Position numbers and translations under genes: made by a program. The notes beneath the pieces are model-generated. The model worked only from the letters and a program-made list of their open reading frames with translations, made no database searches and was not told the origin of the DNA. From positions 1,070 to 65,069 of the forward strand of contig CAZIHL010000001.1 of assembly GCA_964538815.1 (NCBI GenBank): DNA of 64,000 bases, written 5' to 3'. This document shows, piece after piece, positions 1-64,000 of this stretch. Positions within the stretch are counted from its first letter, which is position 1. Every line of letters starts with the position of its first letter. Source of the DNA: an uncultured Candidatus Saccharibacteria bacterium (GTDB lineage Bacteria > Patescibacteriota > Minisyncoccia > Phycocordibacterales > UBA5272).

Positions 1-160
1 AAAGAAAATAACAAGATAAAAGCCAAATTAAAAATCCTAATATAAAAAGTGAGGTGAACATAAATTGTTTATTTGTATTTTAACATAATGGAGTTATTTC
101 TTATTTTGAAGTAAAAATATGTTGTATAATATATAAATATAATAATAAGTCAGCTTTTAT

Positions 161-3100
161 ATGAAAAGTAAAAATAATAGCAAAGATATATCATTGAGAG
201 ATTTTTTACTTTCTTTTACTAAAAAGAAAAAAATCGATTATGTAAATCATATAAAAGTCTTTAAAAAAGACCCTAAGTTCAAGCCTTTTAGAGCATTACT
301 TTTAATTTGGATCATTTTTACTTTATCTGTCGGTTCTACAGGTTTATTTACTTTTCTGAATATAAATAATGCACATTCACAAATAGAATTTAAAATGAAA
401 ACAGGTTATTATCAAGGAACTGGTAAAACATTATCTATTTCTGGATTTGGCTTTTCTCCACAAATGATAATCATAAAAGCTGATACAGCAGCGGGGTCTG
501 CTATCTGGAAATCAATTTCTATGCCAGAAGGAGAATATGCTTATTATGGAAATGCAACAGCGAATGTTTCAGAAAATCAACTTTCATTAGATTCAGATGG
601 TTTTACTGTACAAGTAAATCCTGATGTAAATTCATTGAATGTTCGTTATACTTATATAGCATTTTCTGGAAATGATTGTTCTAGTAACGGTATTATGTGT
701 ATAGGTAGTTATCTCGGAGATGGTTCCACGGATAAAAGTATAAATAATGTAGGATTTCAACCAGATCTCGTTTGGGTAAAAAGATCAGGTGCAGCGGCTG
801 GTAATTTTAGGACTTCGGCTATGACTGGATTAAACTCTTCATATTTGTCTGGAGTTGCAGATAATAATACAGGACTTCTTATAAAATCACTAGACATAAA
901 TGGTTTTACCGTTGGAGTATCAAACAACACAAATGGTGGTAAATTTTATTATGCGGCATTTAAAAAAGCTTTAAATGTTTTAGATGTTGGTCAATATGCA
1001 GGAAATGGTGTGGACGGTAGATTTATAAATACAGTAAATATTCCAAGTAAAGCTCCTTCTTTTGTATTAGTTAAACAAAATGGAACGAACCCTGCAGCCT
1101 TTAATATACCAGAAGATTATGGAGATTTTTCTGCGGCCACATCCTTAACAGCAAATTTTTCTAGCGGCATAAAAGAGTTAAAGAATAATGGTTTTAATGT
1201 AGGTACTTCATTTTTTACAAATGGTTCTGGAAATGGTTATCAATATTTTGCTTTTGCAGAAAATACTTCTCAATCAACAAATGGTTCTTTTACTATGCAA
1301 TTTGGTTCTTATGTTGGTAATGGGACCTCTCAAATTATAAATAATATTGGCTTTACACCAGATCTTGTATTTATAAAATCTTACTCTACTAATGACTATG
1401 CTATTTGGAGTACTAGATTAAATAATAATATGTCTTATTATTTTGGTCTGTCTTCAGCGGGAATACCTAATGCTATAACAGATATGTCTAATAATAGTTT
1501 TTCTGTTGGGAATAATAGCGTCGCCAATGCAAATGGTGTAACATACGAGTACATAGTTTTTGGTAACGCCACTAATCCTATAGATGGAAATAAAGCATCT
1601 GATTTTGTTATTGGAGCATATACTGGAAATGGATTAAATAGACAAATTAATAAATTAAATATAAAACCAGATCTATTGGTTTTAAAACAAACAGGAAATA
1701 CCATATCTGCTTGGTCTAGTTCTAATATGCCAAATAACACAACAGCATATTTTTCTGCATCAGCAGATAGTGTAGGAGGAGGTATAATATCTAGTTTAGA
1801 TACTGATGGATTTAGTATAGGAAATTCTTCAACTGTAAATACTTCTGGGCAATTATATAATTTTTTTATATTCAAAAAAGGGTCTGGTAATTTTGATGTG
1901 GGTAATTTTATTGGTAACGGTGCAATTCAAGATATAACAAATATAACACCTACAACCACTCAAATAGATTTTCAACCAGATTATGTCTGGATAAAGCATG
2001 ATGGAGCTCAAAGAGCTGTGCATACTGTAAATGATCCAAATCTGGGACTTGATACTTTACATTTTACAAATAATGCAAAATTTTCAAATGGAATCACAGC
2101 AATGCTTCCAAATGGTTTTACTGTAAATAACACTGCATTTGTAAATACATTAAATCAAAATTACAGATTCGTATTATGGAAAGCTTCTACACCTACAACT
2201 TCTCCTGATATGCCAGTTGGTATATCACCAACTAATACCAATATTAATTTAAACCCAACGCTAATTGGTTCAAATTATTCTAATCCTAATCCACATTTAA
2301 GTACTATTTGGGAAGTTTCTACTGATCAAAATTTTAATAATATAGTTTGGACGAGAACGTCCACTAGCTCAGAAATAACTACAATTATAAATTCTTCTAA
2401 CGGTATATTTTTAAATGACTTATCAGGAGAAGAAAAGCTAAAACATGATACAGAATATTTTATGAGATTAAAATACTCTAATGGTATTTATTCTGATTGG
2501 TCCATACCAATATCCTTTAAGACTAATAAAATTGATAAACTAACTAATATAACACCCTTAGATACTGAGGTTATAAATACATTAACACCAACTTTTACAA
2601 CTTCTAATTTTAACGATGGAGAAATAGGGCATACCGCATCTTCTTCAAGGTTACAAATAAGCACAAGTATAGATTTTTCTAAGGTTGTTTATGATACAAA
2701 TATAATTCCATATACAAATTCATTTACTATACCCAAAGCAGTTCTTTCTGATCAGACAGTGTATTATTGGAGAGCTCAATATATGGACTCGGATAATAAG
2801 TGGTCAGAATATTCTACTCCAACAAGAATATTAATATCAAAAACAGCAGAACTTTCTGTAATGCCATTGTTTGGAAATACAGTAATAGATAAAAACGATA
2901 ATGTAAACATAGATACTCAAATAAAATCTTCCGATGGACTTCCAGTGAATAATGCGAATGTGACTATAAATATATATAATCCATTAGGAACAAAAATAGT
3001 TTCAGATGCCTTAATGAATTATATAGCATCATCAAAAGGTATATATAGATATAATTACACAATACCAAATTCTACAGGAAGTTATCTTTATGAGATTTCT

Positions 3101-6100
3101 GTATCTACAAGTACATATACTGGTTTCGGGGCTGCTAATTTTGAAGTAAGAAGTTTACAACAAGACATAACTTCTGTAAAAAATATATCCACTTCTGAAC
3201 AGATAGCTCAAACTAATTCTAGAAATGAAATAAATAATATAAAGACGCAATTAAAAGCTGGAATATTGGACGCACCAAAAACTTCTAAATTAGGTAATTC
3301 TGTTACTATAAAATATAGAGCACAGAGTGGTTTATATGGAATAAATTCTCCAAAATTAAATTTATATGACGCTTCTAATGTGCAAAGAATAGTAAATGCT
3401 AATATGGTAGAAATAGGTACAACTGGCGTTTATACTTATGACTTTTTATTACAGCCAAATTGGGGCACTGGTTTTTTCACAATTTTAGCATCAGAAGATA
3501 CAAATAATACTTCTGATAACACTCAACTTTTTGTTGGTAATAATGATATAGATTCTTTAGCTAATTCAGTTTCTACAATTTCTACAAAAATAGACAATTT
3601 ACAAATGAATATGGATATATTAATAGGGGCAATGATTGTTACACAATCAAGTGTGGATGACATATCTCCTACAAACGATTCTTTTATAACAACACTTACT
3701 AATACTACTGATGATTTTTATAAAAATGCAGTTCTTACTTTTACATCTGGAGTTTTGAATGGTCAATCAAGAAGAATATCTTCATATTCTGGCTCTACTA
3801 AAAAAATAATATTATATCCTTTCCTAACTTCTGTACCTACTTCTGGCGACAACTTTACAATAGTTAAACAAAATGTAGCGGTAGAAGAACAATTACAATC
3901 ACACGATAATTTAGAATCTAATTTTAGATCTGATATTACAAATAGACTTACAAATTTACAAACATCAGTTGATAATATATATTCTTTGTTGCAAACAGTT
4001 GATACGAATTTGGATAATATAACAAATAGTATAAATAATATAAGAACTTCTCAAACAAAAAATTATAAAGTGAAACTATCGGATGTTTCTCAAGTACAAG
4101 CTGGACAAGTATATAGAACAAAATTAACTATTTTAGATTATGAATCAAATCCTGTAGATTCTCCTTCTTTACCAGCAGTATTCATATACGATTCAGCAAG
4201 AAATCTAATAGTAAATTCTTCTTCTATGACTAGATTATCAAAAGGAGTATATGAATATACGATAAATATACCCGCCTCAGCTATTAATGGTTTATGGGAG
4301 ACTGTAGTAGATACAAATCTCGGTGGTTCTGATAATCTGTCAACTAATGATTATTGGCAAGTAACAGGTGCTCCAGCTCAAGTTTTGATAAATTCCATGT
4401 CAAACTTAACAGTGCCTAATATTGGAGCAAATATAACAATAACAAATGAAGGCGGCGCTCCTTTTGAATATCAATATGAATGGTGCGTAGTAGAGACTCA
4501 ATCAAATCAATGTGGAGGTGATGATGATATTTATTATGCTTCAGCAGCGAAACTTATTCAAAATGGAGATAGTTTTAATACCACACTTACTGCAAATGTT
4601 AATAATCCTGGTAATTATATCTTTAAACTATTAGTATATTATGGAACAGAATCCTCAGCATCTTCTAGGACTTTTACAGCGATATCTGGCAATAATAATC
4701 CTATTAATACTCAAAATAATTCATTCGGAAATTATTATTCAGGTAGTAGTAATTTAGCTTCTCATGATAATATTTATAATGAATTAATAAAAGCAAAAAA
4801 TCAATTAGATTTAAATGCACAAAAACTTTCTAGAGTTCTAGATCAGTTAGGTGTTATGAATCCATCTTTACAGTCTTTATTAACTATTAATACAGACAAT
4901 CTAAAAGAATTAAAAGATATACAAAACAAAGTATCAGATTTAAGAGCTGTGTCTGTGACTACCAGAAAAATAGTAGAGCAAAAATCTACAGAACCAATAG
5001 TTGAGACTTATATGAAGTTTAATTCTGTAGAAATACATTTTTTAATTACAAATCCTTCCGAAAGTCCTAAAACTTTAAAATTTAAGGCTTATTTACCTGA
5101 AGAGGCAAAGCCAGAATATATAATGGATCTAAATGGTCTAAATTTAGATTATGATGCTAATGTTAAAACTTATTATGTTTATGGAGACATAACTTTAAAG
5201 GGTAAAGAGTCGATAACTAAGAAGATAGAAATGAAAGATATTTGGATTTTTGATGAGCAAGTAATAATAAATATTAAAAAACAAGCTAATGATCTTTTTT
5301 CTACATTAGATAAGACTCAATATCAGGCGCAAGGTTTAATATTAAAAAATAATATAGAAGAATATATTTTATCTATATTAAATACACAAGATAATAGTTA
5401 TTCTTCCCCACAAGAACATATAGTAGTCTATAGAGAAAATAAAGAAAAATTTGCTAGAGTAGAAAGTGAATTAAATAAACTTAAAGATTTAGTAGTCCAA
5501 GCTGGGACAGCGCAAAACATGGTAGGTAAAGTAGGCGGTATTCAGACATTTGCAACTTGGGGCATTATACTTGCTATAGTGTTTGGTTTTGCCATAATGG
5601 CAGCTATTATATTTGCTATGTGGAGACATCAAATTGCTTTCATTTCAGAAATGAAAGATGTTCCACAAAGTAAAATTTACAATCATACCAAAACAAAAGA
5701 AGACCATATTGAAAGATACGGTATTATTAATAGGCGTAATAGGCAAATAAATATAAGAACTATTATAAGAAATATAATATTATTTTCTTTAATATTAGGA
5801 TCTAGTTTATTATTTTATTCTAAATATACATATATTTTTAATAAAATATTTAAATCTTCCACTACAAATAATGATGACTTAAATCATATTTATACAACAA
5901 ATAGTACTCAAAAAGATAAAAATGTTTTATCTAATAATGATGAATCAATATCAACAATATCTACAACAACACAGAATATAGAAAATAATAGTATTAATTT
6001 AACAAAACAATTGTCTTCCTCATCTTCGATTTCAGAAGCTATCTCGACCAATATGCCTAAATTAAAAATTATAAATACTCCGACAGGTTGGCTTAATGTT

Positions 6101-6256
6101 AGAAAAGAGGCAGCTATTGATAGTGAAATTCTTTTAAAAATTTATCCAAAAGATGAGTTTTATTTTAAGGAGAAATTGAATGGTTGGTATATGATTATAT
6201 TAAAGAATAATAGTGTTGGATGGGTAAATGAAAAATATGTAGAAGTAATTAAATAA
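161..6256 (+). CDS. Giant (2031 aa) membrane-anchored surface protein. N-terminal signal-anchor TM, six ~100-aa tandem repeats, FN3/Ig-like beta-rich segments, two coiled-coil-like N/L/Q-rich segments. Near the C-terminus: TM helix, R/K-rich loop, second TM helix, S/T/N-rich linker, then an SH3b-like domain.
   Basis: Single uninterrupted ORF. Hydrophobic stretch FRALLLIWIIFTLSVGSTGLF near the N-terminus. Repeats share G-x-Y-x-G-N-G ... GF-x-PDLV-x-[IV]K ... A-x-W ... SLD-x-DGF-x-VG ... Y-x-Y-x-AF. FN3-like signature YYWRAQYMDSDNKWSEYS. TM helices WGIILAIVFGFAIMAAIIFAMW and IILFSLILGSSLLFYS. C-terminal GWLNVRKEA...GWYMIIL...GWVNEKYVEV resembles the SH3_3 (bacterial SH3) fold. Confidence 0.8.
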   Translation: MKSKNNSKDISLRDFLLSFTKKKKIDYVNHIKVFKKDPKFKPFRALLLIWIIFTLSVGSTGLFTFLNINNAHSQIEFKMKTGYYQGTGKTLSISGFGFSPQMIIIKADTAAGSAIWKSISMPEGEYAYYGNATANVSENQLSLDSDGFTVQVNPDVNSLNVRYTYIAFSGNDCSSNGIMCIGSYLGDGSTDKSINNVGFQPDLVWVKRSGAAAGNFRTSAMTGLNSSYLSGVADNNTGLLIKSLDINGFTVGVSNNTNGGKFYYAAFKKALNVLDVGQYAGNGVDGRFINTVNIPSKAPSFVLVKQNGTNPAAFNIPEDYGDFSAATSLTANFSSGIKELKNNGFNVGTSFFTNGSGNGYQYFAFAENTSQSTNGSFTMQFGSYVGNGTSQIINNIGFTPDLVFIKSYSTNDYAIWSTRLNNNMSYYFGLSSAGIPNAITDMSNNSFSVGNNSVANANGVTYEYIVFGNATNPIDGNKASDFVIGAYTGNGLNRQINKLNIKPDLLVLKQTGNTISAWSSSNMPNNTTAYFSASADSVGGGIISSLDTDGFSIGNSSTVNTSGQLYNFFIFKKGSGNFDVGNFIGNGAIQDITNITPTTTQIDFQPDYVWIKHDGAQRAVHTVNDPNLGLDTLHFTNNAKFSNGITAMLPNGFTVNNTAFVNTLNQNYRFVLWKASTPTTSPDMPVGISPTNTNINLNPTLIGSNYSNPNPHLSTIWEVSTDQNFNNIVWTRTSTSSEITTIINSSNGIFLNDLSGEEKLKHDTEYFMRLKYSNGIYSDWSIPISFKTNKIDKLTNITPLDTEVINTLTPTFTTSNFNDGEIGHTASSSRLQISTSIDFSKVVYDTNIIPYTNSFTIPKAVLSDQTVYYWRAQYMDSDNKWSEYSTPTRILISKTAELSVMPLFGNTVIDKNDNVNIDTQIKSSDGLPVNNANVTINIYNPLGTKIVSDALMNYIASSKGIYRYNYTIPNSTGSYLYEISVSTSTYTGFGAANFEVRSLQQDITSVKNISTSEQIAQTNSRNEINNIKTQLKAGILDAPKTSKLGNSVTIKYRAQSGLYGINSPKLNLYDASNVQRIVNANMVEIGTTGVYTYDFLLQPNWGTGFFTILASEDTNNTSDNTQLFVGNNDIDSLANSVSTISTKIDNLQMNMDILIGAMIVTQSSVDDISPTNDSFITTLTNTTDDFYKNAVLTFTSGVLNGQSRRISSYSGSTKKIILYPFLTSVPTSGDNFTIVKQNVAVEEQLQSHDNLESNFRSDITNRLTNLQTSVDNIYSLLQTVDTNLDNITNSINNIRTSQTKNYKVKLSDVSQVQAGQVYRTKLTILDYESNPVDSPSLPAVFIYDSARNLIVNSSSMTRLSKGVYEYTINIPASAINGLWETVVDTNLGGSDNLSTNDYWQVTGAPAQVLINSMSNLTVPNIGANITITNEGGAPFEYQYEWCVVETQSNQCGGDDDIYYASAAKLIQNGDSFNTTLTANVNNPGNYIFKLLVYYGTESSASSRTFTAISGNNNPINTQNNSFGNYYSGSSNLASHDNIYNELIKAKNQLDLNAQKLSRVLDQLGVMNPSLQSLLTINTDNLKELKDIQNKVSDLRAVSVTTRKIVEQKSTEPIVETYMKFNSVEIHFLITNPSESPKTLKFKAYLPEEAKPEYIMDLNGLNLDYDANVKTYYVYGDITLKGKESITKKIEMKDIWIFDEQVIINIKKQANDLFSTLDKTQYQAQGLILKNNIEEYILSILNTQDNSYSSPQEHIVVYRENKEKFARVESELNKLKDLVVQAGTAQNMVGKVGGIQTFATWGIILAIVFGFAIMAAIIFAMWRHQIAFISEMKDVPQSKIYNHTKTKEDHIERYGIINRRNRQINIRTIIRNIILFSLILGSSLLFYSKYTYIFNKIFKSSTTNNDDLNHIYTTNSTQKDKNVLSNNDESISTISTTTQNIENNSINLTKQLSSSSSISEAISTNMPKLKIINTPTGWLNVRKEAAIDSEILLKIYPKDEFYFKEKLNGWYMIILKNNSVGWVNEKYVEVIK
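392..2200 (+). repeat. Six in-frame tandem repeats of about 300 nt (about 100 aa) inside the giant surface-protein gene (approximately aa 78-680).
   Basis: The peptides GFGFSPQMIIIKAD, GFQPDLVWVKRSG, NIPSKAPSFVLVKQNG, GFTPDLVFIKSYS, NIKPDLLVLKQTG and DFQPDYVWIKHDG recur at roughly 100-aa spacing. Each is followed by a matching block: A-x-W, then S-LD-x-(D/N)GF-x-(V/I)G, then Y-x-Y-x-AF. Confidence 0.7.
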
Positions 6257-6260
6257 AATT

Positions 6261-6692
6261 ATGCTATTCAAAGATATATTTAATAAAATATTTATATTAA
6301 CAATAGGGCTTATATTACCTATAATTCTTATTATTTTAGTAAAAATAGTGGGTTATTCTGAGATAGTGGAGGAATTAGCTAAAACATTAATAGTTTTATT
6401 TTTAATATTAAAGTTATCTTTATACAAAGATAAAATATTTTATAGTATATATTTTGCTATTCTTTTTGGGCTTTCAGAAAATATTTTTTATTTAAAAAAT
6501 ATTTTTGAACTTGGCAATTTAAATATTTTTTTTATGAGGTTTGTTTGGGTTATACCAATGCATATAGCTACAATGCTGATATTAACATTATCGGGGACTG
6601 TTAAAAGATGGTTTATTATAATAGGGTTTATATTAGCTATAATAGTTCATATATTGTTTAATAATATAATTGTAAATATTATAGTACATTAA
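6261..6692 (+). CDS. Small polytopic membrane protein, possibly a CPBP/PrsW-like intramembrane metalloprotease.
   Basis: About four hydrophobic helices in 143 aa. EELAK (EExxK-like) sits at a helix end and VHILFNN (HxxxN-like) near the C-terminus. A conserved His lies in MHIATM, but no clear FxxxH motif. It starts 4 nt after the giant protein's stop codon. Confidence 0.3.
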   Translation: MLFKDIFNKIFILTIGLILPIILIILVKIVGYSEIVEELAKTLIVLFLILKLSLYKDKIFYSIYFAILFGLSENIFYLKNIFELGNLNIFFMRFVWVIPMHIATMLILTLSGTVKRWFIIIGFILAIIVHILFNNIIVNIIVH

Positions 6693-6711
6693 TCATTATT
6701 TTTATAACGTC

Positions 6712-6741
6712 TTGACAAGCCATATATTATTGTGATATAAT
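6712..6741 (+). promoter_or_regulatory. Sigma70-type promoter: TTGACA (6712-6717), 18-nt spacer, extended -10 TGTGATATAAT (6731-6741).
   Basis: Near-consensus -35 and extended -10 with correct spacing, about 40 nt upstream of the 6782 ORF. Confidence 0.6.
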
Positions 6742-6781
6742 AAATAGGTAAACAAATTCGTCCATTTTAAAACTTTTAATA

Positions 6782-7333
6782 TTGAGAAATATTAACATAA
6801 TCGTATATGCATGCGATTTTAATAAAGACTTGGGAACAGTAGGACATGAGACCAAAGAAAGGTTATCAAAAGCATTTACTATTATAAATAGTAAACCAGC
6901 TTTTTACAGAATTTTCTTTGGGGCAGGTACTGTGCCAGACACTGGATTTACTGGCAAAGAAAGTATGTCCAGGGATTTTGAGGACATACTAGAAGATGCT
7001 GGATACTTTAGAAATCCTTTTTTTAAAAATATTTTTACAAAAGGAGAAAATCAAGTAGAGGTTATTATTTCTGAAACTGAGGCTTGGGGGACATTCAGGG
7101 AAACAGAGTCTATTATGGATTCTCTGGACGAGCCTTTCGGAAAAGAAAAAGTGATAGCAATTTCCAGTAGCTATCACATTCCTAGAATTAAATTTATTTG
7201 GTGGTTTATGCCGAAAACGAATATTAAATTTGTTTCGGTACCGATGCCTTTTCCTTTGAAAGGGAAAATATTAGAACCACTAAGATACCTAAAAGTTTTA
7301 TTTTTGGGTATGAATAAATTGTTTGGGGTATAA
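6782..7333 (+). CDS. DUF218 (YdcF/SanA/ElyC-like) envelope-associated protein. The frame begins at TTG with no in-frame ATG for about 60 codons, so the start is uncertain.
   Basis: The IVYACDF...GHETKERLSKAFTII N-terminal block and the later SSSYHIPRIKFIWWF motif resemble the DUF218 fold. The promoter above is placed correctly. Confidence 0.4.
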   Translation: MRNINIIVYACDFNKDLGTVGHETKERLSKAFTIINSKPAFYRIFFGAGTVPDTGFTGKESMSRDFEDILEDAGYFRNPFFKNIFTKGENQVEVIISETEAWGTFRETESIMDSLDEPFGKEKVIAISSSYHIPRIKFIWWFMPKTNIKFVSVPMPFPLKGKILEPLRYLKVLFLGMNKLFGV

Positions 7334-7343
7334 AATTTATTAC

Positions 7344-7370
7344 AAATAACCACTTCTGTGGTTATTTTTC
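7344..7370 (+). terminator. Intrinsic terminator hairpin after the DUF218 gene.
   Basis: 10-bp stem (acaaataacc AC ttct GT ggttatttt) followed by a T-run. It covers the GTG at 7358, which argues that the downstream gene really starts at 7427. Confidence 0.55.
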
Positions 7371-7426
7371 ATTTCTTAATATTTACAAAAATATTAAGAA
7401 TAATTTGGTATTATATATTTATAAAT

Positions 7427-8191
7427 ATGAAAAATTTTTTAATAACAATTTTGATTCTATTTTTAATAATTATTGCTGGATGGTTTGTATTTTGGCATTT
7501 AGGGGTAAAAATTAATGGCTATGGATTAAATAATGAAAATGCAGTATTAAATCAAGATAAAAATTCTATAGATATAAAAAATAATTCTTCATCTACTGTA
7601 GAAACAATTGGAAATACTTCTACAAATGCTGTAGTTATTAGACAAACAAAAGATCCTGCTACAGGAGAAAGAGTTCCAAGTAGATTTGCTTGTGTAGGAG
7701 AAGGTTGTGATGGAAGTATGTCGGGCGAAAATAATTTTACTGTCGTAAGAGTTCCTTTAATAAAAGATGGGGGAGATATTGGTTGCAATGCGGGTATATT
7801 TTATGCTCCTCATGTAGTACCAAAAACAAGTGCAGTGCTTGATGCTACATATAGAATGCTTTTTGATATTAAACATGATCCAGAAATAAAAGAAGATGGA
7901 TTTAGGAATACTGTCGCAGGAGCTACAAAGTTATTTTACGATCATGTGATTTTAAAAAATGGAGTTGCTAGAGTTTACCTTGCAGGACAAATGACAAGCC
8001 CGGGTACATGTGCTGATCCCGAAATGAAAGCTCAAATAGAAAGTGCAGTATTTCAATTTGATAATATTACAAAGCTTGAGGTGTACCTAAATGATAAAAT
8101 ATTTGATTGGTGTACTATGGATATGTCTGGTGGAGTGGAAGGAGCTTGTAAAACTGGAAATAAAAATTGGGTAGTTACAAAAGGGGAGTAA
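7427..8191 (+). CDS. Secreted or membrane-anchored hypothetical protein with a Cys-rich mature part. The true start is probably the ATG at 7427, not the upstream GTG at 7358.
   Basis: MKNFLITILILFLIIIAGWFVFW is a signal-anchor. TGgTATTAT extended -10 at about 7406-7414. Eight Cys in the mature region. Confidence 0.5.
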   Translation: MKNFLITILILFLIIIAGWFVFWHLGVKINGYGLNNENAVLNQDKNSIDIKNNSSSTVETIGNTSTNAVVIRQTKDPATGERVPSRFACVGEGCDGSMSGENNFTVVRVPLIKDGGDIGCNAGIFYAPHVVPKTSAVLDATYRMLFDIKHDPEIKEDGFRNTVAGATKLFYDHVILKNGVARVYLAGQMTSPGTCADPEMKAQIESAVFQFDNITKLEVYLNDKIFDWCTMDMSGGVEGACKTGNKNWVVTKGE

Positions 8192-8398
8192 ATTAGATAT
8201 AAAAAGAACGAATCTTTCCAAAAAGTATTTTTGATCCAAAAGAATAGTATTTTAAAAATAGTATTAAAAAGATATTTTTTAAGATTTATTTAAAAAATAT
8301 ATTCTTTTTTTCTCAGATAATCTTTCTATTGTATATCTTAAAAGAGTTCTTTAGTAGCTACTTTTAATATATGCTCTCGAATATTTTTCAAATTATCT

Positions 8399-8920
8399 TT
8401 ATTCATGTTTGTGTATTTTTTTAAAGTCCTTTTTTAGTCTATATGTTTTAAATATCTTTAAATTTAGTGATATATAGAAAATATATATTGATATTAATAT
8501 AGAAGCTAATACATCGTAAGTATCATGTACTCTCAGATAAAGTCTGGCAGAAATTATAAAAATAAGCCAAAGCGTAGCAAAAATCTTCAAGAATAGCTTA
8601 TGAGATTTCTTTTTATCAAATCTTGATATATAAAATAGTACAAGAAAAGTGACCATAGCTGCAGCCACATGGCCAGAAGGGAATGCATAACTATTTTCTG
8701 TTACCATCGCTAATAAACTTCTGGGTTTTTGAATAATAAATTTTAAAGCTATAACAATACCCATCGTTATAGAGTAGTTAAAAAGTATAAACATAGAGAG
8801 TCTCTTTTCTTTTTTATAAAAGTAGACAATTAAACAAACTAAAGTTGTAGCTATAACCATCATTTTTTCTCCGCCAAGCATAGATATAGCATTAAAAAAG
8901 TCGAAAAGGTATTGATTCAT
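8399..8920 (-). CDS. PAP2-family membrane phosphatase (undecaprenyl-diphosphatase or lipid phosphatase type).
   Basis: Polytopic membrane protein with the PSGH motif (AFPSGHVAAAMV) and the downstream SR...H phosphatase signature (ISARLYLRVHD). Confidence 0.6.
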   Translation of the reverse strand: MNQYLFDFFNAISMLGGEKMMVIATTLVCLIVYFYKKEKRLSMFILFNYSITMGIVIALKFIIQKPRSLLAMVTENSYAFPSGHVAAAMVTFLVLFYISRFDKKKSHKLFLKIFATLWLIFIISARLYLRVHDTYDVLASILISIYIFYISLNLKIFKTYRLKKDFKKIHKHE

Positions 8921-8974
8921 GAAGTTTCCAAATTTATATAAGATGCTATAATTATACCATTATAAAAAGACAAT

Positions 8975-11008
8975 ATGAAAAATAATATTATTCTCCCAGA
9001 TTGGAAGGAGATTTCTAAAATTTTAAAATTTAAAGAAAAAGATTTTAATAATCTCTTAAATAGTTTTGTGGAAAATAAAAAAGTTATTTATACAGAAATA
9101 AAATCTATTAAAAAAGAAGACAGAAATTTTGAGAATACTATTTTAGCTCTTGAGAATTCTGGTAAAGATTTTACTGATACTTTTTATCAGATAGGAGTTT
9201 ATGCTATTACGCATAAAGATAAAGCATTTAGAGATTTGGCAAGCAATTTTCAAAAAGAATTATCAGAAATAATGACAGATCTTGAGTATGATAAAGATCT
9301 TTATGTTTCTTTTATAGAATATTATGAAGAAAATTATAAAAAAGAAAAAAAGAATTTAGATAAAATTTACGGAGAAGGAAGTGCAAAGCTTGTAGAAGAT
9401 GAATATAAATCTTTTAAAAGAATGGGTTTTAATTTAAAAGAAGTAAAACAAAAAAGATTAAAAGAAATAATTAAGGAAATTTCTAAATTATCTATAGAGT
9501 TTTCTAAAAATATTGATGAATATAAGGATTTTATTTTATGTACCGAAGAAGAAATAAAAGGCCTTCCTAAAAATTTTGTAGAGACTTTAGAAAAAGTAGA
9601 TGGGAAATATAAAATAACTTTAGACTACCCAATCATTATACCGTTTTTGCAATATGCAGACAATAGAGTAAAAAGAAAAGAAATCGCTGATAAAAATTAT
9701 AAAAAGGGTGGTGAAGAGAACTTAAAAATCCTTTCAAAAATTGTAAATCTTCGTAATGAAAAAGCCAAATTATTAGGATTTAAAAATTTTGTTGATTTCC
9801 AGACAGAAGACAGAATGGCAAAATCTGAAAAAGGGTCGAGAGATTTTGTAGAGACTTTAATTAAAAAATTAATTCCAAAATCCAAAAAAGATTTAGATAC
9901 TTTAAATAAATTTGCCAAAGAAAATTTAGACCAATATAAAAATTTAAAAGAAATAGAATATTATGATATTTCTTATGTCGCCAATAAATTAAAAGAAAAT
10001 AAATATTCTTATGATAGCAGTAAGCTTAAAGAATACTTTAAGCTAGAAAATACTTTAAAAACAATGTTTTCTATTTTTGGAGAATTATTTAATTTTACTG
10101 TTAGCGAAGTAAAAGATGTTGAAGCAAGAAAAATCGTAGCGGATAAAGAGGTAAGAATTTATGAATTTAAAGATAAAAAAAGTAAAGAAATTATTTCTTA
10201 TCTTATTTTAGATCTATTTCCAAGAGAAGGAAAATATGGGCATGCTTGTTCTGCTGAATTTATAAACAGCGGCTATTTTGAAGAGAAGAGAATAATTCCA
10301 ATAAACGAGCTTATTTGTAATTTTGGGAAACCATCTAAAAAGCTTCCTTCACTTTTAACTCTTGGAGAAGTAGATACTCTTTTCCACGAGCTCGGTCATG
10401 GATTACATTTTATGTTTACTAAAGCAAAACATGGAACTCAAGCTGGTTATAATGTTGTCTGGGATTTTGTAGAAACTCCGAGCCAGATGTTAGAGAACTT
10501 TTTATTTGAAGAAAATAATTTAAAAAAGTTAGCGATACATTATAAGACTGGTAAATCACTAGATAAAGAAACAATTAAAAAAATAATTGAAGGGAAAAAT
10601 TTCTTGAATGGATATAATTATTTGAGACAGAATATTTCATCTTTGTTTGATTTAGATTTACATTCAAACAAGATAAAATCTAAAGATAGTGCAAAATATT
10701 TTATTTCACTATTAAAAAAGTATCAAAATATAAATTTACCAAAAGATGCTATTTTCCCGGCTGGATTTGGACATTTAATAGGATATTCTGCTGGGTACTA
10801 TTCGTATATGTGGGCACTTGTTTACGCTGATGATTTTTATTCTGTATTTAAGGCGGCAGGAAATGATAAAAAGAAATTAAAAGAAATTAGCGAGAGATAT
10901 AGAAAAGAAATATTAGAAGTTGGAGGAAGTAGAGATGAAATGATTTCTGCTACAAAATTCTTAAAAAGAAAGCCAAAAAATAAAGCATTTTTAGAGAATT
11001 TAAAATAA
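8975..11008 (+). CDS. M3-family zinc oligoendopeptidase (PepF or thimet oligopeptidase-like).
   Basis: HExxH zinc motif in context FHELGHGLHF, with length and layout typical of the M3 family. Confidence 0.65.
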   Translation: MKNNIILPDWKEISKILKFKEKDFNNLLNSFVENKKVIYTEIKSIKKEDRNFENTILALENSGKDFTDTFYQIGVYAITHKDKAFRDLASNFQKELSEIMTDLEYDKDLYVSFIEYYEENYKKEKKNLDKIYGEGSAKLVEDEYKSFKRMGFNLKEVKQKRLKEIIKEISKLSIEFSKNIDEYKDFILCTEEEIKGLPKNFVETLEKVDGKYKITLDYPIIIPFLQYADNRVKRKEIADKNYKKGGEENLKILSKIVNLRNEKAKLLGFKNFVDFQTEDRMAKSEKGSRDFVETLIKKLIPKSKKDLDTLNKFAKENLDQYKNLKEIEYYDISYVANKLKENKYSYDSSKLKEYFKLENTLKTMFSIFGELFNFTVSEVKDVEARKIVADKEVRIYEFKDKKSKEIISYLILDLFPREGKYGHACSAEFINSGYFEEKRIIPINELICNFGKPSKKLPSLLTLGEVDTLFHELGHGLHFMFTKAKHGTQAGYNVVWDFVETPSQMLENFLFEENNLKKLAIHYKTGKSLDKETIKKIIEGKNFLNGYNYLRQNISSLFDLDLHSNKIKSKDSAKYFISLLKKYQNINLPKDAIFPAGFGHLIGYSAGYYSYMWALVYADDFYSVFKAAGNDKKKLKEISERYRKEILEVGGSRDEMISATKFLKRKPKNKAFLENLK

Positions 11009-11188
11009 AGAAATAGTAAAAGATATTTATTATTTAATGACGCTTTGAAAAAAAATATTGCTATATTAATATAAAATAAAATACCACGTATTGCGAATAA
11101 AGATGTTCTAGATATAGGACGTTTTTATTTACATTAATCTGTTTTTATGCTATTATATTTCAACTTAAAAATTATCTAAAATAAAAAT

Positions 11189-12994
11189 ATGAATCAAGAA
11201 TATAAAGAAATTAGAAATATAGCAATAATAGCCCATGTAGATCACGGAAAGACAACTTTAACAGACGCTTTAATGAAAGAGTGTGGAGTACTTGAAGATG
11301 GAGTATCAATGGACTCAAATGATCTAGAAAGAGAAAGAGGTATTACAATTTATGCAAAAAATACATCTGTTATTTACAAAGGGACAAAAATAAATATTCT
11401 TGATACCCCAGGACATGCGGACTTTGGATCAGAAGTAGAACGTGTGCTTCGTTCAATTGACTGTGTGCTTCTTTTAGTGGACGCACAAGAAGGTCCAATG
11501 CCACAAACAAGATTTGTACTTAAAAAGAGTTTAGAGCTTGGACTTAAACCAATTGTTGTGATTAATAAAATTGATAAGCCAGCAAGTGATGTGCAACGTG
11601 TGCATGATGAGGTCTTTGAATTATTCCTAGAATTAGGTGCAAATGATGAGCAGTTAGACTTTACAACTGTATACGCTATTGGACGTGAAGGAGTAGCTAT
11701 GAAAAGAATTGATGACGAAAAGAAAAATCTTGAGCCACTACTTGAAACAATTTTAGAGAAAGTTCCTAAAACTGGGGGAGATATAGACAATTCTTTTGTG
11801 GCGCAGGTGTTTAACCTGGCTTATGATAATTTTCTTGGAAGAATGGCTGTGGCTCGTGTATACGAGGGACAAGCAAAAGTAAATGAAACTATTTTCGTAA
11901 AAGACCCTTTTACTAGAAATACTATAAGTGGAAAAATTACAAAAATTTATACTTTTATCGGAGTAAATAAAGTTGAAACTGAATCAGCAAACGCGGGAGA
12001 TATTGTAATGATTGCTGGATTTCCAAATATTTTTATTGGAGAAACATTTTTGAAAGACCAAGCAGGTGAAGGTAAACCTGCGATTCATATTGATGAGCCA
12101 ACAATCTCCCTAAACTTCTTAGTAAACGACTCACCGTTTGCAGGAAGAGAAGGAAAATTTGTAACTTCACGCCAAATTAGAGATAGACTTGAAAAAGAAC
12201 TTGAAGTAAATGTTGGATTAAAAGTAGATTTTGATAATACAGATAAATATCTTGTGTATGGTAGAGGGGAAATGCATATCGCGGTGCTTCTTGAAAATAT
12301 GAGAAGAGAAGGATATGAGTTACAAGTATCACAGCCACAAGTAATTTTCCATGAAAAAGAAGATGGTACTAAAGATGAACCATTTGAAGAAGTGGTAGTA
12401 GATGTACCAACAGAATTTTCTGGAGTAGTTATGGAAAAGCTTGGTAGAAGAAAAGGAATGGTACTTGATATGAGCGAAAGAGACGGCATTACTCGTATTA
12501 AAGCAGAAGTTCCAACAAGAGGATTACTAGGATACAGAGGAGAATTTATTATTGATACAAAAGGTCTTGGAATTCTTTCTTCTAGATTTAGAAAGTTTGA
12601 TAGTTTTGTGGGTGCAATACAAAGAAGACTCGTTGGATCTATGACTAGTATGGAAAATGGTAAAGCACTTGGATTCTCACTTTTCAATCTTCAGGATAGA
12701 GGAACACTTTATATCGCTCCTGGAGTAGAAGTATATTCTGGACAAATTATTGGAAACACGAGCAAAGGAGAAGAAATGGTAGTAAATCCAACAAAAGGAA
12801 AGCAGCTTACAAATATGCGTGCTTCTGGAAGTGATGATGCTATTACTCTTGTACCAGCTTGGGAACTTTCAATTGAAAGAGGGCTTGAAATTATGAATGA
12901 AGATGAGTATCTTGAAATTACTCCAAAAAGTGTGAGACTCCGAAAGCAAATCCTTGATGAAGGAATGAGAGCAAAAGTTAATAGAAATAAATAA
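11189..12994 (+). CDS. typA: Translational GTPase TypA/BipA.
   Basis: N-terminus IAIIAHVDHGKTTLTDAL, DTPGHADF, NKIDK motifs, and a TypA-specific C-terminal region. 601 aa. Confidence 0.9.
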   Translation: MNQEYKEIRNIAIIAHVDHGKTTLTDALMKECGVLEDGVSMDSNDLERERGITIYAKNTSVIYKGTKINILDTPGHADFGSEVERVLRSIDCVLLLVDAQEGPMPQTRFVLKKSLELGLKPIVVINKIDKPASDVQRVHDEVFELFLELGANDEQLDFTTVYAIGREGVAMKRIDDEKKNLEPLLETILEKVPKTGGDIDNSFVAQVFNLAYDNFLGRMAVARVYEGQAKVNETIFVKDPFTRNTISGKITKIYTFIGVNKVETESANAGDIVMIAGFPNIFIGETFLKDQAGEGKPAIHIDEPTISLNFLVNDSPFAGREGKFVTSRQIRDRLEKELEVNVGLKVDFDNTDKYLVYGRGEMHIAVLLENMRREGYELQVSQPQVIFHEKEDGTKDEPFEEVVVDVPTEFSGVVMEKLGRRKGMVLDMSERDGITRIKAEVPTRGLLGYRGEFIIDTKGLGILSSRFRKFDSFVGAIQRRLVGSMTSMENGKALGFSLFNLQDRGTLYIAPGVEVYSGQIIGNTSKGEEMVVNPTKGKQLTNMRASGSDDAITLVPAWELSIERGLEIMNEDEYLEITPKSVRLRKQILDEGMRAKVNRNK

Positions 12995-13030
12995 TTAATA
13001 AAAATACTATTCCAAAAGGGTGTTTTTATA

Positions 13031-13039
13031 TGATATAAT
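13031..13039 (+). promoter_or_regulatory. Extended -10 element TGaTATAAT with no ORF downstream before the terminator at 13172.
   Basis: TGATATAAT at 13031-13039. See the finding on a possible small RNA. Confidence 0.35.
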
Positions 13040-13171
13040 TTATTTAGTTATCAATACTGTCCCGAGAGTAATGTGTATCCTAAATACAATCCCGAGCATT
13101 CACTTGTTAGGTCTTTAAAAAGACAAACCAAAAAGGAGTATTGAATAGTATTTTTAAAATTAAATTTAAAG

Positions 13172-13198
13172 CAGTATTAATATTTAATACTGTTTTTT
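13172..13198 (+). terminator. Clean intrinsic terminator (9-bp stem, 3-nt loop, TTTTTT).
   Basis: cagtattaa tat ttaatactg followed by tttttt. Confidence 0.7.
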
Positions 13199-13250
13199 AT
13201 TTTTATATTTTTTTTATGCTACAATATATTTATAAAAAATTTTAAAAATT

Positions 13251-13856
13251 ATGGCGCATGTACGTACAAAAAGAAAACCAAATACTAAAAATATTGGAAG
13301 AATAATACTCTCAGTAATTCTTGTATTTGGGCTTATGGCAGTATTAATTACTTTCAGTAATTTAGTAAAAGGAAAAGATTTAAATTTTAATCTTCCTAAA
13401 ATTGGTGCAGCATCAGCTGGAGCTGAAGAGGCTCCATGGATACTTGATGGACAAGAAGTGCTTTTCTCAGGAAAAGGAGATCAAATTTTTGTACAACTTG
13501 CTAGTACTGAAGTGGAAAGAAATGAGGGTCTTTCAGGAAAAGATAAATTAAAGATGTATAATCAGGATGGAAAAATTGTAACAGAAGGAATGCTTTTTGT
13601 ATTTGATTATTCTCAGATTACAAGTTTTTGGATGAAGGATATGAAGTTTGATTTAGATATGATTTGGATGGATTCTGATTTTAAAATTTTACATATAGAA
13701 AAAAATGCAAAAGCTTCTTCATATAATGCACAAAATCCAAATTCTTCACAATTTTTCACAAGTGGAAATACTCCTGCAAAATATGTACTTGAAATAAATT
13801 CTGGTTTTACCGATAAAATGAATTTGAAAGTGGGAGATATATTGAGAATGCAGTAA
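13251..13856 (+). CDS. DUF192 (COG1430) protein with an N-terminal TM anchor.
   Basis: The MLFVFDYSQITSFWMKDMKFDLDMIWMD block is typical of DUF192. TGcTAcAAT extended -10 at 13216-13224. Confidence 0.55.
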   Translation: MAHVRTKRKPNTKNIGRIILSVILVFGLMAVLITFSNLVKGKDLNFNLPKIGAASAGAEEAPWILDGQEVLFSGKGDQIFVQLASTEVERNEGLSGKDKLKMYNQDGKIVTEGMLFVFDYSQITSFWMKDMKFDLDMIWMDSDFKILHIEKNAKASSYNAQNPNSSQFFTSGNTPAKYVLEINSGFTDKMNLKVGDILRMQ

Positions 13857-13863
13857 TAAATAC

Positions 13864-13897
13864 AAAAAGAGCGAGCCAAAGACTCGCTCTTTTTGTA
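13864..13897 (+). terminator. Intrinsic terminator after the DUF192 gene.
   Basis: aaaagagcgag ccaaaga ctcgctctttt stem-loop plus a T-run. Confidence 0.7.
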
Positions 13898-13956
13898 TTA
13901 AAATAGATTAAATTTTTCTCTTTTAATTCATTTTATGCTATATTTTAATAAAAAAG

Positions 13957-15732
13957 ATGGAAAATATAAGGAATTTTTCGATTATTGCACATATTGATCA
14001 CGGTAAGTCTACACTGTCAGACCGTCTTTTAGAATTTACTCATACAGTTGAAAACAGAAAAATGAAAGATCAAGTTCTCGACTCAATGGAGCTAGAAAGA
14101 GAGAGAGGCATAACAATCAAAATGACTCCTGTACGAATGCAATATAAAAATTATATTTTAAATTTAATTGATACTCCAGGACATATTGATTTTTCTTATG
14201 AAGTTTCTAGAAGCTTGCGCGCTGTAGAAGGAGCGATACTTTTAGTGGACGCAACTCAAGGAGTGCAAGCGCAGACTCTCACAACTCTTGAAATGGCAAA
14301 AGCTTCTGAACTTAAAATTATCCCAGTAATAAATAAAATTGATTCACCAATTGCTGATGTAGATGGAGTTAAAAAACAGATTATGGATTTATTAAAAGTG
14401 AGTGAGGAAGAAATTATTTTAGTTTCTGGTAAAACAGGGCAAGGAGTAGAAATACTTCTAGAAGAGATAATTAAAAAAGTTCCAGCTCCAAAGCTAGAAA
14501 TAGTGCAAAGTAAAAGTTTTAGAGCCTTAATCTTTGACTTTGAATATTCAAATCATGAAGGGGTTATTTTGTATGTACGTGTTTTAAATGGAAATGTAAA
14601 AAGAAATGATGAATTACTTTTTATAAAATCAAAATATAGATTTTTAGTGCGAAGTGTTGGGACTTTTAAACCCGAGAAAAAAGAAGAAAAAGAGTTAAAA
14701 GAGGGAGAGATTGGATATATTGTAACAGGTATCAAGGAGCCAGGTGTAGCGAGAGTAGGAGACACTGTTACTACTTTTGCTCATCCACTTGCACCATTTG
14801 CTGGATATGAAGAACCAACTCCACTTGTATTTGCTTCTATTTATCCAGAGACTCAGGATGAATTTGATGATTTACGTAGCGCGCTTGGAAAATTAAGATT
14901 ATCAGACTCGTCACTCACTTTTGAAGAAGAAGCGAGTGGAGCTCTCGGCAGAGGATTTCGCTGTGGATTTTTGGGTATGCTTCATCTTGAAATTGTTACA
15001 GAAAGGCTTCGTAGAGAATTTGATCAGGAGTTAATCGTGACTCAGCCATCTATTACTTATGAAGTAGAAATGAGAGACCACACTATTGAAAAAGTTTATA
15101 CTCCAATTCATTTTCCAGATCATGGAGCATATTTAGGAGTTAGAGAGCCTTGGATACATTTAACTATTATTGTGCCAAATGATTATCTTTCAAATATGAT
15201 GCAGCTTTTTCAAAAGCATGAAGGAGAAATTGTAGATATGCTTGATTGGGGAGAAGGGAGAGTGAATATTAAGCTTAATATGCCACTACGTGAGCTTATG
15301 AGAAATTTTTTTGATGAACTCAAATCTGCTTCTAGTGGTTACGCTTCTATTTCATATTCCATGGGAGAAATGAAAGACGCAAATGTTACAAGGCTTGATG
15401 TGCTTGTGGCAGAAGAAAGAGTGCCAGCATTCTCTCGTGTAGTTGCAGAATGGCGCGCCAATGAAGAAGCAGAAGAAATAGTGGAAAAGCTTTATAAAAT
15501 TCTTCCAAGAGAATTATTTCGTGTAAAAATTCAAGCTGTAGTAAAGGGGAGGATTATAGCGTCACGTAGTATAGCTGCTATGAAAAAAGATGTGACAGGA
15601 TATTTATATGGAGGAGATATTACAAGAAAAATGAAGCTCCGCGAGAAACAAAAAAGAGGAAAGAAGAGAATGCAAGCAGAAGGAAAGGTGAGAATTGAAC
15701 ATGATACGTTCTTGGAACTTATGAAAAAATAA
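13957..15732 (+). CDS. lepA: Elongation factor 4 (LepA).
   Basis: NFSIIAHIDHGKSTLSDRLL, DTPGHIDF, and the LepA C-terminal domain (YGGDITRKMKL...). 591 aa. Confidence 0.9.
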   Translation: MENIRNFSIIAHIDHGKSTLSDRLLEFTHTVENRKMKDQVLDSMELERERGITIKMTPVRMQYKNYILNLIDTPGHIDFSYEVSRSLRAVEGAILLVDATQGVQAQTLTTLEMAKASELKIIPVINKIDSPIADVDGVKKQIMDLLKVSEEEIILVSGKTGQGVEILLEEIIKKVPAPKLEIVQSKSFRALIFDFEYSNHEGVILYVRVLNGNVKRNDELLFIKSKYRFLVRSVGTFKPEKKEEKELKEGEIGYIVTGIKEPGVARVGDTVTTFAHPLAPFAGYEEPTPLVFASIYPETQDEFDDLRSALGKLRLSDSSLTFEEEASGALGRGFRCGFLGMLHLEIVTERLRREFDQELIVTQPSITYEVEMRDHTIEKVYTPIHFPDHGAYLGVREPWIHLTIIVPNDYLSNMMQLFQKHEGEIVDMLDWGEGRVNIKLNMPLRELMRNFFDELKSASSGYASISYSMGEMKDANVTRLDVLVAEERVPAFSRVVAEWRANEEAEEIVEKLYKILPRELFRVKIQAVVKGRIIASRSIAAMKKDVTGYLYGGDITRKMKLREKQKRGKKRMQAEGKVRIEHDTFLELMKK

Positions 15733-15736
15733 AAAT

Positions 15737-15793
15737 AAAATACCTAATATTTTATAAATATTATTTAATAATATGAAATATTAGGTATTTTAT
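15737..15793 (+). terminator. Long AT-rich hairpin with a perfect 16-bp inverted repeat, 23-nt spacer, directly after the lepA stop.
   Basis: aaaatacctaatattt at 15737-15752 pairs with aaatattaggtatttt at 15776-15791, followed by a T-rich stretch. Confidence 0.5.
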
Positions 15794-15975
15794 TATGCAT
15801 TTAATAATGGAATTAAAAGAAATGCTATCATAGCTATAGCTATTAATACGGCGATTATTTTATATATAAATTCTATTTTCTTTCTTTGGCTACTTTTAAA
15901 CATATTTTTATTGTAAGTATTATAACATTTTTTTATAAAAATAAACATATATTTTTATATGTTATTATTTTATAT

Positions 15976-16362
15976 ATGAGAAAATATAAAGAGAGATTTC
16001 TATGGAGAAAAATTTTTTATAGCAATTTTACTATAATTATAATTTGCTTTTTGATTTTTTTTATGTCGAAAAGTATTTATAATCTATGGATTAAATACAA
16101 ATTGACAAAATCTGATTATGAATTTGTTAGCCAACAAAAAAATGAAGCAGAAAATAAATTAAAATTAAATGAAATAAAATTAAATAATATAAACAGCGAT
16201 GAAGGTAAAGAAAAATATATAAGAGAGACATATTCTGTAAAAAAAGAAGGCGAAGATGTGGTGGTAATATACAATAGCCCAGAAACTACATATAATATAC
16301 CAAAAGGTGAGTCAAATTGGGAGGCTTTTAAAAAGTATATTAAAAAATTATTTGGATTTTAA
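15976..16362 (+). CDS. FtsB/DivIC-like septum formation initiator (TM, coiled coil, conserved C-terminal box). Start moved to the first ATG.
   Basis: TM FTIIIICFLIFFMS, K/E-rich coiled coil, and KEKYIRETYSVKKEGEDVVVIY resembling the FtsB C-terminal box. Confidence 0.45.
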   Translation: MRKYKERFLWRKIFYSNFTIIIICFLIFFMSKSIYNLWIKYKLTKSDYEFVSQQKNEAENKLKLNEIKLNNINSDEGKEKYIRETYSVKKEGEDVVVIYNSPETTYNIPKGESNWEAFKKYIKKLFGF

Positions 16363-16396
16363 AAAATATGATATAATTTATATATTATATAAAAAT

Positions 16397-16648
16397 ATGA
16401 ATGATAAAAATAAAAAAATTGAAATATTTTCTACACAGACATGTCATTTTTGTAATTTAGCAAAAGAATGGTTAAAAGAAAAAGGGCTTGATTATCAAGA
16501 ATATGATGTGGGAATTAATATTGAAAAGAGAAAAGAGATGGTAGAAATGACAGGACAATTAGGGGTGCCGGTTATAAAAATAGGAGAAGATATTATAATT
16601 GGGTTTAATCCAAATAAAATAGAAGAAATATTGTCATTATCTGTGTAA
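16397..16648 (+). CDS. Glutaredoxin/NrdH-like thioredoxin-fold protein. Start moved to the ATG at 16397, which avoids a 56-nt overlap with the upstream gene.
   Basis: KIEIFSTQTCHFC contains a CxxC motif, with GVPVIKIG downstream, typical of glutaredoxin. Confidence 0.6.
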   Translation: MNDKNKKIEIFSTQTCHFCNLAKEWLKEKGLDYQEYDVGINIEKRKEMVEMTGQLGVPVIKIGEDIIIGFNPNKIEEILSLSV

Positions 16649-16724
16649 AAATAATAAAATAGACCATAAAAATCATGGTCTATTTTGTTTAAACATAATT
16701 TTGTGTTAATATATATAAATAATT

Positions 16725-16797
16725 GCCGGGATAGCTCAGTTGGTAGAGCGCTTCCCTGAAGAGGAATAGGTCGCCAGTTCGAGCCTGGCTCCCGGCA
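16725..16797 (+). tRNA. tRNA-Phe (anticodon GAA).
   Basis: Cloverleaf: acceptor GCCGGGA/TCCCGGC, D-arm GCTCAGTTGGTAGAGC, anticodon loop CTGAAGA, T-arm GGTCGCCAGTTCGAGCCTGGC. No encoded CCA. Confidence 0.85.
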
Positions 16798-16886
16798 CAT
16801 TTTTAATAAAAATACTTTTTGACTTTTATTTCTGCTTTTGTTAGACTCTTTTTTGGTATCACATTTTAAAATTTAAATTCTATAAA

Positions 16887-17312
16887 ATGAATAAAAATCA
16901 ATATATTGATAATGCTCATTATTTAACCAAACTAGATGTCTTTGATAGATATATGTCTGTCTTTCATAAAAATGAAGGACATGTTTTACTTTTACAACTA
17001 AAACAACATATTAACTCTATAATATCAAAATTAAGTATAAATACTGATAATTTTGATATTATAGAAACACCAACTGGCGTTTTTTTGTTTAAAAAAGTAG
17101 TAAAAATATCAGAAGATTTATTATATATGGAAGATTCTAGCTATATAAGTGAAGCTTATATCTTTTCACTTAAAAAAGAATCTTTTATAGAGACATCAGT
17201 AAAAAATGATTTTGTTTTTAATTCTGGTTGGAATAAATCATTAGAATTTTCCTATTCTAAAAATATAAATAAGAAAGTAAAAATAGATCCTGTAACTCAT
17301 ACTGAAATTTAA
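16887..17312 (+). CDS. Hypothetical protein.
   Basis: ORF only; no recognisable motif. Confidence 0.35.
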   Translation: MNKNQYIDNAHYLTKLDVFDRYMSVFHKNEGHVLLLQLKQHINSIISKLSINTDNFDIIETPTGVFLFKKVVKISEDLLYMEDSSYISEAYIFSLKKESFIETSVKNDFVFNSGWNKSLEFSYSKNINKKVKIDPVTHTEI

Positions 17313-17315
17313 ATT

Positions 17316-17340
17316 AAATCCCGCTAAGCGCGGGATTTTT
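17316..17340. terminator. Bidirectional intrinsic terminator between convergent genes.
   Basis: aaatcccgc taagc gcgggattt, with an A-run on one side and a T-run on the other. Confidence 0.65.
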
Positions 17341-17631
17341 CTATTTAATATTATTTATAGTATTTTTTATTTGATCAAAGAAGCTTGTAGAAGTTCCATT
17401 GCTAAATGAGTCTAATCCGCTTTTAATAGTCTTATAATCAGTCATAACACCACTAATAGCTGGCTGTAGGAAATAATAAGCACCGAGAGCTGCTCCTATT
17501 AATATGATCCAATAAATAGTTCTAAATATATTTTGAATCTTTTGACTTCTGCGCATTCTTTTCAATATTTCATTGTTTTCCTCAGTAAGCTCTAGAATTC
17601 TATTCAGCTTGTCATTATTTTGATTTTCCAT
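17341..17631 (-). CDS. Small hypothetical protein with one TM helix.
   Basis: IYWIILIGAALGAYYFLQPAISGV is hydrophobic. The gene ends at the bidirectional terminator. Confidence 0.4.
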   Translation of the reverse strand: MENQNNDKLNRILELTEENNEILKRMRRSQKIQNIFRTIYWIILIGAALGAYYFLQPAISGVMTDYKTIKSGLDSFSNGTSTSFFDQIKNTINNIK

Positions 17632-17674
17632 ACATATAATTTTAGCATAAAATATGATATATTTTTTAACAATA

Positions 17675-17746
17675 GCTCTCGTAGTTAAATGGATATAACT
17701 CCTCCGTCCTAAGGAGGGTTTGTGGGTTCGATTCCTGCCGAGAGCA
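17675..17746 (+). tRNA. tRNA-Arg (anticodon CCU).
   Basis: Acceptor GCTCTCG/CGAGAGC, anticodon stem CCTCC/GGAGG with loop GTCCTAA, T-loop GGTTCGATTCC. Confidence 0.8.
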
Positions 17747-17816
17747 CATATATATTTTTTTAAGAATTTATGGTAAGATTAGTCTATTCTTTTCTTTCAA
17801 ATATAAAAAATAAAAA

Positions 17817-18020
17817 ATGAGTAATTTAATGTTTTTAAATTTTAATGATTTTTTAATGAATCTCTCTTTTAGAGATAAAATTCAAAGTCATTATGATGTC
17901 AATAAAAAATATAGAATATTATTTATAGATACAATAAATTCAAAAATTTTGTTGTCTATAAATAATAACCTATTATGGTTTACTGAGATAGATTTTATTT
18001 TTGGTAGACTTTGTAGATAA
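17817..18020 (+). CDS. Small hypothetical ORF of 67 aa; may not be a real gene.
   Basis: ORF only. Confidence 0.2.
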   Translation: MSNLMFLNFNDFLMNLSFRDKIQSHYDVNKKYRILFIDTINSKILLSINNNLLWFTEIDFIFGRLCR

Positions 18021-18030
18021 GAAAATAATT

Positions 18031-18056
18031 ATAATCCCACAAATTTGTGGGATTAT
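18031..18056. terminator. Palindromic hairpin (11-bp stem) that serves as terminator for the Hsp20 gene on the minus strand.
   Basis: ataatcccaca aatt tgtgggattat, with A/T runs on both sides. Confidence 0.6.
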
Positions 18057-18059
18057 TTA

Positions 18060-18560
18060 TTAAATACTTTTTACCTTCACTTTAGCTTGTCTTGCTTTAT
18101 CAATCTTTGGAAGTCTTATAATTAGAAGTCCATGTTTTTCTACCGCTTCTACACTTTCAATTTCTATTTCGTGTGGAAGTAAGATACTTCTTGAAAATGC
18201 ACCCCAGTAAAGCTCTCTATAAAAGTAATCATCTTCAGAAATTTGAGTGTTTCCATCTCTTCTTCCTTTGATTGTTACCATATCACGAGTAATTGAGATT
18301 TGAAGATCTTCTGGTTTTACTCCTGCAAGCATAGCTTCAATTATAATTTCATTCGGAGTCTGATAAACGTCTACTGACAATTCTCCATCTTCTTCATCAT
18401 ATTCATTTTGTTCATTTTTATGATTTTCTTTTAAATTTTTAGATTGTTTTTTTTCTTCAAATTCAGTATCTTCTTCATCTTCATACTCTTCTTGGTCAGT
18501 ATCTTCTACCATTACTGATCCAGCAAGTCTTTCGAAAAATGATCTTTTATCTTTTGACAT
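18060..18560 (-). CDS. Hsp20/alpha-crystallin family small heat-shock protein with an acidic N-terminal extension.
   Basis: ACD-like core DVYQT...IIEAMLAGVKPEDLQISI...LTIKGRR, then a C-terminal GLLIIRLPK motif. Confidence 0.7.
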   Translation of the reverse strand: MSKDKRSFFERLAGSVMVEDTDQEEYEDEEDTEFEEKKQSKNLKENHKNEQNEYDEEDGELSVDVYQTPNEIIIEAMLAGVKPEDLQISITRDMVTIKGRRDGNTQISEDDYFYRELYWGAFSRSILLPHEIEIESVEAVEKHGLLIIRLPKIDKARQAKVKVKSI

Positions 18561-18673
18561 ATTTTTTCTATTTTTTTAAACTTAAAAAGTAAAACATTTT
18601 TAATGTTAATAATATTATACAATATTATTTTTATTTTGAGGGTAAAATAATTAATAGTTATCCACAATCGGTA

Positions 18674-20851
18674 TTAAGTATTTAATTTTGTTATCAATAA
18701 TAAATTATCATTTTCATTTTTTATATCTTTCCAGATCTCTTCTGTAATAAATGGCATAAAAGGATGAAGTGTGATTATTAAATCTCTCAACGTTTGTAAT
18801 AGTGTGGCTTGAGCAGAAATCTTTTCTTGGTTATTTATAATTCTATTTTTTAAATTTTCAATATGTTTATCACAAAATTCATGCCAAAAGTAAGCATATA
18901 TCTTTTCACTTGCAATATGTAGTCTATAATTTTTGATATCTTCCGTGATACTCTTAATATTTTCTCTTACTTCATTTAAGGTATTTTTATCTTCTTCAAA
19001 AGTAATATTTTCAATATAGTTTCCATTTCCTCCATAGTCAGAAGTTTTTTCAAGTACAAATCTTGTAGCATTCCAAATTTTATTTGCAAAATTTTTATAA
19101 GCTTTTATCTTGTCCTCTCCAAGTTTTAAATCATTTCCTGGTCCATTACCAACAATTTGTGCCATACGAAGTGCATCTGCGCCATATTTTTCTATTAAGT
19201 CTCTTGGGTCAAGTGCATTATTCAATGATTTACTCATTTTTCTTCCTTGTGTATCACGAACAAGTCCATGAAGATATGTAGTCTTAAAAGGGATTTCATT
19301 TAATGCATAAGTACTCATCATTATCATACGAGCAACCCAAAAGAAAATTATATCGTGCCCTGTCTCAAGAATATTTGTTGGATGATAAAGTTCTAAGTCG
19401 TTTGTTTTTTCTGGCCAGCCAAGAGTTGAAAATGTCCACATACCACTTGAAAACCAAGTATCGAGAGTATCTTCATCTTGTTTTAAGGTATTGTTTTCAT
19501 TAAAACCAATCGCTTTTATTTCTCCGACTTCGTTATACCAAACAGGTACTCTATGTCCATACCAAATTTGTCTACTAATGCACCAGTCACGTAAATTATT
19601 TACCCAGTGAAAATATACTTTAGAAAATCTTTCTGGAATTATTTCAAGACCTTTCTCTTCTACTGCTTCAAGCATTAATTTTTTAAGAGTAGTCTTTTTA
19701 CCAAAGTGTTCAAATTCTTTATTGACTCCAATAAACCACTGAAGCTTTGGAAGTGGCTCAATAATACCTCCAGTTCTCTCTGCGGTAGAAACATTTTGAG
19801 AAATTTCTTCTTCACTAATCATTAAATCATTTTCTTTCAAATAACTTACAATCATTTCTCTGGCTTCCAAAACTTTCTTACCATCAAACTCTGAATTTGT
19901 ATTTATGATTTTTGCATATTCGTTTATTATCTGCTTTTTTGGTAAGTCATGTCTCTCTGCTATTTCCCAGTCTATTTGAGAGTGGGCAGGGGTTACACCT
20001 AGTGCTCCAGTACCAAAATCTTTATCTACTTCTTTATCAGCAATAATTTTAATTTCAAGTGGAACGCCACAAAAGTTTATATTAAAAGTTTTATCTATAT
20101 ATTGTATATATCTTTCATCTCCAGGATTAACAGCGACAGCAGTATCACCAATTTTTGTTTCTGGTCTTGTAGTGGATATCGGTATAGGGAAGCCTTTTGA
20201 ATACTTAAAAGTATATAGCATTGCTTTTCTTTCTTCATGTACTATTTCATCATCTGAAATCACAGTTTGTCCTTTTGGATCCCAGTTTACTATTCTATGA
20301 CCTCTATAAATAAGTCCATCATCATACATTTTTTTAAACATTGTATTTACTGCAAGATTTCTTTTATCATCTAGTGTGAAAGCAAGACGAGACCAGTCAA
20401 GACTAGCTCCCATAGATTTAAATTGATTTAAAATAGTATTTTGTGATTCAAGAGCGAAGGTATTTATCCTATTTAGCATTTCTTCTCTACCGAGGTCATG
20501 TCTACTTTTTCCTTCTTTTTTTTGAATCTTTTTCTCTACCACTGACTGGGTAGCAATAGCTGCATGGTCTGTTCCTGGAAGCCAAAGAGTTCTGTATCCA
20601 TTCATTCTATAGTATCTGGTAATAGTATCTTGGATAGAAAGCATTAGAGAGTGTCCTGTATGAAGTGTGCCTGTTACATTTGGCGGGGGGAGAATTATAG
20701 AAAAAGTCTTTTCTTTTCCTTCACTATCTTTTAGTATGTTTTTTAGATTATCAGGATTAAAATATCCAGAATCTTCCCATTCTTTATATATATTATTTTC
20801 TACGCTTTCCGCACTGTAGGCGCTTAGGAATTTCTCCGGTACTTTTTTCAT
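18674..20851 (-). CDS. valS: Valyl-tRNA synthetase. At 725 aa it is short and appears to lack the usual C-terminal coiled-coil extension.
   Basis: HIGH region PPPNVTGTLHTGHSL, KMSKS region GRKMSKSLNN, and ValRS-type editing and anticodon-domain blocks. Confidence 0.8.
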   Translation of the reverse strand: MKKVPEKFLSAYSAESVENNIYKEWEDSGYFNPDNLKNILKDSEGKEKTFSIILPPPNVTGTLHTGHSLMLSIQDTITRYYRMNGYRTLWLPGTDHAAIATQSVVEKKIQKKEGKSRHDLGREEMLNRINTFALESQNTILNQFKSMGASLDWSRLAFTLDDKRNLAVNTMFKKMYDDGLIYRGHRIVNWDPKGQTVISDDEIVHEERKAMLYTFKYSKGFPIPISTTRPETKIGDTAVAVNPGDERYIQYIDKTFNINFCGVPLEIKIIADKEVDKDFGTGALGVTPAHSQIDWEIAERHDLPKKQIINEYAKIINTNSEFDGKKVLEAREMIVSYLKENDLMISEEEISQNVSTAERTGGIIEPLPKLQWFIGVNKEFEHFGKKTTLKKLMLEAVEEKGLEIIPERFSKVYFHWVNNLRDWCISRQIWYGHRVPVWYNEVGEIKAIGFNENNTLKQDEDTLDTWFSSGMWTFSTLGWPEKTNDLELYHPTNILETGHDIIFFWVARMIMMSTYALNEIPFKTTYLHGLVRDTQGRKMSKSLNNALDPRDLIEKYGADALRMAQIVGNGPGNDLKLGEDKIKAYKNFANKIWNATRFVLEKTSDYGGNGNYIENITFEEDKNTLNEVRENIKSITEDIKNYRLHIASEKIYAYFWHEFCDKHIENLKNRIINNQEKISAQATLLQTLRDLIITLHPFMPFITEEIWKDIKNENDNLLLITKLNT

Positions 20852-20921
20852 AGTTGTGTATAACTTTATAGCCTTATATTATCATATTTTCTTTTTGTGA
20901 TAAAATTCATAGATATTAAAA

Positions 20922-21494
20922 ATGTTTATGAAAAAGCAAGATAAGATTTTAAAGAAAGTTTCACCAATGTCAAAAAAACTGACAAAGGCTCTAAGTAAGA
21001 ATGCTTCTAAGAGTGTAGTCGAAAAAAAAGTTTCAGCTAAGAAAGGAATTAATGCAGCAGATAAGTATTATTTACCAGATCATCATTTTAAAAAAGTAAA
21101 AGTAAAGAAAGGTATAAATGGGCTTGGGCTTTTTGCGGGAGAAGATATTAAAAAAGGAGAACTTATAATAGAATATATTGGAAACATATTAACTGACGCG
21201 GAGACAGATAAAATTCCAGACAGTAGATATATCTTTTCAATTTCTAAAAATCATAATATAGATGGGACTCCAAGATGGAACATTGCAAGATATTGTAATC
21301 ATTCTTGTGATCCAAATTCTGAAAGTGATGTTAAAAAGAAAAGAGTATTTGTAAAAGCTATAAAAAATATAAAAGAAGGGGAAGAGATTTGTTATGATTA
21401 TGGAGAAGAATATTTTGTAGAATTTTTAAAAGGACATTGTATGTGTGGTGCCGAGAAACATCTTTATAGTGATGAACCAAAGAAAGAGAAATAA
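20922..21494 (+). CDS. SET-domain protein (putative lysine methyltransferase) with a lysine-rich N-terminal tail.
   Basis: GLGLFAGEDIKKGELIIEYIG (GxG), RYCNHSCDPN, EEICYDYG (ELxxDY-like), and a post-SET-like CMCGAEKH cluster. Confidence 0.75.
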   Translation: MFMKKQDKILKKVSPMSKKLTKALSKNASKSVVEKKVSAKKGINAADKYYLPDHHFKKVKVKKGINGLGLFAGEDIKKGELIIEYIGNILTDAETDKIPDSRYIFSISKNHNIDGTPRWNIARYCNHSCDPNSESDVKKKRVFVKAIKNIKEGEEICYDYGEEYFVEFLKGHCMCGAEKHLYSDEPKKEK

Positions 21495-21512
21495 TAAAAT
21501 AAATGTAAATTG

Positions 21513-21540
21513 CCCCGCGCCTTCGGCGCGAGATAATTTT
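21513..21540 (+). terminator. GC-rich hairpin after the SET gene; the T-run after it is weak.
   Basis: ccgcgcc ttc ggcgcgg-like stem at 21515-21530 in a region that is otherwise about 95 percent A/T. Confidence 0.45.
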
Positions 21541-21872
21541 TAAAAAGAATTTCCATTTTAAAATTTTTTATAAGATTAAAAAATATTTTTTATTTTATTC
21601 TTAAATTTATTTTTTAAAATTTTATTTTAAAAAATAAAAAATAACTTAAAAAATTTTTAAACGATTTGTAATTTTAAAATATATTTTTATTTTTATAAAA
21701 ACAAAAAATAATTTTAAAAAATTTTTTTAAGTTATCCACAAATTTTTTTTATAAAAGTATTGTGAAAATTTTTTTGTGATGAGATAATTATATTAGAGAG
21801 GCAAGATCAAAGGTCCAAGATCAAAAATTAAAAGCGCACTCTCAAGTATTCAATACTTTAAAAAATAAAATT

Positions 21873-21959
21873 ATGGTAGCAAAGAAAAAAGCTGCAAAAA
21901 AAGTTGCAAAGAAAAAAGTTGCTAAAAAAGCAACAAAAAAAGTTGCAAAGAAAAAAGTA
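21873..21959 (+). CDS. Tiny lysine-rich ORF of 28 aa (MVAKKKAAKKLQRKKLLKKQQKKLQRKK), built on a 15-nt tandem repeat. An overlapping frame encodes (KKVAKK)n.
   Basis: ATG at 21873, TAG at 21957. Tandem aaaaaagttgcaaag-like units. A TGaGATAAT extended -10 sits at about 21780-21788. Confidence 0.3.
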
Positions 21960-21993
21960 GCAAAAAGAAAATAATTGACATATTATTTTAACT

Positions 21994-22032
21994 AAAATCC
22001 TCTGCGTCTCCCACGACAGAGGATTTTAGTTT
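21994..22032 (+). terminator. Intrinsic terminator hairpin (11-bp stem, 12-nt loop) downstream of the K-rich micro-ORF.
   Basis: aaaatcctctg ... cagaggatttt followed by T-rich sequence. Confidence 0.55.
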
Positions 22033-22165
22033 GTAAAATAATATTATAAATAAAGGGTATTATCAATATAATATTATTTTATTTTAATTAAAATAATTGA
22101 GTTATAATATAATTGTGTAGGTAAAAATTTATTAAATTATTAATCTTTTAAATATTAAAGTATAT

Positions 22166-22549
22166 ATGAATATAAAAATAAAAGCTGTAGATATTGAATT
22201 AACAGAAGCAATAAGAAACTATTCTGAAAAGAAAATTGAAGAAGTGATGAAAAAATTTATTAATAAAGACAATATTGGTTCTGTATTAGTGGAATTTGAA
22301 ATCTCAAAAACTAATAAACATCATTTGAATGGAGATATGTATAAAGCTTCAATCCAAATTAAAGGTTTTCATAAAAATATTTTTATAGAAGAAGTCAGAG
22401 ATGATTTATATGTTGCTATAGATGGTTTAAAAGATAAATTAGGAGAAATGTTATCAAATACAAAGACAAAAAAAAGAAGTATTACTCACAAATTAGCAAT
22501 TCGTTTTAAAAATATTTTTAAAAAAGGAAATAATCTATATGAAAAATAA
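22166..22549 (+). CDS. hpf: Ribosome hibernation promoting factor (RaiA/HPF family, short form).
   Basis: MNIKIKAVDIELTEAIRNYSEKKIEEV...IQIKGFHKNIFIEEVRDDLYVAIDGLKDKLGEML follows the canonical HPF pattern. Confidence 0.75.
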   Translation: MNIKIKAVDIELTEAIRNYSEKKIEEVMKKFINKDNIGSVLVEFEISKTNKHHLNGDMYKASIQIKGFHKNIFIEEVRDDLYVAIDGLKDKLGEMLSNTKTKKRSITHKLAIRFKNIFKKGNNLYEK

Positions 22550-23177
22550 AATATTAATAATTTTATCTATAATAATAATTTTATTAGCAATATATTTACA
22601 AGTAAAATCTATAAATAAAGATAAAACAAATTTAAAATTTAACAACATAACTAATACACTCAATACAAATTCTAAAGATATGAATAATCAAGAAAGTAAA
22701 AATTATACAAAAGCAATTTTACACACAAATCTTGGAGATATATCATTTGAATTATCGAAAGATAAACCAAAAACAACTGAAAATTTTATAAATTTATCAG
22801 AAAATGGTTTTTATAATGGTGTAAAATTTCATAGAGTTATAAAAGATTTTATGATTCAAACAGGTGATCCGTTATCAAAAGATGATAATCAAAAAATGTA
22901 TTGGGGAACAGGTGGTCCAGGATATAAATTTGCTGATGAGTTAACAGGGTCTGAACAATATATTATAGGTACTGTAGCTATGGCAAATTCAGGGCCAGAC
23001 ACAAATGGTTCTCAATTTTTTATTATGACAAGTAATACTCCACTTCCACCAAGTTATACAGTTTTTGGAAAAGTTATAGTAGGACAAGATGTTGCAATGA
23101 AGATTCAAGAAGTAAAAACTGATACAAATGATAGGCCACTTAGTCCAATCACTATAAATTCTGTAGAATTACAATAA
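22539..23177 (+). CDS. Cyclophilin-type peptidyl-prolyl cis-trans isomerase with an N-terminal signal or anchor.
   Basis: FHRVIKDFMIQTGDP, MANSGPDTNGSQFFI, and an N-terminal hydrophobic segment. Confidence 0.85.
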   Translation: MKNKILIILSIIIILLAIYLQVKSINKDKTNLKFNNITNTLNTNSKDMNNQESKNYTKAILHTNLGDISFELSKDKPKTTENFINLSENGFYNGVKFHRVIKDFMIQTGDPLSKDDNQKMYWGTGGPGYKFADELTGSEQYIIGTVAMANSGPDTNGSQFFIMTSNTPLPPSYTVFGKVIVGQDVAMKIQEVKTDTNDRPLSPITINSVELQ

Positions 23178-23216
23178 ATATTTAAAAATTAAAAAGCTAT
23201 AAAATTTTATAGCTTT

Positions 23217-24107
23217 TTAATTTTTAATATATCCTAATAAAAAACTATTAAAATCTATTTCACTTTTTCCTTCAGGTATAACTTTTTCTATTATTTCTCT
23301 AGCAGTTTTATTTTTTACAAATTCTTTACTTAAATCTATTTTAGATATTTTTACTCGTATTTGTTTATTGTTATGATTTATAAAAAAGAATATTGGGATA
23401 TGTGGCAAAAACGCACGGAATTTATTTTGTACTTCTTTCGCCATATCCTCAAGTTTTATTTCTCCTTCTTTTTTATTAAATTTACGAGTAAAAGTAGCTT
23501 TGATGTGATCTTGTTCAATTGACTTAAGAGCGCCATCAATGTAGTGAGGAAGAATTTGTAAAACAAGTTCTCCACCAACTGCTCCACATTTTCTCTCAAG
23601 AGTTTCATTTGTATCTTCATTCAAAATATCTATTTCTTTTTGTATAAGTATTGGACCATGATCTACTTCTTTATCAAGCTTTATAATACTAATTGCTGTA
23701 CTAGTATCTCCATTTAAAAGAGCTGTCTGGATAGGTGAAGGTCCACGATATTTTGGTAATCTTGATGGATGAATATTTAGTGAGCCAAATTTTGGTAAAT
23801 TTAAAACCTCTTCTTTTAAAATTTTTGGATAACTTGCTACTATTGCGACGTCAAACTCGTCTTCAATAAGAGGCGAAGATTTTATATCTAAATTTTTCAA
23901 GCTTTCTGGTTGCCAATATTTTATATTTTTTGATTCACACCAAGAAGCAATTATGTTTCTATGTAGTTCCATTTTTCTACCACTTCTTTTGTCTGGTGAG
24001 GTTATAACTAAAGAGGGGATTAATTCATTTTGATAAAGTGTAAAAAGACTACTCTCGGCTAGTGGTCCCGTACCCCAAAAAATGTATTTTATATTTTTAT
24101 TTTGCAT
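23217..24107 (-). CDS. fmt: Methionyl-tRNA formyltransferase.
   Basis: IFWGTGPLAESSL N-terminus and the HPSRLPKYRGPSPIQTALLNGDT catalytic block. It overlaps def. Confidence 0.85.
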   Translation of the reverse strand: MQNKNIKYIFWGTGPLAESSLFTLYQNELIPSLVITSPDKRSGRKMELHRNIIASWCESKNIKYWQPESLKNLDIKSSPLIEDEFDVAIVASYPKILKEEVLNLPKFGSLNIHPSRLPKYRGPSPIQTALLNGDTSTAISIIKLDKEVDHGPILIQKEIDILNEDTNETLERKCGAVGGELVLQILPHYIDGALKSIEQDHIKATFTRKFNKKEGEIKLEDMAKEVQNKFRAFLPHIPIFFFINHNNKQIRVKISKIDLSKEFVKNKTAREIIEKVIPEGKSEIDFNSFLLGYIKN

Positions 24108-24648
24108 GTAAGTCTTCTGGATTTATCTCTTGAATATTTTCAGCGTGATCTATAAAAAGTATACCGTCTAGGTGATCACATTCATGTTGGAAGATGTGAG
24201 CGATAAGTCCACTTGCACCAAAAGTAAATTTTACCCCATTAAAGTCTTGTGCTTCTATTGTGGCATTTGTATGACGAAGCGTAGTCCCATAAAGAGGGCG
24301 TACAGATAAGCATCCTTCGTCTGCCTCTATCATTTTTTTACTAACTTTTATAATTTTTGGATTTATAAAAATAAGAGGTTTCCATTTTGCAGTTTCTCCT
24401 TTTATTTTATATGCATCTTCTTTTATTACAAAAATTCTTTTTCCTATACCAATTTGTGGAGCCGCAATAGCAACCCCGTCACTTTCTCTATCCATTGCAG
24501 TTTTCATATCATCAAGGGTTTTACGAAGTTCTAATGTCCCAAATTCTTCCTTCTTAACAGGTTCAACTTCTTGTCTTAAGATGTTGCTTTCGTCTATTTT
24601 TTGTTCTTTCTCTTCTTTCCTCCAGTCAATTTGTACTATTTTGACCAT
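24097..24648 (-). CDS. def: Peptide deformylase.
   Basis: GIAAPQIG, EGCLS and QHECDHLDG (HExxH) motifs. Confidence 0.85.
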   Translation of the reverse strand: MVKIVQIDWRKEEKEQKIDESNILRQEVEPVKKEEFGTLELRKTLDDMKTAMDRESDGVAIAAPQIGIGKRIFVIKEDAYKIKGETAKWKPLIFINPKIIKVSKKMIEADEGCLSVRPLYGTTLRHTNATIEAQDFNGVKFTFGASGLIAHIFQHECDHLDGILFIDHAENIQEINPEDLHAK

Positions 24649-24703
24649 ATATTTAAGCTTATTTTATAAGGGTATTTTAACATAACATTTTGTATTTAGT
24701 AAA

Positions 24704-26674
24704 CTAGTAGATATTCGGTGGATTTATCTCTAATTTAAAATCAGAGAGAAGTGCTGTGATTTTTTTTGCAAATTGAGATGGAATTATTTTTCCATCTTTT
24801 TCTTTTTGCCAAATTTCCTTTTTTATAATCATAGTTGCTATTTGATTATCAGTTTTTTTGTCTATTTTATATGTGATATTTTCCTTTTCCAATTTTTCTT
24901 CTTTAAAAATCTTATCTAATATTTTTTCTATCTCTCCTTTCATTTTAATTTCTTTTTTATCTAGTTTCCATTTTAAAATATTTGAGAATGGGGGAAGTGA
25001 AAGCATTTTGCGAGTTTTGATTTCTTCTTCTAAAAATCCTAAAATGTTTCCATCTTTTATATACTCCCATACACTTTGCTCTGGTAGGCGAGTTTGAACA
25101 ATTATTTTCTCTTTAGTATTTATTCTTTCTTTCATTTCTAAACAAATATTAAATATTTTTTCATCAATATTTATTTCTGGTATAGAAAAAAGTGAATCAA
25201 GGGAAATAATGGCTCCCAGATAGCACTCAAAATCTTTATTTAAAAAGTTTAAAGCCAAATCTGTTCCGATTAAAATACTAGCAGAGCTTTCTTTTTGCCA
25301 ATTTTCTAATATTTTATTTATATCTTTTTTAGTTTTGACATTACTGCTATCAAGTAGAAATGTTTTATATCCAACTTCTTTTAAATTCTTTTCTATACCT
25401 TCTACTCCAACCCCAAGAGTATTCATTCGCCAACTATCACAATTTTGACAAGTGAGATTTTCAGACTTTTTAAGTTCTATTTTGTTTTTGCAATTACTAC
25501 AAATGTAAATTCGTTCATTATTTTCTTTTTTAAAAAGTGTGTATGGTTTTTCACATTTTTCACATTTAAAAATAGTATTACAATCAGCGCAAATAGTCTC
25601 GGTATAAAGTCCTTTTCTTTTTGCATATAGAAATACTTTTCCATTATTTGATTTTATTTTTTCCAATTCTTCTATTAATTTATTAGAAAAATATACAGAG
25701 CTATATTTACTATTCTTTTCTTCCTTTATTTTTCTTATTCTATTTTCTATATCCTCTTTTTCTAGGATATCTTTTGTAAGAGAAATTATTTCAAAATTAT
25801 TTTTCTCATTTTTTCCTAAATAACTTACTTTTTCAAAAGTCTCAAGAGAAAGAATATTTCCACCTAAAATTAAATTTAGATTTAAATCATTTGCTAGTTT
25901 CTTAATAATTTCTCTTGCGTCAATCTGTTTCTTTTTTGTATGAGTAAAATAATTAAAAGAATTTTCTTTTTCTATTATCACACTTTCAAGATTTATTTTT
26001 TCTTTTAAAATAATAGGAAACAGGGAAGGAGTTGAAAGGATTAATAACTTTTCTCTTTCTTTTATTTTTTTTAAATTTTCATTTAATATTTTTTTTGTTT
26101 GTCCAGAATAAAGACTTAAAATATTTTGAGAGTCAAATGATTTTTCTATATATTTTTTAGTTATTTCTAAATCATTGATTGTAGGAAAAAATATAACAGA
26201 GGATTTATTTTCTTTTTCATTTGTTTTTATTTTTTCTAAATATTTTTTATGTCTTTCTTTAAAATTTTCTAAATATATTTCTTCAATATATTTTCTTTTG
26301 TTATTTTCTTTATTTTTTCTATATTTATCTAAAATCCCATTTTCTTTAAAAAGAAATTCAGGCAAATAATTTTCTAGTATCTCACTTTCTTTTACTCCAA
26401 GAAGTATTGCTGATTCTGAAACACTTTTAAAAACTTCCTCGTTTAAAAAATTATCAATAATAATATTTTCTATTTTTTTTATAATAAATTTTGAAGATTT
26501 TATATCTATTTTTTTTTCTTTTAATTCTTTTATGAATCTAACAATACCTAAAATTTTTCTATGTCTAATTTTTATTTCTACAAGTCCTCCTAGAGAAATT
26601 CTTTCACTATGAAAATATGTAAAATAGTTTTCTGGTAATCCTTTAGCTATGGGAATAATCTCTAAAATATACAT
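24704..26674 (-). CDS. priA: PriA-like primosomal protein N'. The N-terminal DNA-binding domain and the four-Cys-pair zinc region are kept, but helicase motifs I and II are degenerate.
   Basis: PriA-like N-terminus (IIPIAKGLPENYFTYF...GGLVEIKIRHRKILGIV). LILSTPSLFPI matches the PriA motif Ia/II region, with DEEH replaced by IEKEN. Zinc-ribbon cluster CADCN..CEKCEK..CSNCKN..CQNCDS. Conserved priA-def-fmt order. No GxGKT/S Walker A anywhere. Confidence 0.55.
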   Translation of the reverse strand: MYILEIIPIAKGLPENYFTYFHSERISLGGLVEIKIRHRKILGIVRFIKELKEKKIDIKSSKFIIKKIENIIIDNFLNEEVFKSVSESAILLGVKESEILENYLPEFLFKENGILDKYRKNKENNKRKYIEEIYLENFKERHKKYLEKIKTNEKENKSSVIFFPTINDLEITKKYIEKSFDSQNILSLYSGQTKKILNENLKKIKEREKLLILSTPSLFPIILKEKINLESVIIEKENSFNYFTHTKKKQIDAREIIKKLANDLNLNLILGGNILSLETFEKVSYLGKNEKNNFEIISLTKDILEKEDIENRIRKIKEEKNSKYSSVYFSNKLIEELEKIKSNNGKVFLYAKRKGLYTETICADCNTIFKCEKCEKPYTLFKKENNERIYICSNCKNKIELKKSENLTCQNCDSWRMNTLGVGVEGIEKNLKEVGYKTFLLDSSNVKTKKDINKILENWQKESSASILIGTDLALNFLNKDFECYLGAIISLDSLFSIPEINIDEKIFNICLEMKERINTKEKIIVQTRLPEQSVWEYIKDGNILGFLEEEIKTRKMLSLPPFSNILKWKLDKKEIKMKGEIEKILDKIFKEEKLEKENITYKIDKKTDNQIATMIIKKEIWQKEKDGKIIPSQFAKKITALLSDFKLEINPPNIY

Positions 26675-26789
26675 AAATTTATTATATCAAAATGATAAAT
26701 TATTATGAAAATTATTTTAACCTATATCTTTATTATTTTGTCAACTTGTTATTTATATGTTAAATTGTATAAAAAGTAATCTTTAAATT

Positions 26790-27803
26790 ATGTCATTTTT
26801 TATTAAAAAATTAGGAATAGATCTAGGTACTTCTAACACTTTAATATATGTTCCACAAAAAGGCATCATTTTAAATGAGCCTTCAGTAGTGGCTGTATCT
26901 AAAGATGATGGAAAAATATTAGCTATAGGAAATAAAGCTAAAGAAATGATAGGAAAAACCCCTGATGAAATAATAGCTTACAGCCCAATAAAAGATGGAA
27001 TAATAGCTAATTATAAAGTTACAGAAATAATGCTTAAATATTATATAAATAAAGCTTTACCTAAGTTAAATATATTTAAACCAGATGTTATGATTTCAGT
27101 ACCTAGCGGTATATCTAGCACAGAAAGAAGAAGTGTTATAGAAGTAGCTATAAAAGCTGGAGCAAAAAATGCTTATATAGTTAAAGAGCCTGTATTAGCG
27201 GCAATTGGGGCAGGTATACCAATACATGAAGCTAGTGGAAGAATAATAGTTGATATTGGAGGAGGGATGACAGATGTGGCTGTAATATCTTTAGGTGGTA
27301 TAGTTTGCTCAAAATCTGTAAAATTTGCAGGAGATAAAATGAATAAGTCTATTATAGATTATATGAAAAAAGCTCACCATCTAATAATAGGATATCAAAC
27401 AGCAGATGAGATGAAAATTGAAATAGGCTCAGCGTTACCCCTAGAAGAAGAAATAATAATGTCTGTTAAAGGCAGGGATACAAATACAGGATTACCAAAA
27501 ACTTTAGAAGTTAAAACAAATGAAATTACAAAAGCCATTGATAAAGAATTAAAACAGATTATTTTGGCTATTAAAAATGTGTTACAAGAAACCCCACCAG
27601 AACTCTCAAGAGATATAATAGATAATGGCATTATTTTAACAGGCGGTTCATCACTGCTTAGATATTTTCCAGAGCTTGTAGAAAGAAGAACTGGTGTGAA
27701 AACTTCACTTGCTAATGATCCTATCTTTTGTGTATCAAAAGGTACAGGTTTAGCATTAACTCATTTAGATGTGTATAAAAAGTCAATTTTGGCAAAAAAA
27801 TAA
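26790..27803 (+). CDS. mreB: MreB (actin-like rod-shape protein), copy 1.
   Basis: GIDLGTSNTLIYV phosphate-1 motif, DIGGGMTDVAV, and GGSSLL adenosine motif. Confidence 0.85.
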   Translation: MSFFIKKLGIDLGTSNTLIYVPQKGIILNEPSVVAVSKDDGKILAIGNKAKEMIGKTPDEIIAYSPIKDGIIANYKVTEIMLKYYINKALPKLNIFKPDVMISVPSGISSTERRSVIEVAIKAGAKNAYIVKEPVLAAIGAGIPIHEASGRIIVDIGGGMTDVAVISLGGIVCSKSVKFAGDKMNKSIIDYMKKAHHLIIGYQTADEMKIEIGSALPLEEEIIMSVKGRDTNTGLPKTLEVKTNEITKAIDKELKQIILAIKNVLQETPPELSRDIIDNGIILTGGSSLLRYFPELVERRTGVKTSLANDPIFCVSKGTGLALTHLDVYKKSILAKK

Positions 27804-27827
27804 AATGTATTTTATTTATTAATTTTT

Positions 27828-28592
27828 ATGAATATAAATAAAGATTTAGGATTTGTTTTTAAAGAATTTGTCAGTTCTTCTCATCATGCTTTTTTATTAG
27901 AAATAAAAAATAGGGAAAAAGTTTTTGATTATTTTGAAAGTAAAATAAAAGAAGAAAATAATTCTAATGAAAATTTATTTTTGAATTTAAAAGTTTTTGA
28001 TATTGAAAAAGCTCGAAGTATTTTAGATTATGGAAAGACAAATTTTTATTCTAAGCATTTTGTTGTGATTTCTTTTTATTCTATAAATCATGAAGCTCAA
28101 AATACATTATTAAAATTTCTAGAAGAAGCTGGAGAAAATATAAAAATTGTTTTGATAATTCATGAGGGGGCAAGTATTTTGCCAACAATTTATTCTAGAC
28201 TTTATAAATTAAATGTTTTTGAGACAAAACTAGAAAGTGGTGAAGATGAAAACTTTTTAAGAGAATCAGCAGAAATATTTTTAAAGACTAAAAATATAAA
28301 TAGAATGAATCTAAAAGAAGTAAAAGATATTTTGAGTCGTAAAGATGAATATGCGCTTTTAAATGAAGATAAAGAGAGAAATGATAGAGAAGTGTTAGAA
28401 AAATTTTTAATAAAAATACACGATATAGTTTTTGAAAAATATGAAGAGATTATTTCTGAAAATATATATGAAAGTAGAAAATATTTAGAATATTTGGAAG
28501 ACATACTTGATTCTGTCCGATACGCAAAAAATAATTCTAGTAGTGGAAAGGTTTTGCTTGAGTATTTATCTTTGAAGTTGCCAATAATTTAA
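27828..28592 (+). CDS. holB: DNA polymerase III delta-prime (HolB)-like clamp-loader subunit lacking a P-loop.
   Basis: HHAFLLE (HAYLF-like), KHFVVISFYSINHEAQNTLLKFLEEAGENIKIVLI (sensor-1 and AANALLKTLEEPP-like), and ILPTIYSRL (TIxSRC box). Confidence 0.5.
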   Translation: MNINKDLGFVFKEFVSSSHHAFLLEIKNREKVFDYFESKIKEENNSNENLFLNLKVFDIEKARSILDYGKTNFYSKHFVVISFYSINHEAQNTLLKFLEEAGENIKIVLIIHEGASILPTIYSRLYKLNVFETKLESGEDENFLRESAEIFLKTKNINRMNLKEVKDILSRKDEYALLNEDKERNDREVLEKFLIKIHDIVFEKYEEIISENIYESRKYLEYLEDILDSVRYAKNNSSSGKVLLEYLSLKLPII

Positions 28593-28606
28593 ATAAATAA
28601 TATAAT

Positions 28607-29176
28607 TTGAAAAACAAAAATATGTCTTACGATTTTAAAAAATTTAAAGAAGAAAAAGAAAAAATTATTAGCTATTTAGCTAATGAATATAAATCTATAC
28701 AAACCGGAGCTGCCACAGCACAAGTTTTAGATATGATTTCTATAGATGCTTATGGGTCAAAAATGAATATTCCTCATGTTGCATCTGTTACAGTAGAAAG
28801 TTCTGCTAATTTATTAGTTTCTCCATATGATAAAAATCTTTTAAAAGAAATTGAAAAAGCTATAAATGAAGCAGATCTTGGGCTCTCAACTTCGCCAGAC
28901 AGTGAAGGTATTCGTGTATTTTTCCCAAAACCAACAACTGAAGGCAGACAAAGAATGGTGAAAGTTATTAAAGAGAGATTGGAAGAAGCGAGAGTAAAGA
29001 TTCGTGGTGTTCGTGAAGAATTAAAAAAAGAAATTGAAAAAGCTGCAAAAGAAGGAGAATTTGGAAAAGATGAGGAGGCTAAATATCTTGAAGAATTGCA
29101 ATCTTTGGTAAATGAATCAAATCGTGAGCTTGAAGAAATGTATAATAAAAAGGAAAAAGATGTATTGGGCGAATAA
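28607..29176 (+). CDS. frr: Ribosome recycling factor.
   Basis: Full-length RRF pattern (MISIDAYGSKMNIPHVASV...PKPTTEGRQRMVKVIKE...). Confidence 0.85.
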   Translation: MKNKNMSYDFKKFKEEKEKIISYLANEYKSIQTGAATAQVLDMISIDAYGSKMNIPHVASVTVESSANLLVSPYDKNLLKEIEKAINEADLGLSTSPDSEGIRVFFPKPTTEGRQRMVKVIKERLEEARVKIRGVREELKKEIEKAAKEGEFGKDEEAKYLEELQSLVNESNRELEEMYNKKEKDVLGE

Positions 29177-29209
29177 ATATCTCTTTCTTTGTGTTAAAAT
29201 TTATTTTAT

Positions 29210-30388
29210 ATGACAATAGTAATTTTTATAATAATCCTACTCGCTTTAGTTATTATTCACGAAGCGGGACACTTTTTTGCAGCTAAATCTTCAAAAGTAA
29301 GAGTAGATGAATTTGCTTTTGGATTTCCTCCAAGACTTTTTTCAATTAAAAAAGGTGAAACAACTTATGCTTTTAATGCTTTACCTCTCGGTGGGTATGT
29401 AAAAATCCATGGTGAAAATGGTGAAGATGAAAAAGAAGGAAAGGAGAAAGATAAAAGAAATTTTGCTAATAAACATCCTCTCATAAAAATATTTATATTG
29501 GCTGCAGGAGTATTAATGAATTTAGTGCTTGCATATATTTTAATCACTGTCTCAGTATACATAAGTACAACTTTTGCGATAGATAGAGAAAGTCATGAAT
29601 ACAAAACTTTTGTAGAAGAGGGCAGGATAAAAGATGAAAGAGTAATCATTGCAAATGTTATTAAAAATTCTCCAGCAGATAATGCAGGACTAAAGCCGGG
29701 AGACAAAATAGATAAAATTTATTCAAACAATGAAGATGCAGCAGGTAAAGTGTCAGTTAAAAAATCTGTAAATCTCGACGCGTCAGGCGATGAAATAACT
29801 GAAAAAGTTTCTAAAATAATAAATAATATTGATAGTAAATTTAGTGATTCTATTACCATAGTGTACAAAAATAGTAAAGGTGAAGTAAATGAATCAACTA
29901 TCGCTGGGATATATAATCTTGAAGGAAATAAAGATAAGAAAATGGTTGGGCTTTCTTTTGGAAAAGTCGCAACAATAAATTTAAAGTTTGGTGAAGCTAT
30001 AAAAATAGGTTGGGAAAAGACAGTAGAATTTACCAAGCTTACGCTTATTGGATTTAAAGATTTATTTGTTAATTTATTTTCTAAAGGAGAACTTTCTGAA
30101 AATATTGCTGGACCTGTTGGAATGGTAAGAGAAGTTGGAAATGTTCGCGAAATGGGATTCAATTATTTACTTTTGTTCACTGCTGTACTTTCTATTTCAC
30201 TCGCTGTATTTAATATACTTCCATTTCCAGCTCTTGATGGAGGAAGAATATTATTTGTTTTAATTGAATGGATAACAGGCAAAAAGATTTCTGAAAAATG
30301 GCAAAATATTTTAAATGGTGCCGGGTTTCTACTACTCATACTGCTAATGATATTTGTAACAGTGAAGGATGTGATGAAGTTGTTTTAA
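29210..30388 (+). CDS. rseP: RseP-type site-2 zinc metalloprotease (M50) with a PDZ domain.
   Basis: HEAGHFFAAK (HExxH) in the first TM, a PDZ-like segment (ANVIKNSPADNAGLKPGDKI), and a C-terminal LDGG motif (FNILPFPALDGGRIL). Confidence 0.8.
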   Translation: MTIVIFIIILLALVIIHEAGHFFAAKSSKVRVDEFAFGFPPRLFSIKKGETTYAFNALPLGGYVKIHGENGEDEKEGKEKDKRNFANKHPLIKIFILAAGVLMNLVLAYILITVSVYISTTFAIDRESHEYKTFVEEGRIKDERVIIANVIKNSPADNAGLKPGDKIDKIYSNNEDAAGKVSVKKSVNLDASGDEITEKVSKIINNIDSKFSDSITIVYKNSKGEVNESTIAGIYNLEGNKDKKMVGLSFGKVATINLKFGEAIKIGWEKTVEFTKLTLIGFKDLFVNLFSKGELSENIAGPVGMVREVGNVREMGFNYLLLFTAVLSISLAVFNILPFPALDGGRILFVLIEWITGKKISEKWQNILNGAGFLLLILLMIFVTVKDVMKLF

Positions 30389-30402
30389 AAAAATAATAAA
30401 GT

Positions 30403-30431
30403 AAAAAACCACTTTAAGAGAGTGGTTTTTT
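30403..30431 (+). terminator. Intrinsic terminator after rseP.
   Basis: aaaaaaccact ttaagag agtggtttttt (11-bp stem plus T-run). Confidence 0.7.
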
Positions 30432-30536
30432 ATAGTTTAGTTCTTATTTCATTATATCACATAAAATCTATATTTGTCAAGTATTTATATCATTTCTCTT
30501 ATGCTAAAATTACCTTTATAAAACAAGACTAAAAAT

Positions 30537-31811
30537 ATGCTTCAATCAAAACTTTTTACTAAAACTAAAAAAGAAGTTCCAGCTGATGAGACTAGTAATA
30601 ATGCAAAGCTTTTAATTCAAGCCGGGTATGTTTTTAAAGAAATGGCAGGAGTTTACACTCTTCTTCCACTAGGGCTTCGAGTAGTGCAAAAGATTGAAAA
30701 TATTATACGGGAAGAAATGAATGCGATTGGCGGAACTGAAATGAAAACAACTGCTATTCAAACAAAAGAAGTCTGGGAAAAGACAAATAGATGGAATGAT
30801 GAAGTGGTTGATAATTGGTTTAAGACAAATTTAAAAAATGGTACAGAAGTTGGACTTTCATTTACTAATGAAGAAGCTTATGCAAATATTATGAAGCATT
30901 ATATTTCCTCATACAAAGATTTACCAATCTATCCGTACGACTTTAAAACTATTTTTAGAAATGAAGCAAGAAGCAAGTCTGGGTTAATGCGTGGAAGAGA
31001 ATTTTACTGGAAAGCACTTTATTCTTTTTCAAAAAATAAAGAAGAACATGATAGATTTTATGAAAAAGCAGAAGAAGCATATAGAAAAGTTTTTGATAGA
31101 GTTGGCTTAGGAGAAAAAACATATTTTACTTTTGCGAGTGGAGGGACTTTTGCAAAATTTTCTCATGAGTTTCAAACTCTTTCAGAAGCAGGAGAGGATA
31201 CAATATATGTGGACGAAGAAAAAAAGATTGCAGTAAATAAAGAAGTGTTAACAGATGAAGTGCTTGCAGATCTTGAAATAGATAGAGAAAATTTGATAGA
31301 GAAAAAAGCAATAGAAGTTGGAAATATTTTTAGTCTCGCATATAAATTTTCTGACCCAATAAATCTTTCATATAAAAATAACGAAGGAGAAGAAGAAAAA
31401 GTTTTTATGGGTAGCTATGGAATTGGTATTACAAGACTTGTAGGTACCATTGTAGAAGTTTTTTCTGATCAGAAAGGAATTGTGTGGCCAGAAGCAGTTG
31501 CTCCATTTAAAATTCACTTAATTTCACTTTTTGATAATAAAGAATCTCATGAATATAAAGTAGCTGAAGATATATATAAAAAACTTTTAGAAAAAGATGT
31601 GGAGGTACTTTTTGATGACAGAGAAGGAAAGAGTGCGGGAGAGAAATTTAATGATGCAGATCTAATAGGAATACCAGTACGTATAGTTGTATCTAAAAAG
31701 ACCGCAAATCTTGGAAGTGTAGAGTTGAAAAAAAGATCTGAAGAGATAAAGGATGCAAAGATAATTAGTGTCGAAGAGCTTCTGAGAAGCATTTTCATAG
31801 AACAGAAATAA
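30537..31811 (+). CDS. proS: Class II aminoacyl-tRNA synthetase, most likely prolyl-tRNA synthetase (short form, 424 aa).
   Basis: Motif 2 FRNEARSKSGLMRGREFYWKALYSF matches the ProRS pattern (RxE...GLxRxREF..DxYSF). C-terminal HGTP-type anticodon-binding domain. Confidence 0.55.
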   Translation: MLQSKLFTKTKKEVPADETSNNAKLLIQAGYVFKEMAGVYTLLPLGLRVVQKIENIIREEMNAIGGTEMKTTAIQTKEVWEKTNRWNDEVVDNWFKTNLKNGTEVGLSFTNEEAYANIMKHYISSYKDLPIYPYDFKTIFRNEARSKSGLMRGREFYWKALYSFSKNKEEHDRFYEKAEEAYRKVFDRVGLGEKTYFTFASGGTFAKFSHEFQTLSEAGEDTIYVDEEKKIAVNKEVLTDEVLADLEIDRENLIEKKAIEVGNIFSLAYKFSDPINLSYKNNEGEEEKVFMGSYGIGITRLVGTIVEVFSDQKGIVWPEAVAPFKIHLISLFDNKESHEYKVAEDIYKKLLEKDVEVLFDDREGKSAGEKFNDADLIGIPVRIVVSKKTANLGSVELKKRSEEIKDAKIISVEELLRSIFIEQK

Positions 31812-31838
31812 AAAAGTACACCTAATAGGTGTACTTTG
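31812..31838. terminator. Bidirectional terminator between proS (+) and the convergent secreted-protein gene (-).
   Basis: aaaagtacacc taata ggtgtacttt (10-bp stem). Confidence 0.65.
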
Positions 31839-31841
31839 GCT

Positions 31842-32237
31842 TTAATATATTCTACTATTAACTGCGATGTGGATTCTTGATCTGTAAAAGGTTGCTTCTA
31901 CACTTCTACCAACAATCTGGGCTCTACCTATCCAAAATCCATTTACATAATAGTCGTACCACATTATGGTACCACCATATACATATCTCAGATTTCCAGC
32001 TTGAGTTACATTTAGTCTGTAACCCGCAAGGTTCATAATTCTATTTTCATAAATAGAAGTTGTGGATTGGTCAATTCTCCTACCATACCTTTGGATTCTG
32101 CTTATGAGATTTTGATAACCGTATGGTCCCAAATCCTCATATTGCATAAACGCATCAGTCGGCTGATAGTAACCATACTGAGCTTTTACAGAGGCAAAAG
32201 ACATTGAAATTACGAGTAACAAAAATAATCTTTTCAT
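31842..32237 (-). CDS. Small secreted Tyr/Arg-rich hypothetical protein with a cleavable signal peptide.
   Basis: MKRLFLLLVISMSFASVKA|QYG, typical of a Sec signal. Confidence 0.45.
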   Translation of the reverse strand: MKRLFLLLVISMSFASVKAQYGYYQPTDAFMQYEDLGPYGYQNLISRIQRYGRRIDQSTTSIYENRIMNLAGYRLNVTQAGNLRYVYGGTIMWYDYYVNGFWIGRAQIVGRSVEATFYRSRIHIAVNSRIY

Positions 32238-32300
32238 TGTTAAAAATTTTTCTTTTAAGGAAATATTTTGCTGATTATAGTATAAAATTATAGATTTATT

Positions 32301-32329
32301 TTGTCAAGTATAAAATTATGTGATAATAT
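32301..32329 (+). promoter_or_regulatory. Promoter-like element TTGTCA-N-TGaTAATAT upstream of the second mreB.
   Basis: TTGTCAAG at 32301-32308 and extended -10 TGATAATAT at 32321-32329. Confidence 0.4.
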
Positions 32330-32345
32330 ATAGGAACTTTTAGCT

Positions 32346-33404
32346 ATGTTTAGAAAGTATTTTTCAAAATTCTCTAATGACATTGGTATTGATCTTGGTA
32401 CCACAAACACCCTTGTATCCTTGGCAGGCGAAGGTATTGTTATTAATGAGCCGTCAGTCGTTGCAATAAATAATAAAACAAACAAAATTGTAGCACTTGG
32501 AACTGAAGCTAAAAATATGATGGGTAGAACTCCAGAACATATAAGCATAGTTCGTCCTATTATTGACGGAGTTATTTCGGATTATGAAGTGACAGAAGAA
32601 TTTCTTTCTTATTTAATTAATAAAGCAAATAGTCTTAATAAAAAGTTTTTAAGACCAAGAGTTGTTATAGGTATACCAATCGGTGTAACTGATGTTGAAA
32701 TACGAGCGGTAGAAGATGCTGCAATTGCAGCTGGGGCGGGAGAAATTTATATAATAGAAGAGCCAGCAGCAGCGGCTATAGGTATGGGTCTTTCTATAGA
32801 TACTCCAAAAGGTATAATGGTTGTGGATATAGGTGGAGGAACAACAGATATAGCAATATTATCATTATCTGGTATTGTAAAAAGAAAAAGTTTAAAAATA
32901 GCTGGTGATAAAATGAATCAAGATATAATTTCTTATATTAAAAATAATTATAAAATGATAATTGGTGAAAAGACTAGTGAAGAAATAAAAATAGAAGTGG
33001 GGTCCGTTTTAAATGAAGAATATAATAATCTAAGAGAGGTTGCTGTGAAAGGTCGAGATTTAGTATCTGGTTTACCAAAAGAAATAATAATAAACGAATT
33101 AGATATTAGAGAAGCGATTTTACCAAATATTTACCAAATAATAGAAGCTGTTAAAGAAATATTAGAAACAACACCACCAGAAGTTTTGGGTGATATTTTA
33201 GAAAACGGTATCGTTTTAACGGGAGGAGGTTCTCTTATAAAAAATATAGATAAATTTTTTAAAACGGAATTAAGTGTACATACTTATATATCAGAAAATC
33301 CTTTAATTGATGTTGCAAAAGGAGCTGAAAAAATTTTATCCAATATGGATAAACATAATCAATTAATTATAAAAGACTCAAAAGATATCGTGCTTATAGA
33401 TTAA
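32346..33404 (+). CDS. mreB: MreB, copy 2, heading the mreB-mreC-mreD-mrdA module.
   Basis: IGIDLGTTNTLVSL, DIGGGTTDIAIL, and GGGSLI motifs. Confidence 0.85.
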   Translation: MFRKYFSKFSNDIGIDLGTTNTLVSLAGEGIVINEPSVVAINNKTNKIVALGTEAKNMMGRTPEHISIVRPIIDGVISDYEVTEEFLSYLINKANSLNKKFLRPRVVIGIPIGVTDVEIRAVEDAAIAAGAGEIYIIEEPAAAAIGMGLSIDTPKGIMVVDIGGGTTDIAILSLSGIVKRKSLKIAGDKMNQDIISYIKNNYKMIIGEKTSEEIKIEVGSVLNEEYNNLREVAVKGRDLVSGLPKEIIINELDIREAILPNIYQIIEAVKEILETTPPEVLGDILENGIVLTGGGSLIKNIDKFFKTELSVHTYISENPLIDVAKGAEKILSNMDKHNQLIIKDSKDIVLID

Positions 33405-33430
33405 TTTTAAATATAGTATAATTTATTATT

Positions 33431-34309
33431 ATGATTATCAATAGAAAAAAATTTTTTAAGTTAAATTTTTTTTATATTATTTTTTATATTATTTTTTTAT
33501 TTATATTTCCTAGTTTAAAAAAATATTTGGATGGAGATATTTTATCTATAAATAAGAGTGCTAAAATATTAAATTTAGCCAATAAATCTACGAATTTAGC
33601 ATTATATTCTTTTAATAATGTAATTGAATATTTTTATTCACGAAAATATTTATTAAGTGAAATGGATAAATTAAAATTAGAATTAGAACAAGCAAAAAAT
33701 AGACATATTTTAGATTTAAATCAAGAGAATAATAATAAGCAAATAATAGTAGCTAAGAAAATTTTTACAGATTTTACAAATATATATGACAATTTACTCA
33801 TAAATAAAGGATCAGACGATGGCGTACTAGAAGGAGACATTGTATTTACTTATGAAAATAATTTAATAGGTAAAGTGTATAAAGTTAATAAAAATTCTTC
33901 TCTTGTAATACTTTTCTCAAAAGATAAAGAAAAAGTTGAAGGTATTATAAAAGCTGTTAAAAATAATAATACAGTGTCTCTTAAAGAAGCATTAGATTTT
34001 GATAAAAATGAAATTGAAATAAATAGTTCATCCAGTAAAGCAATTACTGATTTAGAAAAAAATAAAAATAGCATCGAAGATATTTTGATAGATGTAATAG
34101 GATATGGCGGTGGTGATTTTATATCTTTCATACCAGGAAATTTAGAAGTATCAGTAGGGGATCGTATTTATTATGCTTTAGATGATAAAAAATATATAGG
34201 AGAAGTAGTTAGTATAGAAAAACAAGATGCATCTTTTTATAAAGTTTTATTAATAAGAGGTTATTATAATTCTAGATTAAATAATGATTATTATATTTTA
34301 AGAAATTAA
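33431..34309 (+). CDS. mreC: MreC-like rod-shape protein (TM anchor, coiled coil, beta-rich C-terminus).
   Basis: Position between mreB and mrdA. N-terminal TM, coiled coil (LKLELEQAKNRHILDL), and a C-terminal VGDRIYY...GEVVSIEK block. Confidence 0.4.
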   Translation: MIINRKKFFKLNFFYIIFYIIFLFIFPSLKKYLDGDILSINKSAKILNLANKSTNLALYSFNNVIEYFYSRKYLLSEMDKLKLELEQAKNRHILDLNQENNNKQIIVAKKIFTDFTNIYDNLLINKGSDDGVLEGDIVFTYENNLIGKVYKVNKNSSLVILFSKDKEKVEGIIKAVKNNNTVSLKEALDFDKNEIEINSSSSKAITDLEKNKNSIEDILIDVIGYGGGDFISFIPGNLEVSVGDRIYYALDDKKYIGEVVSIEKQDASFYKVLLIRGYYNSRLNNDYYILRN

Positions 34310-34313
34310 AAAT

Positions 34314-34484
34314 ATGGAAAAAAATAATTTTATAAAAATAATATTTAAGATTTTACTTATTTTAATATTTATATTTTGTGTTTTTTATGATGCTGGGTTA
34401 TCAAATATAAATTTCCCGTTTTTATCTTCTATATTTTTTGGTTTATTTATGATTTTTAATTTAACTAAAAATATATTTAGATAA
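34314..34484 (+). CDS. Unannotated 56-aa hydrophobic micro-ORF, possibly an MreD-like membrane protein.
   Basis: MEKNNFIKIIFKILLILIFIFCVFYDAGLSNINFPFLSSIFFGLFMIFNLTKNIFR has two hydrophobic helices. It fills the gap between mreC-like and mrdA, where mreD normally sits. Confidence 0.3.
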   Translation: MEKNNFIKIIFKILLILIFIFCVFYDAGLSNINFPFLSSIFFGLFMIFNLTKNIFR

Positions 34485-34488
34485 TATT

Positions 34489-36246
34489 ATGGTTAGAAAT
34501 ATTTTTAAAAAAGTATTAAAGAGAAAAAAAATAAGTGGTGGAGAAATAAATCCAGAAGATATTTTTTTAGATTCTTCAAATTTAGTTGGTTTAGATATGG
34601 ATAGACAAGAAGGGACTTTAGCTAAACCAATATCTAAATTTATGGAGTATTTACCAGGAATGTTATTAATAATAGTATTTTTATTTTTTATACATAGATT
34701 ATACATAATACAAGTAAAGGATTATATTATATACAAGGAAAAAGCTGACAATAATAGATATAATGCACACCTAATTTTAGCTAATCGTGGAGAAATATTT
34801 GATAGAAATGGAAAGATATTAGCAGAAAATATCATATCTTCCACAACCAATATTTTAAAAAGAGAGTATATAAAAGATGGAGGATTTTCTAATATGCTTG
34901 GGTATATTTCTTATCCTAAAAAAGATAATTTGAATAATTATTGGCAAGATAATTATATAGGTAAAGATGGTTTAGAACTCATATATCAAGATTTACTTAC
35001 TGGAATTAATGGAAAACAAATAGTAGAAAAAGATGTTAAATCTTTAATAAAGTCAGAAAATTTAATAATTAGACCTATTTCTGGAACTAATCTAAATTTA
35101 ACTATAGATTCAATCTTACAGAAGAAATTATTTAACTCTATGAAAGATGTTGTAGAAAATAGAAGATTTGTATCTGCAACTGGAATAATAATGGATGTGA
35201 ATAATGGTGAAATCTTAGCGATTACTAATTACCCAGAATATGATAATAATTTAATGACAAATGCCGAAGGTGTGGAAGATAATAAAAAAATAAATAATTT
35301 ACTTAAAGATAAAAGAACTCCATTTTTAAACCGTGCAGTAGCTGGTCTTTTTACTCCTGGGTCTGTAGTAAAACCTTTTATGGCTTATGCAGCTCTTAAT
35401 GAAAAAATAATTACTCCAGAGAAACAAATTTTATCTGTCGGACAGATTGTTATACCAAATATCTACGATGGTCCAGATACAGTTTTTAGAGATTGGAAAG
35501 TGCATGGATGGATAAATGTTGTTAGAGCTATAGCTCAATCATCAGATGAATATTTTTATCAAGTAGGTGGTGGTTATAAGGATCAGCCAGGTTTGGGTAT
35601 TAGTAAAATTGATGAATATGCAAAACTTTTTGGATTTACAAGTGGTACCGGCATAGATTTGCCAAATGAAGAAACGGGAGTTATCCCAACACCAGAATGG
35701 AAAAGAATTAATTTTGTAGACAGTGAGTGGAGAATAGGAGATACTTACCATACATCAATAGGACAATATGGTTTTCAAGTAACTCCTGTAGAACTAATTA
35801 GATATATCGCGTCTATTGCAAATGGTGGGAATTTAGTAACTCCACATCTTTTCCTTTCAGCTTCTTCTTCCGAAATTGGTTCTAATATAGACTTGATTCA
35901 AAAATATAATTCAAAAACATGGCCCATTACAAATCTCAATTTAAATGAATATGCTTTAAAATATGTAAAAGAAGGTATGAGAGAGGTTGTGTTATCTGAT
36001 GGCACAGTACCACAATTAAATATTTCAGGGTTAAATGTTGCAGCAAAATCTGGTACAGCAGAACTTGGAGTAGTAAAAGGTAAAGTAAACTCTCTGATGA
36101 CAGGATATTTCCCATTTGATAATCCAAAATATGCTTTTGCAGTAGTTGTAGAAAATGGGCCAGTAGGAGGAACTTCAGCAGGAGCTCAAGTTATAAAACC
36201 AGTACTTGAATATATAGCTCAAAATATAGATCAATATTTAAAATAG
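34489..36246 (+). CDS. mrdA: Penicillin-binding protein 2 (elongation-specific transpeptidase).
   Basis: N-terminal TM, SVVKP (SxxK), SSD (SxN-equivalent), and KSGTA (KTG-equivalent) active-site triad. Rod-module context. Confidence 0.8.
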   Translation: MVRNIFKKVLKRKKISGGEINPEDIFLDSSNLVGLDMDRQEGTLAKPISKFMEYLPGMLLIIVFLFFIHRLYIIQVKDYIIYKEKADNNRYNAHLILANRGEIFDRNGKILAENIISSTTNILKREYIKDGGFSNMLGYISYPKKDNLNNYWQDNYIGKDGLELIYQDLLTGINGKQIVEKDVKSLIKSENLIIRPISGTNLNLTIDSILQKKLFNSMKDVVENRRFVSATGIIMDVNNGEILAITNYPEYDNNLMTNAEGVEDNKKINNLLKDKRTPFLNRAVAGLFTPGSVVKPFMAYAALNEKIITPEKQILSVGQIVIPNIYDGPDTVFRDWKVHGWINVVRAIAQSSDEYFYQVGGGYKDQPGLGISKIDEYAKLFGFTSGTGIDLPNEETGVIPTPEWKRINFVDSEWRIGDTYHTSIGQYGFQVTPVELIRYIASIANGGNLVTPHLFLSASSSEIGSNIDLIQKYNSKTWPITNLNLNEYALKYVKEGMREVVLSDGTVPQLNISGLNVAAKSGTAELGVVKGKVNSLMTGYFPFDNPKYAFAVVVENGPVGGTSAGAQVIKPVLEYIAQNIDQYLK

Positions 36247-36308
36247 TTTTTATACTTCAAAAAAAATGAAAAATATGTTATAATTTATTTCATAAATAAA
36301 AAACTATT

Positions 36309-36782
36309 ATGGTAAAAGAAGTAAAAGAATATTTAACAAGTGAGAAAAAAGTAGAGCTTGAAAAAGAGTTAGAGAATTTAAAAACTGTAAAAAGAAAAGA
36401 AATTGCTGATGCAATTGAATGGGCAAAGTCTCTTGGAGACCTTGCAGAAAATGCAGAATATTCTCAAGCTCGTGAAGATCAAGCTAGATGTGAAGCTAGA
36501 ATTGGTGAAATAGAAAACATTTTACAAAACGCTATTATTGCTGATACTCATAATATAAAAAATGGTATCGGAGTAGGATCAACTGTAATAGTTAAAAAGG
36601 TAGGAGAAAATTTTGAGCAAACTTATACCATAGTAGGTTCTGAAGAAGTTGATATTGAAGAAGGAAAAATATCAAACGAGTCTCCACTTGGAAATGCATT
36701 ACTTGGAAAGGATAAAGGGGATAAAGCAACTTTTATGACTCCAAAAGGTGAAGCGACTTATACAATAGTAAAATTTGATTAA
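36309..36782 (+). CDS. greA: Transcription elongation factor GreA.
   Basis: N-terminal coiled coil with the GDLAENAEYSQAREDQ acidic tip, and a C-terminal FKBP-like domain. Confidence 0.85.
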   Translation: MVKEVKEYLTSEKKVELEKELENLKTVKRKEIADAIEWAKSLGDLAENAEYSQAREDQARCEARIGEIENILQNAIIADTHNIKNGIGVGSTVIVKKVGENFEQTYTIVGSEEVDIEEGKISNESPLGNALLGKDKGDKATFMTPKGEATYTIVKFD

Positions 36783-36785
36783 AAT

Positions 36786-36819
36786 AAAAATCCCTGCATT
36801 TCGGGGATTTTTATTTTTT
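36786..36819 (+). terminator. Intrinsic terminator after greA. It lies inside the long lysS ORF extension listed in the six-frame track.
   Basis: aaaaatccc tgcatttcg gggattttt followed by attttttc. Confidence 0.7.
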
Positions 36820-36861
36820 CTCAAAATACATTATAATGTTTTTATTATTTTGCAAATTATT

Positions 36862-38322
36862 ATGACATCTATTTTAGAATTAAAAGAAGAGAGATTAAAG
36901 AAGCTACAAAAGCTAAAGGAAAATGGATTTGACCCATTTACTGCAATCTCTGAAAAAACTTCATCTATAAAAAATTATTTAGAAAATTTTGACACTTTAG
37001 AAAAAGCAATACTTGCTGGAAGAATAATTTCTTCAAGAGGTCAGGGGAATTTAATTTTCTTTGATCTTTTTGACGGGTCAGACGAAACAAATGATTTAAG
37101 TAAAGTGCAAGCAATAATCAAAAATCCAGAGTCACCAGCTGAAGCTTTTCAGTTTTATAATGAATTTTTAGATATTGGAGACTTTGTGGAAGTAAGCGGT
37201 GAAAAGTTTTTAAGTAAAACAGGACAAAAAAGTATTTTAGTAAAAGAAATTAAAATTCTTACAAAGTCACTTCTTCCTCTTCCTGATAAATATCACGGTC
37301 TTCAAGATGAAGAATTAAAAATGAGATACAGATATCTTGATATTTTAACTGACGCAGAAAAGAGAGGACTCTTTTTCAAGAAAGCAAAATTTTGGAAAGT
37401 GGTCCGGGAATTTTTAAATAATAAAGGAATGCTTGAAGTTGAAACTCCGACTCTTGAAACTACAACTGGTGGCGCAGAAGCAAGACCTTTTAAAACCCAT
37501 CACAATGATTATGATATGGAGGTGTATATGCGTATTTGTGTGGGAGAGCTTTGGCAAAAGAGATTAATGGCAGCAGGATACAACGGCACATTTGAGATTG
37601 GTCGCGCTTATAGAAATGAAGGATCTTCCCCAGAGCATCTTCAAGAATTTACTAATTGCGAATTTTATATGCCATATGCTGACTATAAAGACGGAATGGA
37701 AATCGTAAAAGAGCTTTATAAAAAAATAGCGGTACAGGTATTTGGTAAAACAAAATTTGAAATGAAAGGATTTACTTTTGATTTGGAAGATGAGTGGGTA
37801 GAGATAGACTATGTAGAAGAAATTAAAAGGCAAACTGGAATAGACGCTTGGACTGCGAGTGATGAAGAGATTAAAAAGAAATTAGAAGACCTAAAAGTAA
37901 AATATGATGGAGATAATCGCGAAAGACTTCTTGATACACTTTGGAAGTATTGTAGAAAGAGTATTGCTGGTCCTGCCTTTCTAGTAAACCCTCCACTTAT
38001 TGTTGCACCACTCGCCAAAGCAAATCTTGACGGAAAAACTGCTCAGATGTTTCAGCCAATCTTAGCAGGAAGTGAGATCGGCCGCGGATATTCAGAATTA
38101 AATAATCCCATAGTCCAGAGAGAGAATTTTGAAGTTCAGAGTAAACTACTTGAAGGTGGGGATGAAGAAGCAATGATGCCTGATTATGACTTTGTTGAGA
38201 TGTTAGAGCATGGTATGCCTCCGACTTGTGGGTTTGGATTTGGAGATAGACTTTTTGCGTTCCTAGCTGGGCTTTCTCTACGCGAAACTATAATGTTTCC
38301 ACTGGTAAAGGAGAAGAAATAA
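36862..38322 (+). CDS. lysS: Lysyl-tRNA synthetase, class II. Start moved to the ATG at 36862 (MTSILELKEERL).
   Basis: Class II motifs FEIGRAYRNEG (motif 2) and GFGFGDRLF (motif 3), plus an OB-fold N-domain. Confidence 0.85.
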   Translation: MTSILELKEERLKKLQKLKENGFDPFTAISEKTSSIKNYLENFDTLEKAILAGRIISSRGQGNLIFFDLFDGSDETNDLSKVQAIIKNPESPAEAFQFYNEFLDIGDFVEVSGEKFLSKTGQKSILVKEIKILTKSLLPLPDKYHGLQDEELKMRYRYLDILTDAEKRGLFFKKAKFWKVVREFLNNKGMLEVETPTLETTTGGAEARPFKTHHNDYDMEVYMRICVGELWQKRLMAAGYNGTFEIGRAYRNEGSSPEHLQEFTNCEFYMPYADYKDGMEIVKELYKKIAVQVFGKTKFEMKGFTFDLEDEWVEIDYVEEIKRQTGIDAWTASDEEIKKKLEDLKVKYDGDNRERLLDTLWKYCRKSIAGPAFLVNPPLIVAPLAKANLDGKTAQMFQPILAGSEIGRGYSELNNPIVQRENFEVQSKLLEGGDEEAMMPDYDFVEMLEHGMPPTCGFGFGDRLFAFLAGLSLRETIMFPLVKEKK

Positions 38323-38402
38323 CGATTTTTATATATCTTAACCTTCTTAACACTATTTTTCCACAAGAGAAATAGTGTTTTTTGTTGTCCAAAAATATGA
38401 AG

Positions 38403-38413
38403 TGGTATATAAT
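38403..38413 (+). promoter_or_regulatory. Extended -10 promoter (TGgTATATAAT) for the mraZ-rsmH-ftsL-ftsI operon.
   Basis: TG at 38403-38404 and TATAAT at 38408-38413. The RBS AAAGGA at 38449-38454 is correctly spaced before the ATG at 38460. Confidence 0.5.
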
Positions 38414-38459
38414 GGGTAGAGGTGGGATATTGTGGGAGATATCAAACCAAAGGATTAAT

Positions 38460-38894
38460 ATGCTTATCGGCCATTACATACACGGACTTGATGATAAAAA
38501 AAGAATTTCTATTCCATCAAAATGGAGAAGTGTTCTTGGTAAAAAAGTTGTAGTAACAAGCGGTCTTGATAAGTCGCTCTTTGTATTCAGTTTAAAAGAA
38601 TGGCAAAAGATTGCTGAAAAGCTTTCATCTCTTTCATTTACCAATAAAGACACTCGTAGCTTTACTCGTTTTATGCTTTCAAATGCATTTGAGGCGGATC
38701 TTGATTCTGTGGGAAGAATTTTGATTACAGATACTTTAAAAGATTTTGCTAGTATAAATAAAAAAGCTGTGCTTGTGGGTATGCATTCAAGAGTTGAAAT
38801 TTGGAGTGAAGAAGAATGGGAGAAATATTCAAATGCAAATAATAAAAGTGCTGATGCTTTGGCTACAAAACTGTCTGATATAGGTATTTTATAG
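38460..38894 (+). CDS. mraZ: Transcriptional regulator MraZ. Start moved to the ATG at 38460, preceded by an AAAGGA RBS.
   Basis: MLIGHYIHGLDDKKRISIP contains the first DxxxR motif; the second repeat is FEADLDSVGRILI. Confidence 0.8.
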   Translation: MLIGHYIHGLDDKKRISIPSKWRSVLGKKVVVTSGLDKSLFVFSLKEWQKIAEKLSSLSFTNKDTRSFTRFMLSNAFEADLDSVGRILITDTLKDFASINKKAVLVGMHSRVEIWSEEEWEKYSNANNKSADALATKLSDIGIL

Positions 38895-38896
38895 TT

Positions 38897-39808
38897 ATGC
38901 ACGTTCCAATTTTACTCACAGAAAGTATTGATTCTTTAAATTTAAAAGAAGGTGATATTGCTGTGGATGCTACCACAAATAGAGCTGGACACTCTATAGA
39001 AATAGCAAAAAAGATTGGAAAAAGTGGCACTTTAATTTGTATTGATTTAGATAGTAAAGCTTTAAGTGAAGCTAAAATATTTTTAGAAGAAAATCTAAAG
39101 ACTACTTCTCCAAAGATTTTTTATATAAATGATAATTTTAGAAATATTAAAAATATTCTAGAAAGTTTAAATATAAAAAATATTGATGCTTTATTTGCGG
39201 ACCTCGGACTTTCCTCACAGGAAATAGATATTTCAGAACGCGGGTTCACTTTTCAAAAAGATGAACCACTACTTATGACTTTAAAAGATAATTTAGAAGA
39301 GGGTGATTTAACAGCCTCAAAAATTCTAAATTCTTGGGATGAAGAAAATATAGCAGACATTATTTACTATTATGGGGATGAAAGGTATGCCAAAAGAATA
39401 GCAAGGAATATTGTTTTAGAAAGAAAAAATAAAGAAATTAAAACTACATTTGATTTGGTGGATATAATTTCAAAATCTGTGCCAGAAGTCTATAAAAAAG
39501 GAAAGATTCATTTTGCTACAAAAACTTTTCAAGCCATTCGTATAGCTGTAAATGATGAGTTAAGAGCAGAAGAGGATTTATTAAAATCTCTTCCAGATAT
39601 TTTAAATATAAAAAGTAGAGCCAGTTTTTTAACTTTTCACTCTGGTGAGGACAGAATTTTAAAAAGAATCGTCAAAGAATATAAAGAGAATTTAAAACTT
39701 ATAAAAATAAATAATAATAAAGATTTCTTGGAGCCAAGTAGAGATGAAATAAAAAAGAATCCAAGAAGTAGAAGTAGCAAACTGCGAGTAATAGAAAAAA
39801 TAAATTAA
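38897..39808 (+). CDS. rsmH: 16S rRNA (cytosine1402-N4)-methyltransferase RsmH (MraW).
   Basis: HVPILLTESIDSL, DATTNRAGHS, FADLGLSS. dcw-cluster position. Confidence 0.85.
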   Translation: MHVPILLTESIDSLNLKEGDIAVDATTNRAGHSIEIAKKIGKSGTLICIDLDSKALSEAKIFLEENLKTTSPKIFYINDNFRNIKNILESLNIKNIDALFADLGLSSQEIDISERGFTFQKDEPLLMTLKDNLEEGDLTASKILNSWDEENIADIIYYYGDERYAKRIARNIVLERKNKEIKTTFDLVDIISKSVPEVYKKGKIHFATKTFQAIRIAVNDELRAEEDLLKSLPDILNIKSRASFLTFHSGEDRILKRIVKEYKENLKLIKINNNKDFLEPSRDEIKKNPRSRSSKLRVIEKIN

Positions 39809-39813
39809 TAATT

Positions 39814-40215
39814 ATGCAATTAAAAGCAGCAAAATTGAATAATGATAGACTAAATGGAAATAAACTTTTCATGCATAAGTTTAAGAGTTTTTCTACAACA
39901 AGTCTACGGACTTCTTTAAAAATACATATTATATACGCTTTAATTTTTATATTATTTGTTTTGATCTTGATTTATATATTGTCTGTAGTTTCAATAATTT
40001 TTAATATTATAAATAAAAAAGAAACTTTAGCATCTATTAATGATTTAAATATAAAATCTGCAAAAATTGAAAAAGATTATAATTTAGCAATAACAAATTT
40101 AAGCAAAAAATATGCCAATGAACATGGTTTTATAGATATAGAAATGAATGATTTTGCCATAAGAAAAGATACTGCCGCAAGCTTATCATTTTTGTATGAA
40201 AATAAATCTAAATAA
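39814..40215 (+). CDS. ftsL: FtsL-like small bitopic membrane protein (cell division).
   Basis: Single TM (IIYALIFILFVLILIYILSVVSII) followed by a coiled coil. It sits between rsmH and ftsI. Confidence 0.45.
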   Translation: MQLKAAKLNNDRLNGNKLFMHKFKSFSTTSLRTSLKIHIIYALIFILFVLILIYILSVVSIIFNIINKKETLASINDLNIKSAKIEKDYNLAITNLSKKYANEHGFIDIEMNDFAIRKDTAASLSFLYENKSK

Positions 40216-40234
40216 AGATGATTTTATTTAATTT

Positions 40235-42076
40235 ATGCAAGAAAAAAGAAAAATTCTAAATAAAAAAACTAACATTTTTATGGGTTTTGTTTTTATTGTT
40301 TTTATTGTATTTATTTTACAACTATTTAAGTTGCAAGTAGTAAAAGGGCAAAAATATAGAGAACTCGGGGATAATCAATACTTTAATGATATTGGTGAAA
40401 ATTTTAATAGAGGTGCTATATATTTTTCAAATAAATCAAATATAATCTCTCCAGCAGTAGAAATGTCAAATGAATATGATATAGCTATAGACCCTAAAAC
40501 TACATATAGAGAATTTCAAAAAAAAATAGATAATGATGGACAAGACATGGAGTATCTTAAAGATAATTTTTATAATAAAATACAAGATATTTTTATAAAA
40601 TGGGAAGAAAAAAATAAAGAACAAAATAATGCAACAGATACATACAAGTTTGTATCTAAAGAACTTTTTTTTGAAAAATTAAATGATAAAAATTCTTCTT
40701 ATGAAATTTTAATTAAAAATATACCTGAAAATATAGCAGAGGATTTAAAAGGTTTATCTTTTAAAGGGCTTATAATAAACAGAAAAAAAAGTCGTGTTTA
40801 TTTTGAAAAAGAAATAGCGGCTAAAATATTAGGCTTTGTTGGATTTAAAGATATAAAAAAAGTAGGACTTTACGGTATAGAAAAATATTATAATGACGTT
40901 TTAGAAAAAGAATCAATCTCAAATTCTAATTTTTTTGCTGAAATTTTTTCAGATTTTAATAAAAATGAAGATTCAGAGAATAAAATAAACGAATCAACAA
41001 AAAATGGTAATTTAGAAGGAGATATAACTTTGACTGTAGATATAAACGTGGAAAGATATTTAATGCAAATTTTACAAAAAACAAAAATTAAATGGAACTC
41101 TCAAAAAGTTGGAGGAATAGTTATGAATATTAATGATGGATCCATAATAGCCATGGATGAATTTCCCTCATTTGATCCAAACAATTATAAATACGTAGAT
41201 GATATTTCTATTTATAATAATGATTTAGTTTCTGGTGTATATGAAATGGGCTCAATTATAAAACCTCTTACAGTGGCAGCAGCACTTGACTCGGGTCTTG
41301 TAAATGAAAACACAACATATAATGACACAGGAACTGTAGTGTTAAATGGTTATAAAGTTTCTAATTTTGATAAAATGGCACGTGGTTCAAGTACGCCTTT
41401 ACAAGAAATTCTTTCTCAATCTTTAAATGTAGGTATTGCTTTTCTTGTGCAGAAAATGGGAGGAGATTTATTTAGTCAATATTTTCATCAATTTGGTATT
41501 GGTGAATATACCGGAGTAGATCTCCCTAATGAATCAGCTGGCTTAGTGTCAAATTTAGATTCTCATGTAATAGTAGATTCTGTGACCGCTGGATTTGGTC
41601 AAGGTATAGCACTCACACCAATTCAAACAATAAGAGCTTTAGCTATTTTAGGTAATGGTGGTAAATTAGTTACTCCTCATGTAGTTAAAAGTATTCTTTA
41701 TAGTAACGGAGAAGAGAAAATTATTGCCACAGATAAAACTGAATCTATTTTTTCAAATGCTTCTACAAGTGAAAGGATTAGTAAAATTTTAATTAAAGTT
41801 GTAGATAATGCTATGCATATGAAAAATAATAAATACACAGTAGCAGCTAAGACAGGAACTGCACAAATGGTAAATCCAAATACAGGCAAATACTATGAAG
41901 ATAGATATTTACATTCTTTTTTTGGATATTTTCCAGCGACAAAACCAAAGTACATAATTTTTCTTTATCAAGTATACCCACAAGGTGCACAATATGCTTC
42001 ACAAACTTTAAAAGATTCTTTTTTTGATTTGGTTAATTATCTAATTAAATATTACGAAATTCAGCCAGATAGATAA
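40235..42076 (+). CDS. ftsI: FtsI/PBP3-like class B transpeptidase.
   Basis: N-terminal TM, SIIKP (SxxK), SQS (SxN), KTGTA (KTG). Context after ftsL. Confidence 0.75.
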   Translation: MQEKRKILNKKTNIFMGFVFIVFIVFILQLFKLQVVKGQKYRELGDNQYFNDIGENFNRGAIYFSNKSNIISPAVEMSNEYDIAIDPKTTYREFQKKIDNDGQDMEYLKDNFYNKIQDIFIKWEEKNKEQNNATDTYKFVSKELFFEKLNDKNSSYEILIKNIPENIAEDLKGLSFKGLIINRKKSRVYFEKEIAAKILGFVGFKDIKKVGLYGIEKYYNDVLEKESISNSNFFAEIFSDFNKNEDSENKINESTKNGNLEGDITLTVDINVERYLMQILQKTKIKWNSQKVGGIVMNINDGSIIAMDEFPSFDPNNYKYVDDISIYNNDLVSGVYEMGSIIKPLTVAAALDSGLVNENTTYNDTGTVVLNGYKVSNFDKMARGSSTPLQEILSQSLNVGIAFLVQKMGGDLFSQYFHQFGIGEYTGVDLPNESAGLVSNLDSHVIVDSVTAGFGQGIALTPIQTIRALAILGNGGKLVTPHVVKSILYSNGEEKIIATDKTESIFSNASTSERISKILIKVVDNAMHMKNNKYTVAAKTGTAQMVNPNTGKYYEDRYLHSFFGYFPATKPKYIIFLYQVYPQGAQYASQTLKDSFFDLVNYLIKYYEIQPDR

Positions 42077-42139
42077 GTGTTTTTTGATATAACTTCTTTT
42101 ATGTTATAATTATTTATATAGATAATTTATAAATAAAAT

Positions 42140-42862
42140 ATGTCAAATGTTGTAACTCATTCTAATAATGAGAAGAAAAAGAAAGGTGGGGCTGTGACTG
42201 TAATAGTTACTTTATTAATTATAGTTTTAGCACTTTTTGGACTCAATTATATATTAAATAAAAGTAATAAAAATAATTCAGAAGTTGTACAAAAAGTTAT
42301 TGATAGCTCTTATACAATGGGTAGTGAAAATGCTTCTATAAAATTAGTAGAGTATTCTGATTTTCAATGTCCTGCATGTAAAACTTTTTCTTTAGTATTC
42401 CCAAAAGTTTATTCGTATATAAATGATAAGTATGGTCCAAACACTTTATCATTAACTTATAAATATTTTCCTTTGATTTCTATTCATAGAAATGCGCTAC
42501 TCGCAGCACAATCAGCAGAAGCGGCTAGACTTCAAGGTAAATTTTGGGAGCTTGAAAAAATACTTTTTGAAAATCAAGATGAATGGGGGTCAACTCTTGA
42601 TGCAAAAAGCCAGATCGAAGGATATGTTAGAGACATGGGAATAGATATGGCTAAATTTATTCAAGATAGAGATAGCCAAAATGTTATAGATGTTGTAAAC
42701 GCTAGTCTTGCAGAAGCTACAAAACTTAAACTCAACCATACTCCTACGGTATTTATGAACGGTGTAGAAATGGTAGATTTAGAACTTACTTCTGACTATA
42801 TTAAAAAGGTGATAGAAGATAAATTAACAGAACTTGGAATACAACCTCTTTCAGCAAATTAA
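42140..42862 (+). CDS. DsbA-like thiol:disulfide oxidoreductase with an N-terminal TM anchor.
   Basis: CPACKTF (CxxC) in a thioredoxin-fold context, and a cis-Pro region (HTPTVFMNG). Confidence 0.7.
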   Translation: MSNVVTHSNNEKKKKGGAVTVIVTLLIIVLALFGLNYILNKSNKNNSEVVQKVIDSSYTMGSENASIKLVEYSDFQCPACKTFSLVFPKVYSYINDKYGPNTLSLTYKYFPLISIHRNALLAAQSAEAARLQGKFWELEKILFENQDEWGSTLDAKSQIEGYVRDMGIDMAKFIQDRDSQNVIDVVNASLAEATKLKLNHTPTVFMNGVEMVDLELTSDYIKKVIEDKLTELGIQPLSAN

Positions 42863-42937
42863 TTTAAATACAAATAGTTTTTGTCAATTAGTAAAAATTA
42901 ACAAAATCTATTTTTATTTTGTATAATTATAAAAAAT

Positions 42938-43195
42938 ATGGGAATAAAACAATTTTTTACAAAACAAGCAGCAAAATATGCTACAAGGAATTTACCAGAC
43001 GATCAAAAAGAAATGATTAATGCTCTTGTAGGACAAGATCCACAACTTTTTGAAAAAATAGCAAAAGAGACTCAAGAATTAATCAAAAGTGGTAAACCAG
43101 AAATGTATGCAAGCTTTGAAATAATGAAAAAGTATCAAAAAGAACTTCAAGAGGTAGCAGCGAAAGCTGGGATACAAAAAGAAGTACAAAGATAA
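42938..43195 (+). CDS. Small hypothetical protein (85 aa).
   Basis: ORF followed by a very strong terminator. TtGTATAAT -10 at about 42918-42926. Confidence 0.35.
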   Translation: MGIKQFFTKQAAKYATRNLPDDQKEMINALVGQDPQLFEKIAKETQELIKSGKPEMYASFEIMKKYQKELQEVAAKAGIQKEVQR

Positions 43196-43203
43196 ATTTT
43201 AAA

Positions 43204-43245
43204 ATAATTAGAGTGGCGCGAAGCGCCGCTCTAATTATTTTTCCC
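43204..43245 (+). terminator. Strong intrinsic terminator (stem of at least 16 bp with a GC core, GAA loop).
   Basis: taattagagtggcgcg aa gcgccgctctaatta followed by ttttt. Confidence 0.8.
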
Positions 43246-43285
43246 TTTATTTTAATTCTAAAATTTGTTATCATTATTAAAATTT

Positions 43286-44401
43286 ATGTCTTTAAGTATC
43301 GGTATTGTAGGACTTCCAAATGTTGGAAAATCAACTTTATTTAATGCTCTCACAAAAAATTGTGTGCCTGCTGAGAATTATCCATTTTGTACTATTGATC
43401 CATCTGTAGGTATTGTAGAAGTTAACGACGAGAGATTATATGCTCTATCAAAAATGAGTAATAGTAAAAAAACTATTCCAGCTGTAGTAGAATTTGTAGA
43501 TATTGCAGGACTTGTAAAAGGAGCATCGGAAGGAGCGGGACTCGGAAATAAATTTTTACAACATATACGTGATACTGATGCAATACTTGAAGTTGTTAGA
43601 ATATTTGAAGATTCTAAACAAATCCACGTTGAAAATAGGATTGATCCACTACTAGATATTCAGATTATCAATTTAGAATTAATTTTGGCAGATATTGCAA
43701 CAGTAAACAAAAGACTTGAAGCGATAGAAAGAGATGTAAAAAAGGGGGACAAGGTAGCTATTAAATTTAAAGAAGCAATGCTAAAGATAAAAGCGTGTCT
43801 TGAAGATGATAGACTTGCAAATAGATTAATTGCTGAAAATAAATTAGATGAAGAAGAAATAAAATTAGTAAAAGAGCTTCATCTCATAACAATGAAGCCA
43901 ATACTTTATGCATTAAATAAAAAATCCGGAGCTACGAATTTAGACGAAACAAACGATAAAAGATTCGTCGAACTTATGAGTTATTTCAAGGAAAATAATT
44001 TTAACTACTGTACTATAGACGCAAAAGTTGAAGATGACTTAAAAGAGTTTGAAGGAGAAGAAAAAGAATTAATGAGAACTGAACTTGCTGGTGGAGTGAC
44101 AGACGACGGAATAAAAGAATTAATTAAAGAAAGCTATAAAATGCTTGGACTCGAAACATATTTCACAACAGGAGAAGACGAAACTCGTGGGTGGACTTTT
44201 AAAAAAGATAGTATTGCACCAGTTGCAGCAGCAGCAATTCATACAGATTTTCAAAATAAATTTATCCGTGCAGAAGTAGTCGCAGCTAAAGATTTATTAG
44301 ATTCTGGAAGTTATAAAGTAGCTCGAGAGAAGGGACTAGTACGAACAGAAGGGAAAGAATATATAGTGAAAGATGGGGACGTGGTAGAGTTTAGAATATA
44401 A
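43286..44401 (+). CDS. ychF: Ribosome-binding ATPase YchF (Obg-family GTPase). Start at the ATG at 43286.
   Basis: MSLSIGIVGLPNVGKSTLFNALT (G1), DIAGLVKGAS, NKK, and a TGS C-terminal domain. Confidence 0.85.
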   Translation: MSLSIGIVGLPNVGKSTLFNALTKNCVPAENYPFCTIDPSVGIVEVNDERLYALSKMSNSKKTIPAVVEFVDIAGLVKGASEGAGLGNKFLQHIRDTDAILEVVRIFEDSKQIHVENRIDPLLDIQIINLELILADIATVNKRLEAIERDVKKGDKVAIKFKEAMLKIKACLEDDRLANRLIAENKLDEEEIKLVKELHLITMKPILYALNKKSGATNLDETNDKRFVELMSYFKENNFNYCTIDAKVEDDLKEFEGEEKELMRTELAGGVTDDGIKELIKESYKMLGLETYFTTGEDETRGWTFKKDSIAPVAAAAIHTDFQNKFIRAEVVAAKDLLDSGSYKVAREKGLVRTEGKEYIVKDGDVVEFRI

Positions 44402-44465
44402 AGCAATATTTGATTTATTCTCTAATTTGTGATAATATTTGATAAATAGAAAAACTAAGAAATTT

Positions 44466-44696
44466 ATGAAAAAAGACATTCATGGAGAATATTTTGCGGA
44501 TGCGGTAGCAACTTGTGCTTGTGGAGCTAAATATGTTGTTGGTTCAACTGTAAAAGAATTTGAAGTTGAAATCTGCAGCGCTTGCCACCCATTCTACACA
44601 GGACAAGAGAAAGTTTTGGACACAGCAGGAAGAGTGGACAGATTTAAGAAAAAGGTTGCAGCGGCAACAGCTAAAAAAGCTACAAAGAAAGCTTAA
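44466..44696 (+). CDS. rpmE: 50S ribosomal protein L31, zinc-binding type. Start at the ATG at 44466.
   Basis: MKKDIHGEY...CACGAK...CSACHPFYTG. Confidence 0.8.
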   Translation: MKKDIHGEYFADAVATCACGAKYVVGSTVKEFEVEICSACHPFYTGQEKVLDTAGRVDRFKKKVAAATAKKATKKA

Positions 44697-44765
44697 CTAT
44701 TTGAAATAAAAACATTCTCGACTTTTGAGAGTGTTTTTATTTTGCAAATATAATATAATAAAGCC

Positions 44766-45740
44766 ATGACATATACGGATGAAGATTTTAAAAATAACGA
44801 TAAGACAAAATATACTTATCCAGCATACGAAGACCTCTTAAAAAAAGAAGAAGAGGCGAGTTCACTTTTGTCTGATCCTGAAATGAAAGATATTGCAGAA
44901 GAAGAATTAAAAAGTATTAATACGCAAAAAGAAAATCTTTGGAAAGAAATGAGTGAAATTTTAGATAAGGATAAAGAGGAAGAAGAAAAACCAAAAGCAA
45001 TGATTTTAGAAATAGCAGCTGGAGCAGGAGGAGATGAATCATCTCTCTTTGCAGCTGAGCTTGCAAATATGTATCAAAATTTTGCACTTAAAAATAGATG
45101 CTCTTTCGAAAAGCTTGATGAGTCTGTGTCAGATGTTGGTGGATATAAAGATGTATCTTTTGAAATAAAAGGTCAGAAAGCTTGGGATTTATTTAAATTT
45201 GAAATGGGGGTACATCGTGTTCAACGTGTACCAGATACTGAAAAAAATGGAAGAGTGCACACTTCAACCGTAACCGTTGCTGTAATGCCAATCAGAAAAA
45301 TAAAAAAGATTACTATCAATCCAGTGGATATTGAAATGGAGACTTCTCGCTCAGGTGGTGCGGGAGGTCAGAATGTAAATAAAGTAGAAACTGCAGTGAG
45401 ACTTATTCATAAGCCTACTGGTATTGCTGTAAAATGTACAGTCGAGAGAAGTCAATTAAAAAATAGAGAAAGAGCAATGGAAATGCTACAAGCAAGACTT
45501 GATCAAATGGAAGAAGAAAAATTTAAGTCTGAAGGAGTGGAGACAAAAAGAGAACAAGTTGGTACTGGAGACAGAAGTGAAAAGATTAGAACATATAATT
45601 TTCCACAAGATAGAATTACTGATCATAGAATTAGAGAATCTTGGCATGGAATACCAAAAATAATGAGTGGAGAAATGGGACAAATTGTAGATGCTTTAAC
45701 AAATTTCAAAGGGGAATTTGGAAGTGAGGATGAAGAGTAA
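44766..45740 (+). CDS. prfA: Peptide chain release factor, RF1-like.
   Basis: GGQ motif in [25 protein letters not shown], and [22 protein letters not shown] at the PxT-equivalent position of RF1. No RF2-type frameshift site. Confidence 0.7.
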
Positions 45741-45804
45741 TATCATTTTAAATGAAATCAGAAACTTAAATGTTAAGTTTTGGTTTTTTTGTTTTTTTAA
45801 CATT

Positions 45805-45813
45805 TGATATAAT
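45805..45813 (+). promoter_or_regulatory. Extended -10 promoter TGaTATAAT ending 8 nt before the response-regulator ATG, implying a leaderless or near-leaderless mRNA.
   Basis: TG at 45805-45806, TATAAT at 45808-45813, ATG at 45821. Confidence 0.45.
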
Positions 45814-45820
45814 TTTATAT

Positions 45821-46567
45821 ATGAAAATATTAGTTGTAGAAGACAATGTAAAATTAAATGAAGGTATTAAACTTTATTTAGAAGAAGAAGGATTTGAAGT
45901 TGATACAGCTTTTAATGGTGTTCAAGCTGTATCACGGGCTAAAGATTTACAAAAGGAAGGTACTGAATATGATGTAATAATTTTAGATAGAATGATGCCT
46001 ATGAAAGATGGCATTGAGACCCTCCGCGAAATAAAAAGTATGGGTGTTGAAAGTGGTGTTATAATTTTGACTGCCAAAGACACAATAGATGATAAAGTTT
46101 TTGGTCTTGCAGCAGGAGCTGACGATTATATGGTGAAGCCATTTAATGTAAAAGAATTAACAGCACGTATTCATTCACTCTATAGAAGAGATTTACAAAG
46201 AAGAAATCCAGTTAAAAGTATTGATAATATAAACACTCAAAAAGAAGTAGTACACAGAAATAAAGATTTAGATTTTGTGTTAAATCTAAATACTGGAGAA
46301 GTGCTTATAAATCGTGATAAAGATGACGAAAAAGTCATTTTTCTTACAAATAAGGAAGCAAATATTTTTAAAGTCTTAATCGAGGCTGATGGGTCTGTAG
46401 TAAGTAAGGAAAAAATCTTAGAAAAAATTTGGAAAGAATCTGAAGCACCAAGCAGTCGTTTTGTAGATGTGCATGTGCATAACTTACGTAATAAGCTTGC
46501 CAAAGATAATTTTTCAGGTAGAATAGAAACTATAAGGAACGCGGGATACAAATTAGTTTTTGATTAA
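45821..46567 (+). CDS. OmpR-family response regulator. Start at the ATG at 45821.
   Basis: Receiver domain (KILVVEDN, DVIILDRMMP, ILTAKD) and a winged-helix C-terminus (VDVHVHNLRNKL...GYKL). Confidence 0.8.
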   Translation: MKILVVEDNVKLNEGIKLYLEEEGFEVDTAFNGVQAVSRAKDLQKEGTEYDVIILDRMMPMKDGIETLREIKSMGVESGVIILTAKDTIDDKVFGLAAGADDYMVKPFNVKELTARIHSLYRRDLQRRNPVKSIDNINTQKEVVHRNKDLDFVLNLNTGEVLINRDKDDEKVIFLTNKEANIFKVLIEADGSVVSKEKILEKIWKESEAPSSRFVDVHVHNLRNKLAKDNFSGRIETIRNAGYKLVFD

Positions 46568-46571
46568 TATT

Positions 46572-46660
46572 AAAATTTTCCTGAAAATAATCTATGAAGC
46601 TTCGGCGTAGGGTCTCTCTGGGGTAAAGACGAGCCGAGGAGATTAGTTTTTAGGAAAATT
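46572..46660 (+). other. An imperfect hairpin of about 90 nt that fills the response-regulator/histidine-kinase intergenic gap. It may be an attenuator, an RNA-processing site or a regulatory RNA.
   Basis: 14-bp outer stem (aattttcctgaaaa at 46574-46587 with ttttaggaaaatt at 46647-46660). Inner stems taatc/gatta and cttcggc/gccgagg. The GC-rich core is unusual in this AT-rich genome. Confidence 0.35.
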
Positions 46661-46672
46661 ATAAAAAGAAAA

Positions 46673-47725
46673 ATGAAAATTAAACAATTTAAAGAAAATC
46701 TTTGGACTTCAACAAGGTTGAAGCTTGACATTATAGCTTCTATCTTTGTTTTTTTTATTTTATTTTCTTTTTCTTATGTTGTATATAAACTTCTAACAGA
46801 AGATATAATTTTCCAGATTTCGCCAGTTTTTAGATATTTAGAAGTGCAAGACAATTTTAATTCCTCTCAATTTTTTAATGATTTACAAAATCAAACTCTT
46901 TTCCTCTTGATAGTATCAGATATTGTGATTTTTATAGTTTCCATGTTTTTTTTCGATAGAATGGTAAAAAGGATGTTAAAACCAATCGAGTATGTTACTA
47001 ATTTGCAAAAAAGATTTGCTTCTAATGTATCTCACGAGCTTCGCACACCTCTTTCAATTATGAATATGCGTGGCGAAATATTAATGAGTAAAATTGAAAA
47101 AGAAGAAGCTAAAGAAAATAATAATACAAAATTTATTTCAGAAGCAAAAGAGGGAACACAGGTCATTTTAAAAGAGATTACAAATCTTACTGAGATAATA
47201 GATGATTTACTTTTTGAAGCTAGAATAAAATATTCTAGCAATAAAATAGAAAATATAACCGTAGAAAGATTAAAAAATATTTTAAAAAAGGCCTCTAATA
47301 ATCAGACTCATTTGAAAGGCGAAGAAGTAGATTTTAAAGTGAAAACAGAATATTTTGAAAGCGGGGAATACATAAAAGCGAATCCACTTCATATAGAAAG
47401 AATATTTAATAACCTTGTTTCCAACAGTTTTAAGTTTACTCATACGGGTGAGGTTGTTGTAATACTTGAAAAGTATAGACATAATCATAAAAATTATTTG
47501 AAAATTATTATAAAAGATACTGGAATTGGTATCAGTGAGACTGATTTACCAAAAATTAGTGAAAGATTTTATCGTGGAAAAGCAAAAGAGAATGAAGTCT
47601 CAGGGACAGGTATTGGACTTTCAATAGTTAAAGATATAGTCAACAACTATAAATGGAATATTAATATTAAAAGTAAAGAAGGAAATGGTACAATGGTAGA
47701 GATAGAAAAAATTACTCTTTATTAA
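46673..47725 (+). CDS. Sensor histidine kinase (two N-terminal TM helices, HisKA, HATPase_c).
   Basis: H-box SHELRTPL, N-box LVSNSFKFT, G-boxes DTGIGI and GTGIGLSIVK. Confidence 0.8.
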   Translation: MKIKQFKENLWTSTRLKLDIIASIFVFFILFSFSYVVYKLLTEDIIFQISPVFRYLEVQDNFNSSQFFNDLQNQTLFLLIVSDIVIFIVSMFFFDRMVKRMLKPIEYVTNLQKRFASNVSHELRTPLSIMNMRGEILMSKIEKEEAKENNNTKFISEAKEGTQVILKEITNLTEIIDDLLFEARIKYSSNKIENITVERLKNILKKASNNQTHLKGEEVDFKVKTEYFESGEYIKANPLHIERIFNNLVSNSFKFTHTGEVVVILEKYRHNHKNYLKIIIKDTGIGISETDLPKISERFYRGKAKENEVSGTGIGLSIVKDIVNNYKWNINIKSKEGNGTMVEIEKITLY

Positions 47726-47728
47726 ATT

Positions 47729-49471
47729 ATGAATTCTATTAAAAATTTTTTAGACAAAGAAAAAATTGAATGGCAAATAGATAAAAATATTTTAGAATCA
47801 TATAGTGAAGACACTAGTCTTTTTAAGATTTTACCAAAAATAGTTATTTTTCCAAAAAATAAATTTGATATTAGTAAACTTTTAAAATTTACGCATAAAA
47901 ATAATTTAGAAAATAAAAAAGAAGTTTATCATATAACTAGTAGAAGCGGTGGAACTGATATGTCTGGTGGAGCTATTGGGCAGTCAATAATACTTTCTTT
48001 TACAAAATACTTTAATCAAATTATTTCTGTAAATAAAAATACCAAAGAAGCAGTAGTAGAGCCTGGTGTGTATTATCGTGATTTTGAAAAAGAAACTTTG
48101 AAAAGTAATTTAATATTGCCAACATATCCAGCGTCCAGAGAAATCTGTGCTCTTGGTGGAATGATTTCAAATAATTCTGGAGGAGAGAAAAGTTTAATTT
48201 ACGGTAAAACAGAAGACTATGTTTTGGAGCTAGAAACTATTTTAAGTAATGGAGAAATTGTTAATTTTAAAGCTTTAAATAAAGAGGAATTTTTAAATAA
48301 ATTAGATAGTTTAGACCAAAACTCTTTAGAATATAAAATATATAAAGAAATTGAGGAGCTGATTTCAAAAGAAGAAAATAAATCTACAATAGAAAAGAAT
48401 AAACCTATTACTTCTAAAAATTCAGCTGGATATTATCTTTGGAATATCTTGAGAGAAGAAAATGGTCAGAAGATTTTTGATTTAACTAAGCTTTTAACTG
48501 GATCACAAGGCACTCTAGGAATAATTACAAAAATAAAAGTAAAATTAGTAGAGCCAAGAAAATATTCAAAAATGTTACTTATCTTTTTGAAAGATTTGAA
48601 AGATTTAAGAAATGTACGAGATATTATTATTAAATATTCTCCAGAAAGCTTTGAAAGTTATGATGACAAAACTTTCAAAGTTGCTATGAAATTTCTTCCA
48701 GTATTTTTGAAAAATATTTTTAATAAAAATAAAGATAGTGACAAAAAAGTAAATTTCTTAAAATTAGCATTTTCATTTTGGAGAGAAATAAAGCTACTTT
48801 TAACTTTTAGTATGCCAAAATTATTTTTAATTGCTGAGTTTACAGGAGATAGTGAAAAAGAAATAATTCAAAATATACTTCTTTGTAAAAAAGAATTAAA
48901 TTTAAAAAATAAAAATATTAAAACTAGATTTGTAAAAACAGAATTTGAAAGAGAGAAATTTTGGACTATAAGAAGAGAAAGTTTTAATCTTTTAAGACAA
49001 AAAGTAAAAGGTATGCATACTGCTCCATTTATAGATGATATAGTGGTAAAAGGTGAAGATTTAGAATCATTTTTAAATGAATTAATACCTATACTTGATA
49101 AATATAAATTACTTTATACTATAGCAGGTCATGTAGCAGATGGTAATTTACATATTATTCCACTTATGAATTTTGATGATAAAGAAATAATAAATAAAAA
49201 TATAGAAATTATTAAAAGCTGTAGTCATGAAGTATATAGCTTAATAAAAAAATATCATGGTTCTATCACGGGAGAACATAATGACGGGCTCATTCGTACA
49301 GCATATTTAGGAGAAATGTATGATGAGAACATGTTAAATCTTTTCAAAGAGGTTAAAAATATTTTTGATAAAAATAATATACTGAATCCTGGTAAAAAAG
49401 TTCCTATAAATGATAATCCAGAAATAGAGATTAATAATAATTTTAAATTTATAAAATTTGGAAGAGAGTAA
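47729..49471 (+). CDS. FAD-linked oxidase (PCMH-type FAD-binding domain; GlcD/D-lactate dehydrogenase family).
   Basis: RSGGTDMSGGAIG FAD-binding signature and a C-terminal GEHNDG motif. It starts 4 nt after the kinase stop. Confidence 0.55.
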   Translation: MNSIKNFLDKEKIEWQIDKNILESYSEDTSLFKILPKIVIFPKNKFDISKLLKFTHKNNLENKKEVYHITSRSGGTDMSGGAIGQSIILSFTKYFNQIISVNKNTKEAVVEPGVYYRDFEKETLKSNLILPTYPASREICALGGMISNNSGGEKSLIYGKTEDYVLELETILSNGEIVNFKALNKEEFLNKLDSLDQNSLEYKIYKEIEELISKEENKSTIEKNKPITSKNSAGYYLWNILREENGQKIFDLTKLLTGSQGTLGIITKIKVKLVEPRKYSKMLLIFLKDLKDLRNVRDIIIKYSPESFESYDDKTFKVAMKFLPVFLKNIFNKNKDSDKKVNFLKLAFSFWREIKLLLTFSMPKLFLIAEFTGDSEKEIIQNILLCKKELNLKNKNIKTRFVKTEFEREKFWTIRRESFNLLRQKVKGMHTAPFIDDIVVKGEDLESFLNELIPILDKYKLLYTIAGHVADGNLHIIPLMNFDDKEIINKNIEIIKSCSHEVYSLIKKYHGSITGEHNDGLIRTAYLGEMYDENMLNLFKEVKNIFDKNNILNPGKKVPINDNPEIEINNNFKFIKFGRE

Positions 49472-49548
49472 TAGAGATTATTTAATAAGATAGACTTGTC
49501 AAGTTAAAAATCTCTTTAATTTTCATGATAAAATTTAACTAGAATAAT

Positions 49549-50625
49549 ATGAAAAAAGTAGCTATAAATGGTTTTGGAAGAATTGGAAGAGCTTTTTTGA
49601 AGTTGGCTTTAACTTCTTCATCTACTAGTAAAGATATAGATATTGTTTGTATAAATGATTTGGGAGATTTGGAAAATATGATTTATCTTTTAAAACATGA
49701 TTCAGTATACAGACAAAAAGTTTTTAAAAGTGTAGAAAGTAAAAATGTTAGTGAGCAAGAAAAATATTTAATTATAGAACTTTTAAATGGTGAGAAAAAA
49801 GAAATTAGATTTATTTCAGAAAAAGATACGAATAATTTTGTACAAAATAAAATTTGGGCTAATTTTGGAGTAGATATTGTAGTTGAATGTACAGGAGTTT
49901 TTGTGAGTGCTGATAAATCATATTTTCATATTGAAAGCGGAGCAAAGAGAGTTGTGTTGTCTGCACCAGCAAAAGATGAAAAGGGAGCTATGCGACAAAG
50001 TGAAACCGTCTTAATGGGTATAAATGAGGACAAATTAAATGCTTGTCCTATAACTAGTAATGCTTCTTGTACTACAAATTCCGCTTCGCCAGTACTCGCA
50101 ATTTTAGATGAAGCTGTCGGAATAGAAAAAGCAATTTTAAATACGGTTCACTCTTATACAGCTTCACAGTCTATTGTGGATGGACCAAATAAAAAAGATT
50201 GGCGTGAAGGACGGGCAGGGGCGCAAAATATTGTACCAAGTACCACAGGAGCAGCTATTGCTGTCACAAAAGCATTTACAAAATTAGAAGGACTTTTTGA
50301 TGGTATATCTATTCGTGTACCAAGTGTAGCTGGAAGTATTGTGGATCTTACTTTTATAACAAAAAGAAATACTAGCGTAGAAGAAGTTAATAGAATTTTA
50401 GAAAATGCAGCCCAAACTGACAGATGGAAAAATATTTTTGCGGTTTCAAGAGAAGAGTTAGTTTCTACTGATATTCTTGGTCTAAGATATGCAAGTATTG
50501 CTGACCTCAAAATGACAAAAGTTGTTGGCGGAAATCTTGTAAAAGTATTATCTTGGTATGATAATGAAATCGGATATACGCAGACTTTAGTAGATCATGT
50601 GGTGAAAGTTAGTAAAATTATATAA
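49549..50625 (+). CDS. gap: Glyceraldehyde-3-phosphate dehydrogenase, type I.
   Basis: NGFGRIGR (NAD binding) and SNASCTTNSASP (catalytic Cys). Confidence 0.85.
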   Translation: MKKVAINGFGRIGRAFLKLALTSSSTSKDIDIVCINDLGDLENMIYLLKHDSVYRQKVFKSVESKNVSEQEKYLIIELLNGEKKEIRFISEKDTNNFVQNKIWANFGVDIVVECTGVFVSADKSYFHIESGAKRVVLSAPAKDEKGAMRQSETVLMGINEDKLNACPITSNASCTTNSASPVLAILDEAVGIEKAILNTVHSYTASQSIVDGPNKKDWREGRAGAQNIVPSTTGAAIAVTKAFTKLEGLFDGISIRVPSVAGSIVDLTFITKRNTSVEEVNRILENAAQTDRWKNIFAVSREELVSTDILGLRYASIADLKMTKVVGGNLVKVLSWYDNEIGYTQTLVDHVVKVSKII

Positions 50626-50643
50626 TGATTTTATGGAATGTGG

Positions 50644-50683
50644 ATAATTGGGCGGTGGCCGAAGGCCACCGCCCATAATTTAT
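50644..50683 (+). terminator. GC-rich hairpin terminator after gap.
   Basis: ttgggcggtggcc gaa ggccaccgcccaa (12-bp GC stem). Confidence 0.6.
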
Positions 50684-50700
50684 AGTATAATTAACCTATT

Positions 50701-51315
50701 ATGAAGATATATTTAGCAACCGATCATGCAGGATTTGAAATGAAAGAAGCAGTAAAACTCTTTTTAGAGATTGAGAAGGATGATTTATTGGTAGAGCTTA
50801 CAAAGGCTGGTAAAGTAATTCAAAATATTGAGATAATAGATTTTGGTGCATATAAATATGATGAAAATGATGATTATCCAAAATTTATCTCTGCTTGTGC
50901 AGGAGCATTGTCTGCTGATGTATATATTGGAAAAAAAGAAAATTTAGGAATTATTTTTGGTGGTTCTGGGCAAGGAGAATCTGTGGTGGCTGATAAATAT
51001 AAAGGTGTAAGAGCAGGAGTTATAAATAATGAAAATCTTGAACTTGTTAAACTTTTGCGTGCTCATAATAATGCAAATATCCTTTCAATAGGAGCTAGAT
51101 TTGTAAGTGAAAATTTTGCAAAAGAGGCGGTAAAGACTTTTATTCTTACTAAATTTGAAGAAAAAGATAATGAAGGTAAAGAGACTCGTCACGAAAGAAG
51201 GATTGATGAAATAGAAGAGATTGAAAACATAAATATGGATACAAAAGTATCAGGGGAAGAGTTGGAAGAATTAAAGGAATTAGAGTCGATGAGAATGGCT
51301 ACAACTCAGAATTAA
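50701..51315 (+). CDS. rpiB: Ribose-5-phosphate isomerase B (RpiB/LacAB family) with an acidic C-terminal extension of about 55 aa.
   Basis: MKIYLATDHAGFEMKE N-terminus and the GGSGQGESVVADKYKGVRAG core. Confidence 0.75.
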   Translation: MKIYLATDHAGFEMKEAVKLFLEIEKDDLLVELTKAGKVIQNIEIIDFGAYKYDENDDYPKFISACAGALSADVYIGKKENLGIIFGGSGQGESVVADKYKGVRAGVINNENLELVKLLRAHNNANILSIGARFVSENFAKEAVKTFILTKFEEKDNEGKETRHERRIDEIEEIENINMDTKVSGEELEELKELESMRMATTQN

Positions 51316-51316
51316 T

Positions 51317-52027
51317 ATGAAAATTATACCAGCTATTTTGGAAAAAGATTTTCAATCTCTTGAAAGAAAATTAGATTTTCTTTTATTTCTCAAAAAAAAA
51401 TACAATATTAGTTTCGATACAGTACAAATAGATCTTTGCGATGGTAAATTTGTAGAAAATAATACATGGCTTCCAAATATTGAGAACAAAGAAGAAATAG
51501 AAAAAATTCTTTTTTATAGAGATATTTTTAATATTGAATATCATATAATGTGCGAAAATCAATATAAATATTTTTTAGAATTAAAAGATTTAAAAGCAAA
51601 AAGAATAGTTATTCATATTGATGAAATTTGGAATACTGAAGAGTTGAGAAAAATTTTAGAAGACGCTAAGGAGAATTTTATTAAAATCTTAATATCTTCA
51701 AAATTAGATTTTATGAGTATTCATAGAGAGGATATTATTTCATTTTTACATAAACATACAAATATAGATTTACAAATTATGGGGATAGATAGAATTGGTG
51801 TACAAGGAGGTGAATTTGATGAAAAATGTATTTCTTTAATAAGATTTTTCAGAAAGAATTTCAAAGAGAAGGAGTTATATATACAAGTAGATGGATCAAT
51901 GAATGATAATACTGTCTCTTTAGTCTCCAAGGTTGGTGCAAATACTTCTGTTGTTGGATCATATCTTATGAAGGATTTAAATGAGATGAAATTTGTTTCC
52001 AGATATAGAGAAATCTTAAATTTATAA
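51317..52027 (+). CDS. rpe: Ribulose-phosphate 3-epimerase-like TIM-barrel protein, divergent; the first catalytic His is replaced.
   Basis: MKIIPAILEKDF...VQIDLCDGKFVENNT parallels the Rpe H-x-D-x-M-D-x-x-F-V-P-N block with Q in place of the first H. PPP context. Confidence 0.4.
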   Translation: MKIIPAILEKDFQSLERKLDFLLFLKKKYNISFDTVQIDLCDGKFVENNTWLPNIENKEEIEKILFYRDIFNIEYHIMCENQYKYFLELKDLKAKRIVIHIDEIWNTEELRKILEDAKENFIKILISSKLDFMSIHREDIISFLHKHTNIDLQIMGIDRIGVQGGEFDEKCISLIRFFRKNFKEKELYIQVDGSMNDNTVSLVSKVGANTSVVGSYLMKDLNEMKFVSRYREILNL

Positions 52028-52061
52028 TATCTGTTTTGGCTTATGATATAATTAAGCTATT

Positions 52062-52724
52062 ATGAAGAGTCTCACACAAGATGAAATAGAAGCATTGAAA
52101 AGAGTGAAAGAAGATGTGGATATTACTATCGATACCAAGTTTAAAGATTTTGATGAGATAGTCAAAAGAAATTTAAAATCTCTTTCAGCAATATTTGTAG
52201 CTTTGTTTTTCAGATCTCTGAATCATGATCCAAAAAAGGAAGATTGGAAAAATAGAGATTATGTATTTCCAACAAATAATTATGCAAATATTGTAAAAAA
52301 TATAGTAAAAGTTCATGCTGGCTATGGAAACTTTTTTGAAATTGAAAATTATTTAAAAGAATTTAATTTTAATAAAACTGAAAATACTTTTGGTGATGCA
52401 ATAGGGTATTACACTTTAGCGAGAGACATTGGCGATAAACATGAAAGATTTTACTATGTCATAACTAGCGGACTTGATCTTCTAAATAATATTTCTGCTT
52501 TAGAGTTTATTCTCAAGAATAAAATGAAAAGAATTATTATAATCGCTTATACAGATACAGATTATGAAAGTGTTACCAAAGAAAATAAATTAAGTGGGAG
52601 ACTTTTAAATCTTGGTTTTGACACTTTAGTAATAAATGGAGGAAGTCCTGAATATATTTGTGATTCAATAGCTTATGCTAAAAATCTTGATAAGCCAGCT
52701 GTGATTTTAGCTAATATAAAATAA
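52062..52724 (+). CDS. Transketolase N-terminal-subunit-like protein whose ThDP-binding GDG motif is degenerate.
   Basis: DPKKEDWKNRDYVFPTNNYANIVKNIVKVHAGYG parallels the TK segment NPxWxDRDRFVLSxGH...YxxG. YVITSGLD sits at the GDGE position. The C-terminal LGFDTLVINGGSPEYI...KPAVILANIK parallels the TK motif GWxV..VDGHD...KPT.I. Confidence 0.35.
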   Translation: MKSLTQDEIEALKRVKEDVDITIDTKFKDFDEIVKRNLKSLSAIFVALFFRSLNHDPKKEDWKNRDYVFPTNNYANIVKNIVKVHAGYGNFFEIENYLKEFNFNKTENTFGDAIGYYTLARDIGDKHERFYYVITSGLDLLNNISALEFILKNKMKRIIIIAYTDTDYESVTKENKLSGRLLNLGFDTLVINGGSPEYICDSIAYAKNLDKPAVILANIK

Positions 52725-52735
52725 AAATATAAAAT

Positions 52736-53773
52736 ATGTTGAATAAAAATCTATTTGATAAAAATAAAGAAGAGTATAAAGATATGGTCGAGTCTAGTTT
52801 TTTTACTTTAGCTGAATTTTCTGATGATATAAATATTGTTTTAAAGGTTGATAATCTTGAAGAACCAAGTGGAAATGTGAGACATATTTTTAGGGCGGAA
52901 GAAGCAGTACAAATTACAAGTGTAATTTCTAAAAATCAAAATAAAAATGTATTTTTAGTAAATGAAGCATTTAATGATAATCTCAAAAATATCAGTACAA
53001 GTCTTATGGATAATTTTTATAAGCTTTATTCTGGCTTTACTAAAGTCTTACCTAGAAGTGGAGAAACTATGAATCTTGCACTTTTAAATATGCAATGCCC
53101 ACTCGTACATCATGAGAATGATTTGGCAGCAGCGCTTTATTTGAATAGTCGCGAAACAATAAATGATATTGCGATGCTCAGAAATTTGGGCGGTATTAAT
53201 ATTTTTGTGCCGAGCGATAGTGAAGAAGCAAGTTATCTTTTAAAAGTTGTAGAAAAAAATTTCTTTAAGCCGGGTAGGACAAATTTTTCATATTTCAAGC
53301 TTTCTAGTGAAGGTAGTCCAAAAATATTTGATGAAAATTATTTTAATAAAGACGGACACATAAAAGAGTGGAGTGGTATGCCAGAAATAGTTTATTTTTC
53401 TAAAAATTTAGATGCTCAATACGATGTTTCAATAATAGCTTGTGGACCTATTTTGTATAATGCAATTTTAGCCGCTAAAGAGCTTGAAGAAATGAATTAT
53501 AAAGTGACAGTTTTAAATATGTCACTATTAGCATCAAGCAGTGAATATATAAATGAAAAAATAAAAGCTTTTATAAATCATTTTACTGATAATCATACAA
53601 ATATTGTGACGGTCGAAGAACATTCAAAAATTGGAGGACTTGGGAGTTTGATTGCTGAAATTACTTCTGAAAATAAAAATAGAGCTAATGTACGGGTAGA
53701 AAGACTGGGTATTGAAGATAATCTTTCACCAAGAGGAATTATTGCAAAATGTGAAGAGGCAGTAGGGTATTAA
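52736..53773 (+). CDS. Transketolase C-terminal-subunit-like protein (pyrimidine-binding and TK_C domains).
   Basis: LRNLGGINIFVPSDSEEASYLL parallels the TK motif R.IPN..V.RPADA.E. The C-terminal YDVSIIACGPILYNAILAAKELEEMNYKVTVLNMSLL...IVTVEEHSKIGGLGSLIAE matches the transketolase_C fold. Confidence 0.45.
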   Translation: MLNKNLFDKNKEEYKDMVESSFFTLAEFSDDINIVLKVDNLEEPSGNVRHIFRAEEAVQITSVISKNQNKNVFLVNEAFNDNLKNISTSLMDNFYKLYSGFTKVLPRSGETMNLALLNMQCPLVHHENDLAAALYLNSRETINDIAMLRNLGGINIFVPSDSEEASYLLKVVEKNFFKPGRTNFSYFKLSSEGSPKIFDENYFNKDGHIKEWSGMPEIVYFSKNLDAQYDVSIIACGPILYNAILAAKELEEMNYKVTVLNMSLLASSSEYINEKIKAFINHFTDNHTNIVTVEEHSKIGGLGSLIAEITSENKNRANVRVERLGIEDNLSPRGIIAKCEEAVGY

Positions 53774-53805
53774 AAATATTATAATGTGATATACTCTTTC
53801 AAAGT

Positions 53806-55119
53806 ATGAAAGAATTTTCTTTTTCTATTAGTAAAAAATCAAAAGAAGCACCTTTCGCAAGAGTGGGAGTTATTCATACGCCTCATGGAGATATTGAAAC
53901 TCCAGCTTTTATTCCAGTTGGGACAAAAGCGACAATTAAAAGTATTTTGCCAGAGGATTTTCAAAAATATGTTGGCGCTGGCGCATGTCTAGCTAATACA
54001 TATCATCTTTATCTTGAGCCAGGTAGTGAAATAGTAAAAAATCATAGTGGCTTTGCAAAGATGATGAATTACAATGGGCCTACCTTTACAGATTCAGGAG
54101 GTTTTCAAGTATTTTCTCTTGGAGCTGCTATGGGAGTAGGGGTTTCTAAAATTGCTAAAAGAGAAGATCTTACAAATCAAAATATTGATAAAAATCTAGA
54201 AAATAAAAATGAAGAAAATATTTTTTTTAAAAAAATAAAAGTTTTTTTCATTTCAATTTTTAGTAAAAATAAAAAAGAAGAAAAACAAAAATCTTTAGTA
54301 AAAATTTCTGAAAATGGGGTCGAATTTAGAAGTGTGTTTGATGGTAGTAAACATTTTTTTACTCCAGAAAAATCTATGGAGATTCAACATGACTTGGGAG
54401 GAGATATATTTTTCGCTTTTGATGAATGCACTAGTCCGCTTGCTAATTATGATTATCAGGTGGAAGCTCTTGAAAGGACGCATCGCTGGGCAAAAAGATC
54501 GCTCGCACATCATATTAAATTGGGTAAAAGTGAAGCGACAAATCAAATACAAGCACTTTATGCAGTAGTTCAAGGTGGTGCATTTGATGAGCTTCGTAAA
54601 CAGAGTGCTATAACTCTGGGAGAGATGAATATAGATGGGAAATATTTTGATGGTTTTGGTATTGGTGGAAGTTTTACAAAAGAGGATATGGCTAAAACTG
54701 TTAAAATTTCTACTGAAAACTTGCCGGAGGATAAACCAAGACACTTACTTGGAATTGGAGAGATTGAAGACTTATTTTTAGGAGTAGAGTATGGGATAGA
54801 TACTTTTGATTGTGTGACACCAACCAGGCTTGCGAGAAATGGGTCAATTTATACAAAGGAAGGAAGAATAAATATTTTTAATAGTAAATATAAAGAAGAC
54901 TATAGTCCTGTATGTAATGATCCTACTTGCTATGCTCACAAATACACAAAAAGCTATCTTGCACATCTATTTCGTAGTAAAGAAATGGTAGCAGCTACTA
55001 TTGCTTCACTTCACAATCTTCACTTTATAGTCCACCTTGTAAAAGATATTAGACAAAGCTTAATAGAAGATAGATTTTTTGAATTTAAAAGAGAAGTTTT
55101 AGAAAAATTTAAAAATTAA
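53806..55119 (+). CDS. tgt: Queuine tRNA-ribosyltransferase (Tgt) carrying a K/E-rich insertion of about 60 aa.
   Basis: ARVGVIHTPHGDIETPAFIPVGT, DSGGFQVFSLG, GVEFRSVFDGSKHFFTPEKSMEIQHDLGGDIFFAFDECT, and a C-terminal Cys/His zinc cluster (CNDPTCYAH). Confidence 0.7.
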   Translation: MKEFSFSISKKSKEAPFARVGVIHTPHGDIETPAFIPVGTKATIKSILPEDFQKYVGAGACLANTYHLYLEPGSEIVKNHSGFAKMMNYNGPTFTDSGGFQVFSLGAAMGVGVSKIAKREDLTNQNIDKNLENKNEENIFFKKIKVFFISIFSKNKKEEKQKSLVKISENGVEFRSVFDGSKHFFTPEKSMEIQHDLGGDIFFAFDECTSPLANYDYQVEALERTHRWAKRSLAHHIKLGKSEATNQIQALYAVVQGGAFDELRKQSAITLGEMNIDGKYFDGFGIGGSFTKEDMAKTVKISTENLPEDKPRHLLGIGEIEDLFLGVEYGIDTFDCVTPTRLARNGSIYTKEGRINIFNSKYKEDYSPVCNDPTCYAHKYTKSYLAHLFRSKEMVAATIASLHNLHFIVHLVKDIRQSLIEDRFFEFKREVLEKFKN

Positions 55120-55218
55120 ACCAGAAGTACAAAAAGTATTTAAATTGACCAATCTTTTAATATGTTATATATTCTATTTGGAAAAATATTTTTTAACAAT
55201 TAAAAATAATTATACATA

Positions 55219-55605
55219 ATGAAAAAATTATTCATAGCAGAAGATTTAAACTCTTTTTTACTATTCGATTTATTTGACAATAAAAATCTTTTTGTCAAAT
55301 ATACAGGAATACCAAATCAAAATTCTTTAATAATTCTTCCAGAAACTAAATATCCAGAAATTGTAAATATGGTAATGTATTTTCTTGATATGGAAGATAA
55401 TTTTATAATCGAAACTAAAAAAAACGATTTATTGTTTAACAATTTAATTTTGAGATTGGTATGTAATGTTAAGTGTAGTTATGTAGAAGTTTTAGCTAGA
55501 AAAATACCTTCTGGAAATATGGGAAGATTTGAAAAATGGGTGGTTTATGAACCATCTGAAAAAGACTATATTCTTTCACAAATAATCTTTGAAAAAAAAT
55601 ATTAA
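55219..55605 (+). CDS. Hypothetical protein.
   Basis: ORF only, followed by a terminator. Confidence 0.3.
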   Translation: MKKLFIAEDLNSFLLFDLFDNKNLFVKYTGIPNQNSLIILPETKYPEIVNMVMYFLDMEDNFIIETKKNDLLFNNLILRLVCNVKCSYVEVLARKIPSGNMGRFEKWVVYEPSEKDYILSQIIFEKKY

Positions 55606-55627
55606 TTTTCTTATTTTTAAAAGTAGT

Positions 55628-55655
55628 AAAGGAGTGATAACTCCTTTTTCTTTTT
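55628..55655 (+). terminator. Intrinsic terminator (8-bp stem, GATA loop, T-run).
   Basis: aaaggagt gata actccttttt. Confidence 0.65.
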
Positions 55656-55678
55656 ATTTAATTTTTGATATCATTTAA
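55655..55678 (+). repeat. Copy 1 of a perfect 24-nt direct repeat (tatttaatttttgatatcatttaa), ending 2 nt before the capA ATG. Copy 2 is at 56873-56896, 2 nt before the uvrB ATG.
   Basis: The 24-mer is identical at both sites, and similarity extends upstream (ctttttctt...). The two copies bracket a segment of about 1.2 kb. Confidence 0.8.
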
Positions 55679-55680
55679 TT

Positions 55681-56691
55681 ATGAAAATAAATATTTTTAT
55701 AAAAATATTTTTGATAATTATTATCTTAACGACTGCATATTTTTTCTTAAATGAAAGATTAGGTAATCAGTACTATTCGAATAAAGAAGAAAATATACAA
55801 GAAAATGATAAAAATATTAAAAGTAATGAATTAAATTTATTATTTGTGGGTGATGTAATGTTTGATAGATATATTCGTAAGAAAATAAATGAGGCAAGTG
55901 GAGCAGAAGATTTTGTAAAAAGTTTTTTGACCAATTTAAGTATTGAAAATAAAAAGTATGATTATGTGGTGGCAAATCTTGAAGGACCTATTACAAAAAA
56001 TAAAAGTAAAACTTTAAATGATGATGGCGCTTATGGAAAAGAGTTAATCTTTACTTTTCCTGTAAGTACTATAGAGATTTTAAAACTTTTGAATATTAAA
56101 GTTGTCTCTCTTGCTAATAATCATACAGATAATTTTTACTATGAAGGATTTCAAAGTACTATTAATTTTTTAGAAAAGGGAAAGATGGATTATTTTGGTA
56201 ATCCATATAACTCATCAAAAGATGGACTTTCTAAAATAGTTTGCGAGAACAATATTTGTATTGGATATATTGCCTATAATCAGTTTACTGCAGAAAATAG
56301 TCCGGAGATAATTGTAAATGAAATTAAAAAATTAAAAGAAGATAAAAATTTAGATTTTGTGGTTGTCTTTTCACATTGGGGAGAAGAGTATAAATTAAAA
56401 GCAAATTCTACTCAAACAAATTATGCTCATAAGTGGATAGATGCTGGAGCAGATTTAATTATTGGAGCCCATCCACATGTTATACAAAATGATGAAATAT
56501 ATAAAGACAAATATATTTATTATTCTGTTGGAAATTATATTTTTGATCAGTGGTTTGATAAAGATGTTTCAAAAGGTTTGGGTCTTAATTTTAAATTTAG
56601 TAAAAATGAAAACGGAGATAAAAAGATTAAATTAATAAAAGAGTTAAATACAAACATTAGTAAAGAAGGAGTAAAATATCTAGAAGATTAG
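55681..56691 (+). CDS. CapA/PgsA-family metallophosphoesterase-like protein (poly-gamma-glutamate capsule synthesis family), with an N-terminal anchor.
   Basis: LLFVGDVMFDR, NLEGP, ANNH, and GAHPHVIQ motifs of the CapA family. Confidence 0.65.
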   Translation: MKINIFIKIFLIIIILTTAYFFLNERLGNQYYSNKEENIQENDKNIKSNELNLLFVGDVMFDRYIRKKINEASGAEDFVKSFLTNLSIENKKYDYVVANLEGPITKNKSKTLNDDGAYGKELIFTFPVSTIEILKLLNIKVVSLANNHTDNFYYEGFQSTINFLEKGKMDYFGNPYNSSKDGLSKIVCENNICIGYIAYNQFTAENSPEIIVNEIKKLKEDKNLDFVVVFSHWGEEYKLKANSTQTNYAHKWIDAGADLIIGAHPHVIQNDEIYKDKYIYYSVGNYIFDQWFDKDVSKGLGLNFKFSKNENGDKKIKLIKELNTNISKEGVKYLED

Positions 56692-56844
56692 TTGTGGTAT
56701 AATCTTCATATATTAAAAATTGACGACAAAGCTCCAAATTTTAGTTTAGAAGATCAGAACGGTATAAGATATTCTCTTTCAGAATTTTTAAATAAAGATA
56801 AAAAAGTACATACTGATGAGGTGAAGGGTGATGTGGTGCAATAA
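56692..56844 (+). pseudogene. Remnant of the N-terminus of a Bcp/AhpC-type peroxiredoxin, truncated before the catalytic Cys.
   Basis: The frame encodes ...KIDDKAPNFSLEDQNGIRYSLSEFLNKDKKV..., matching the Bcp N-terminus (APDFTL.DQ.GK.VSLSDF.GKKVVLYFYP). The reading then diverges and stops 15 codons later, with no PxxxTxxC motif. Confidence 0.4.
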
Positions 56845-56872
56845 AATCTTAAAAATATTTAACTTTTTCTTC

Positions 56873-56896
56873 TATTTAATTTTTGATATCATTTAA
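56873..56896 (+). repeat. Copy 2 of the 24-nt direct repeat, immediately upstream of uvrB.
   Basis: Identical to 55655-55678. Confidence 0.8.
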
Positions 56897-56898
56897 AA

Positions 56899-58938
56899 AT
56901 GATTAAAACTCAAAACAAATTTAAAATAGTTTCGGATATGAAGCCAGCTGGTGATCAGCCAAAGGCTATTTCCGAGATTGTAGATGGTCTAGAAAAATCT
57001 AAACATTCAAAGATAACTCTTCTTGGTGCCACAGGGACAGGAAAGACTTTTACTGTGGCAAATGTAATTGAGAAAATTCAAAAACCAACACTTGTGATAG
57101 CTCACAATAAAACTCTTGCCGCTCAGCTTGCGCAAGAATTTAAAACTTTCTTTCCAAATAATGCTGTGCATTATTTTGTATCATATTATGATTATTATCA
57201 GCCGGAGGCTTATTTACCACACACAGATACATATATAGAAAAAGATGCACAAATAAATGAGGAAATTGACAGACTTCGCCATGCTTCCACTCAATCTCTT
57301 TTAACTCGTAATGATGTGATTATTGTTGCATCTGTTTCTTGTATTTATGGTTTAGGATCTCCAGTTGAATATGAAAAGGTAAATAAAAGATTGTATGTCG
57401 GGCAGAAAATTTCAAAAGTAGATTTAATGAAAATGTTTGTGGAGATTCATTATGAAAGAACAAATGCTGACTTATCATCAGGGTCATTTAGAACACTTGG
57501 TAATAGAATAGATATTATGCCTATGAGTGAGACTATTATGCTTCAAATTGAAATTCAAAATGGAGTTATTGATAGACTTACTTTGACTGATCCAGTATCA
57601 ATGAGAGAGTTAGAGACTTTGCAAGATTATTTTATTTTTCCAGCAAAACATTTTATATCTGATAAATTTGCTCAAGAAAAAGCTATTAAATCTATACAAG
57701 TAGAACTTAAAAAGAGGATAAAAGAGTTTGAAAAGGATACAAAAGAAGGAAATAATAAACTTCTCGAGATTGAAAGATTAAAAAGAAGAACTCAATATGA
57801 TTTGGCAAGTATAAAAGAATTTGGATATTGTTCTGGTATTGAAAATTATAGTAGACATTTCTCAGGGAAAAGTGAAGGAGAAGCACCAGATACTTTAATT
57901 GATTATTTCTCAATTGGAGGACGTGATTTTTTGACTATAATAGATGAATCTCATGTGACTCTGCCACAGCTTCGTGCTATGTATAATGGCGATCAAGCAA
58001 GAAAACAAACTCTTGTAGATTTTGGTTTCCGTCTTCCAAGTGCAAAAGATAATCGTCCACTTAAATATGATGAATTTAAAGAAAAGATTGATGATGTAGT
58101 GTATGTTTCAGCAACTCCAGCTCAGTATGAAAGAGAAAATTCTGAAAAAATAGTACAGCAAATCATTCGTCCTACAGGTCTAATTGATCCAAAGCTTGAA
58201 ATAAAGCCAGTTATGGAAAAGGGAAAGTATAAAGGACAAGTTCAAGATTTCATAGAAGAAGCTGTAAAAGAAATTAAAAAAGGACGTCGTGTACTTGCTA
58301 CTACTCTTACAAAAAAGATGGCAGAAAATTTAGCAGAATATTTAAGAGAAAGAAAAATTCGTGCAGAATATCTTCATAGTGATGTAGAGACGCTTGCTAG
58401 AATTGAAATTCTTACAAGACTACGAAAAGGAGAATTTGATTGTCTTGTAGGAGTGAATCTTTTGAGAGAAGGGTTAGATTTACCAGAAGTATCACTTATT
58501 GGTATTTTAGATGCAGACAAAGAAGGATTTCTACGTAGCGAGACTTCGCTTATTCAGACTATTGGTCGTGCAGCTAGAAATGTTGATGGTAGAGTTTTGC
58601 TTTATGCTGATCAAATGACTGGCTCACTTGAAAGGGCAATAGGCGAAACAGAAAGAAGAAGAAAAATACAGCTTGCTTACAATGAAAAGCATGGCATCAC
58701 TCCGACAACTGTGATGAAAAATATTAAAGATATTACAGAAGACCTTAAAAAAGATCATGATAAATCAGTTGCTTTTGAGCTTGAAGTAGATAAAAAGCTC
58801 TTTGCAAAAAATCCAAACAAATTAATCAAATTAAAAGAAAAACAAATGTCTGAGGCTGTAAAAATGCTTGATTTTGAGACTGCAGCCATACTTCGCGATG
58901 AAATAAATCTGCTAAAAATCAATAGTGCAAAAAAATAA
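56899..58938 (+). CDS. uvrB: Excinuclease ABC subunit B.
   Basis: FKIVSDMKPAGDQPKAI, Walker A GATGTGKT, DESH box, and the C-terminal UvrB-UvrC interaction helix (ETAAILRDEINLLK). Confidence 0.9.
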   Translation: MIKTQNKFKIVSDMKPAGDQPKAISEIVDGLEKSKHSKITLLGATGTGKTFTVANVIEKIQKPTLVIAHNKTLAAQLAQEFKTFFPNNAVHYFVSYYDYYQPEAYLPHTDTYIEKDAQINEEIDRLRHASTQSLLTRNDVIIVASVSCIYGLGSPVEYEKVNKRLYVGQKISKVDLMKMFVEIHYERTNADLSSGSFRTLGNRIDIMPMSETIMLQIEIQNGVIDRLTLTDPVSMRELETLQDYFIFPAKHFISDKFAQEKAIKSIQVELKKRIKEFEKDTKEGNNKLLEIERLKRRTQYDLASIKEFGYCSGIENYSRHFSGKSEGEAPDTLIDYFSIGGRDFLTIIDESHVTLPQLRAMYNGDQARKQTLVDFGFRLPSAKDNRPLKYDEFKEKIDDVVYVSATPAQYERENSEKIVQQIIRPTGLIDPKLEIKPVMEKGKYKGQVQDFIEEAVKEIKKGRRVLATTLTKKMAENLAEYLRERKIRAEYLHSDVETLARIEILTRLRKGEFDCLVGVNLLREGLDLPEVSLIGILDADKEGFLRSETSLIQTIGRAARNVDGRVLLYADQMTGSLERAIGETERRRKIQLAYNEKHGITPTTVMKNIKDITEDLKKDHDKSVAFELEVDKKLFAKNPNKLIKLKEKQMSEAVKMLDFETAAILRDEINLLKINSAKK

Positions 58939-58986
58939 ATAGAATGTTAAAATTCTAATTATACAAAAATAAGGTATATAAAACAT

Positions 58987-59688
58987 ATGAAAAAGATAGA
59001 TTTTAAAAACAAAAAGACTACATGGTGGTTAATTGGATTATTAGTGATTGTTTTATTGGCTATATTCTTCTTTAAAGGTTTAGAAGGTAAATCTCTAAAT
59101 ATTTGGAAGTCTGATAATGACTCTACTATCGACATTGCAAATAGTGAAGATTATTCAAAATACGCAGGTGCTGTGAAGGCTTCATTTGAAGGAACTCATA
59201 CACTAGATTTTTCATTCCTACACAACAATGATTTTAAGGTTGTACAAGGAATAGGTGCTCAAGCAAAATGGTTTAAGCTTGCTGATGCGTCAAGCACAAA
59301 TCTTGTGACACTTTACTTTACATATGAAGGAGGTAGAGGATACTCTGCAGAAGATTATGTAAATAAAGTTCTAAAGACAAATAATTCTATTAAGGTTGAA
59401 GATGTAAAATTTGCTGATGGAGATAATGCAACAGTAAAATATATTGTTGATGAAGCAAATAATGTTGAATACTATGTAGAAGCTGTTAAGGGTGCTGATG
59501 GAGATGGGTGGCTTGCTATCGTAGAAAACAAAGCAGCTGATAACAATACTCTAAAAGCAGCAGCAAAAGATTTAATGAGAAGTTTAGAAATTGCTTCAGC
59601 TAAAGAAGAAGTAATAACTGAAACTCCAGCTAATGATGAAACTGCAACTAATACTGATACAGAAACTCCAGTAGTTGAAGAGAAGTAA
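58987..59688 (+). CDS. Hypothetical secreted or membrane-anchored protein with an acidic, T/E-rich C-terminus.
   Basis: N-terminal TM (WWLIGLLVIVLLAIFFF), followed by a strong terminator. Confidence 0.4.
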   Translation: MKKIDFKNKKTTWWLIGLLVIVLLAIFFFKGLEGKSLNIWKSDNDSTIDIANSEDYSKYAGAVKASFEGTHTLDFSFLHNNDFKVVQGIGAQAKWFKLADASSTNLVTLYFTYEGGRGYSAEDYVNKVLKTNNSIKVEDVKFADGDNATVKYIVDEANNVEYYVEAVKGADGDGWLAIVENKAADNNTLKAAAKDLMRSLEIASAKEEVITETPANDETATNTDTETPVVEEK

Positions 59689-59707
59689 TAGTTTCAAAAA
59701 CAAAAAT

Positions 59708-59739
59708 AAAAAACCTCGGGTTGCCGAGGTTTTTGTTTT
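59708..59739 (+). terminator. Intrinsic terminator.
   Basis: aaaacctcgg gttg ccgaggtttt followed by tgtttt. Confidence 0.75.
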
Positions 59740-59791
59740 AATTTTTTGTTAAAGAGTTTTAAAAATTTGACATAAATGTTATTATAAGAAG

Positions 59792-62449
59792 ATGTCAAAA
59801 AAAGAAACTCCAAAAAATAAAAAAGGAGGGCAAATTGAAAAAATTATTGTCCGTGGCGCCCGAACTCACAATTTGAAAAATATTACAGTAGAAATGCCTC
59901 GTCACAAGATGATTGTTTTTACCGGTCTTTCTGGTAGTGGAAAATCTTCACTTGCTTTTGATACTATCTTTGCAGAAGGGCAAAGAAGATATGTAGAGTC
60001 ATTGTCAGCTTATGCAAGACAATTTTTAAATCAAATGCAAAAGCCTGATGTGGATGAGATAGTTGGTCTATCTCCCGCTATTTCTATTGATCAAAAGTCA
60101 GCAGGACGAAACCCTCGTTCAACAGTGGCGACAATTACAGAAATCTATGACTATCTTCGTGTTCTGTATGCGAGAGTCGGTAAACCATATTGTATTGAAT
60201 GTGGACATAAAATCGAGAAGCTTTCAAACGAAGAAATTATAAATTTTATTTTAGAGAAAATTAAAAGAATTGATTATAGAAAATTTGAGAAGGAAGTTAA
60301 AAGTATTCAAGGAGTAAAATTTTCTGATCTTGGAGTCAGAATCTTAGCTCCAATGGTGCGTGGACGAAAAGGTGAGTATTATCAAATGCTCTATGACATG
60401 CTAGGAAAAGGTTATAAAGAAGTAGTGATTGATGGAGAAACTAAAAACTTAAGAGACAGAATAGAATTATCTAAAACAAAGAAACATGATATTTCTTTTG
60501 TAGTGGATTTTATTTTAATAGATGAGCTGAAGCTACTCGCAAGTAAAAAGGATGCAATGGTGCGTCTTTCAGAGTCTATAGAGAGAGCGCTCCATGAAGC
60601 AGAAGGTTTAGTTGAGATTGAAATGATAGATGAAAAGGGTGAGAAGGATAAATTTATTATGAGTAATAAATTTGCTTGCGCAAATTGTGGATTTTCATTT
60701 CCGGAAATTGAGCCAAGACTTTTCTCTTTCAATTCTCCTTATGGAGCGTGTCCAACTTGTAATGGTCTTGGGACAAAAGAATTTGGTGGGCTTGATGAGT
60801 GTCCAGATTGTCACGGTAAAAGACTTCGCAGAGAAGCTTTGAATGTATTTTTGGGAGATAAAAAAGAAGATAGAATAAATATTGTGGATATTACAAATCT
60901 GACAATAGAAGAAGCTAAAAAATATTTTGAAAAATTACAAAATATTTTTACAAAAAAGGAAATCGAAATCACAAATGTAGTTTTGAAAGAAATAGAATCA
61001 AGACTTGTTTTCATGCTGGATGTTGGACTTAATTATTTAAATCTGAATCGTAAAGCAGACACTCTTTCTGGTGGTGAAGCTCAGAGAATCCGTCTTGCTA
61101 GTCAGCTTGGTAGTAAGCTTGTAGGAGCATTATATGTGCTTGATGAGCCAACAATAGGACTTCATCAAAGAGATAATGATAGACTTATTAAAACTCTTAC
61201 AAGTTTGCGCGATATGGGGAATACTATTATTATAGTAGAGCATGATGAAGACACTATTTTTGCAAGTGATTATATTGTCGATATTGGTCCAAAGGCAGGA
61301 GTTCATGGTGGAAAGGTGATAGTTGCAGGATACCTGGAAGAGCTTTTAACCGCAAAAACAAATCCTTCAAAATCTTTAACTCTCTCATATTTGCGTGGTG
61401 AAACTGAAATACCAGTTCCTAAAAAAAGAAGAGAAGGAAACGGAGCAGAGATAAAAATTACAGGAGGAAAAGTTTTTAATATTAAAAATCTAAATGTGAA
61501 AGTTCCACTTGGAAAGTTTAATGTAATAACAGGAGTTTCAGGAAGTGGAAAAAGTAGTTTTATGTATGAGATTTTATACAAAAATCTTCTTGGTAGACTT
61601 GAAAGAAAATATAGAACTGCGAAAATATATAATTGTGATGAAATCACTGGTACAGAATATGTTTCAAGAGTTGTGATGATTGATCAGTCGCCAATAGGTA
61701 GGACTCCAAGAAGCAATCCAGCAACGTATACAGGAGCATGGACACCAATACGTGAACTTTTTGCAAATACAGAAGAAGCAAGAATTCGTGGATGGTCTCA
61801 TTCGAGATTTTCTTTTAATAGAAAAGGTGGTAGATGTGAAGCTTGTGAAGGAAATGGAGAAATAGCAGTAGAGATGCACTTTTTACCAACTGTGTATGTT
61901 ACTTGCGATGTTTGTAATGGAAAGAGATTTATGAAGGAAACTCTTGAAGTAAAATATAAAGGAAAAAGTATCTACGATATTTTAACTATGACTGTGGAGG
62001 AAGCTTTAAAATTTTTTGAAGCAATACCATCTATTTATGATAGAGTAAAATCATTAAATGACGTAGGACTTGGATATCTTGAGCTTGGACAAAGCGCCAC
62101 AACTCTCTCAGGAGGAGAAGCGCAAAGAGTAAAAATTTCTAGTGAGCTTTATAGAAGACATACTGAAAAAACAATTTATCTTTTAGATGAGCCTTCAATT
62201 GGTTTACATTATGAAGATGTAAAAAAACTTTTAGAAATTCTAAACAGACTTGTAGAACATGGAAATACTGTAGTACTTATTGAGCACAACTTAGATATTG
62301 TAAAAAGTGCTGATCATATTATAGATATTGGTCCAGAAGGGGGAGTGGGAGGAGGAAAACTTATGGCACAGGGTACTCCAGAATATGTAGCAGGAGTAAA
62401 AGAGTCTTTTACAGGACAATATCTTAAAAAAGTGTTAAAAAAGATATAA
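59792..62449 (+). CDS. uvrA: Excinuclease ABC subunit A (885 aa, slightly short).
   Basis: GARTHNLKNI, two ABC modules (GLSGSGKSS and GVSGSGKSS; LSGGEAQR twice), and zinc-finger Cys clusters. Confidence 0.9.
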   Translation: MSKKETPKNKKGGQIEKIIVRGARTHNLKNITVEMPRHKMIVFTGLSGSGKSSLAFDTIFAEGQRRYVESLSAYARQFLNQMQKPDVDEIVGLSPAISIDQKSAGRNPRSTVATITEIYDYLRVLYARVGKPYCIECGHKIEKLSNEEIINFILEKIKRIDYRKFEKEVKSIQGVKFSDLGVRILAPMVRGRKGEYYQMLYDMLGKGYKEVVIDGETKNLRDRIELSKTKKHDISFVVDFILIDELKLLASKKDAMVRLSESIERALHEAEGLVEIEMIDEKGEKDKFIMSNKFACANCGFSFPEIEPRLFSFNSPYGACPTCNGLGTKEFGGLDECPDCHGKRLRREALNVFLGDKKEDRINIVDITNLTIEEAKKYFEKLQNIFTKKEIEITNVVLKEIESRLVFMLDVGLNYLNLNRKADTLSGGEAQRIRLASQLGSKLVGALYVLDEPTIGLHQRDNDRLIKTLTSLRDMGNTIIIVEHDEDTIFASDYIVDIGPKAGVHGGKVIVAGYLEELLTAKTNPSKSLTLSYLRGETEIPVPKKRREGNGAEIKITGGKVFNIKNLNVKVPLGKFNVITGVSGSGKSSFMYEILYKNLLGRLERKYRTAKIYNCDEITGTEYVSRVVMIDQSPIGRTPRSNPATYTGAWTPIRELFANTEEARIRGWSHSRFSFNRKGGRCEACEGNGEIAVEMHFLPTVYVTCDVCNGKRFMKETLEVKYKGKSIYDILTMTVEEALKFFEAIPSIYDRVKSLNDVGLGYLELGQSATTLSGGEAQRVKISSELYRRHTEKTIYLLDEPSIGLHYEDVKKLLEILNRLVEHGNTVVLIEHNLDIVKSADHIIDIGPEGGVGGGKLMAQGTPEYVAGVKESFTGQYLKKVLKKI

Positions 62450-62534
62450 ATGAAAAATTTAAATTTTGACAAAATTAACATTTAATGTTATATTTTTAAC
62501 GGCATTTTATTTTTTAATTTAAATTTTTTTAAAA

Positions 62535-62984
62535 ATGGCTAATAAAAAAACAGAAGAACTGGCAATAATTAAATTAAATTCAAAGGAGATATTTAGTACT
62601 TTTCCAGAGTTTAATAAAAATATAGTTTTATCACTTTTTGATGAGGTTAAAAAATCAAGAAGAAAAGACATTATTTTAACAAATTATTTAGAATTAGTTA
62701 AAGTAAAAGTTAATTCAAAAGGTGGTTTATTATGGGAGTATATCCCAATATATGAAAAACTTTTTAATAGTCTTTATGATAAAGACATAAAGAAAAAGTA
62801 TGTAAAAATTTTAATCAAAACTTACTCTTTAAGATATTCTCATAGAGAAGGTTTTTATAAAGTAAAATTAAATTCTTTAAAAGAATTTTTAGCAGAATTT
62901 AAAGAATTTTTACCTAAAAAATTTTTAAAATCTTTGGAGAAAGAAAGATTAATAAATTTAATAAAAAGAAAGTTATTTGGTTAA
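62535..62984 (+). CDS. Hypothetical lysine-rich protein.
   Basis: ORF only. Confidence 0.3.
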   Translation: MANKKTEELAIIKLNSKEIFSTFPEFNKNIVLSLFDEVKKSRRKDIILTNYLELVKVKVNSKGGLLWEYIPIYEKLFNSLYDKDIKKKYVKILIKTYSLRYSHREGFYKVKLNSLKEFLAEFKEFLPKKFLKSLEKERLINLIKRKLFG

Positions 62985-62999
62985 TATTTTAGCCAAAAT

Positions 63000-63030
63000 A
63001 TTTTTAGCGCTTTTTAGCGCTTTTTTATTT
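63000..63030 (+). terminator. Probable terminator made of tandem tttttagcgc units (agcgc/gcgct hairpin plus T-runs).
   Basis: tttttagcgctttttagcgctttttt. Confidence 0.4.
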
Positions 63031-63055
63031 ATTTTTTGTTTTTTAATTTATTTTA

Positions 63056-63064
63056 TGTTATAAT
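63056..63064 (+). promoter_or_regulatory. Extended -10 promoter TGTTATAAT for tRNA-Tyr.
   Basis: TG at 63056-63057 and TATAAT at 63059-63064, 19 nt before the tRNA 5' end. Confidence 0.5.
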
Positions 63065-63082
63065 TTTTTTGTTTTAAAATAT

Positions 63083-63166
63083 GCGTCGGTGGTAGAGTGG
63101 TCAATTACAACAGACTGTAAATCTGTCGCCCTTCGGGCTACGTTGGTTCAAATCCAACCCGGCGCA
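63083..63166 (+). tRNA. tRNA-Tyr (anticodon GUA), class II with a long variable arm.
   Basis: Acceptor GCGTCGG/CCGGCGC, anticodon loop CTGTAAA, variable arm CGCCCTTCGGGCTAC, T-loop GGTTCAAATCC. Confidence 0.8.
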
Positions 63167-63170
63167 CAAT

Positions 63171-63560
63171 ATGGCGAGTATTTTTACCAAAATCATAAAT
63201 AGAGAAATTCCGGGAGATATCTTTTATGAAGATGATAAATATATTGCATTTCTTGATATAAATCCTGTGCGAGATGGACACATGCTTGTTGTTCCTAAAA
63301 AAGAGATTGATTATATTTTTGATTTAGATGATGAAGAATATTTAGAACTCATGTCTATATCAAAAAAAATTGGTGTATTACTTGAAAATAAATTAAAAGA
63401 AAAACTTGATGTAATGAGAGTTGCTATAGTAGTAGAAGGGCTTCAAGTGCCTCATGTACATGTGCATCTTATACCGCTTTACACTGGAGATGAAGGATTA
63501 GCAATTGGTAGAAAGATAAAAATGTCTTTAGATGAAATTAAAAATATAATTTTTACATAG
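63171..63560 (+). CDS. HIT-family (histidine triad) nucleotide hydrolase.
   Basis: HVHVHLIP histidine triad and the DGHMLVVPK block. Confidence 0.8.
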   Translation: MASIFTKIINREIPGDIFYEDDKYIAFLDINPVRDGHMLVVPKKEIDYIFDLDDEEYLELMSISKKIGVLLENKLKEKLDVMRVAIVVEGLQVPHVHVHLIPLYTGDEGLAIGRKIKMSLDEIKNIIFT

Positions 63561-63568
63561 TTTGACTT

Positions 63569-64000
63569 ATGAATAAAAATACAATTTTACTTTTTTATAA
63601 ATATACAAAAATAGAAGATCCAAAAGCTTTGATGGAGAGAGAGAAAGCTGTGTGTAATGTGCTTGGATTGAAAGGGAGAATTTTAATAGCAGAAGAAGGT
63701 ATAAATGGGACAGTAGAAGGCACAAATGAAAATACAGAAAAATATATAAAACATATATTGTCTGATAAAAAATTTAGAGGCATGAATATTAAAAAAAGTG
63801 TTGGGACAGAAAACTTATCTGCTTTTCCAAAGCTTACAGTAAAAGTAAAAGAAGAAATAGTCTCTACAAAATTACCAAAAGAAATAAATCCTAACAGGGA
63901 GACAGGAAAACACCTTGATCCAGCAGAACTCAAAAAATGGTACGAAAATAATGAAGACTTTGTTATTGTAGATATGAGAAATGATTATGAGATTGATAGT
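63569..64000 (+). CDS. trhO: Partial (5' end) rhodanese-domain protein of the UPF0176/TrhO (YceA) family. It runs off the window end.
   Basis: MNKNTILLFYKYTKIEDP...GRILIAEEGINGTVEG...FVIVDMRNDYE is the typical TrhO N-terminus. No stop codon before position 64000. Confidence 0.55.
   Translation, partial: MNKNTILLFYKYTKIEDPKALMEREKAVCNVLGLKGRILIAEEGINGTVEGTNENTEKYIKHILSDKKFRGMNIKKSVGTENLSAFPKLTVKVKEEIVSTKLPKEINPNRETGKHLDPAELKKWYENNEDFVIVDMRNDYEIDS

Follow-up and report, generated by a model that had tools for sequence, protein, structure and literature searches.

Patescibacteria are poorly known bacteria, and a locus at the start of the window (the whole 64-kb stretch of DNA analysed here) offers a testable candidate for the way in which they build or shed surface attachment structures. 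The question it raises is what a giant gene makes, how the product is held at the cell surface, and what the protease gene that adjoins it has to do with either. A sequence-only reading had given the giant ORF as 161..6256 on the + strand, encoding 2031 aa, which is exactly what we find. Because the protein database contains one identical record and ~35 full-length relatives at 33-55% identity, the giant ORF is a real gene, and its product is, as far as its sequence tells, a very large protein of the cell surface in an ultra-small bacterium of the Patescibacteria (CPR). The surface location claimed earlier is supported by an export signal, by topology signals and by two cysteine pairs in the ectodomain (Cys173/Cys180 and Cys1442/Cys1451), both of which lie within conserved consensus motifs. 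As for the NxT/NxS runs reported along with it, NxS/T sequons are not enriched in the 2031-aa protein (46 observed against ~44.5 expected from composition). The description of the system as undescribed holds within the literature searched, in which no paper found mentions DUF7483, the family of the repeats, and none combines PrsW with Patescibacteria. Our analysis established the anatomy of the protein, its topology signals and domain families, and an evolutionary coupling between PrsW and the anchor module. We consider it somewhat probable that the product is a membrane- and wall-tethered surface fibre, an adhesin or envelope spike, that is processed by a dedicated PrsW protease.

A probably exported head of six repeats

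161..6256, + strand: giant gene, stop included (ORF listing; ATG start, 2031 aa)
161..379, + strand: N-terminal export signal, aa 1-73 (hydropathy; K-rich n-region, h-region 45-66)
383..676, + strand: DUF7483 repeat 1, aa 75-172 (own HMM, Pfam PF24299, AlphaFold2 pLDDT >90)
683..973, + strand: DUF7483 repeat 2, aa 175-271 (own HMM, Pfam PF24299, AlphaFold2)
968..1267, + strand: DUF7483 repeat 3, aa 270-369 (own HMM, AlphaFold2)
1283..1573, + strand: DUF7483 repeat 4, aa 375-471 (own HMM, AlphaFold2)
1592..1885, + strand: DUF7483 repeat 5, aa 478-575 (own HMM, AlphaFold2)
1880..2191, + strand: DUF7483 repeat 6, aa 574-677 (own HMM, AlphaFold2)

The N-terminus had been read as a signal-anchor. 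A hydrophobic export segment is indeed present (45-66), but a putative signal-peptidase site (A71-H72-S73/Q74) lies just after it, and a small-x-small site is kept 2-4 residues ahead of repeat 1 in nearly all aligned homologs. This conserved AxA-type site favours a cleavable signal peptide over a permanent anchor; the giant protein would be exported via this signal and probably cut after Ser73.

All six of the ~100-aa tandem repeats seen earlier were recovered by an HMM seeded on three clear copies, which found the other three with E 1e-10 to 1e-19 and gave no further match anywhere in the 2031-aa protein. The consensus proposed for them agrees with the columns that are near-invariant over 63 homologs (GxYxGNG, GFxPDLVxxK, W, DGFxVG and YxYxAF), and the loop between repeats 1 and 2 that carries Cys173/Cys180 sits inside a conserved GSDCTSxGxMCVG consensus. 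The repeat had not been recognised as any named domain; judging from its Pfam match (PF24299; 86.6 bits, cutoff 27) it is a catalogued family, DUF7483, whose function is uncharacterised. The repeat maps only to this family and not to a known adhesin or S-layer family, and in that respect the earlier claim stands; comparison of the repeat and head with solved structures gave no relative beyond weak fold likeness, which was to tail-fibre and tailspike receptor-binding domains.

The AlphaFold2 model of the head reaches a pLDDT of 94.2 and a pTM of 0.92 over 622 aa, and the head thus behaves as a single rigid body. We picture it as the distal tip of the fibre, with six DUF7483 beta-sandwich repeats packed together. 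Distant database matches all span ~30% of the query, corresponding to the head array, which indicates that the array is kept as a unit. Conservation of the head in the clade alignment (0.63-0.75) is among the highest in the protein, a level that speaks against a rapidly evolving receptor binder tuned to one host and is equally compatible with a structural role. A role in attachment or host interaction, as was proposed before, may apply, but so highly conserved a head does not fit a host-specific binder. The head may bind a conserved ligand, most likely a glycan or wall polymer, either on another cell or in the envelope of the cell itself.

The same repeat family occurs in phages. A PHROG match was to phrog_24898, 'tail fiber protein' (E 3e-25), with repeat 5 (aa 477-572) as the best stretch, and tblastn matched structural proteins from the virions of pelagiphages, cyanophages and roseophages; the head is of a domain type common to marine-phage virion and tail-fibre proteins. 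These matches speak for the gene being a captured phage tail-fibre gene left by a prophage, a reading that is already disfavoured and to which we attach almost no weight. The tblastn matches reach just 24-31% identity over part of the array, the phage proteins have mostly two to three repeats rather than six, and the giant protein is cellular, membrane-anchored and chromosomal, bearing an export signal as well as TM anchors and an SH3b domain. Moreover, its neighbours are chromosomal housekeeping genes, phage genes being absent among those examined, and the pairing of giant gene and PrsW gene is conserved across Patescibacteria.

The stalk and its probable attachment to membrane and wall

2228..2845, + strand: two tandem Ig/FN3-like modules, aa ~690-790 and ~795-895 (sequence similarity only)
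2873..3160, + strand: MG2-like beta-sandwich, aa ~905-1000 (Pfam MG2, 37.9 bits vs cutoff 32.8)
3281..3535, + strand: lineage-specific insert, aa 1041-1125, short helical segments either side (column occupancy 0.21 in the clade alignment)
3638..3865, + strand: small conserved beta-barrel domain, aa 1160-1235 (AlphaFold2 pLDDT ~90; conservation 0.71)
3878..4057, + strand: coiled-coil segment, aa 1240-1299 (single 60-aa model helix)
4067..4687, + strand: two Ig/MG-like beta-sandwich domains, aa 1303-1402 and 1406-1509 (AlphaFold2 pLDDT ~90)
4763..4981, + strand: helical spacer, aa 1535-1607 (AlphaFold2 helices; weak heptad signal)
4997..5623, + strand: conserved juxtamembrane anchor module, aa 1613-1821 (AlphaFold2, conservation)
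5624..5758, + strand: basic loop, probably cytoplasmic, aa 1822-1866 (10 K/R vs 5 D/E over 45 aa)
5759..5821, + strand: TM2, aa ~1867-1887 (hydropathy; AlphaFold2 helix 1865-1897)
5828..6058, + strand: S/T/N-rich disordered linker, aa 1890-1966 (52% S+T+N; pLDDT ~30)
6059..6250, + strand: SH3b (SH3_3-type) domain, aa 1967-2030 (AlphaFold2, PDB match, Pfam)

The two FN3/Ig-like modules said to follow the repeats are predicted from a sub-threshold Pfam match (Ig_Rha78A_N, aa 818-889, 22.1 bits, under the 27.4 cutoff), from precomputed Ig_Rha78A_N annotation of most homologs and from weak similarity to each other (27% identity, E 0.011); their conservation is 0.72-0.73. Beyond the beta-domains listed earlier, the stalk contains an MG2 domain, a single beta-barrel and another three sandwiches. 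A second MG2 stretch appeared in the Pfam result without a position, and the barrel at aa 1160-1235 matched no Pfam family. By eye, the insert at aa 1041-1125 is common only to the giant protein and P0002 in the clade alignment. The Cys1442/Cys1451 pair lies inside a conserved EWCVVxxQxNxCGG consensus. Foldseek matched the sandwiches to RbmA, to the MG domains of TEP1/alpha2-macroglobulin and to invasin, and the fold matches of the stalk were RbmA, the invasin InvE and the extender region of a large adhesion protein.

A coiled coil, as described previously, is confirmed by the helix at 1240-1299, which has strong heptad periodicity (z = 10.6); the spacer at 1535-1607 is weak in this respect (z 2.0-3.7). 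The stalk would comprise Ig/FN3-like and MG2-like extenders, the barrel, additional sandwiches and one or more true coiled coils, and the predicted coiled coil implies that the fibre is an oligomer. The AlphaFold2 model of the C-terminal half has low global confidence (pTM 0.35) and does not fix the arrangement of domains or the length of the stalk. A distal binding region on an Ig-like stalk is also the plan of monoderm giant adhesins (LPXTG-anchored Ig-repeat fibres) and of tandem FnIII/Big extender proteins, RbmA and invasins among them. The giant protein differs from these in having a predicted TM hairpin and non-covalent SH3b tether in place of sortase anchoring, in having as its head a six-repeat DUF7483 body without a solved relative, and in the coiled-coil spacers interspersed along its stalk.

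In the AlphaFold2 model, the anchor module consists of a beta-sandwich (1613-1691) and then helices (1699-1795) that continue straight into TM1 (~1797-1821; signature GGIQTFATWGI...MWRHQ). The base of the fibre would be this module, its last helix running on as the strongly conserved TM1. Conservation of TM1 (0.70) is level with that of the folded domains, whereas TM2 (0.35-0.36) and the loop (0.27-0.28) are poorly conserved, a pattern that fits a sequence-specific interaction within the membrane. A profile search with the anchor module, which no Pfam or NCBIfam model covers, returned 903 cluster representatives, and the same module bears quite different heads.

The C-terminus had been read as two TM helices flanking an R/K-rich loop, and this order is confirmed by segments at ~1797-1821 and 1867-1887 with the 45-aa basic loop, disordered in the AlphaFold2 model, between them. 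The segment following TM1 is net positive in 26/26 scored homologs, while beyond TM2 the chain is either neutral or acidic, and hydropathy, charges and AlphaFold2 contain nothing against a hairpin. The out-in-out topology is therefore supported in the giant protein by charge pattern and model helices, but it is absent from about half of the clade, whose members end in a short K/R-rich tail directly after TM1; the TM2 and SH3b extension is an optional add-on. The S/T/N-rich linker and the SH3b-like terminus were likewise correctly anticipated. The terminal 64 aa form a small beta-barrel (AlphaFold2 pLDDT ~95) that matches the wall-binding SH3_3 repeats in the solved structure of endolysin 4KRT (E 1.9e-7); the Pfam SH3_3 score, 24.8 bits, falls slightly short of the 27-bit cutoff. 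As the 64-kb window encodes MreB and two PBP transpeptidases, peptidoglycan is made. We envisage that the basic cytoplasmic loop and the unconserved TM2 bring the chain back outside, where the disordered Ser/Thr/Asn-rich tether would bear the SH3b domain, most likely peptidoglycan-binding, so that the fibre would be fixed twice, in the membrane and to the wall.

Archaeal stalked S-layer proteins (SlaB, tetrabrachion) have a similar overall plan, in which a globular N-terminal part is followed by a coiled coil and, at the C-terminus, by a TM anchor. The likeness is one of general plan; no sequence or fold relationship to them was detected, and the giant protein is bacterial and has in addition TM2/SH3b and a PrsW partner. 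By analogy, rigid six-domain heads might tile a surface layer, as a structural spike or canopy of the patescibacterial envelope, with the coiled-coil stalk, TM anchor and SH3b fixing the layer to membrane and wall and PrsW serving maturation or turnover. We regard such a lattice as unlikely but deserving of real weight. The head and the domains proximal to it show high conservation and no hypervariability, the gene is present in single copy within the 64-kb window, the family occurs in many Patescibacteria lineages in our survey of species-level loci, the order of head, coiled coil and TM anchor is as expected, and S-layers are prevalent in Patescibacteria according to an AlphaFold-based survey (10.1101/2024.05.28.596244). 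However, neither SLH nor any other known S-layer domain was detected in Pfam and NCBIfam searches of the giant protein, the DUF7483 array is also found in secreted, T9SS-sorted and phage virion proteins, and varied heads on one anchor module suit interchangeable functional tips better than a lattice.

Linkage of the anchor module to PrsW

6261..6692, + strand: mini PrsW-family intramembrane protease gene, 143 aa (Pfam PrsW-protease, 28.1 bits vs cutoff 23.5)
6712..6741, + strand: sigma-70-type promoter match, between the PrsW gene and the gene that follows (TTGACA-18-TATAAT, 12/12 with TG; consensus match only)

The most informative feature of the locus is its PrsW pairing, which lies outside the coordinates considered in the sequence-only reading and was overlooked there. 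The PrsW gene starts 4 nt past the stop of the giant gene, and the candidate promoter at 6712..6741 marks the predicted downstream boundary of the two-gene unit; we envisage the locus as a cell-envelope cassette made up of these two genes in a bacterium of the Patescibacteria (CPR). At 143 aa the protease is minimal and has ~4-5 hydrophobic segments, where members of the family typically have eight TM helices (PMC3482391). Its motifs EExxK, SE, H and HxxxN are invariant in 7/7 orthologues (residues E37, E38, K41, S72, E73, R93, H101, H130 and N134 in 7/7 orthologous neighbours).

PrsW adjoins the giant gene in 7/7 homolog loci, in which the other neighbours are unrelated, and in 23/24 assessable species-level Patescibacteria loci. 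In a second subfamily, which has a different head without DUF7483, PrsW lies within 1.33 kb in 59/67 assessable loci; since the pairing persists with another head, PrsW tracks the anchor module and not the head. The 64-kb window contains just one PrsW gene and one anchor module. Relatives in Omnitrophota retain the anchor module, as well as TM1's W..Q end, and have an adjacent PrsW in 0/6 cases, and conservation of TM1 is thus not explained by PrsW alone.

PrsW is the site-1 protease of the anti-sigma factor RsiW in Bacillus subtilis (PMC3482391), and the giant protein could by analogy be a receptor, in which ligand or envelope stress prompts a site-1 cut by PrsW, a site-2 cut by an M50 protease and release of a cytoplasmic signal. 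The two systems would have in common a PrsW-family protease, with catalytic motifs conserved in the mini form, and, as its presumed target, a membrane protein that crosses the bilayer once and has an extracytoplasmic domain. An M50 (RseP/RasP-type) protease gene is present in the window (29210..30388), and the extracytoplasmic part of the anchor module is also found in GGDEF signalling proteins, ahead of their cytoplasmic GGDEF domains. Such a sensor is nonetheless improbable. Genes for M50 proteases are housekeeping genes found almost everywhere; the cytoplasmic parts lack a recognised domain, are short and are the least conserved of the protein (loop 0.27-0.28, with tails that vary widely); the putative substrate, a giant surface fibre, has no anti-sigma domain; and PrsW is linked to the candidate substrate gene rather than to a sigma-factor operon, with no conserved sigma-factor or regulator neighbour in the homolog loci examined.

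Zhang et al. 2012 (PMC3482391) described PrsW as a releasing peptidase of polymorphic toxins, at times on long filamentous proteins, which raises the prospect of a contact-dependent pair in which PrsW frees a toxic or lytic domain. This delivery reading, already disfavoured, is very improbable: PrsW is here a protein in its own right (143 aa), the chain ends in an SH3b domain or a short basic tail and not in a toxin domain, and no immunity-like conserved neighbour was found in the homolog loci examined.

Likeness to C-terminal sorting systems

Returning to the tethered, PrsW-processed fibre that we prefer, its tail-only homologs have exactly the tripartite look of C-terminal sorting systems. 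In myxosortase/MYXO-CTERM, sortase/LPXTG, exosortase/PEP-CTERM and rhombosortase/GlyGly-CTERM, as here, the conserved signature, TM helix and basic tail of a surface protein go with a dedicated membrane-embedded protease, and myxosortase is a member of the CPBP family, a distant relation of PrsW (PMC11980579, PMC3482391). In contrast to those systems, where one enzyme serves many substrates, one gene is here matched to one adjacent gene; what is conserved is a folded module of ~210 aa together with the TM and not a 30-40-aa tag; ~210 residues follow TM1 in the giant protein; and the protein has no invariant Cys or other attachment residue. None of the NCBIfam sorting-signal models matches it.

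We suggest that PrsW, its catalytic motifs intact, would recognise and cut its partner at TM1 or in the juxtamembrane module, by which the fibre would be matured, shed or turned over. Against this, next to TM1 there is no Cys and no other lipidation or attachment motif and, because PrsW-family proteins are hydrolases, cleavage at TM1 would simply free the ectodomain. In the hairpin variants, the same cut would part the ectodomain from its SH3b tether.

The giant gene and its repeat head

Envelope building and host attachment are largely obscure in the uncultivated, ultra-small Patescibacteria, and the locus described here is a concrete candidate for a giant surface fibre that is widespread across their lineages. 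The giant gene runs from an ATG start over 161..6256 (+) in the ORF listing and encodes 2031 aa, as the sequence-only reading had stated, in a window of ~25-34% G+C. We regard it as a real gene because one identical protein is on record together with ~35 full-length relatives (33-55% identity), a few of them recorded under Candidatus Pacebacteria, Patescibacteria group or similar source names.

An HMM built from the three obvious repeat copies recovered the other three with E values of 1e-10 to 1e-19 and found none elsewhere in the protein, which bears out the earlier count of six:

Repeats 1-6 (aa 75-172, 175-271, 270-369, 375-471, 478-575 and 574-677; gene on the + strand): DUF7483 repeats, by HMM

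The repeat consensus proposed from sequence corresponds to nearly invariant columns among 63 homologs. The repeat had not been recognised as any named domain; we could assign it to Pfam DUF7483 (PF24299), which matches five stretches of the giant protein (86.6 bits, above the gathering threshold of 27) and is present in all listed homologs. The window contains a single DUF7483 array, and we found no paper mentioning the domain.

AlphaFold2 modelled the head (aa 70-691) with a mean pLDDT of 94.2 and a pTM of 0.92, using a 63-sequence alignment from which proteins >2,100 aa were left out. Each repeat contributes roughly eight strands to an all-beta fold. A pTM of 0.92 across 622 residues indicates a single rigid body built from all six repeats, not a string of separate beads. 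Foldseek found no match to the head among PDB structures (TM-scores ~0.1), and a sequence profile of the head and its flanks gave 0 matches to PDB sequences; the head is therefore a beta-sandwich array without a close solved relative. As judged by sequence, its nearest relatives, though distant, are phage receptor-binding proteins. The repeat matched the PHROG family phrog_24898 ('tail fiber protein', E 3e-25), and tblastn matches at 24-31% identity fell on structural proteins of pelagiphage, cyanophage and roseophage virions. The alternative on which these matches bear, that the locus is part of a prophage, is weak.

Few regions of the giant protein match the head in conservation (0.63-0.75 in alignment columns of the clade, the protein's close full-length relatives); the helical spacers, the linker and the loop vary, as do TM2 and a lineage-specific insert at aa 1041-1125. 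The conservation of the head points to a conserved ligand or a structural role and away from rapidly evolving host specificity.

Stalk, membrane topology and terminal SH3b domain

For the C-terminal half (aa 1140-2031), AlphaFold2 returned a model with pLDDT 75 and pTM 0.35, in which the individual domains are predicted with confidence and their mutual arrangement is not.

Features of the C-terminal half of the giant protein (AlphaFold2; aa positions; gene on the + strand)
1160-1235: beta-barrel
1240-1299: single 60-aa helix
1303-1402 and 1406-1509: two beta-sandwiches
1535-1607: helices
1613-1691: third sandwich
After the third sandwich: helices; the final one (1750-1832) continues into TM1 without a break
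Between TM1 and TM2: disordered loop
1865-1897: TM2 helix
Between TM2 and the terminal barrel: disordered linker
1967-2030: terminal small beta-barrel, pLDDT ~95

In Foldseek comparisons the stalk sandwiches resemble ordinary extenders, namely RbmA, the MG domains of TEP1/alpha2-macroglobulin/complement, and invasin, and Pfam places an MG2 domain in the giant protein (37.9 bits, cutoff 32.8). Proteins of the alpha-2-macroglobulin/TEP family combine MG domains with a bait region, a thioester and receptor-binding domains; beyond MG2 and generic MG-like folds, Pfam and Foldseek found no A2M-specific domains. The two Ig/FN3-like modules proposed after the repeats (~690-895) are putative: Ig_Rha78A_N falls just below its Pfam threshold in the window protein, and the modules are otherwise indicated by Pfam matches in homologs and a weak similarity to each other. 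Where two long coiled-coil-like segments had been suggested, the helix at 1240-1299 is a coiled coil with very strong heptad periodicity (z = 10.6), and other helices give weaker signals; at least one true coiled coil implies oligomerisation. Two Cys pairs, 173/180 and 1442/1451, fall within motifs conserved in the clade consensus, in line with export of the protein. The reported runs of NxT/NxS did not hold up as an enrichment (46 sequons observed, ~44.5 expected), and the idea of glycosylation sequons was dropped. The insert at aa 1041-1125 (window 3281-3535) is beta-rich, is apparently shared only by the closest homolog, P0002 (column occupancy 0.21), and is a recent domain gain in the stalk.

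Kyte-Doolittle analysis finds three hydrophobic segments, at ~43-66, 1791-1823 and 1867-1886. The first had been read as a signal-anchor; instead, it is followed by a small-x-small site (A71-H72-S73/Q74) that is kept in nearly all aligned homologs, 2-4 residues ahead of repeat 1, and several homologs have short classical signal peptides in place of the long N-extension. Going by these sequence features, the mature protein is probably held by its C-terminal end only. At that end, the out-in-out hairpin proposed earlier is supported by charge, the segment after TM1 being net positive in 26/26 homologs scored (+2 to +13 where it is a tail, +1 to +13 where it is a loop) and the segment after TM2 neutral or acidic; the loop of the window protein has 10 K/R vs 5 D/E. 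About half of the clade ends soon after TM1 in a K/R-rich tail, which makes TM2, linker and SH3b an optional module. Within the clade, conservation is 0.70 for TM1, on a par with the folded domains, but 0.35-0.36 for TM2 and 0.27-0.28 for the loop.

The terminal domain is SH3b-like, as had been suspected: aa 1967-2030 form a small beta-barrel with an SH3 fold of seven short strands, and the terminal 78 aa match PDB 4KRT, the SH3_3 wall-binding repeats of a clostridial phage endolysin, with an E value of 1.9e-7. The SH3_3 (PF08239) score of the window protein is 24.8 bits, under the Pfam gathering threshold of 27, and PF08239 is precomputed for many orthologues. MreB and two PBP transpeptidases are encoded in the window, from which it follows that the cell makes peptidoglycan.

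A minimal PrsW gene and the anchor module

A 143-aa ORF at 6261..6692 (+) starts 4 nt beyond the stop of the giant gene and matches Pfam PrsW (PF13367) with 28.1 bits, above the gathering threshold of 23.5, over profile positions 52-175 of 196. With ~4-5 hydrophobic segments instead of the typical eight-TM architecture, it is a minimal core form of this intramembrane protease family (hereafter mini-PrsW). Exact protein look-up of seven homolog loci placed a PrsW orthologue immediately downstream in 7/7, one of which has no Pfam hit on record; the other neighbours of the giant gene differ among the seven loci and are unrelated. E37, E38, K41, S72, E73, R93, H101, H130 and N134, which include the EExxK/R and His catalytic motifs within membrane helices, are invariant in all seven orthologues, and the enzymes therefore look active. 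We found no paper linking PrsW to Patescibacteria.

We scanned GTDB species genomes with a profile of aa 1614-1824, covering the juxtamembrane sandwich, helices and TM1 (the anchor module). This yielded 25 Patescibacteria loci, with record titles that refer to Falkow-, Kaiser-, Zambryskii-, Pacei-, Curtiss- and Moranii-bacteria (several of the remaining titles are probably automated labels of low reliability), and 6 from Omnitrophota and allies, including Candidatus Velamenicoccus archaeovorus. PrsW adjoins the 3' end in 23 of the 24 assessable Patescibacteria loci, being co-directional in 18, convergent in 3 (21-46 nt) and ~1 kb off in 2; none of the 6 Omnitrophota-type loci has a PrsW within 2.8 kb. 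The Omnitrophota and Makaraimicrobium loci (L033-L038) carry the same anchor module at 31-34% identity, with post-TM tails that are acidic, not basic; in L034, from Candidatus Velamenicoccus archaeovorus LiM, the match lies at 3001-3573.

The coupling extends to proteins with other heads. A word-indexed search with the anchor module alone retrieved only 7 fragments and was superseded by an exhaustive profile search, whose matches, in proteins of ~180-4,250 aa, amount to 903 cluster representatives, 480 of them at E <= 1e-30; the family has no Pfam or NCBIfam model and deserves curation as a domain family. Sampled members included proteins of ~920 aa with only tandem SH3_3 and a 3,034-aa protein with LamG and SH3_3. 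For the 920-aa subfamily, which lacks DUF7483, we fetched 80 metagenomic loci, 67 of which had >=700 nt past the stop. PrsW lies within 1.33 kb in 59/67, mostly convergent, and within 3 kb in 3 more, with none in 5, although some loci are near-duplicates from related samples and the counts are not fully independent. Conversely, the C-terminal TM is confined to the close clade among DUF7483 proteins; distant ones have an N-terminal signal only and end in other domains, for example T9SS sorting domains, LamG or peptidases. PrsW thus tracks the anchor module and not the head, and the evolutionary coupling of mini-PrsW, with its catalytic motifs intact, to this module is tight.

In two proteins of ~630 aa (P0181 and P0185), the extracytoplasmic part of the anchor module (profile ~6-170) is followed by a GGDEF diguanylate cyclase domain on the cytoplasmic side, and in such proteins the module may also act in sensing or dimerisation.

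A proposed fibre coupled to a protease: readings and surroundings

Judged from their sequences, the giant protein would be a modular surface fibre and PrsW the intramembrane protease dedicated to it. The giant protein would be a stalked, probably oligomeric fibre anchored by TM1 and, in this variant, additionally tethered to peptidoglycan via SH3b; PrsW would recognise TM1 or the juxtamembrane module and cleave there, for maturation, release or turnover. The sequence-only reading had proposed a candidate undescribed surface system, proteins of this size in reduced-genome bacteria usually mediating attachment or host interaction. What it observed is sound; its interpretation holds only in part, and the PrsW partner and the modular anchor family add to it. 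The candidate fibre combines a structurally new, confidently modelled head, a predicted membrane-and-wall tether and a genetically coupled protease with intact active-site motifs; through this coupling a 'hypothetical giant protein' becomes one half of a two-component system open to testing.

The main rival is that the fibre is an S-layer-type protein. An AlphaFold-based survey reports S-layer proteins in Patescibacteria (10.1101/2024.05.28.596244); against this reading, Pfam and NCBIfam reveal no known S-layer or SLH domain in the giant protein. NCBIfam gave nothing beyond noise for the giant protein (including its C-terminal 251 aa searched separately), the PrsW gene or a neighbour in homolog locus L005.

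The closest mechanistic analogues of the fibre and its protease are C-terminal sorting systems, PrsW/RsiW site-1 cleavage and PrsW-associated polymorphic toxins. Among the sorting systems the nearest is myxosortase, a CPBP-type intramembrane protease whose substrates carry a signature, a TM and a basic tail (PMC11980579). From all three analogues our system differs in its one-to-one gene pairing, in a conserved unit that is a ~210-aa folded module rather than a short tag, in having no attachment residue, in the optional continuation into a TM hairpin and SH3b, and in the minimal size of the protease. The sorting signals LPXTG, PEP-CTERM, GlyGly-CTERM and MYXO-CTERM are short, terminal and tripartite, whereas 210 residues follow TM1 in the window protein, and the form of signature, TM and basic tail appears only in tail-only homologs; nor did a curated sorting-domain model of NCBIfam match the C-terminal 251 aa beyond noise. 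Sorting systems also have many substrates per enzyme; the 64-kb window, a part of the genome, encodes one anchor module and one PrsW. Zhang et al. 2012 (PMC3482391) described PrsW as a peptidase that releases polymorphic toxins, and toxin delivery is an alternative, if a weak one: in those toxins a PrsW domain is fused N-terminally to a protein with a toxin domain at its C-terminus, whereas here PrsW is a separate gene and the fibre proteins end in SH3b or a basic tail.

In Bacillus, proteases of the M50 class act after PrsW in regulated intramembrane proteolysis. The window encodes an M50 (RseP/RasP-type) site-2 protease with a PDZ domain at 29210-30388 (+), which is probably housekeeping here, and the reading of the giant protein as a sensor for such signalling is weak.

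More broadly, these loci could represent a phylum-wide, hitherto unrecognised mode of surface display in Patescibacteria, with a PrsW-less relative in Omnitrophota, although we consider this comprehensive picture rather unlikely as a whole. A conserved module of beta-sandwich, helical stalk and signature TM, serving as stalk and anchor, would carry interchangeable heads, one of them a six-domain head related to phage receptor-binding proteins, and processing of the anchor by mini-PrsW would mature, release or recycle the fibre. The system might then be the basis of envelope spikes, an S-layer or a host-attachment organelle in these ultra-small episymbionts, and its protease-coupled anchoring would be new and distinct from sortase, exosortase, rhombosortase and myxosortase.

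With regard to operon boundaries, a perfect sigma-70 consensus promoter (TTGACA, an 18-nt spacer with TG, TATAAT; 12/12) lies at 6712-6741 (+), within the 90 nt that separate the PrsW gene from the next ORF (6782..7333, a weak DUF218 match). Its position suggests a separate two-gene unit made up of the giant gene and PrsW. Upstream of the giant gene, a scan found no two-hexamer promoter above background, and no intrinsic terminator was found past the PrsW gene. An extended -10-like TGTATAAT at 123-130 was noticed by eye only.

In recent work on the few tractable Patescibacteria strains, the only candidates put forward are type IV pili and 'adhesins' that are left unnamed (PMC10633639, PMC11665869). 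Genes for type IV pili or pilin-like proteins neighbour the giant gene in some homolog loci and are not conserved across them: PilM_2 and four small ORFs directly upstream in L003 (4997-7968), N_methyl pilin-like genes in L007 (880-1800 and 5367-5912), and a T4SS_pilin cluster in L002 (17970-19701). In a further locus, L013, from a MAG, the giant gene appears split into several ORFs by frameshifts or assembly error (1-4657), with an intact PrsW at 4169-4657.

Two neighbours in the window, both also present on the organism's own contig (L001), are envelope-related: a protein of 277 aa (7358-8191, +) with a TM segment at its N-terminus and a faint Germane-like match, and a PAP2-family phosphatase (8399-8920, -). 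A 656-aa ORF at 24704-26674 (-), with no Pfam family at E <= 1e-5, is among the few minus-strand genes in a window of strongly positive GC skew. Three tRNA genes (16725-16797, 17675-17746 and 63083-63166, all +) are the sole Rfam matches at the gathering threshold in the window.

Follow-up and report, generated by a model that had tools for sequence, protein, structure and literature searches.

A SET-domain methyltransferase gene and a downstream cassette for a lysine-rich micro-protein in a CPR bacterium: a plausible chromatin writer and substrate pair

The locus described here is part of a 64-kb stretch of DNA that was analysed as a whole (the window) and that belongs to an ultra-small bacterium of the CPR/Patescibacteria, in which a so far unannotated micro-gene lies directly downstream of a gene for a SET-domain protein. 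The elements of the locus are, from 5' to 3':

20922..21494, + strand: gene for a SET-domain protein-lysine methyltransferase (Pfam SET, PDB sequence matches, AF2, Foldseek, conserved motifs)
~20928-21080, + strand: its N-terminal Lys/Ser-rich tail with the conserved motif KKQ(D/S)KILKK
~21120-21404, + strand: its SET core
21438-21461, + strand: its post-SET CxCx4H motif
21516..21530, + strand: GC-rich hairpin CGCGCC-TTC-GGCGCG, end of the SET transcription unit (terminator scan)
21531..21729, no strand: extremely AT-rich spacer, the lowest-GC region of the window
21730..21740, + strand: AGTTATCCACA, a perfect DnaA-box 9-mer plus AG, centred at about -59 of the micro-ORF promoter (conservation across relatives)
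21760..21788, + strand: sigma-70-type promoter with -35 TTGTGA (21760-65), 17-nt spacer and extended -10 TGaGATAAT (21780-88) (promoter scan)
21795..21872, + strand: 5' leader of the micro-ORF mRNA (alignments A2 and A4, single-sequence folds)
21796-21802 with 21836-21843, + strand: leader stem P1, GAGAG(GC) pairing with (GC)aCTCTC
21805-08 with 21819-22, + strand: leader stem P2, GATC pairing with GATC and presenting GGUC (21812-15)
21845-57, + strand: small leader hairpin; from here to the ATG the sequence is A/U-rich
21873..21974, + strand: 33-codon gene whose product is a polycation of the histone-H1-tail type (52% Lys, net charge ~+18; conservation, third-position substitutions)
21994..22033, + strand: intrinsic terminator of the micro-ORF with AAAATCCTCTG, loop, CAGAGGATTTT and T-rich tail (hairpin 21994-22027; sequence and fold)

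Judged from its sequence, the first gene encodes a SET plus post-SET lysine methyltransferase of 188 or 190 aa, whose apparently catalytically intact domain is nearest to the SET domains of MLL and G9a. The Pfam SET model PF00856 matches residues 67-161 with 92.8 bits (cut-off 22.4, E=2.1e-26), a PDB sequence search returned the KMT2C and MLL1 SET domains (E ~6e-19), and the AF2 model, with a core pLDDT of 86-98, has G9a and MLL1 as best Foldseek matches (probability 1.00, E ~1e-10, rmsd 2.5-3.2 Å). The SET-fold signature that an earlier note on this DNA had recognised is thus borne out: GLG, NHSCDPN, EEICYDYG and CMCGAEKH are invariant or nearly so in 109 homologues, and the SAM-binding and catalytic motifs (G67-L-G69, A122-RYCNHSCDPN132, E154-EICYDYG161) align with those of KMT2C. 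C129, C173, C175 and H180 are invariant in the 109 sequences and constitute a putative zinc site, in which the last predicted ligand is a His in place of a Cys, giving CxCx4H rather than CxCx4C. Translation probably starts at the ATG at 20928 (MKKQDKILKK, 188 aa), in agreement with an identical database protein (P0001) and with all relatives. The Lys-rich tail of the earlier description stands, its lengths of 190 aa for the protein and about 60 aa for the tail being probably better replaced by 188 aa and the ~53 aa (~30% Lys) that precede LPDHHFK. This Lys/Ser-rich tail is predicted to be disordered (pLDDT 33-51). It was not seen docking into its own active site in the AlphaFold model, and the idea of a docked pseudosubstrate was dropped in view of the low AF2 confidence of the tail; the similarity of KKQSKILKKGS in the SET tail to TKQTARKSTGG of the H3 tail was too weak to be used. 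Inspection of the sequence found no hydrophobic signal peptide at the N-terminus. Close relatives form more than 650 clusters and occur in 376 GTDB species representatives, almost all CPR. SET proteins had been called rare among free-living bacteria; this lineage is no such case, and a large CPR clade has them as part of its normal gene set.

For comparison, 80 related genomic loci were examined, each over about ±6 kb around a SET match. Hairpins analogous to that at the end of the SET transcription unit are found 3' of SET in relatives as well. The micro-ORF, the only ORF of its kind in the window, is conserved in 60 of 77 informative loci. Its product, MVAKKKAAKKVAKKKVAKKATKKVAKKKVAKRK, consists of Lys at 17 of 33 positions and contains Thr, and neither Leu nor Gln; the earlier residue list was right in being Lys-rich and had taken Leu and Gln from another reading frame. 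Relatives share the ATG and maintain the frame over lengths of 21-58 codons, codon positions 1, 2 and 3 account for 0, 2 and 10 variable columns, respectively, and the start MAAKKKA[AV]KKVAKK as well as the end KRA or KRK recur among relatives. The MAAKKKAAKK start is moreover found elsewhere as N-terminal tail of SWIB- and HU-like proteins. A Shine-Dalgarno sequence precedes just 3 of the 53 genes of the window, so that its absence is normal here. By these sequence comparisons, the micro-ORF is a genuine coding gene, conserved among relatives, in which purifying selection acts on the protein. It has its own terminator, as had been noted earlier, with a hairpin energy of -28.8 kcal/mol and equivalent hairpins in the relatives shown. 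Public collections do not call the micro-ORF as a gene, no called gene was returned when the exact sequences of micro-protein and SET protein were looked up, and a protein database search with a 40-aa relative of the micro-protein gave 4 weak matches, all of them artificially extended ORFs. Composition and repeats of the micro-protein resemble H1 tails, whereas no Pfam or NCBIfam model matched it and no homology was detectable, be it to Hc1 or to H1; NCBIfam, PADLOC and PHROGs yielded nothing informative.

Between promoter and ATG, the transcript carries a conserved leader RNA without Rfam counterpart. We place the beginning of the transcript at the conserved GAGAG, with A21795 as presumed first nucleotide and a presumed end at about 22030. 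RNAalifold predicted nothing on the raw MAFFT alignment A2 because of alignment gaps, and the structure was set by hand on A4, on which the pairs were then counted: 97% of the cells are paired, and P2 shows compensatory changes. Single-sequence folds agree with this structure, and in other lineages the leader stems differ, all of them closing on GGTCG. A search with the leader model R1 found one site in the window, which is this one (E=0.004). Nowhere in the window did an Rfam 15 family reach its gathering score, and within 21480-22160 there were chance-level matches only (E>=0.3), none of them on the leader core.

Upstream of the leader, the promoter TGaGATAAT that the earlier note had pointed out is confirmed at 17 nt from TTGTGA, and it is conserved in relatives as TATTGTrT-N17-TGn(C/G)ATA(C/A)T. 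The likewise correctly noted DnaA-box 9-mer TTATCCACA (21732-21740) is not significant when the window is considered alone, as there are 3 perfect copies, and 28 sites with at most one mismatch versus 20 expected. Such window statistics suggest a chance occurrence, which is overturned by the comparison of genomes: AGTTATCCACA lies upstream of the micro-ORF, in the same orientation and at a fixed position, in 59/59 SET-linked cases, and of the 77 copies in 896 kb of related loci, 59 are at this position, which is far beyond chance. It starts 63-66 nt upstream of the conserved GAGAG in 55 of 56 loci, and 28 of the cassettes that lack SET have it too. A perfect match to the DnaA consensus TTATNCACA at a conserved promoter distance makes this element a candidate site for DnaA as a transcription factor.

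How constant is the pairing of the two genes? In each of the 51 informative loci with a long-tail SET, a single K-rich micro-ORF follows the SET gene in the same orientation, and never is there one elsewhere within about ±6 kb; 42 pairs are adjacent (gap 184-446 nt), and 9 are displaced by inserted genes, e.g. DGR-like elements. The paired SET sequences are only ~55% identical, and still order and strand are constant. The pairing is retained where the downstream flank differs, and also in four loci without the upstream ValRS gene (L065, L067, L068, L146). In contrast, tail-less SET relatives have the micro-ORF in only 10 of 27 loci. The 17 tail-less loci without a cassette within 3-6 kb comprise 11 low-GC CPR-like and 6 high-GC ones, the latter labelled as alphaproteobacteria (4) or CPR (2). 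The proposed check, a search for the pairing in related genomes, came out in favour of it for the long-tail enzymes, and the earlier interpretation is supported in part. In the reciprocal direction, a metagenome scan yielded at least 25 contigs with a cassette of box, leader and ORF and no SET gene upstream. These cassettes often adjoin secA or murB, including Paceibacterota-like ones beside secA, and secA is the co-directional downstream neighbor in 10 of 26 cassettes without SET. No other modifying enzyme was found beside the SET-free cassettes, whose recurrent neighbors are limited to secA, murB and membrane proteins of unknown function. The box-leader-ORF cassette is thus autonomous and much more widespread than SET. 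The earlier idea of a module of SET enzyme and basic protein is supported by the 51/51 pairing and by the coding conservation; against it are the separate transcription units (terminator after SET, own promoter for the micro-ORF), the SET-free cassettes, the 17 tail-less loci without cassette, the AlphaFold model without docking of the enzyme's own tail, and the fact that the synteny of SET with HSP20 and ValRS is no weaker than that with the micro-ORF, by which synteny alone is no proof of a functional link.

With all this in mind, it is plausible that the SET protein and the half-Lys micro-protein represent a minimal bacterial pair of chromatin writer and substrate. Methylation of the polycation by SET is plausible in view of the precedents cpnSET-Hc1 and Gö1-SET-MC1α, its basis in the present genomes being a clade-restricted synteny. 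Our preferred reading is that of two independently transcribed genes, with the second one being a self-contained cassette, and the micro-protein as most likely substrate of the SET enzyme, which we hold tentatively and at somewhat less than even chances. The N-terminal tail would probably keep the enzyme attached to a polyanion, for instance DNA or RNA. The site at about -59, identical to a DnaA box, may make transcription of the cassette dependent on the replication initiator, or on some other factor that reads the 11-mer. The transcript from the extended -10 promoter would begin with a stem and with a hairpin in which GGUC is exposed, and this leader probably controls mRNA stability or translation, perhaps with feedback from the basic product. 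As far as its composition tells, the 33-codon polycation, similar to an H1 C-terminal domain, would bind and neutralise nucleic acid, and the intrinsic terminator would close the cassette. In our reading, the cassette predates the neighboring SET gene, and it has the wider distribution in CPR-like genomes. In the Paceibacteria clade whose SET proteins have the long basic tail, the enzyme gene always lies upstream of the cassette (42 adjacent, 9 displaced). There, SET would most likely mono-, di- or tri-methylate lysines of the micro-protein and possibly of its own tail, by which the charge-based binding of the micro-protein would be tuned. In a far-reaching version, the DNA of Patescibacteria in general would be packaged by a universal, unannotated H1-like micro-protein whose synthesis is tied to replication initiation via the DnaA box and throttled by a new class of structured leader RNA, and which in Paceibacteria is methylated by a tail-bearing, MLL-like SET enzyme encoded beside it. 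This would combine a replication-coupled expression of a "histone" with a minimal bacterial writer-substrate system, and it appears unlikely to us.

Which other explanations have to be considered? The adjacency could simply be inherited gene order without any enzyme-substrate link, with the micro-protein working unmodified and SET acting elsewhere, e.g. on a ribosomal or translation protein, on another nucleoid protein, or on a protein of the episymbiont's host cell. The equally conserved HSP20-ValRS-SET synteny could indeed reflect inheritance as a block, which would explain the adjacency. The separate promoters and terminators of the two genes, the frequency of cassettes without SET and of tail-less SET relatives without cassette point in the same direction, and several characterised bacterial SET proteins are effectors that act on host histones (PMC3980110). 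However, the co-occurrence in 51/51 loci with constant order and strand has outlasted a divergence of the SETs to ~55% identity, a reshuffling of the downstream flank and, in some loci, the loss of the ValRS neighbor, and the SET protein has no hydrophobic signal peptide at its N-terminus. We regard inherited order as doubtful, yet as an explanation to be taken seriously. As to the cassette itself, the micro-ORF could be a cis-acting leader peptide, in which a run of Lys codons ahead of a terminator senses Lys-tRNA or stalls and thereby attenuates a downstream gene (HPF here, secA elsewhere). A short half-Lys ORF with a strong terminator ~20 nt later, and the co-directional secA in 10/26 SET-free cassettes, would suit such an attenuator, which is nevertheless very improbable and was rejected: the downstream genes vary by lineage and are often convergent on the opposite strand, it is the peptide sequence that is conserved and not the Lys content alone, with changes at third codon positions, the conserved structure is upstream of the ORF instead of between ORF and terminator, and no alternative antiterminator pairing was seen.

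Still slighter is the chance that what is conserved here is a small RNA without coding function, and that the ORF is an accident of A-rich sequence. A conserved structure does make up the 5' part, stop codons are lacking in several frames of such A-rich sequence, and the ORF is absent from gene calls. All this is outweighed by the conserved ATG, by the frame kept over 21-58 codons, by the 0/2/10 distribution of variable sites, and by the use of the MAAKKKAAKK start as tail of SWIB- and HU-like proteins, and the missing Shine-Dalgarno sequence is no argument where only 3/53 genes have one. The AT-rich island finally raises the question of a chromosomal replication origin, as a perfect DnaA box adjoins the 200 nt with the highest A/T content in the window. 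The island exists as noted earlier and is the sole site with at most 10% GC per 200 nt in the 64 kb, with 91.6% A/T (8.4% GC) measured for 21540-21790 instead of the stated ~95%. There is a single box and no cluster, the cumulative GC skew has no turning point here, the flanking genes are co-oriented across the site, and the AT stretch is conserved neither in length nor in sequence or composition (the gap from SET stop to ATG varies from 184 to 446 nt in adjacent loci), whereas the distance from box to GAGAG is rigid with 63-66 nt, a geometry that fits a promoter element. The stretch is a real but variable-length spacer and not an origin, for which we see very little probability left.

If SET methylates the micro-protein, CPR bacteria would possess the simplest chromatin-mark system known, in which a single writer acts on a single substrate of 33 residues, within a genome of <1 Mb. 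Independent of the methylation link, three results stand: a protein-coding gene of wide distribution has escaped gene callers and databases, a conserved leader RNA is not covered by Rfam, and an 11-mer with the sequence of the strongest DnaA box keeps a rigid distance to the promoter even among genomes that have diverged deeply. The latter offers a handle on transcriptional control and replication coupling in organisms of which most cannot be cultured.

As to known systems, the best sequence and fold matches of the enzyme are eukaryotic, namely KMT2/MLL and G9a (EHMT2), with which it has GxG, NHSC, YDY and, as predicted, the post-SET zinc site in common. Unlike these, it has no pre-SET or other accessory domain, its third post-SET Cys is an invariant His (CxCx4H), and it carries a basic N-terminal tail of ~50 aa. 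Repeats of the AKKA/VAKK type with ~50% Lys are known from mycobacterial HupB, AlgP, Hc2 and the C-terminal domain of histone H1. The micro-protein has the same type of repeats and Lys content, and a repeat number that varies among relatives, but here the repeat is the entire protein, without folded domain and with dedicated promoter, leader and terminator. Small basic nucleic-acid-binding proteins, whose overproduction would be harmful, are controlled by ribosomal-protein leaders or, in the case of chlamydial hctA, translationally by the sRNA IhtA. A structured 5' region before a gene for a small, highly basic protein is found here as well, in this case without Rfam family match. The dnaA gene itself has a DnaA-controlled promoter. 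DnaA also acts as transcription factor at the gidA-parAB promoter of Pseudomonas (PMC13438810). With such promoters, our cassette shares a consensus TTATCCACA box just upstream of a sigma-70-type promoter; it differs by a single box, a putative DnaA site, fixed at about -59 before a micro-protein gene. As related in PMC3980110, Gö1-SET of Methanosarcina mazei methylates MC1-α at a single Lys37 (Manzur and Zhou 2005). Common to both cases is a minimal prokaryotic SET with a small basic protein of its own cell, which here is a candidate substrate, but that system is archaeal and MC1 is folded, whereas the candidate here is a low-complexity polycation. By the same account, cpnSET of Chlamydophila pneumoniae binds Hc1 and Hc2 and methylates Hc1 (Murata et al. 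2007), and the C. trachomatis orthologue NUE is described as not having methylated Hc1 (PMC3980110). Unlike Hc1, the micro-protein is a pure K/A/V repeat of 33 aa without Hc1 domain (no Pfam match). As in the case of cpnSET and the nucleoid-condensing Hc1/Hc2, genes for a bacterial SET protein and for a small, very Lys-rich protein are present in the same genome, and, in contrast to cpnSET and Hc1, these genes are immediate neighbors, in a CPR bacterium.

The locus is centred on two genes, a SET gene and a micro-ORF, the latter being a 33-codon, half-lysine, histone-H1-like gene, and is arranged as follows:

Upstream of the SET gene, minus strand: HSP20 and ValRS genes
20922-21494, plus strand: SET gene (Pfam SET, E=2.1e-26)
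21873-21974, plus strand: micro-ORF, encoding MVAKKKAAKKVAKKKVAKKATKKVAKKKVAKRK
Thereafter, plus strand, in this order: ribosome hibernation factor, cyclophilin

The window is very AT-rich (~28% GC), and in database comparisons the closest relatives of its genes are from Candidate Phyla Radiation (CPR) bacteria, most of which bear the label Paceibacteria, Parcubacteria or Nomurabacteria. At the start of the window, positions 161-6256 form one ORF of 2031 aa.

The SET signature and the basic tail that the earlier note had recognized were both borne out. Among solved structures, KMT2C and MLL1 have the SET domains closest in sequence (E ~6e-19), and the AlphaFold model, with pLDDT 86-98 in the SET core, has G9a and MLL1 as top structural matches. 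The SAM-binding and catalytic motifs GLG, NHSCDPN and EEICYDYG are invariant in 109 homologues, likewise four putative zinc ligands (C129, C173, C175, H180), and in the post-SET region a histidine replaces the usual third cysteine. The N-terminal ~50 residues are Lys/Ser-rich, predicted to be disordered (pLDDT 33-51), and contain near the N-terminus a conserved KKQ(S/D)K(I/V)LKK motif with an invariant first lysine; the ATG at 20928 is probably the real start. Residues 3-16 (20928-20970), KKQ(S/D)K(I/V)LKKG(S/G)K, bear a faint resemblance to the K4 region of the histone H3 tail (TKQTARKSTGGK), and H3K4 methyltransferases are the closest relatives of the enzyme. This motif may be a site of automethylation or a pseudosubstrate; the AlphaFold model contains no docking of it. 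SET proteins had been thought rare in free-living bacteria, which is not so in this lineage: clustering at 90% identity gives >650 clusters for the family, and relatives are encoded in 376 species-level genomes.

No second ORF of the micro-ORF kind exists anywhere in the 64 kb. Exactly one, of 21-58 codons, is found in 58 of 80 related genomic loci, without exception downstream of SET and on the same strand, with the consensus start M[AV]AKKKA[AV]KKVAKK and an end in KRA, KRK or KKKK. In 2 further loci the sequence ends inside the cassette (DnaA box, promoter, leader, micro-ORF and terminator), and no micro-ORF was found elsewhere in the ~6-kb flanks of the 80 loci. As variable columns at codon positions 1, 2 and 3 number 0, 2 and 10 (first 14 codons, 23 distinct sequences), and as ATG and frame are kept while the repeat number varies, the micro-ORF is, judged by its sequence, a real protein-coding gene, a stronger case than the earlier note had made. 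No Shine-Dalgarno sequence precedes it, but in the whole window such a motif lies within 25 nt of the start codon in only 3 of 53 genes, which suggests that translation initiation in this organism is largely independent of Shine-Dalgarno pairing. Database look-ups found the micro-ORF essentially missing from public databases. The opening MAAKKKAAKK recurs, with the same codons, as the N-tail of larger DNA-binding proteins, SWIB-like (loci L091, L164, L171) or HU-like (L107), in other, mostly higher-GC organisms.

No other base sequence of the locus is as well conserved as the DnaA box. Within the window alone the count of the 9-mer is not significant; across the relatives, AGTTATCCACA lies upstream of 59/59 micro-ORFs in one orientation, at a median of 136 nt ahead of the ATG, and the 896 kb of loci contain 77 boxes altogether, 59 of them at these sites (~11 expected by chance, estimated from base composition). 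In 55 of 56 loci the box starts 63-66 nt ahead of a conserved GAGAG, with a conserved promoter in between (TATTGTrT or TTGTGA, 17 nt, TGn(C/G)ATA(C/A)T). Box and promoter, initially proposed from the one sequence, are thereby placed on firmer ground. If transcription starts at A21795, as predicted, the box centre is at about -59, which would fit the typical geometry of an upstream activator site, and since the box matches the strongest DnaA-box consensus at every position, DnaA would be its simplest candidate reader. The neighbouring AT-rich island (21540-21790) is real and with 8.4% GC the window minimum, but it matters less than had been claimed, being in relatives a spacer that varies in both length and composition.

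None of the window's three perfect boxes lies within a gene. A second AGTTATCCACA (18656-18666) lies in the HSP20-ValRS spacer, site of the hsp20 promoter, and points the opposite way to hsp20, ~33 nt upstream of a minus-strand TATTGTATAAT element; it recurs in the equivalent spacer of loci L001-L005, L007, L008 and L010 and is conserved only in close relatives of the window. The third, TTATCCACA (50639-50647, minus strand), is located in the spacer that separates gap (GAPDH) from rpiB, immediately ahead of the gap terminator hairpin. Between SET terminator and DnaA box, ~30 nt upstream of the latter, an inverted repeat of ~11 bp (e.g. TTTATGCAAAT-tcttcgc-ATTTGCATAAA) is conserved in L011, L012, L014, L020, L026, L043, L065 (flipped) and L067; the clade to which the window belongs has pure A/T sequence instead. 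Possible roles of the repeat are operator and second hairpin terminator, or it may be a repeat element.

The leader, ~78 nt from predicted transcript start to ATG, is conserved, and the folds of individual sequences share the outer stem GAGAG(U)/(A)CUCUC as well as an inner hairpin presenting GGUC (e.g. UGAUCAU-GGUC-GUGAUCA; in the window's clade GAUC or GACC, the 10-nt loop AAAGGUCCAA, and GAUC or GGUC). In an alignment of 23 sequences, 97% of cells are paired versus 30-59% with partners slid, and three inner-helix pairs have compensatory changes; the outer stem is invariant and therefore uninformative on pairing. An RNA structure is argued for more strongly by cassettes of other lineages, whose stem sequences are unrelated yet again close directly on GGUCG. 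A covariance model has a single match in the window, at 21795-21844 (E=0.004), and no Rfam family matches the leader. Our guess is that it controls stability or translation, possibly via feedback by the basic product. The terminator seen earlier behind the micro-ORF is a strong hairpin, present also in every relative inspected. Despite differing stems, terminator loops share CTCCCA(Y)G (window 22005-22016, L002, L011, L020, L043, L055), which is unusual for an intrinsic terminator.

How tightly is this cassette linked to SET? It lies downstream of a long-tail SET, i.e. one with the ~50-aa basic N-tail, in 51/51 informative loci, adjacent in 42 and at 0.9-3.7 kb in 9, where inserted genes lie in between. 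Inserts in three loci (L001 4840-7375, L003 6745-9234, L031 7008-9459) contain a reverse transcriptase, an opposite-strand Avd-like four-helix-bundle protein and candidate target genes, and look like diversity-generating retroelements. The pairing anticipated for related genomes is therefore general at informative long-tail loci, but where the SET is a tail-less relative, a cassette is within reach at only 10 of 27 loci, and cassettes also occur without SET. In the reciprocal metagenome scan for the micro-ORF start (at least 120 loci), SET was upstream in only 6 loci among the matches listed, and 2 more with the same leader had too short an upstream sequence. Box, GGUC(G) leader and micro-ORF without SET were found in at least 28 loci, at least 25 of them with at least 850 nt of upstream sequence. 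Recurrent neighbours of these SET-less cassettes, among the matches listed, are secA, immediately downstream in L082, L084, L093, L097, L103, L125, L130, L131, L162 and L199, and murB, immediately upstream in L082, L142, L158, L160, L161, L167, L180 and L193; the closest proteins to one such SecA are named Paceibacterota or Nomurabacteria. Other matches are longer K-rich proteins, or N-tails of SWIB-/HU-like proteins whose source organisms are high in GC and have normal Shine-Dalgarno sites. This distribution argues that the cassette is autonomous and SET a clade-specific neighbour.

We tentatively prefer, at a little under an even chance, the reading that SET is the enzyme and the micro-protein its substrate. 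Somewhat less probable is that the synteny is simply inherited and SET acts on a different substrate, with which it agrees that the HSP20-ValRS-SET block is conserved equally, that SET and micro-ORF are separate transcription units, and that tail-less relatives so often have no cassette within reach. The complete association with long-tail SET speaks against mere inheritance, however, as does its persistence where the surroundings changed: only close relatives and one further subclade still have HPF, PPIase, Fmt, Def and PriA as downstream neighbours, and the pairing is retained without the upstream ValRS. An attenuator, a non-coding RNA or an origin are unlikely even jointly; a replication origin is unsupported, with one box, no GC-skew turn and the same gene direction on either side. 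The “chromatin-mark module” of the earlier note is partly supported: SET and micro-ORF do pair, and one large clade conserves this, but an obligate two-gene module it is not, and the micro-protein is a putative substrate of SET.

The literature searched contained nothing connecting SET domains with CPR bacteria and no description of the cassette, an absence that does not prove novelty. A prokaryotic SET enzyme adjoining a histone-like protein is of a known kind, and the enzyme-substrate reading has published precedents: cpnSET binds Hc1 and Hc2 and methylates Hc1, and Gö1-SET methylates MC1-α (PMC3980110). What is new here in comparison with these systems is the previously undescribed mini-gene with its promoter element and leader RNA.
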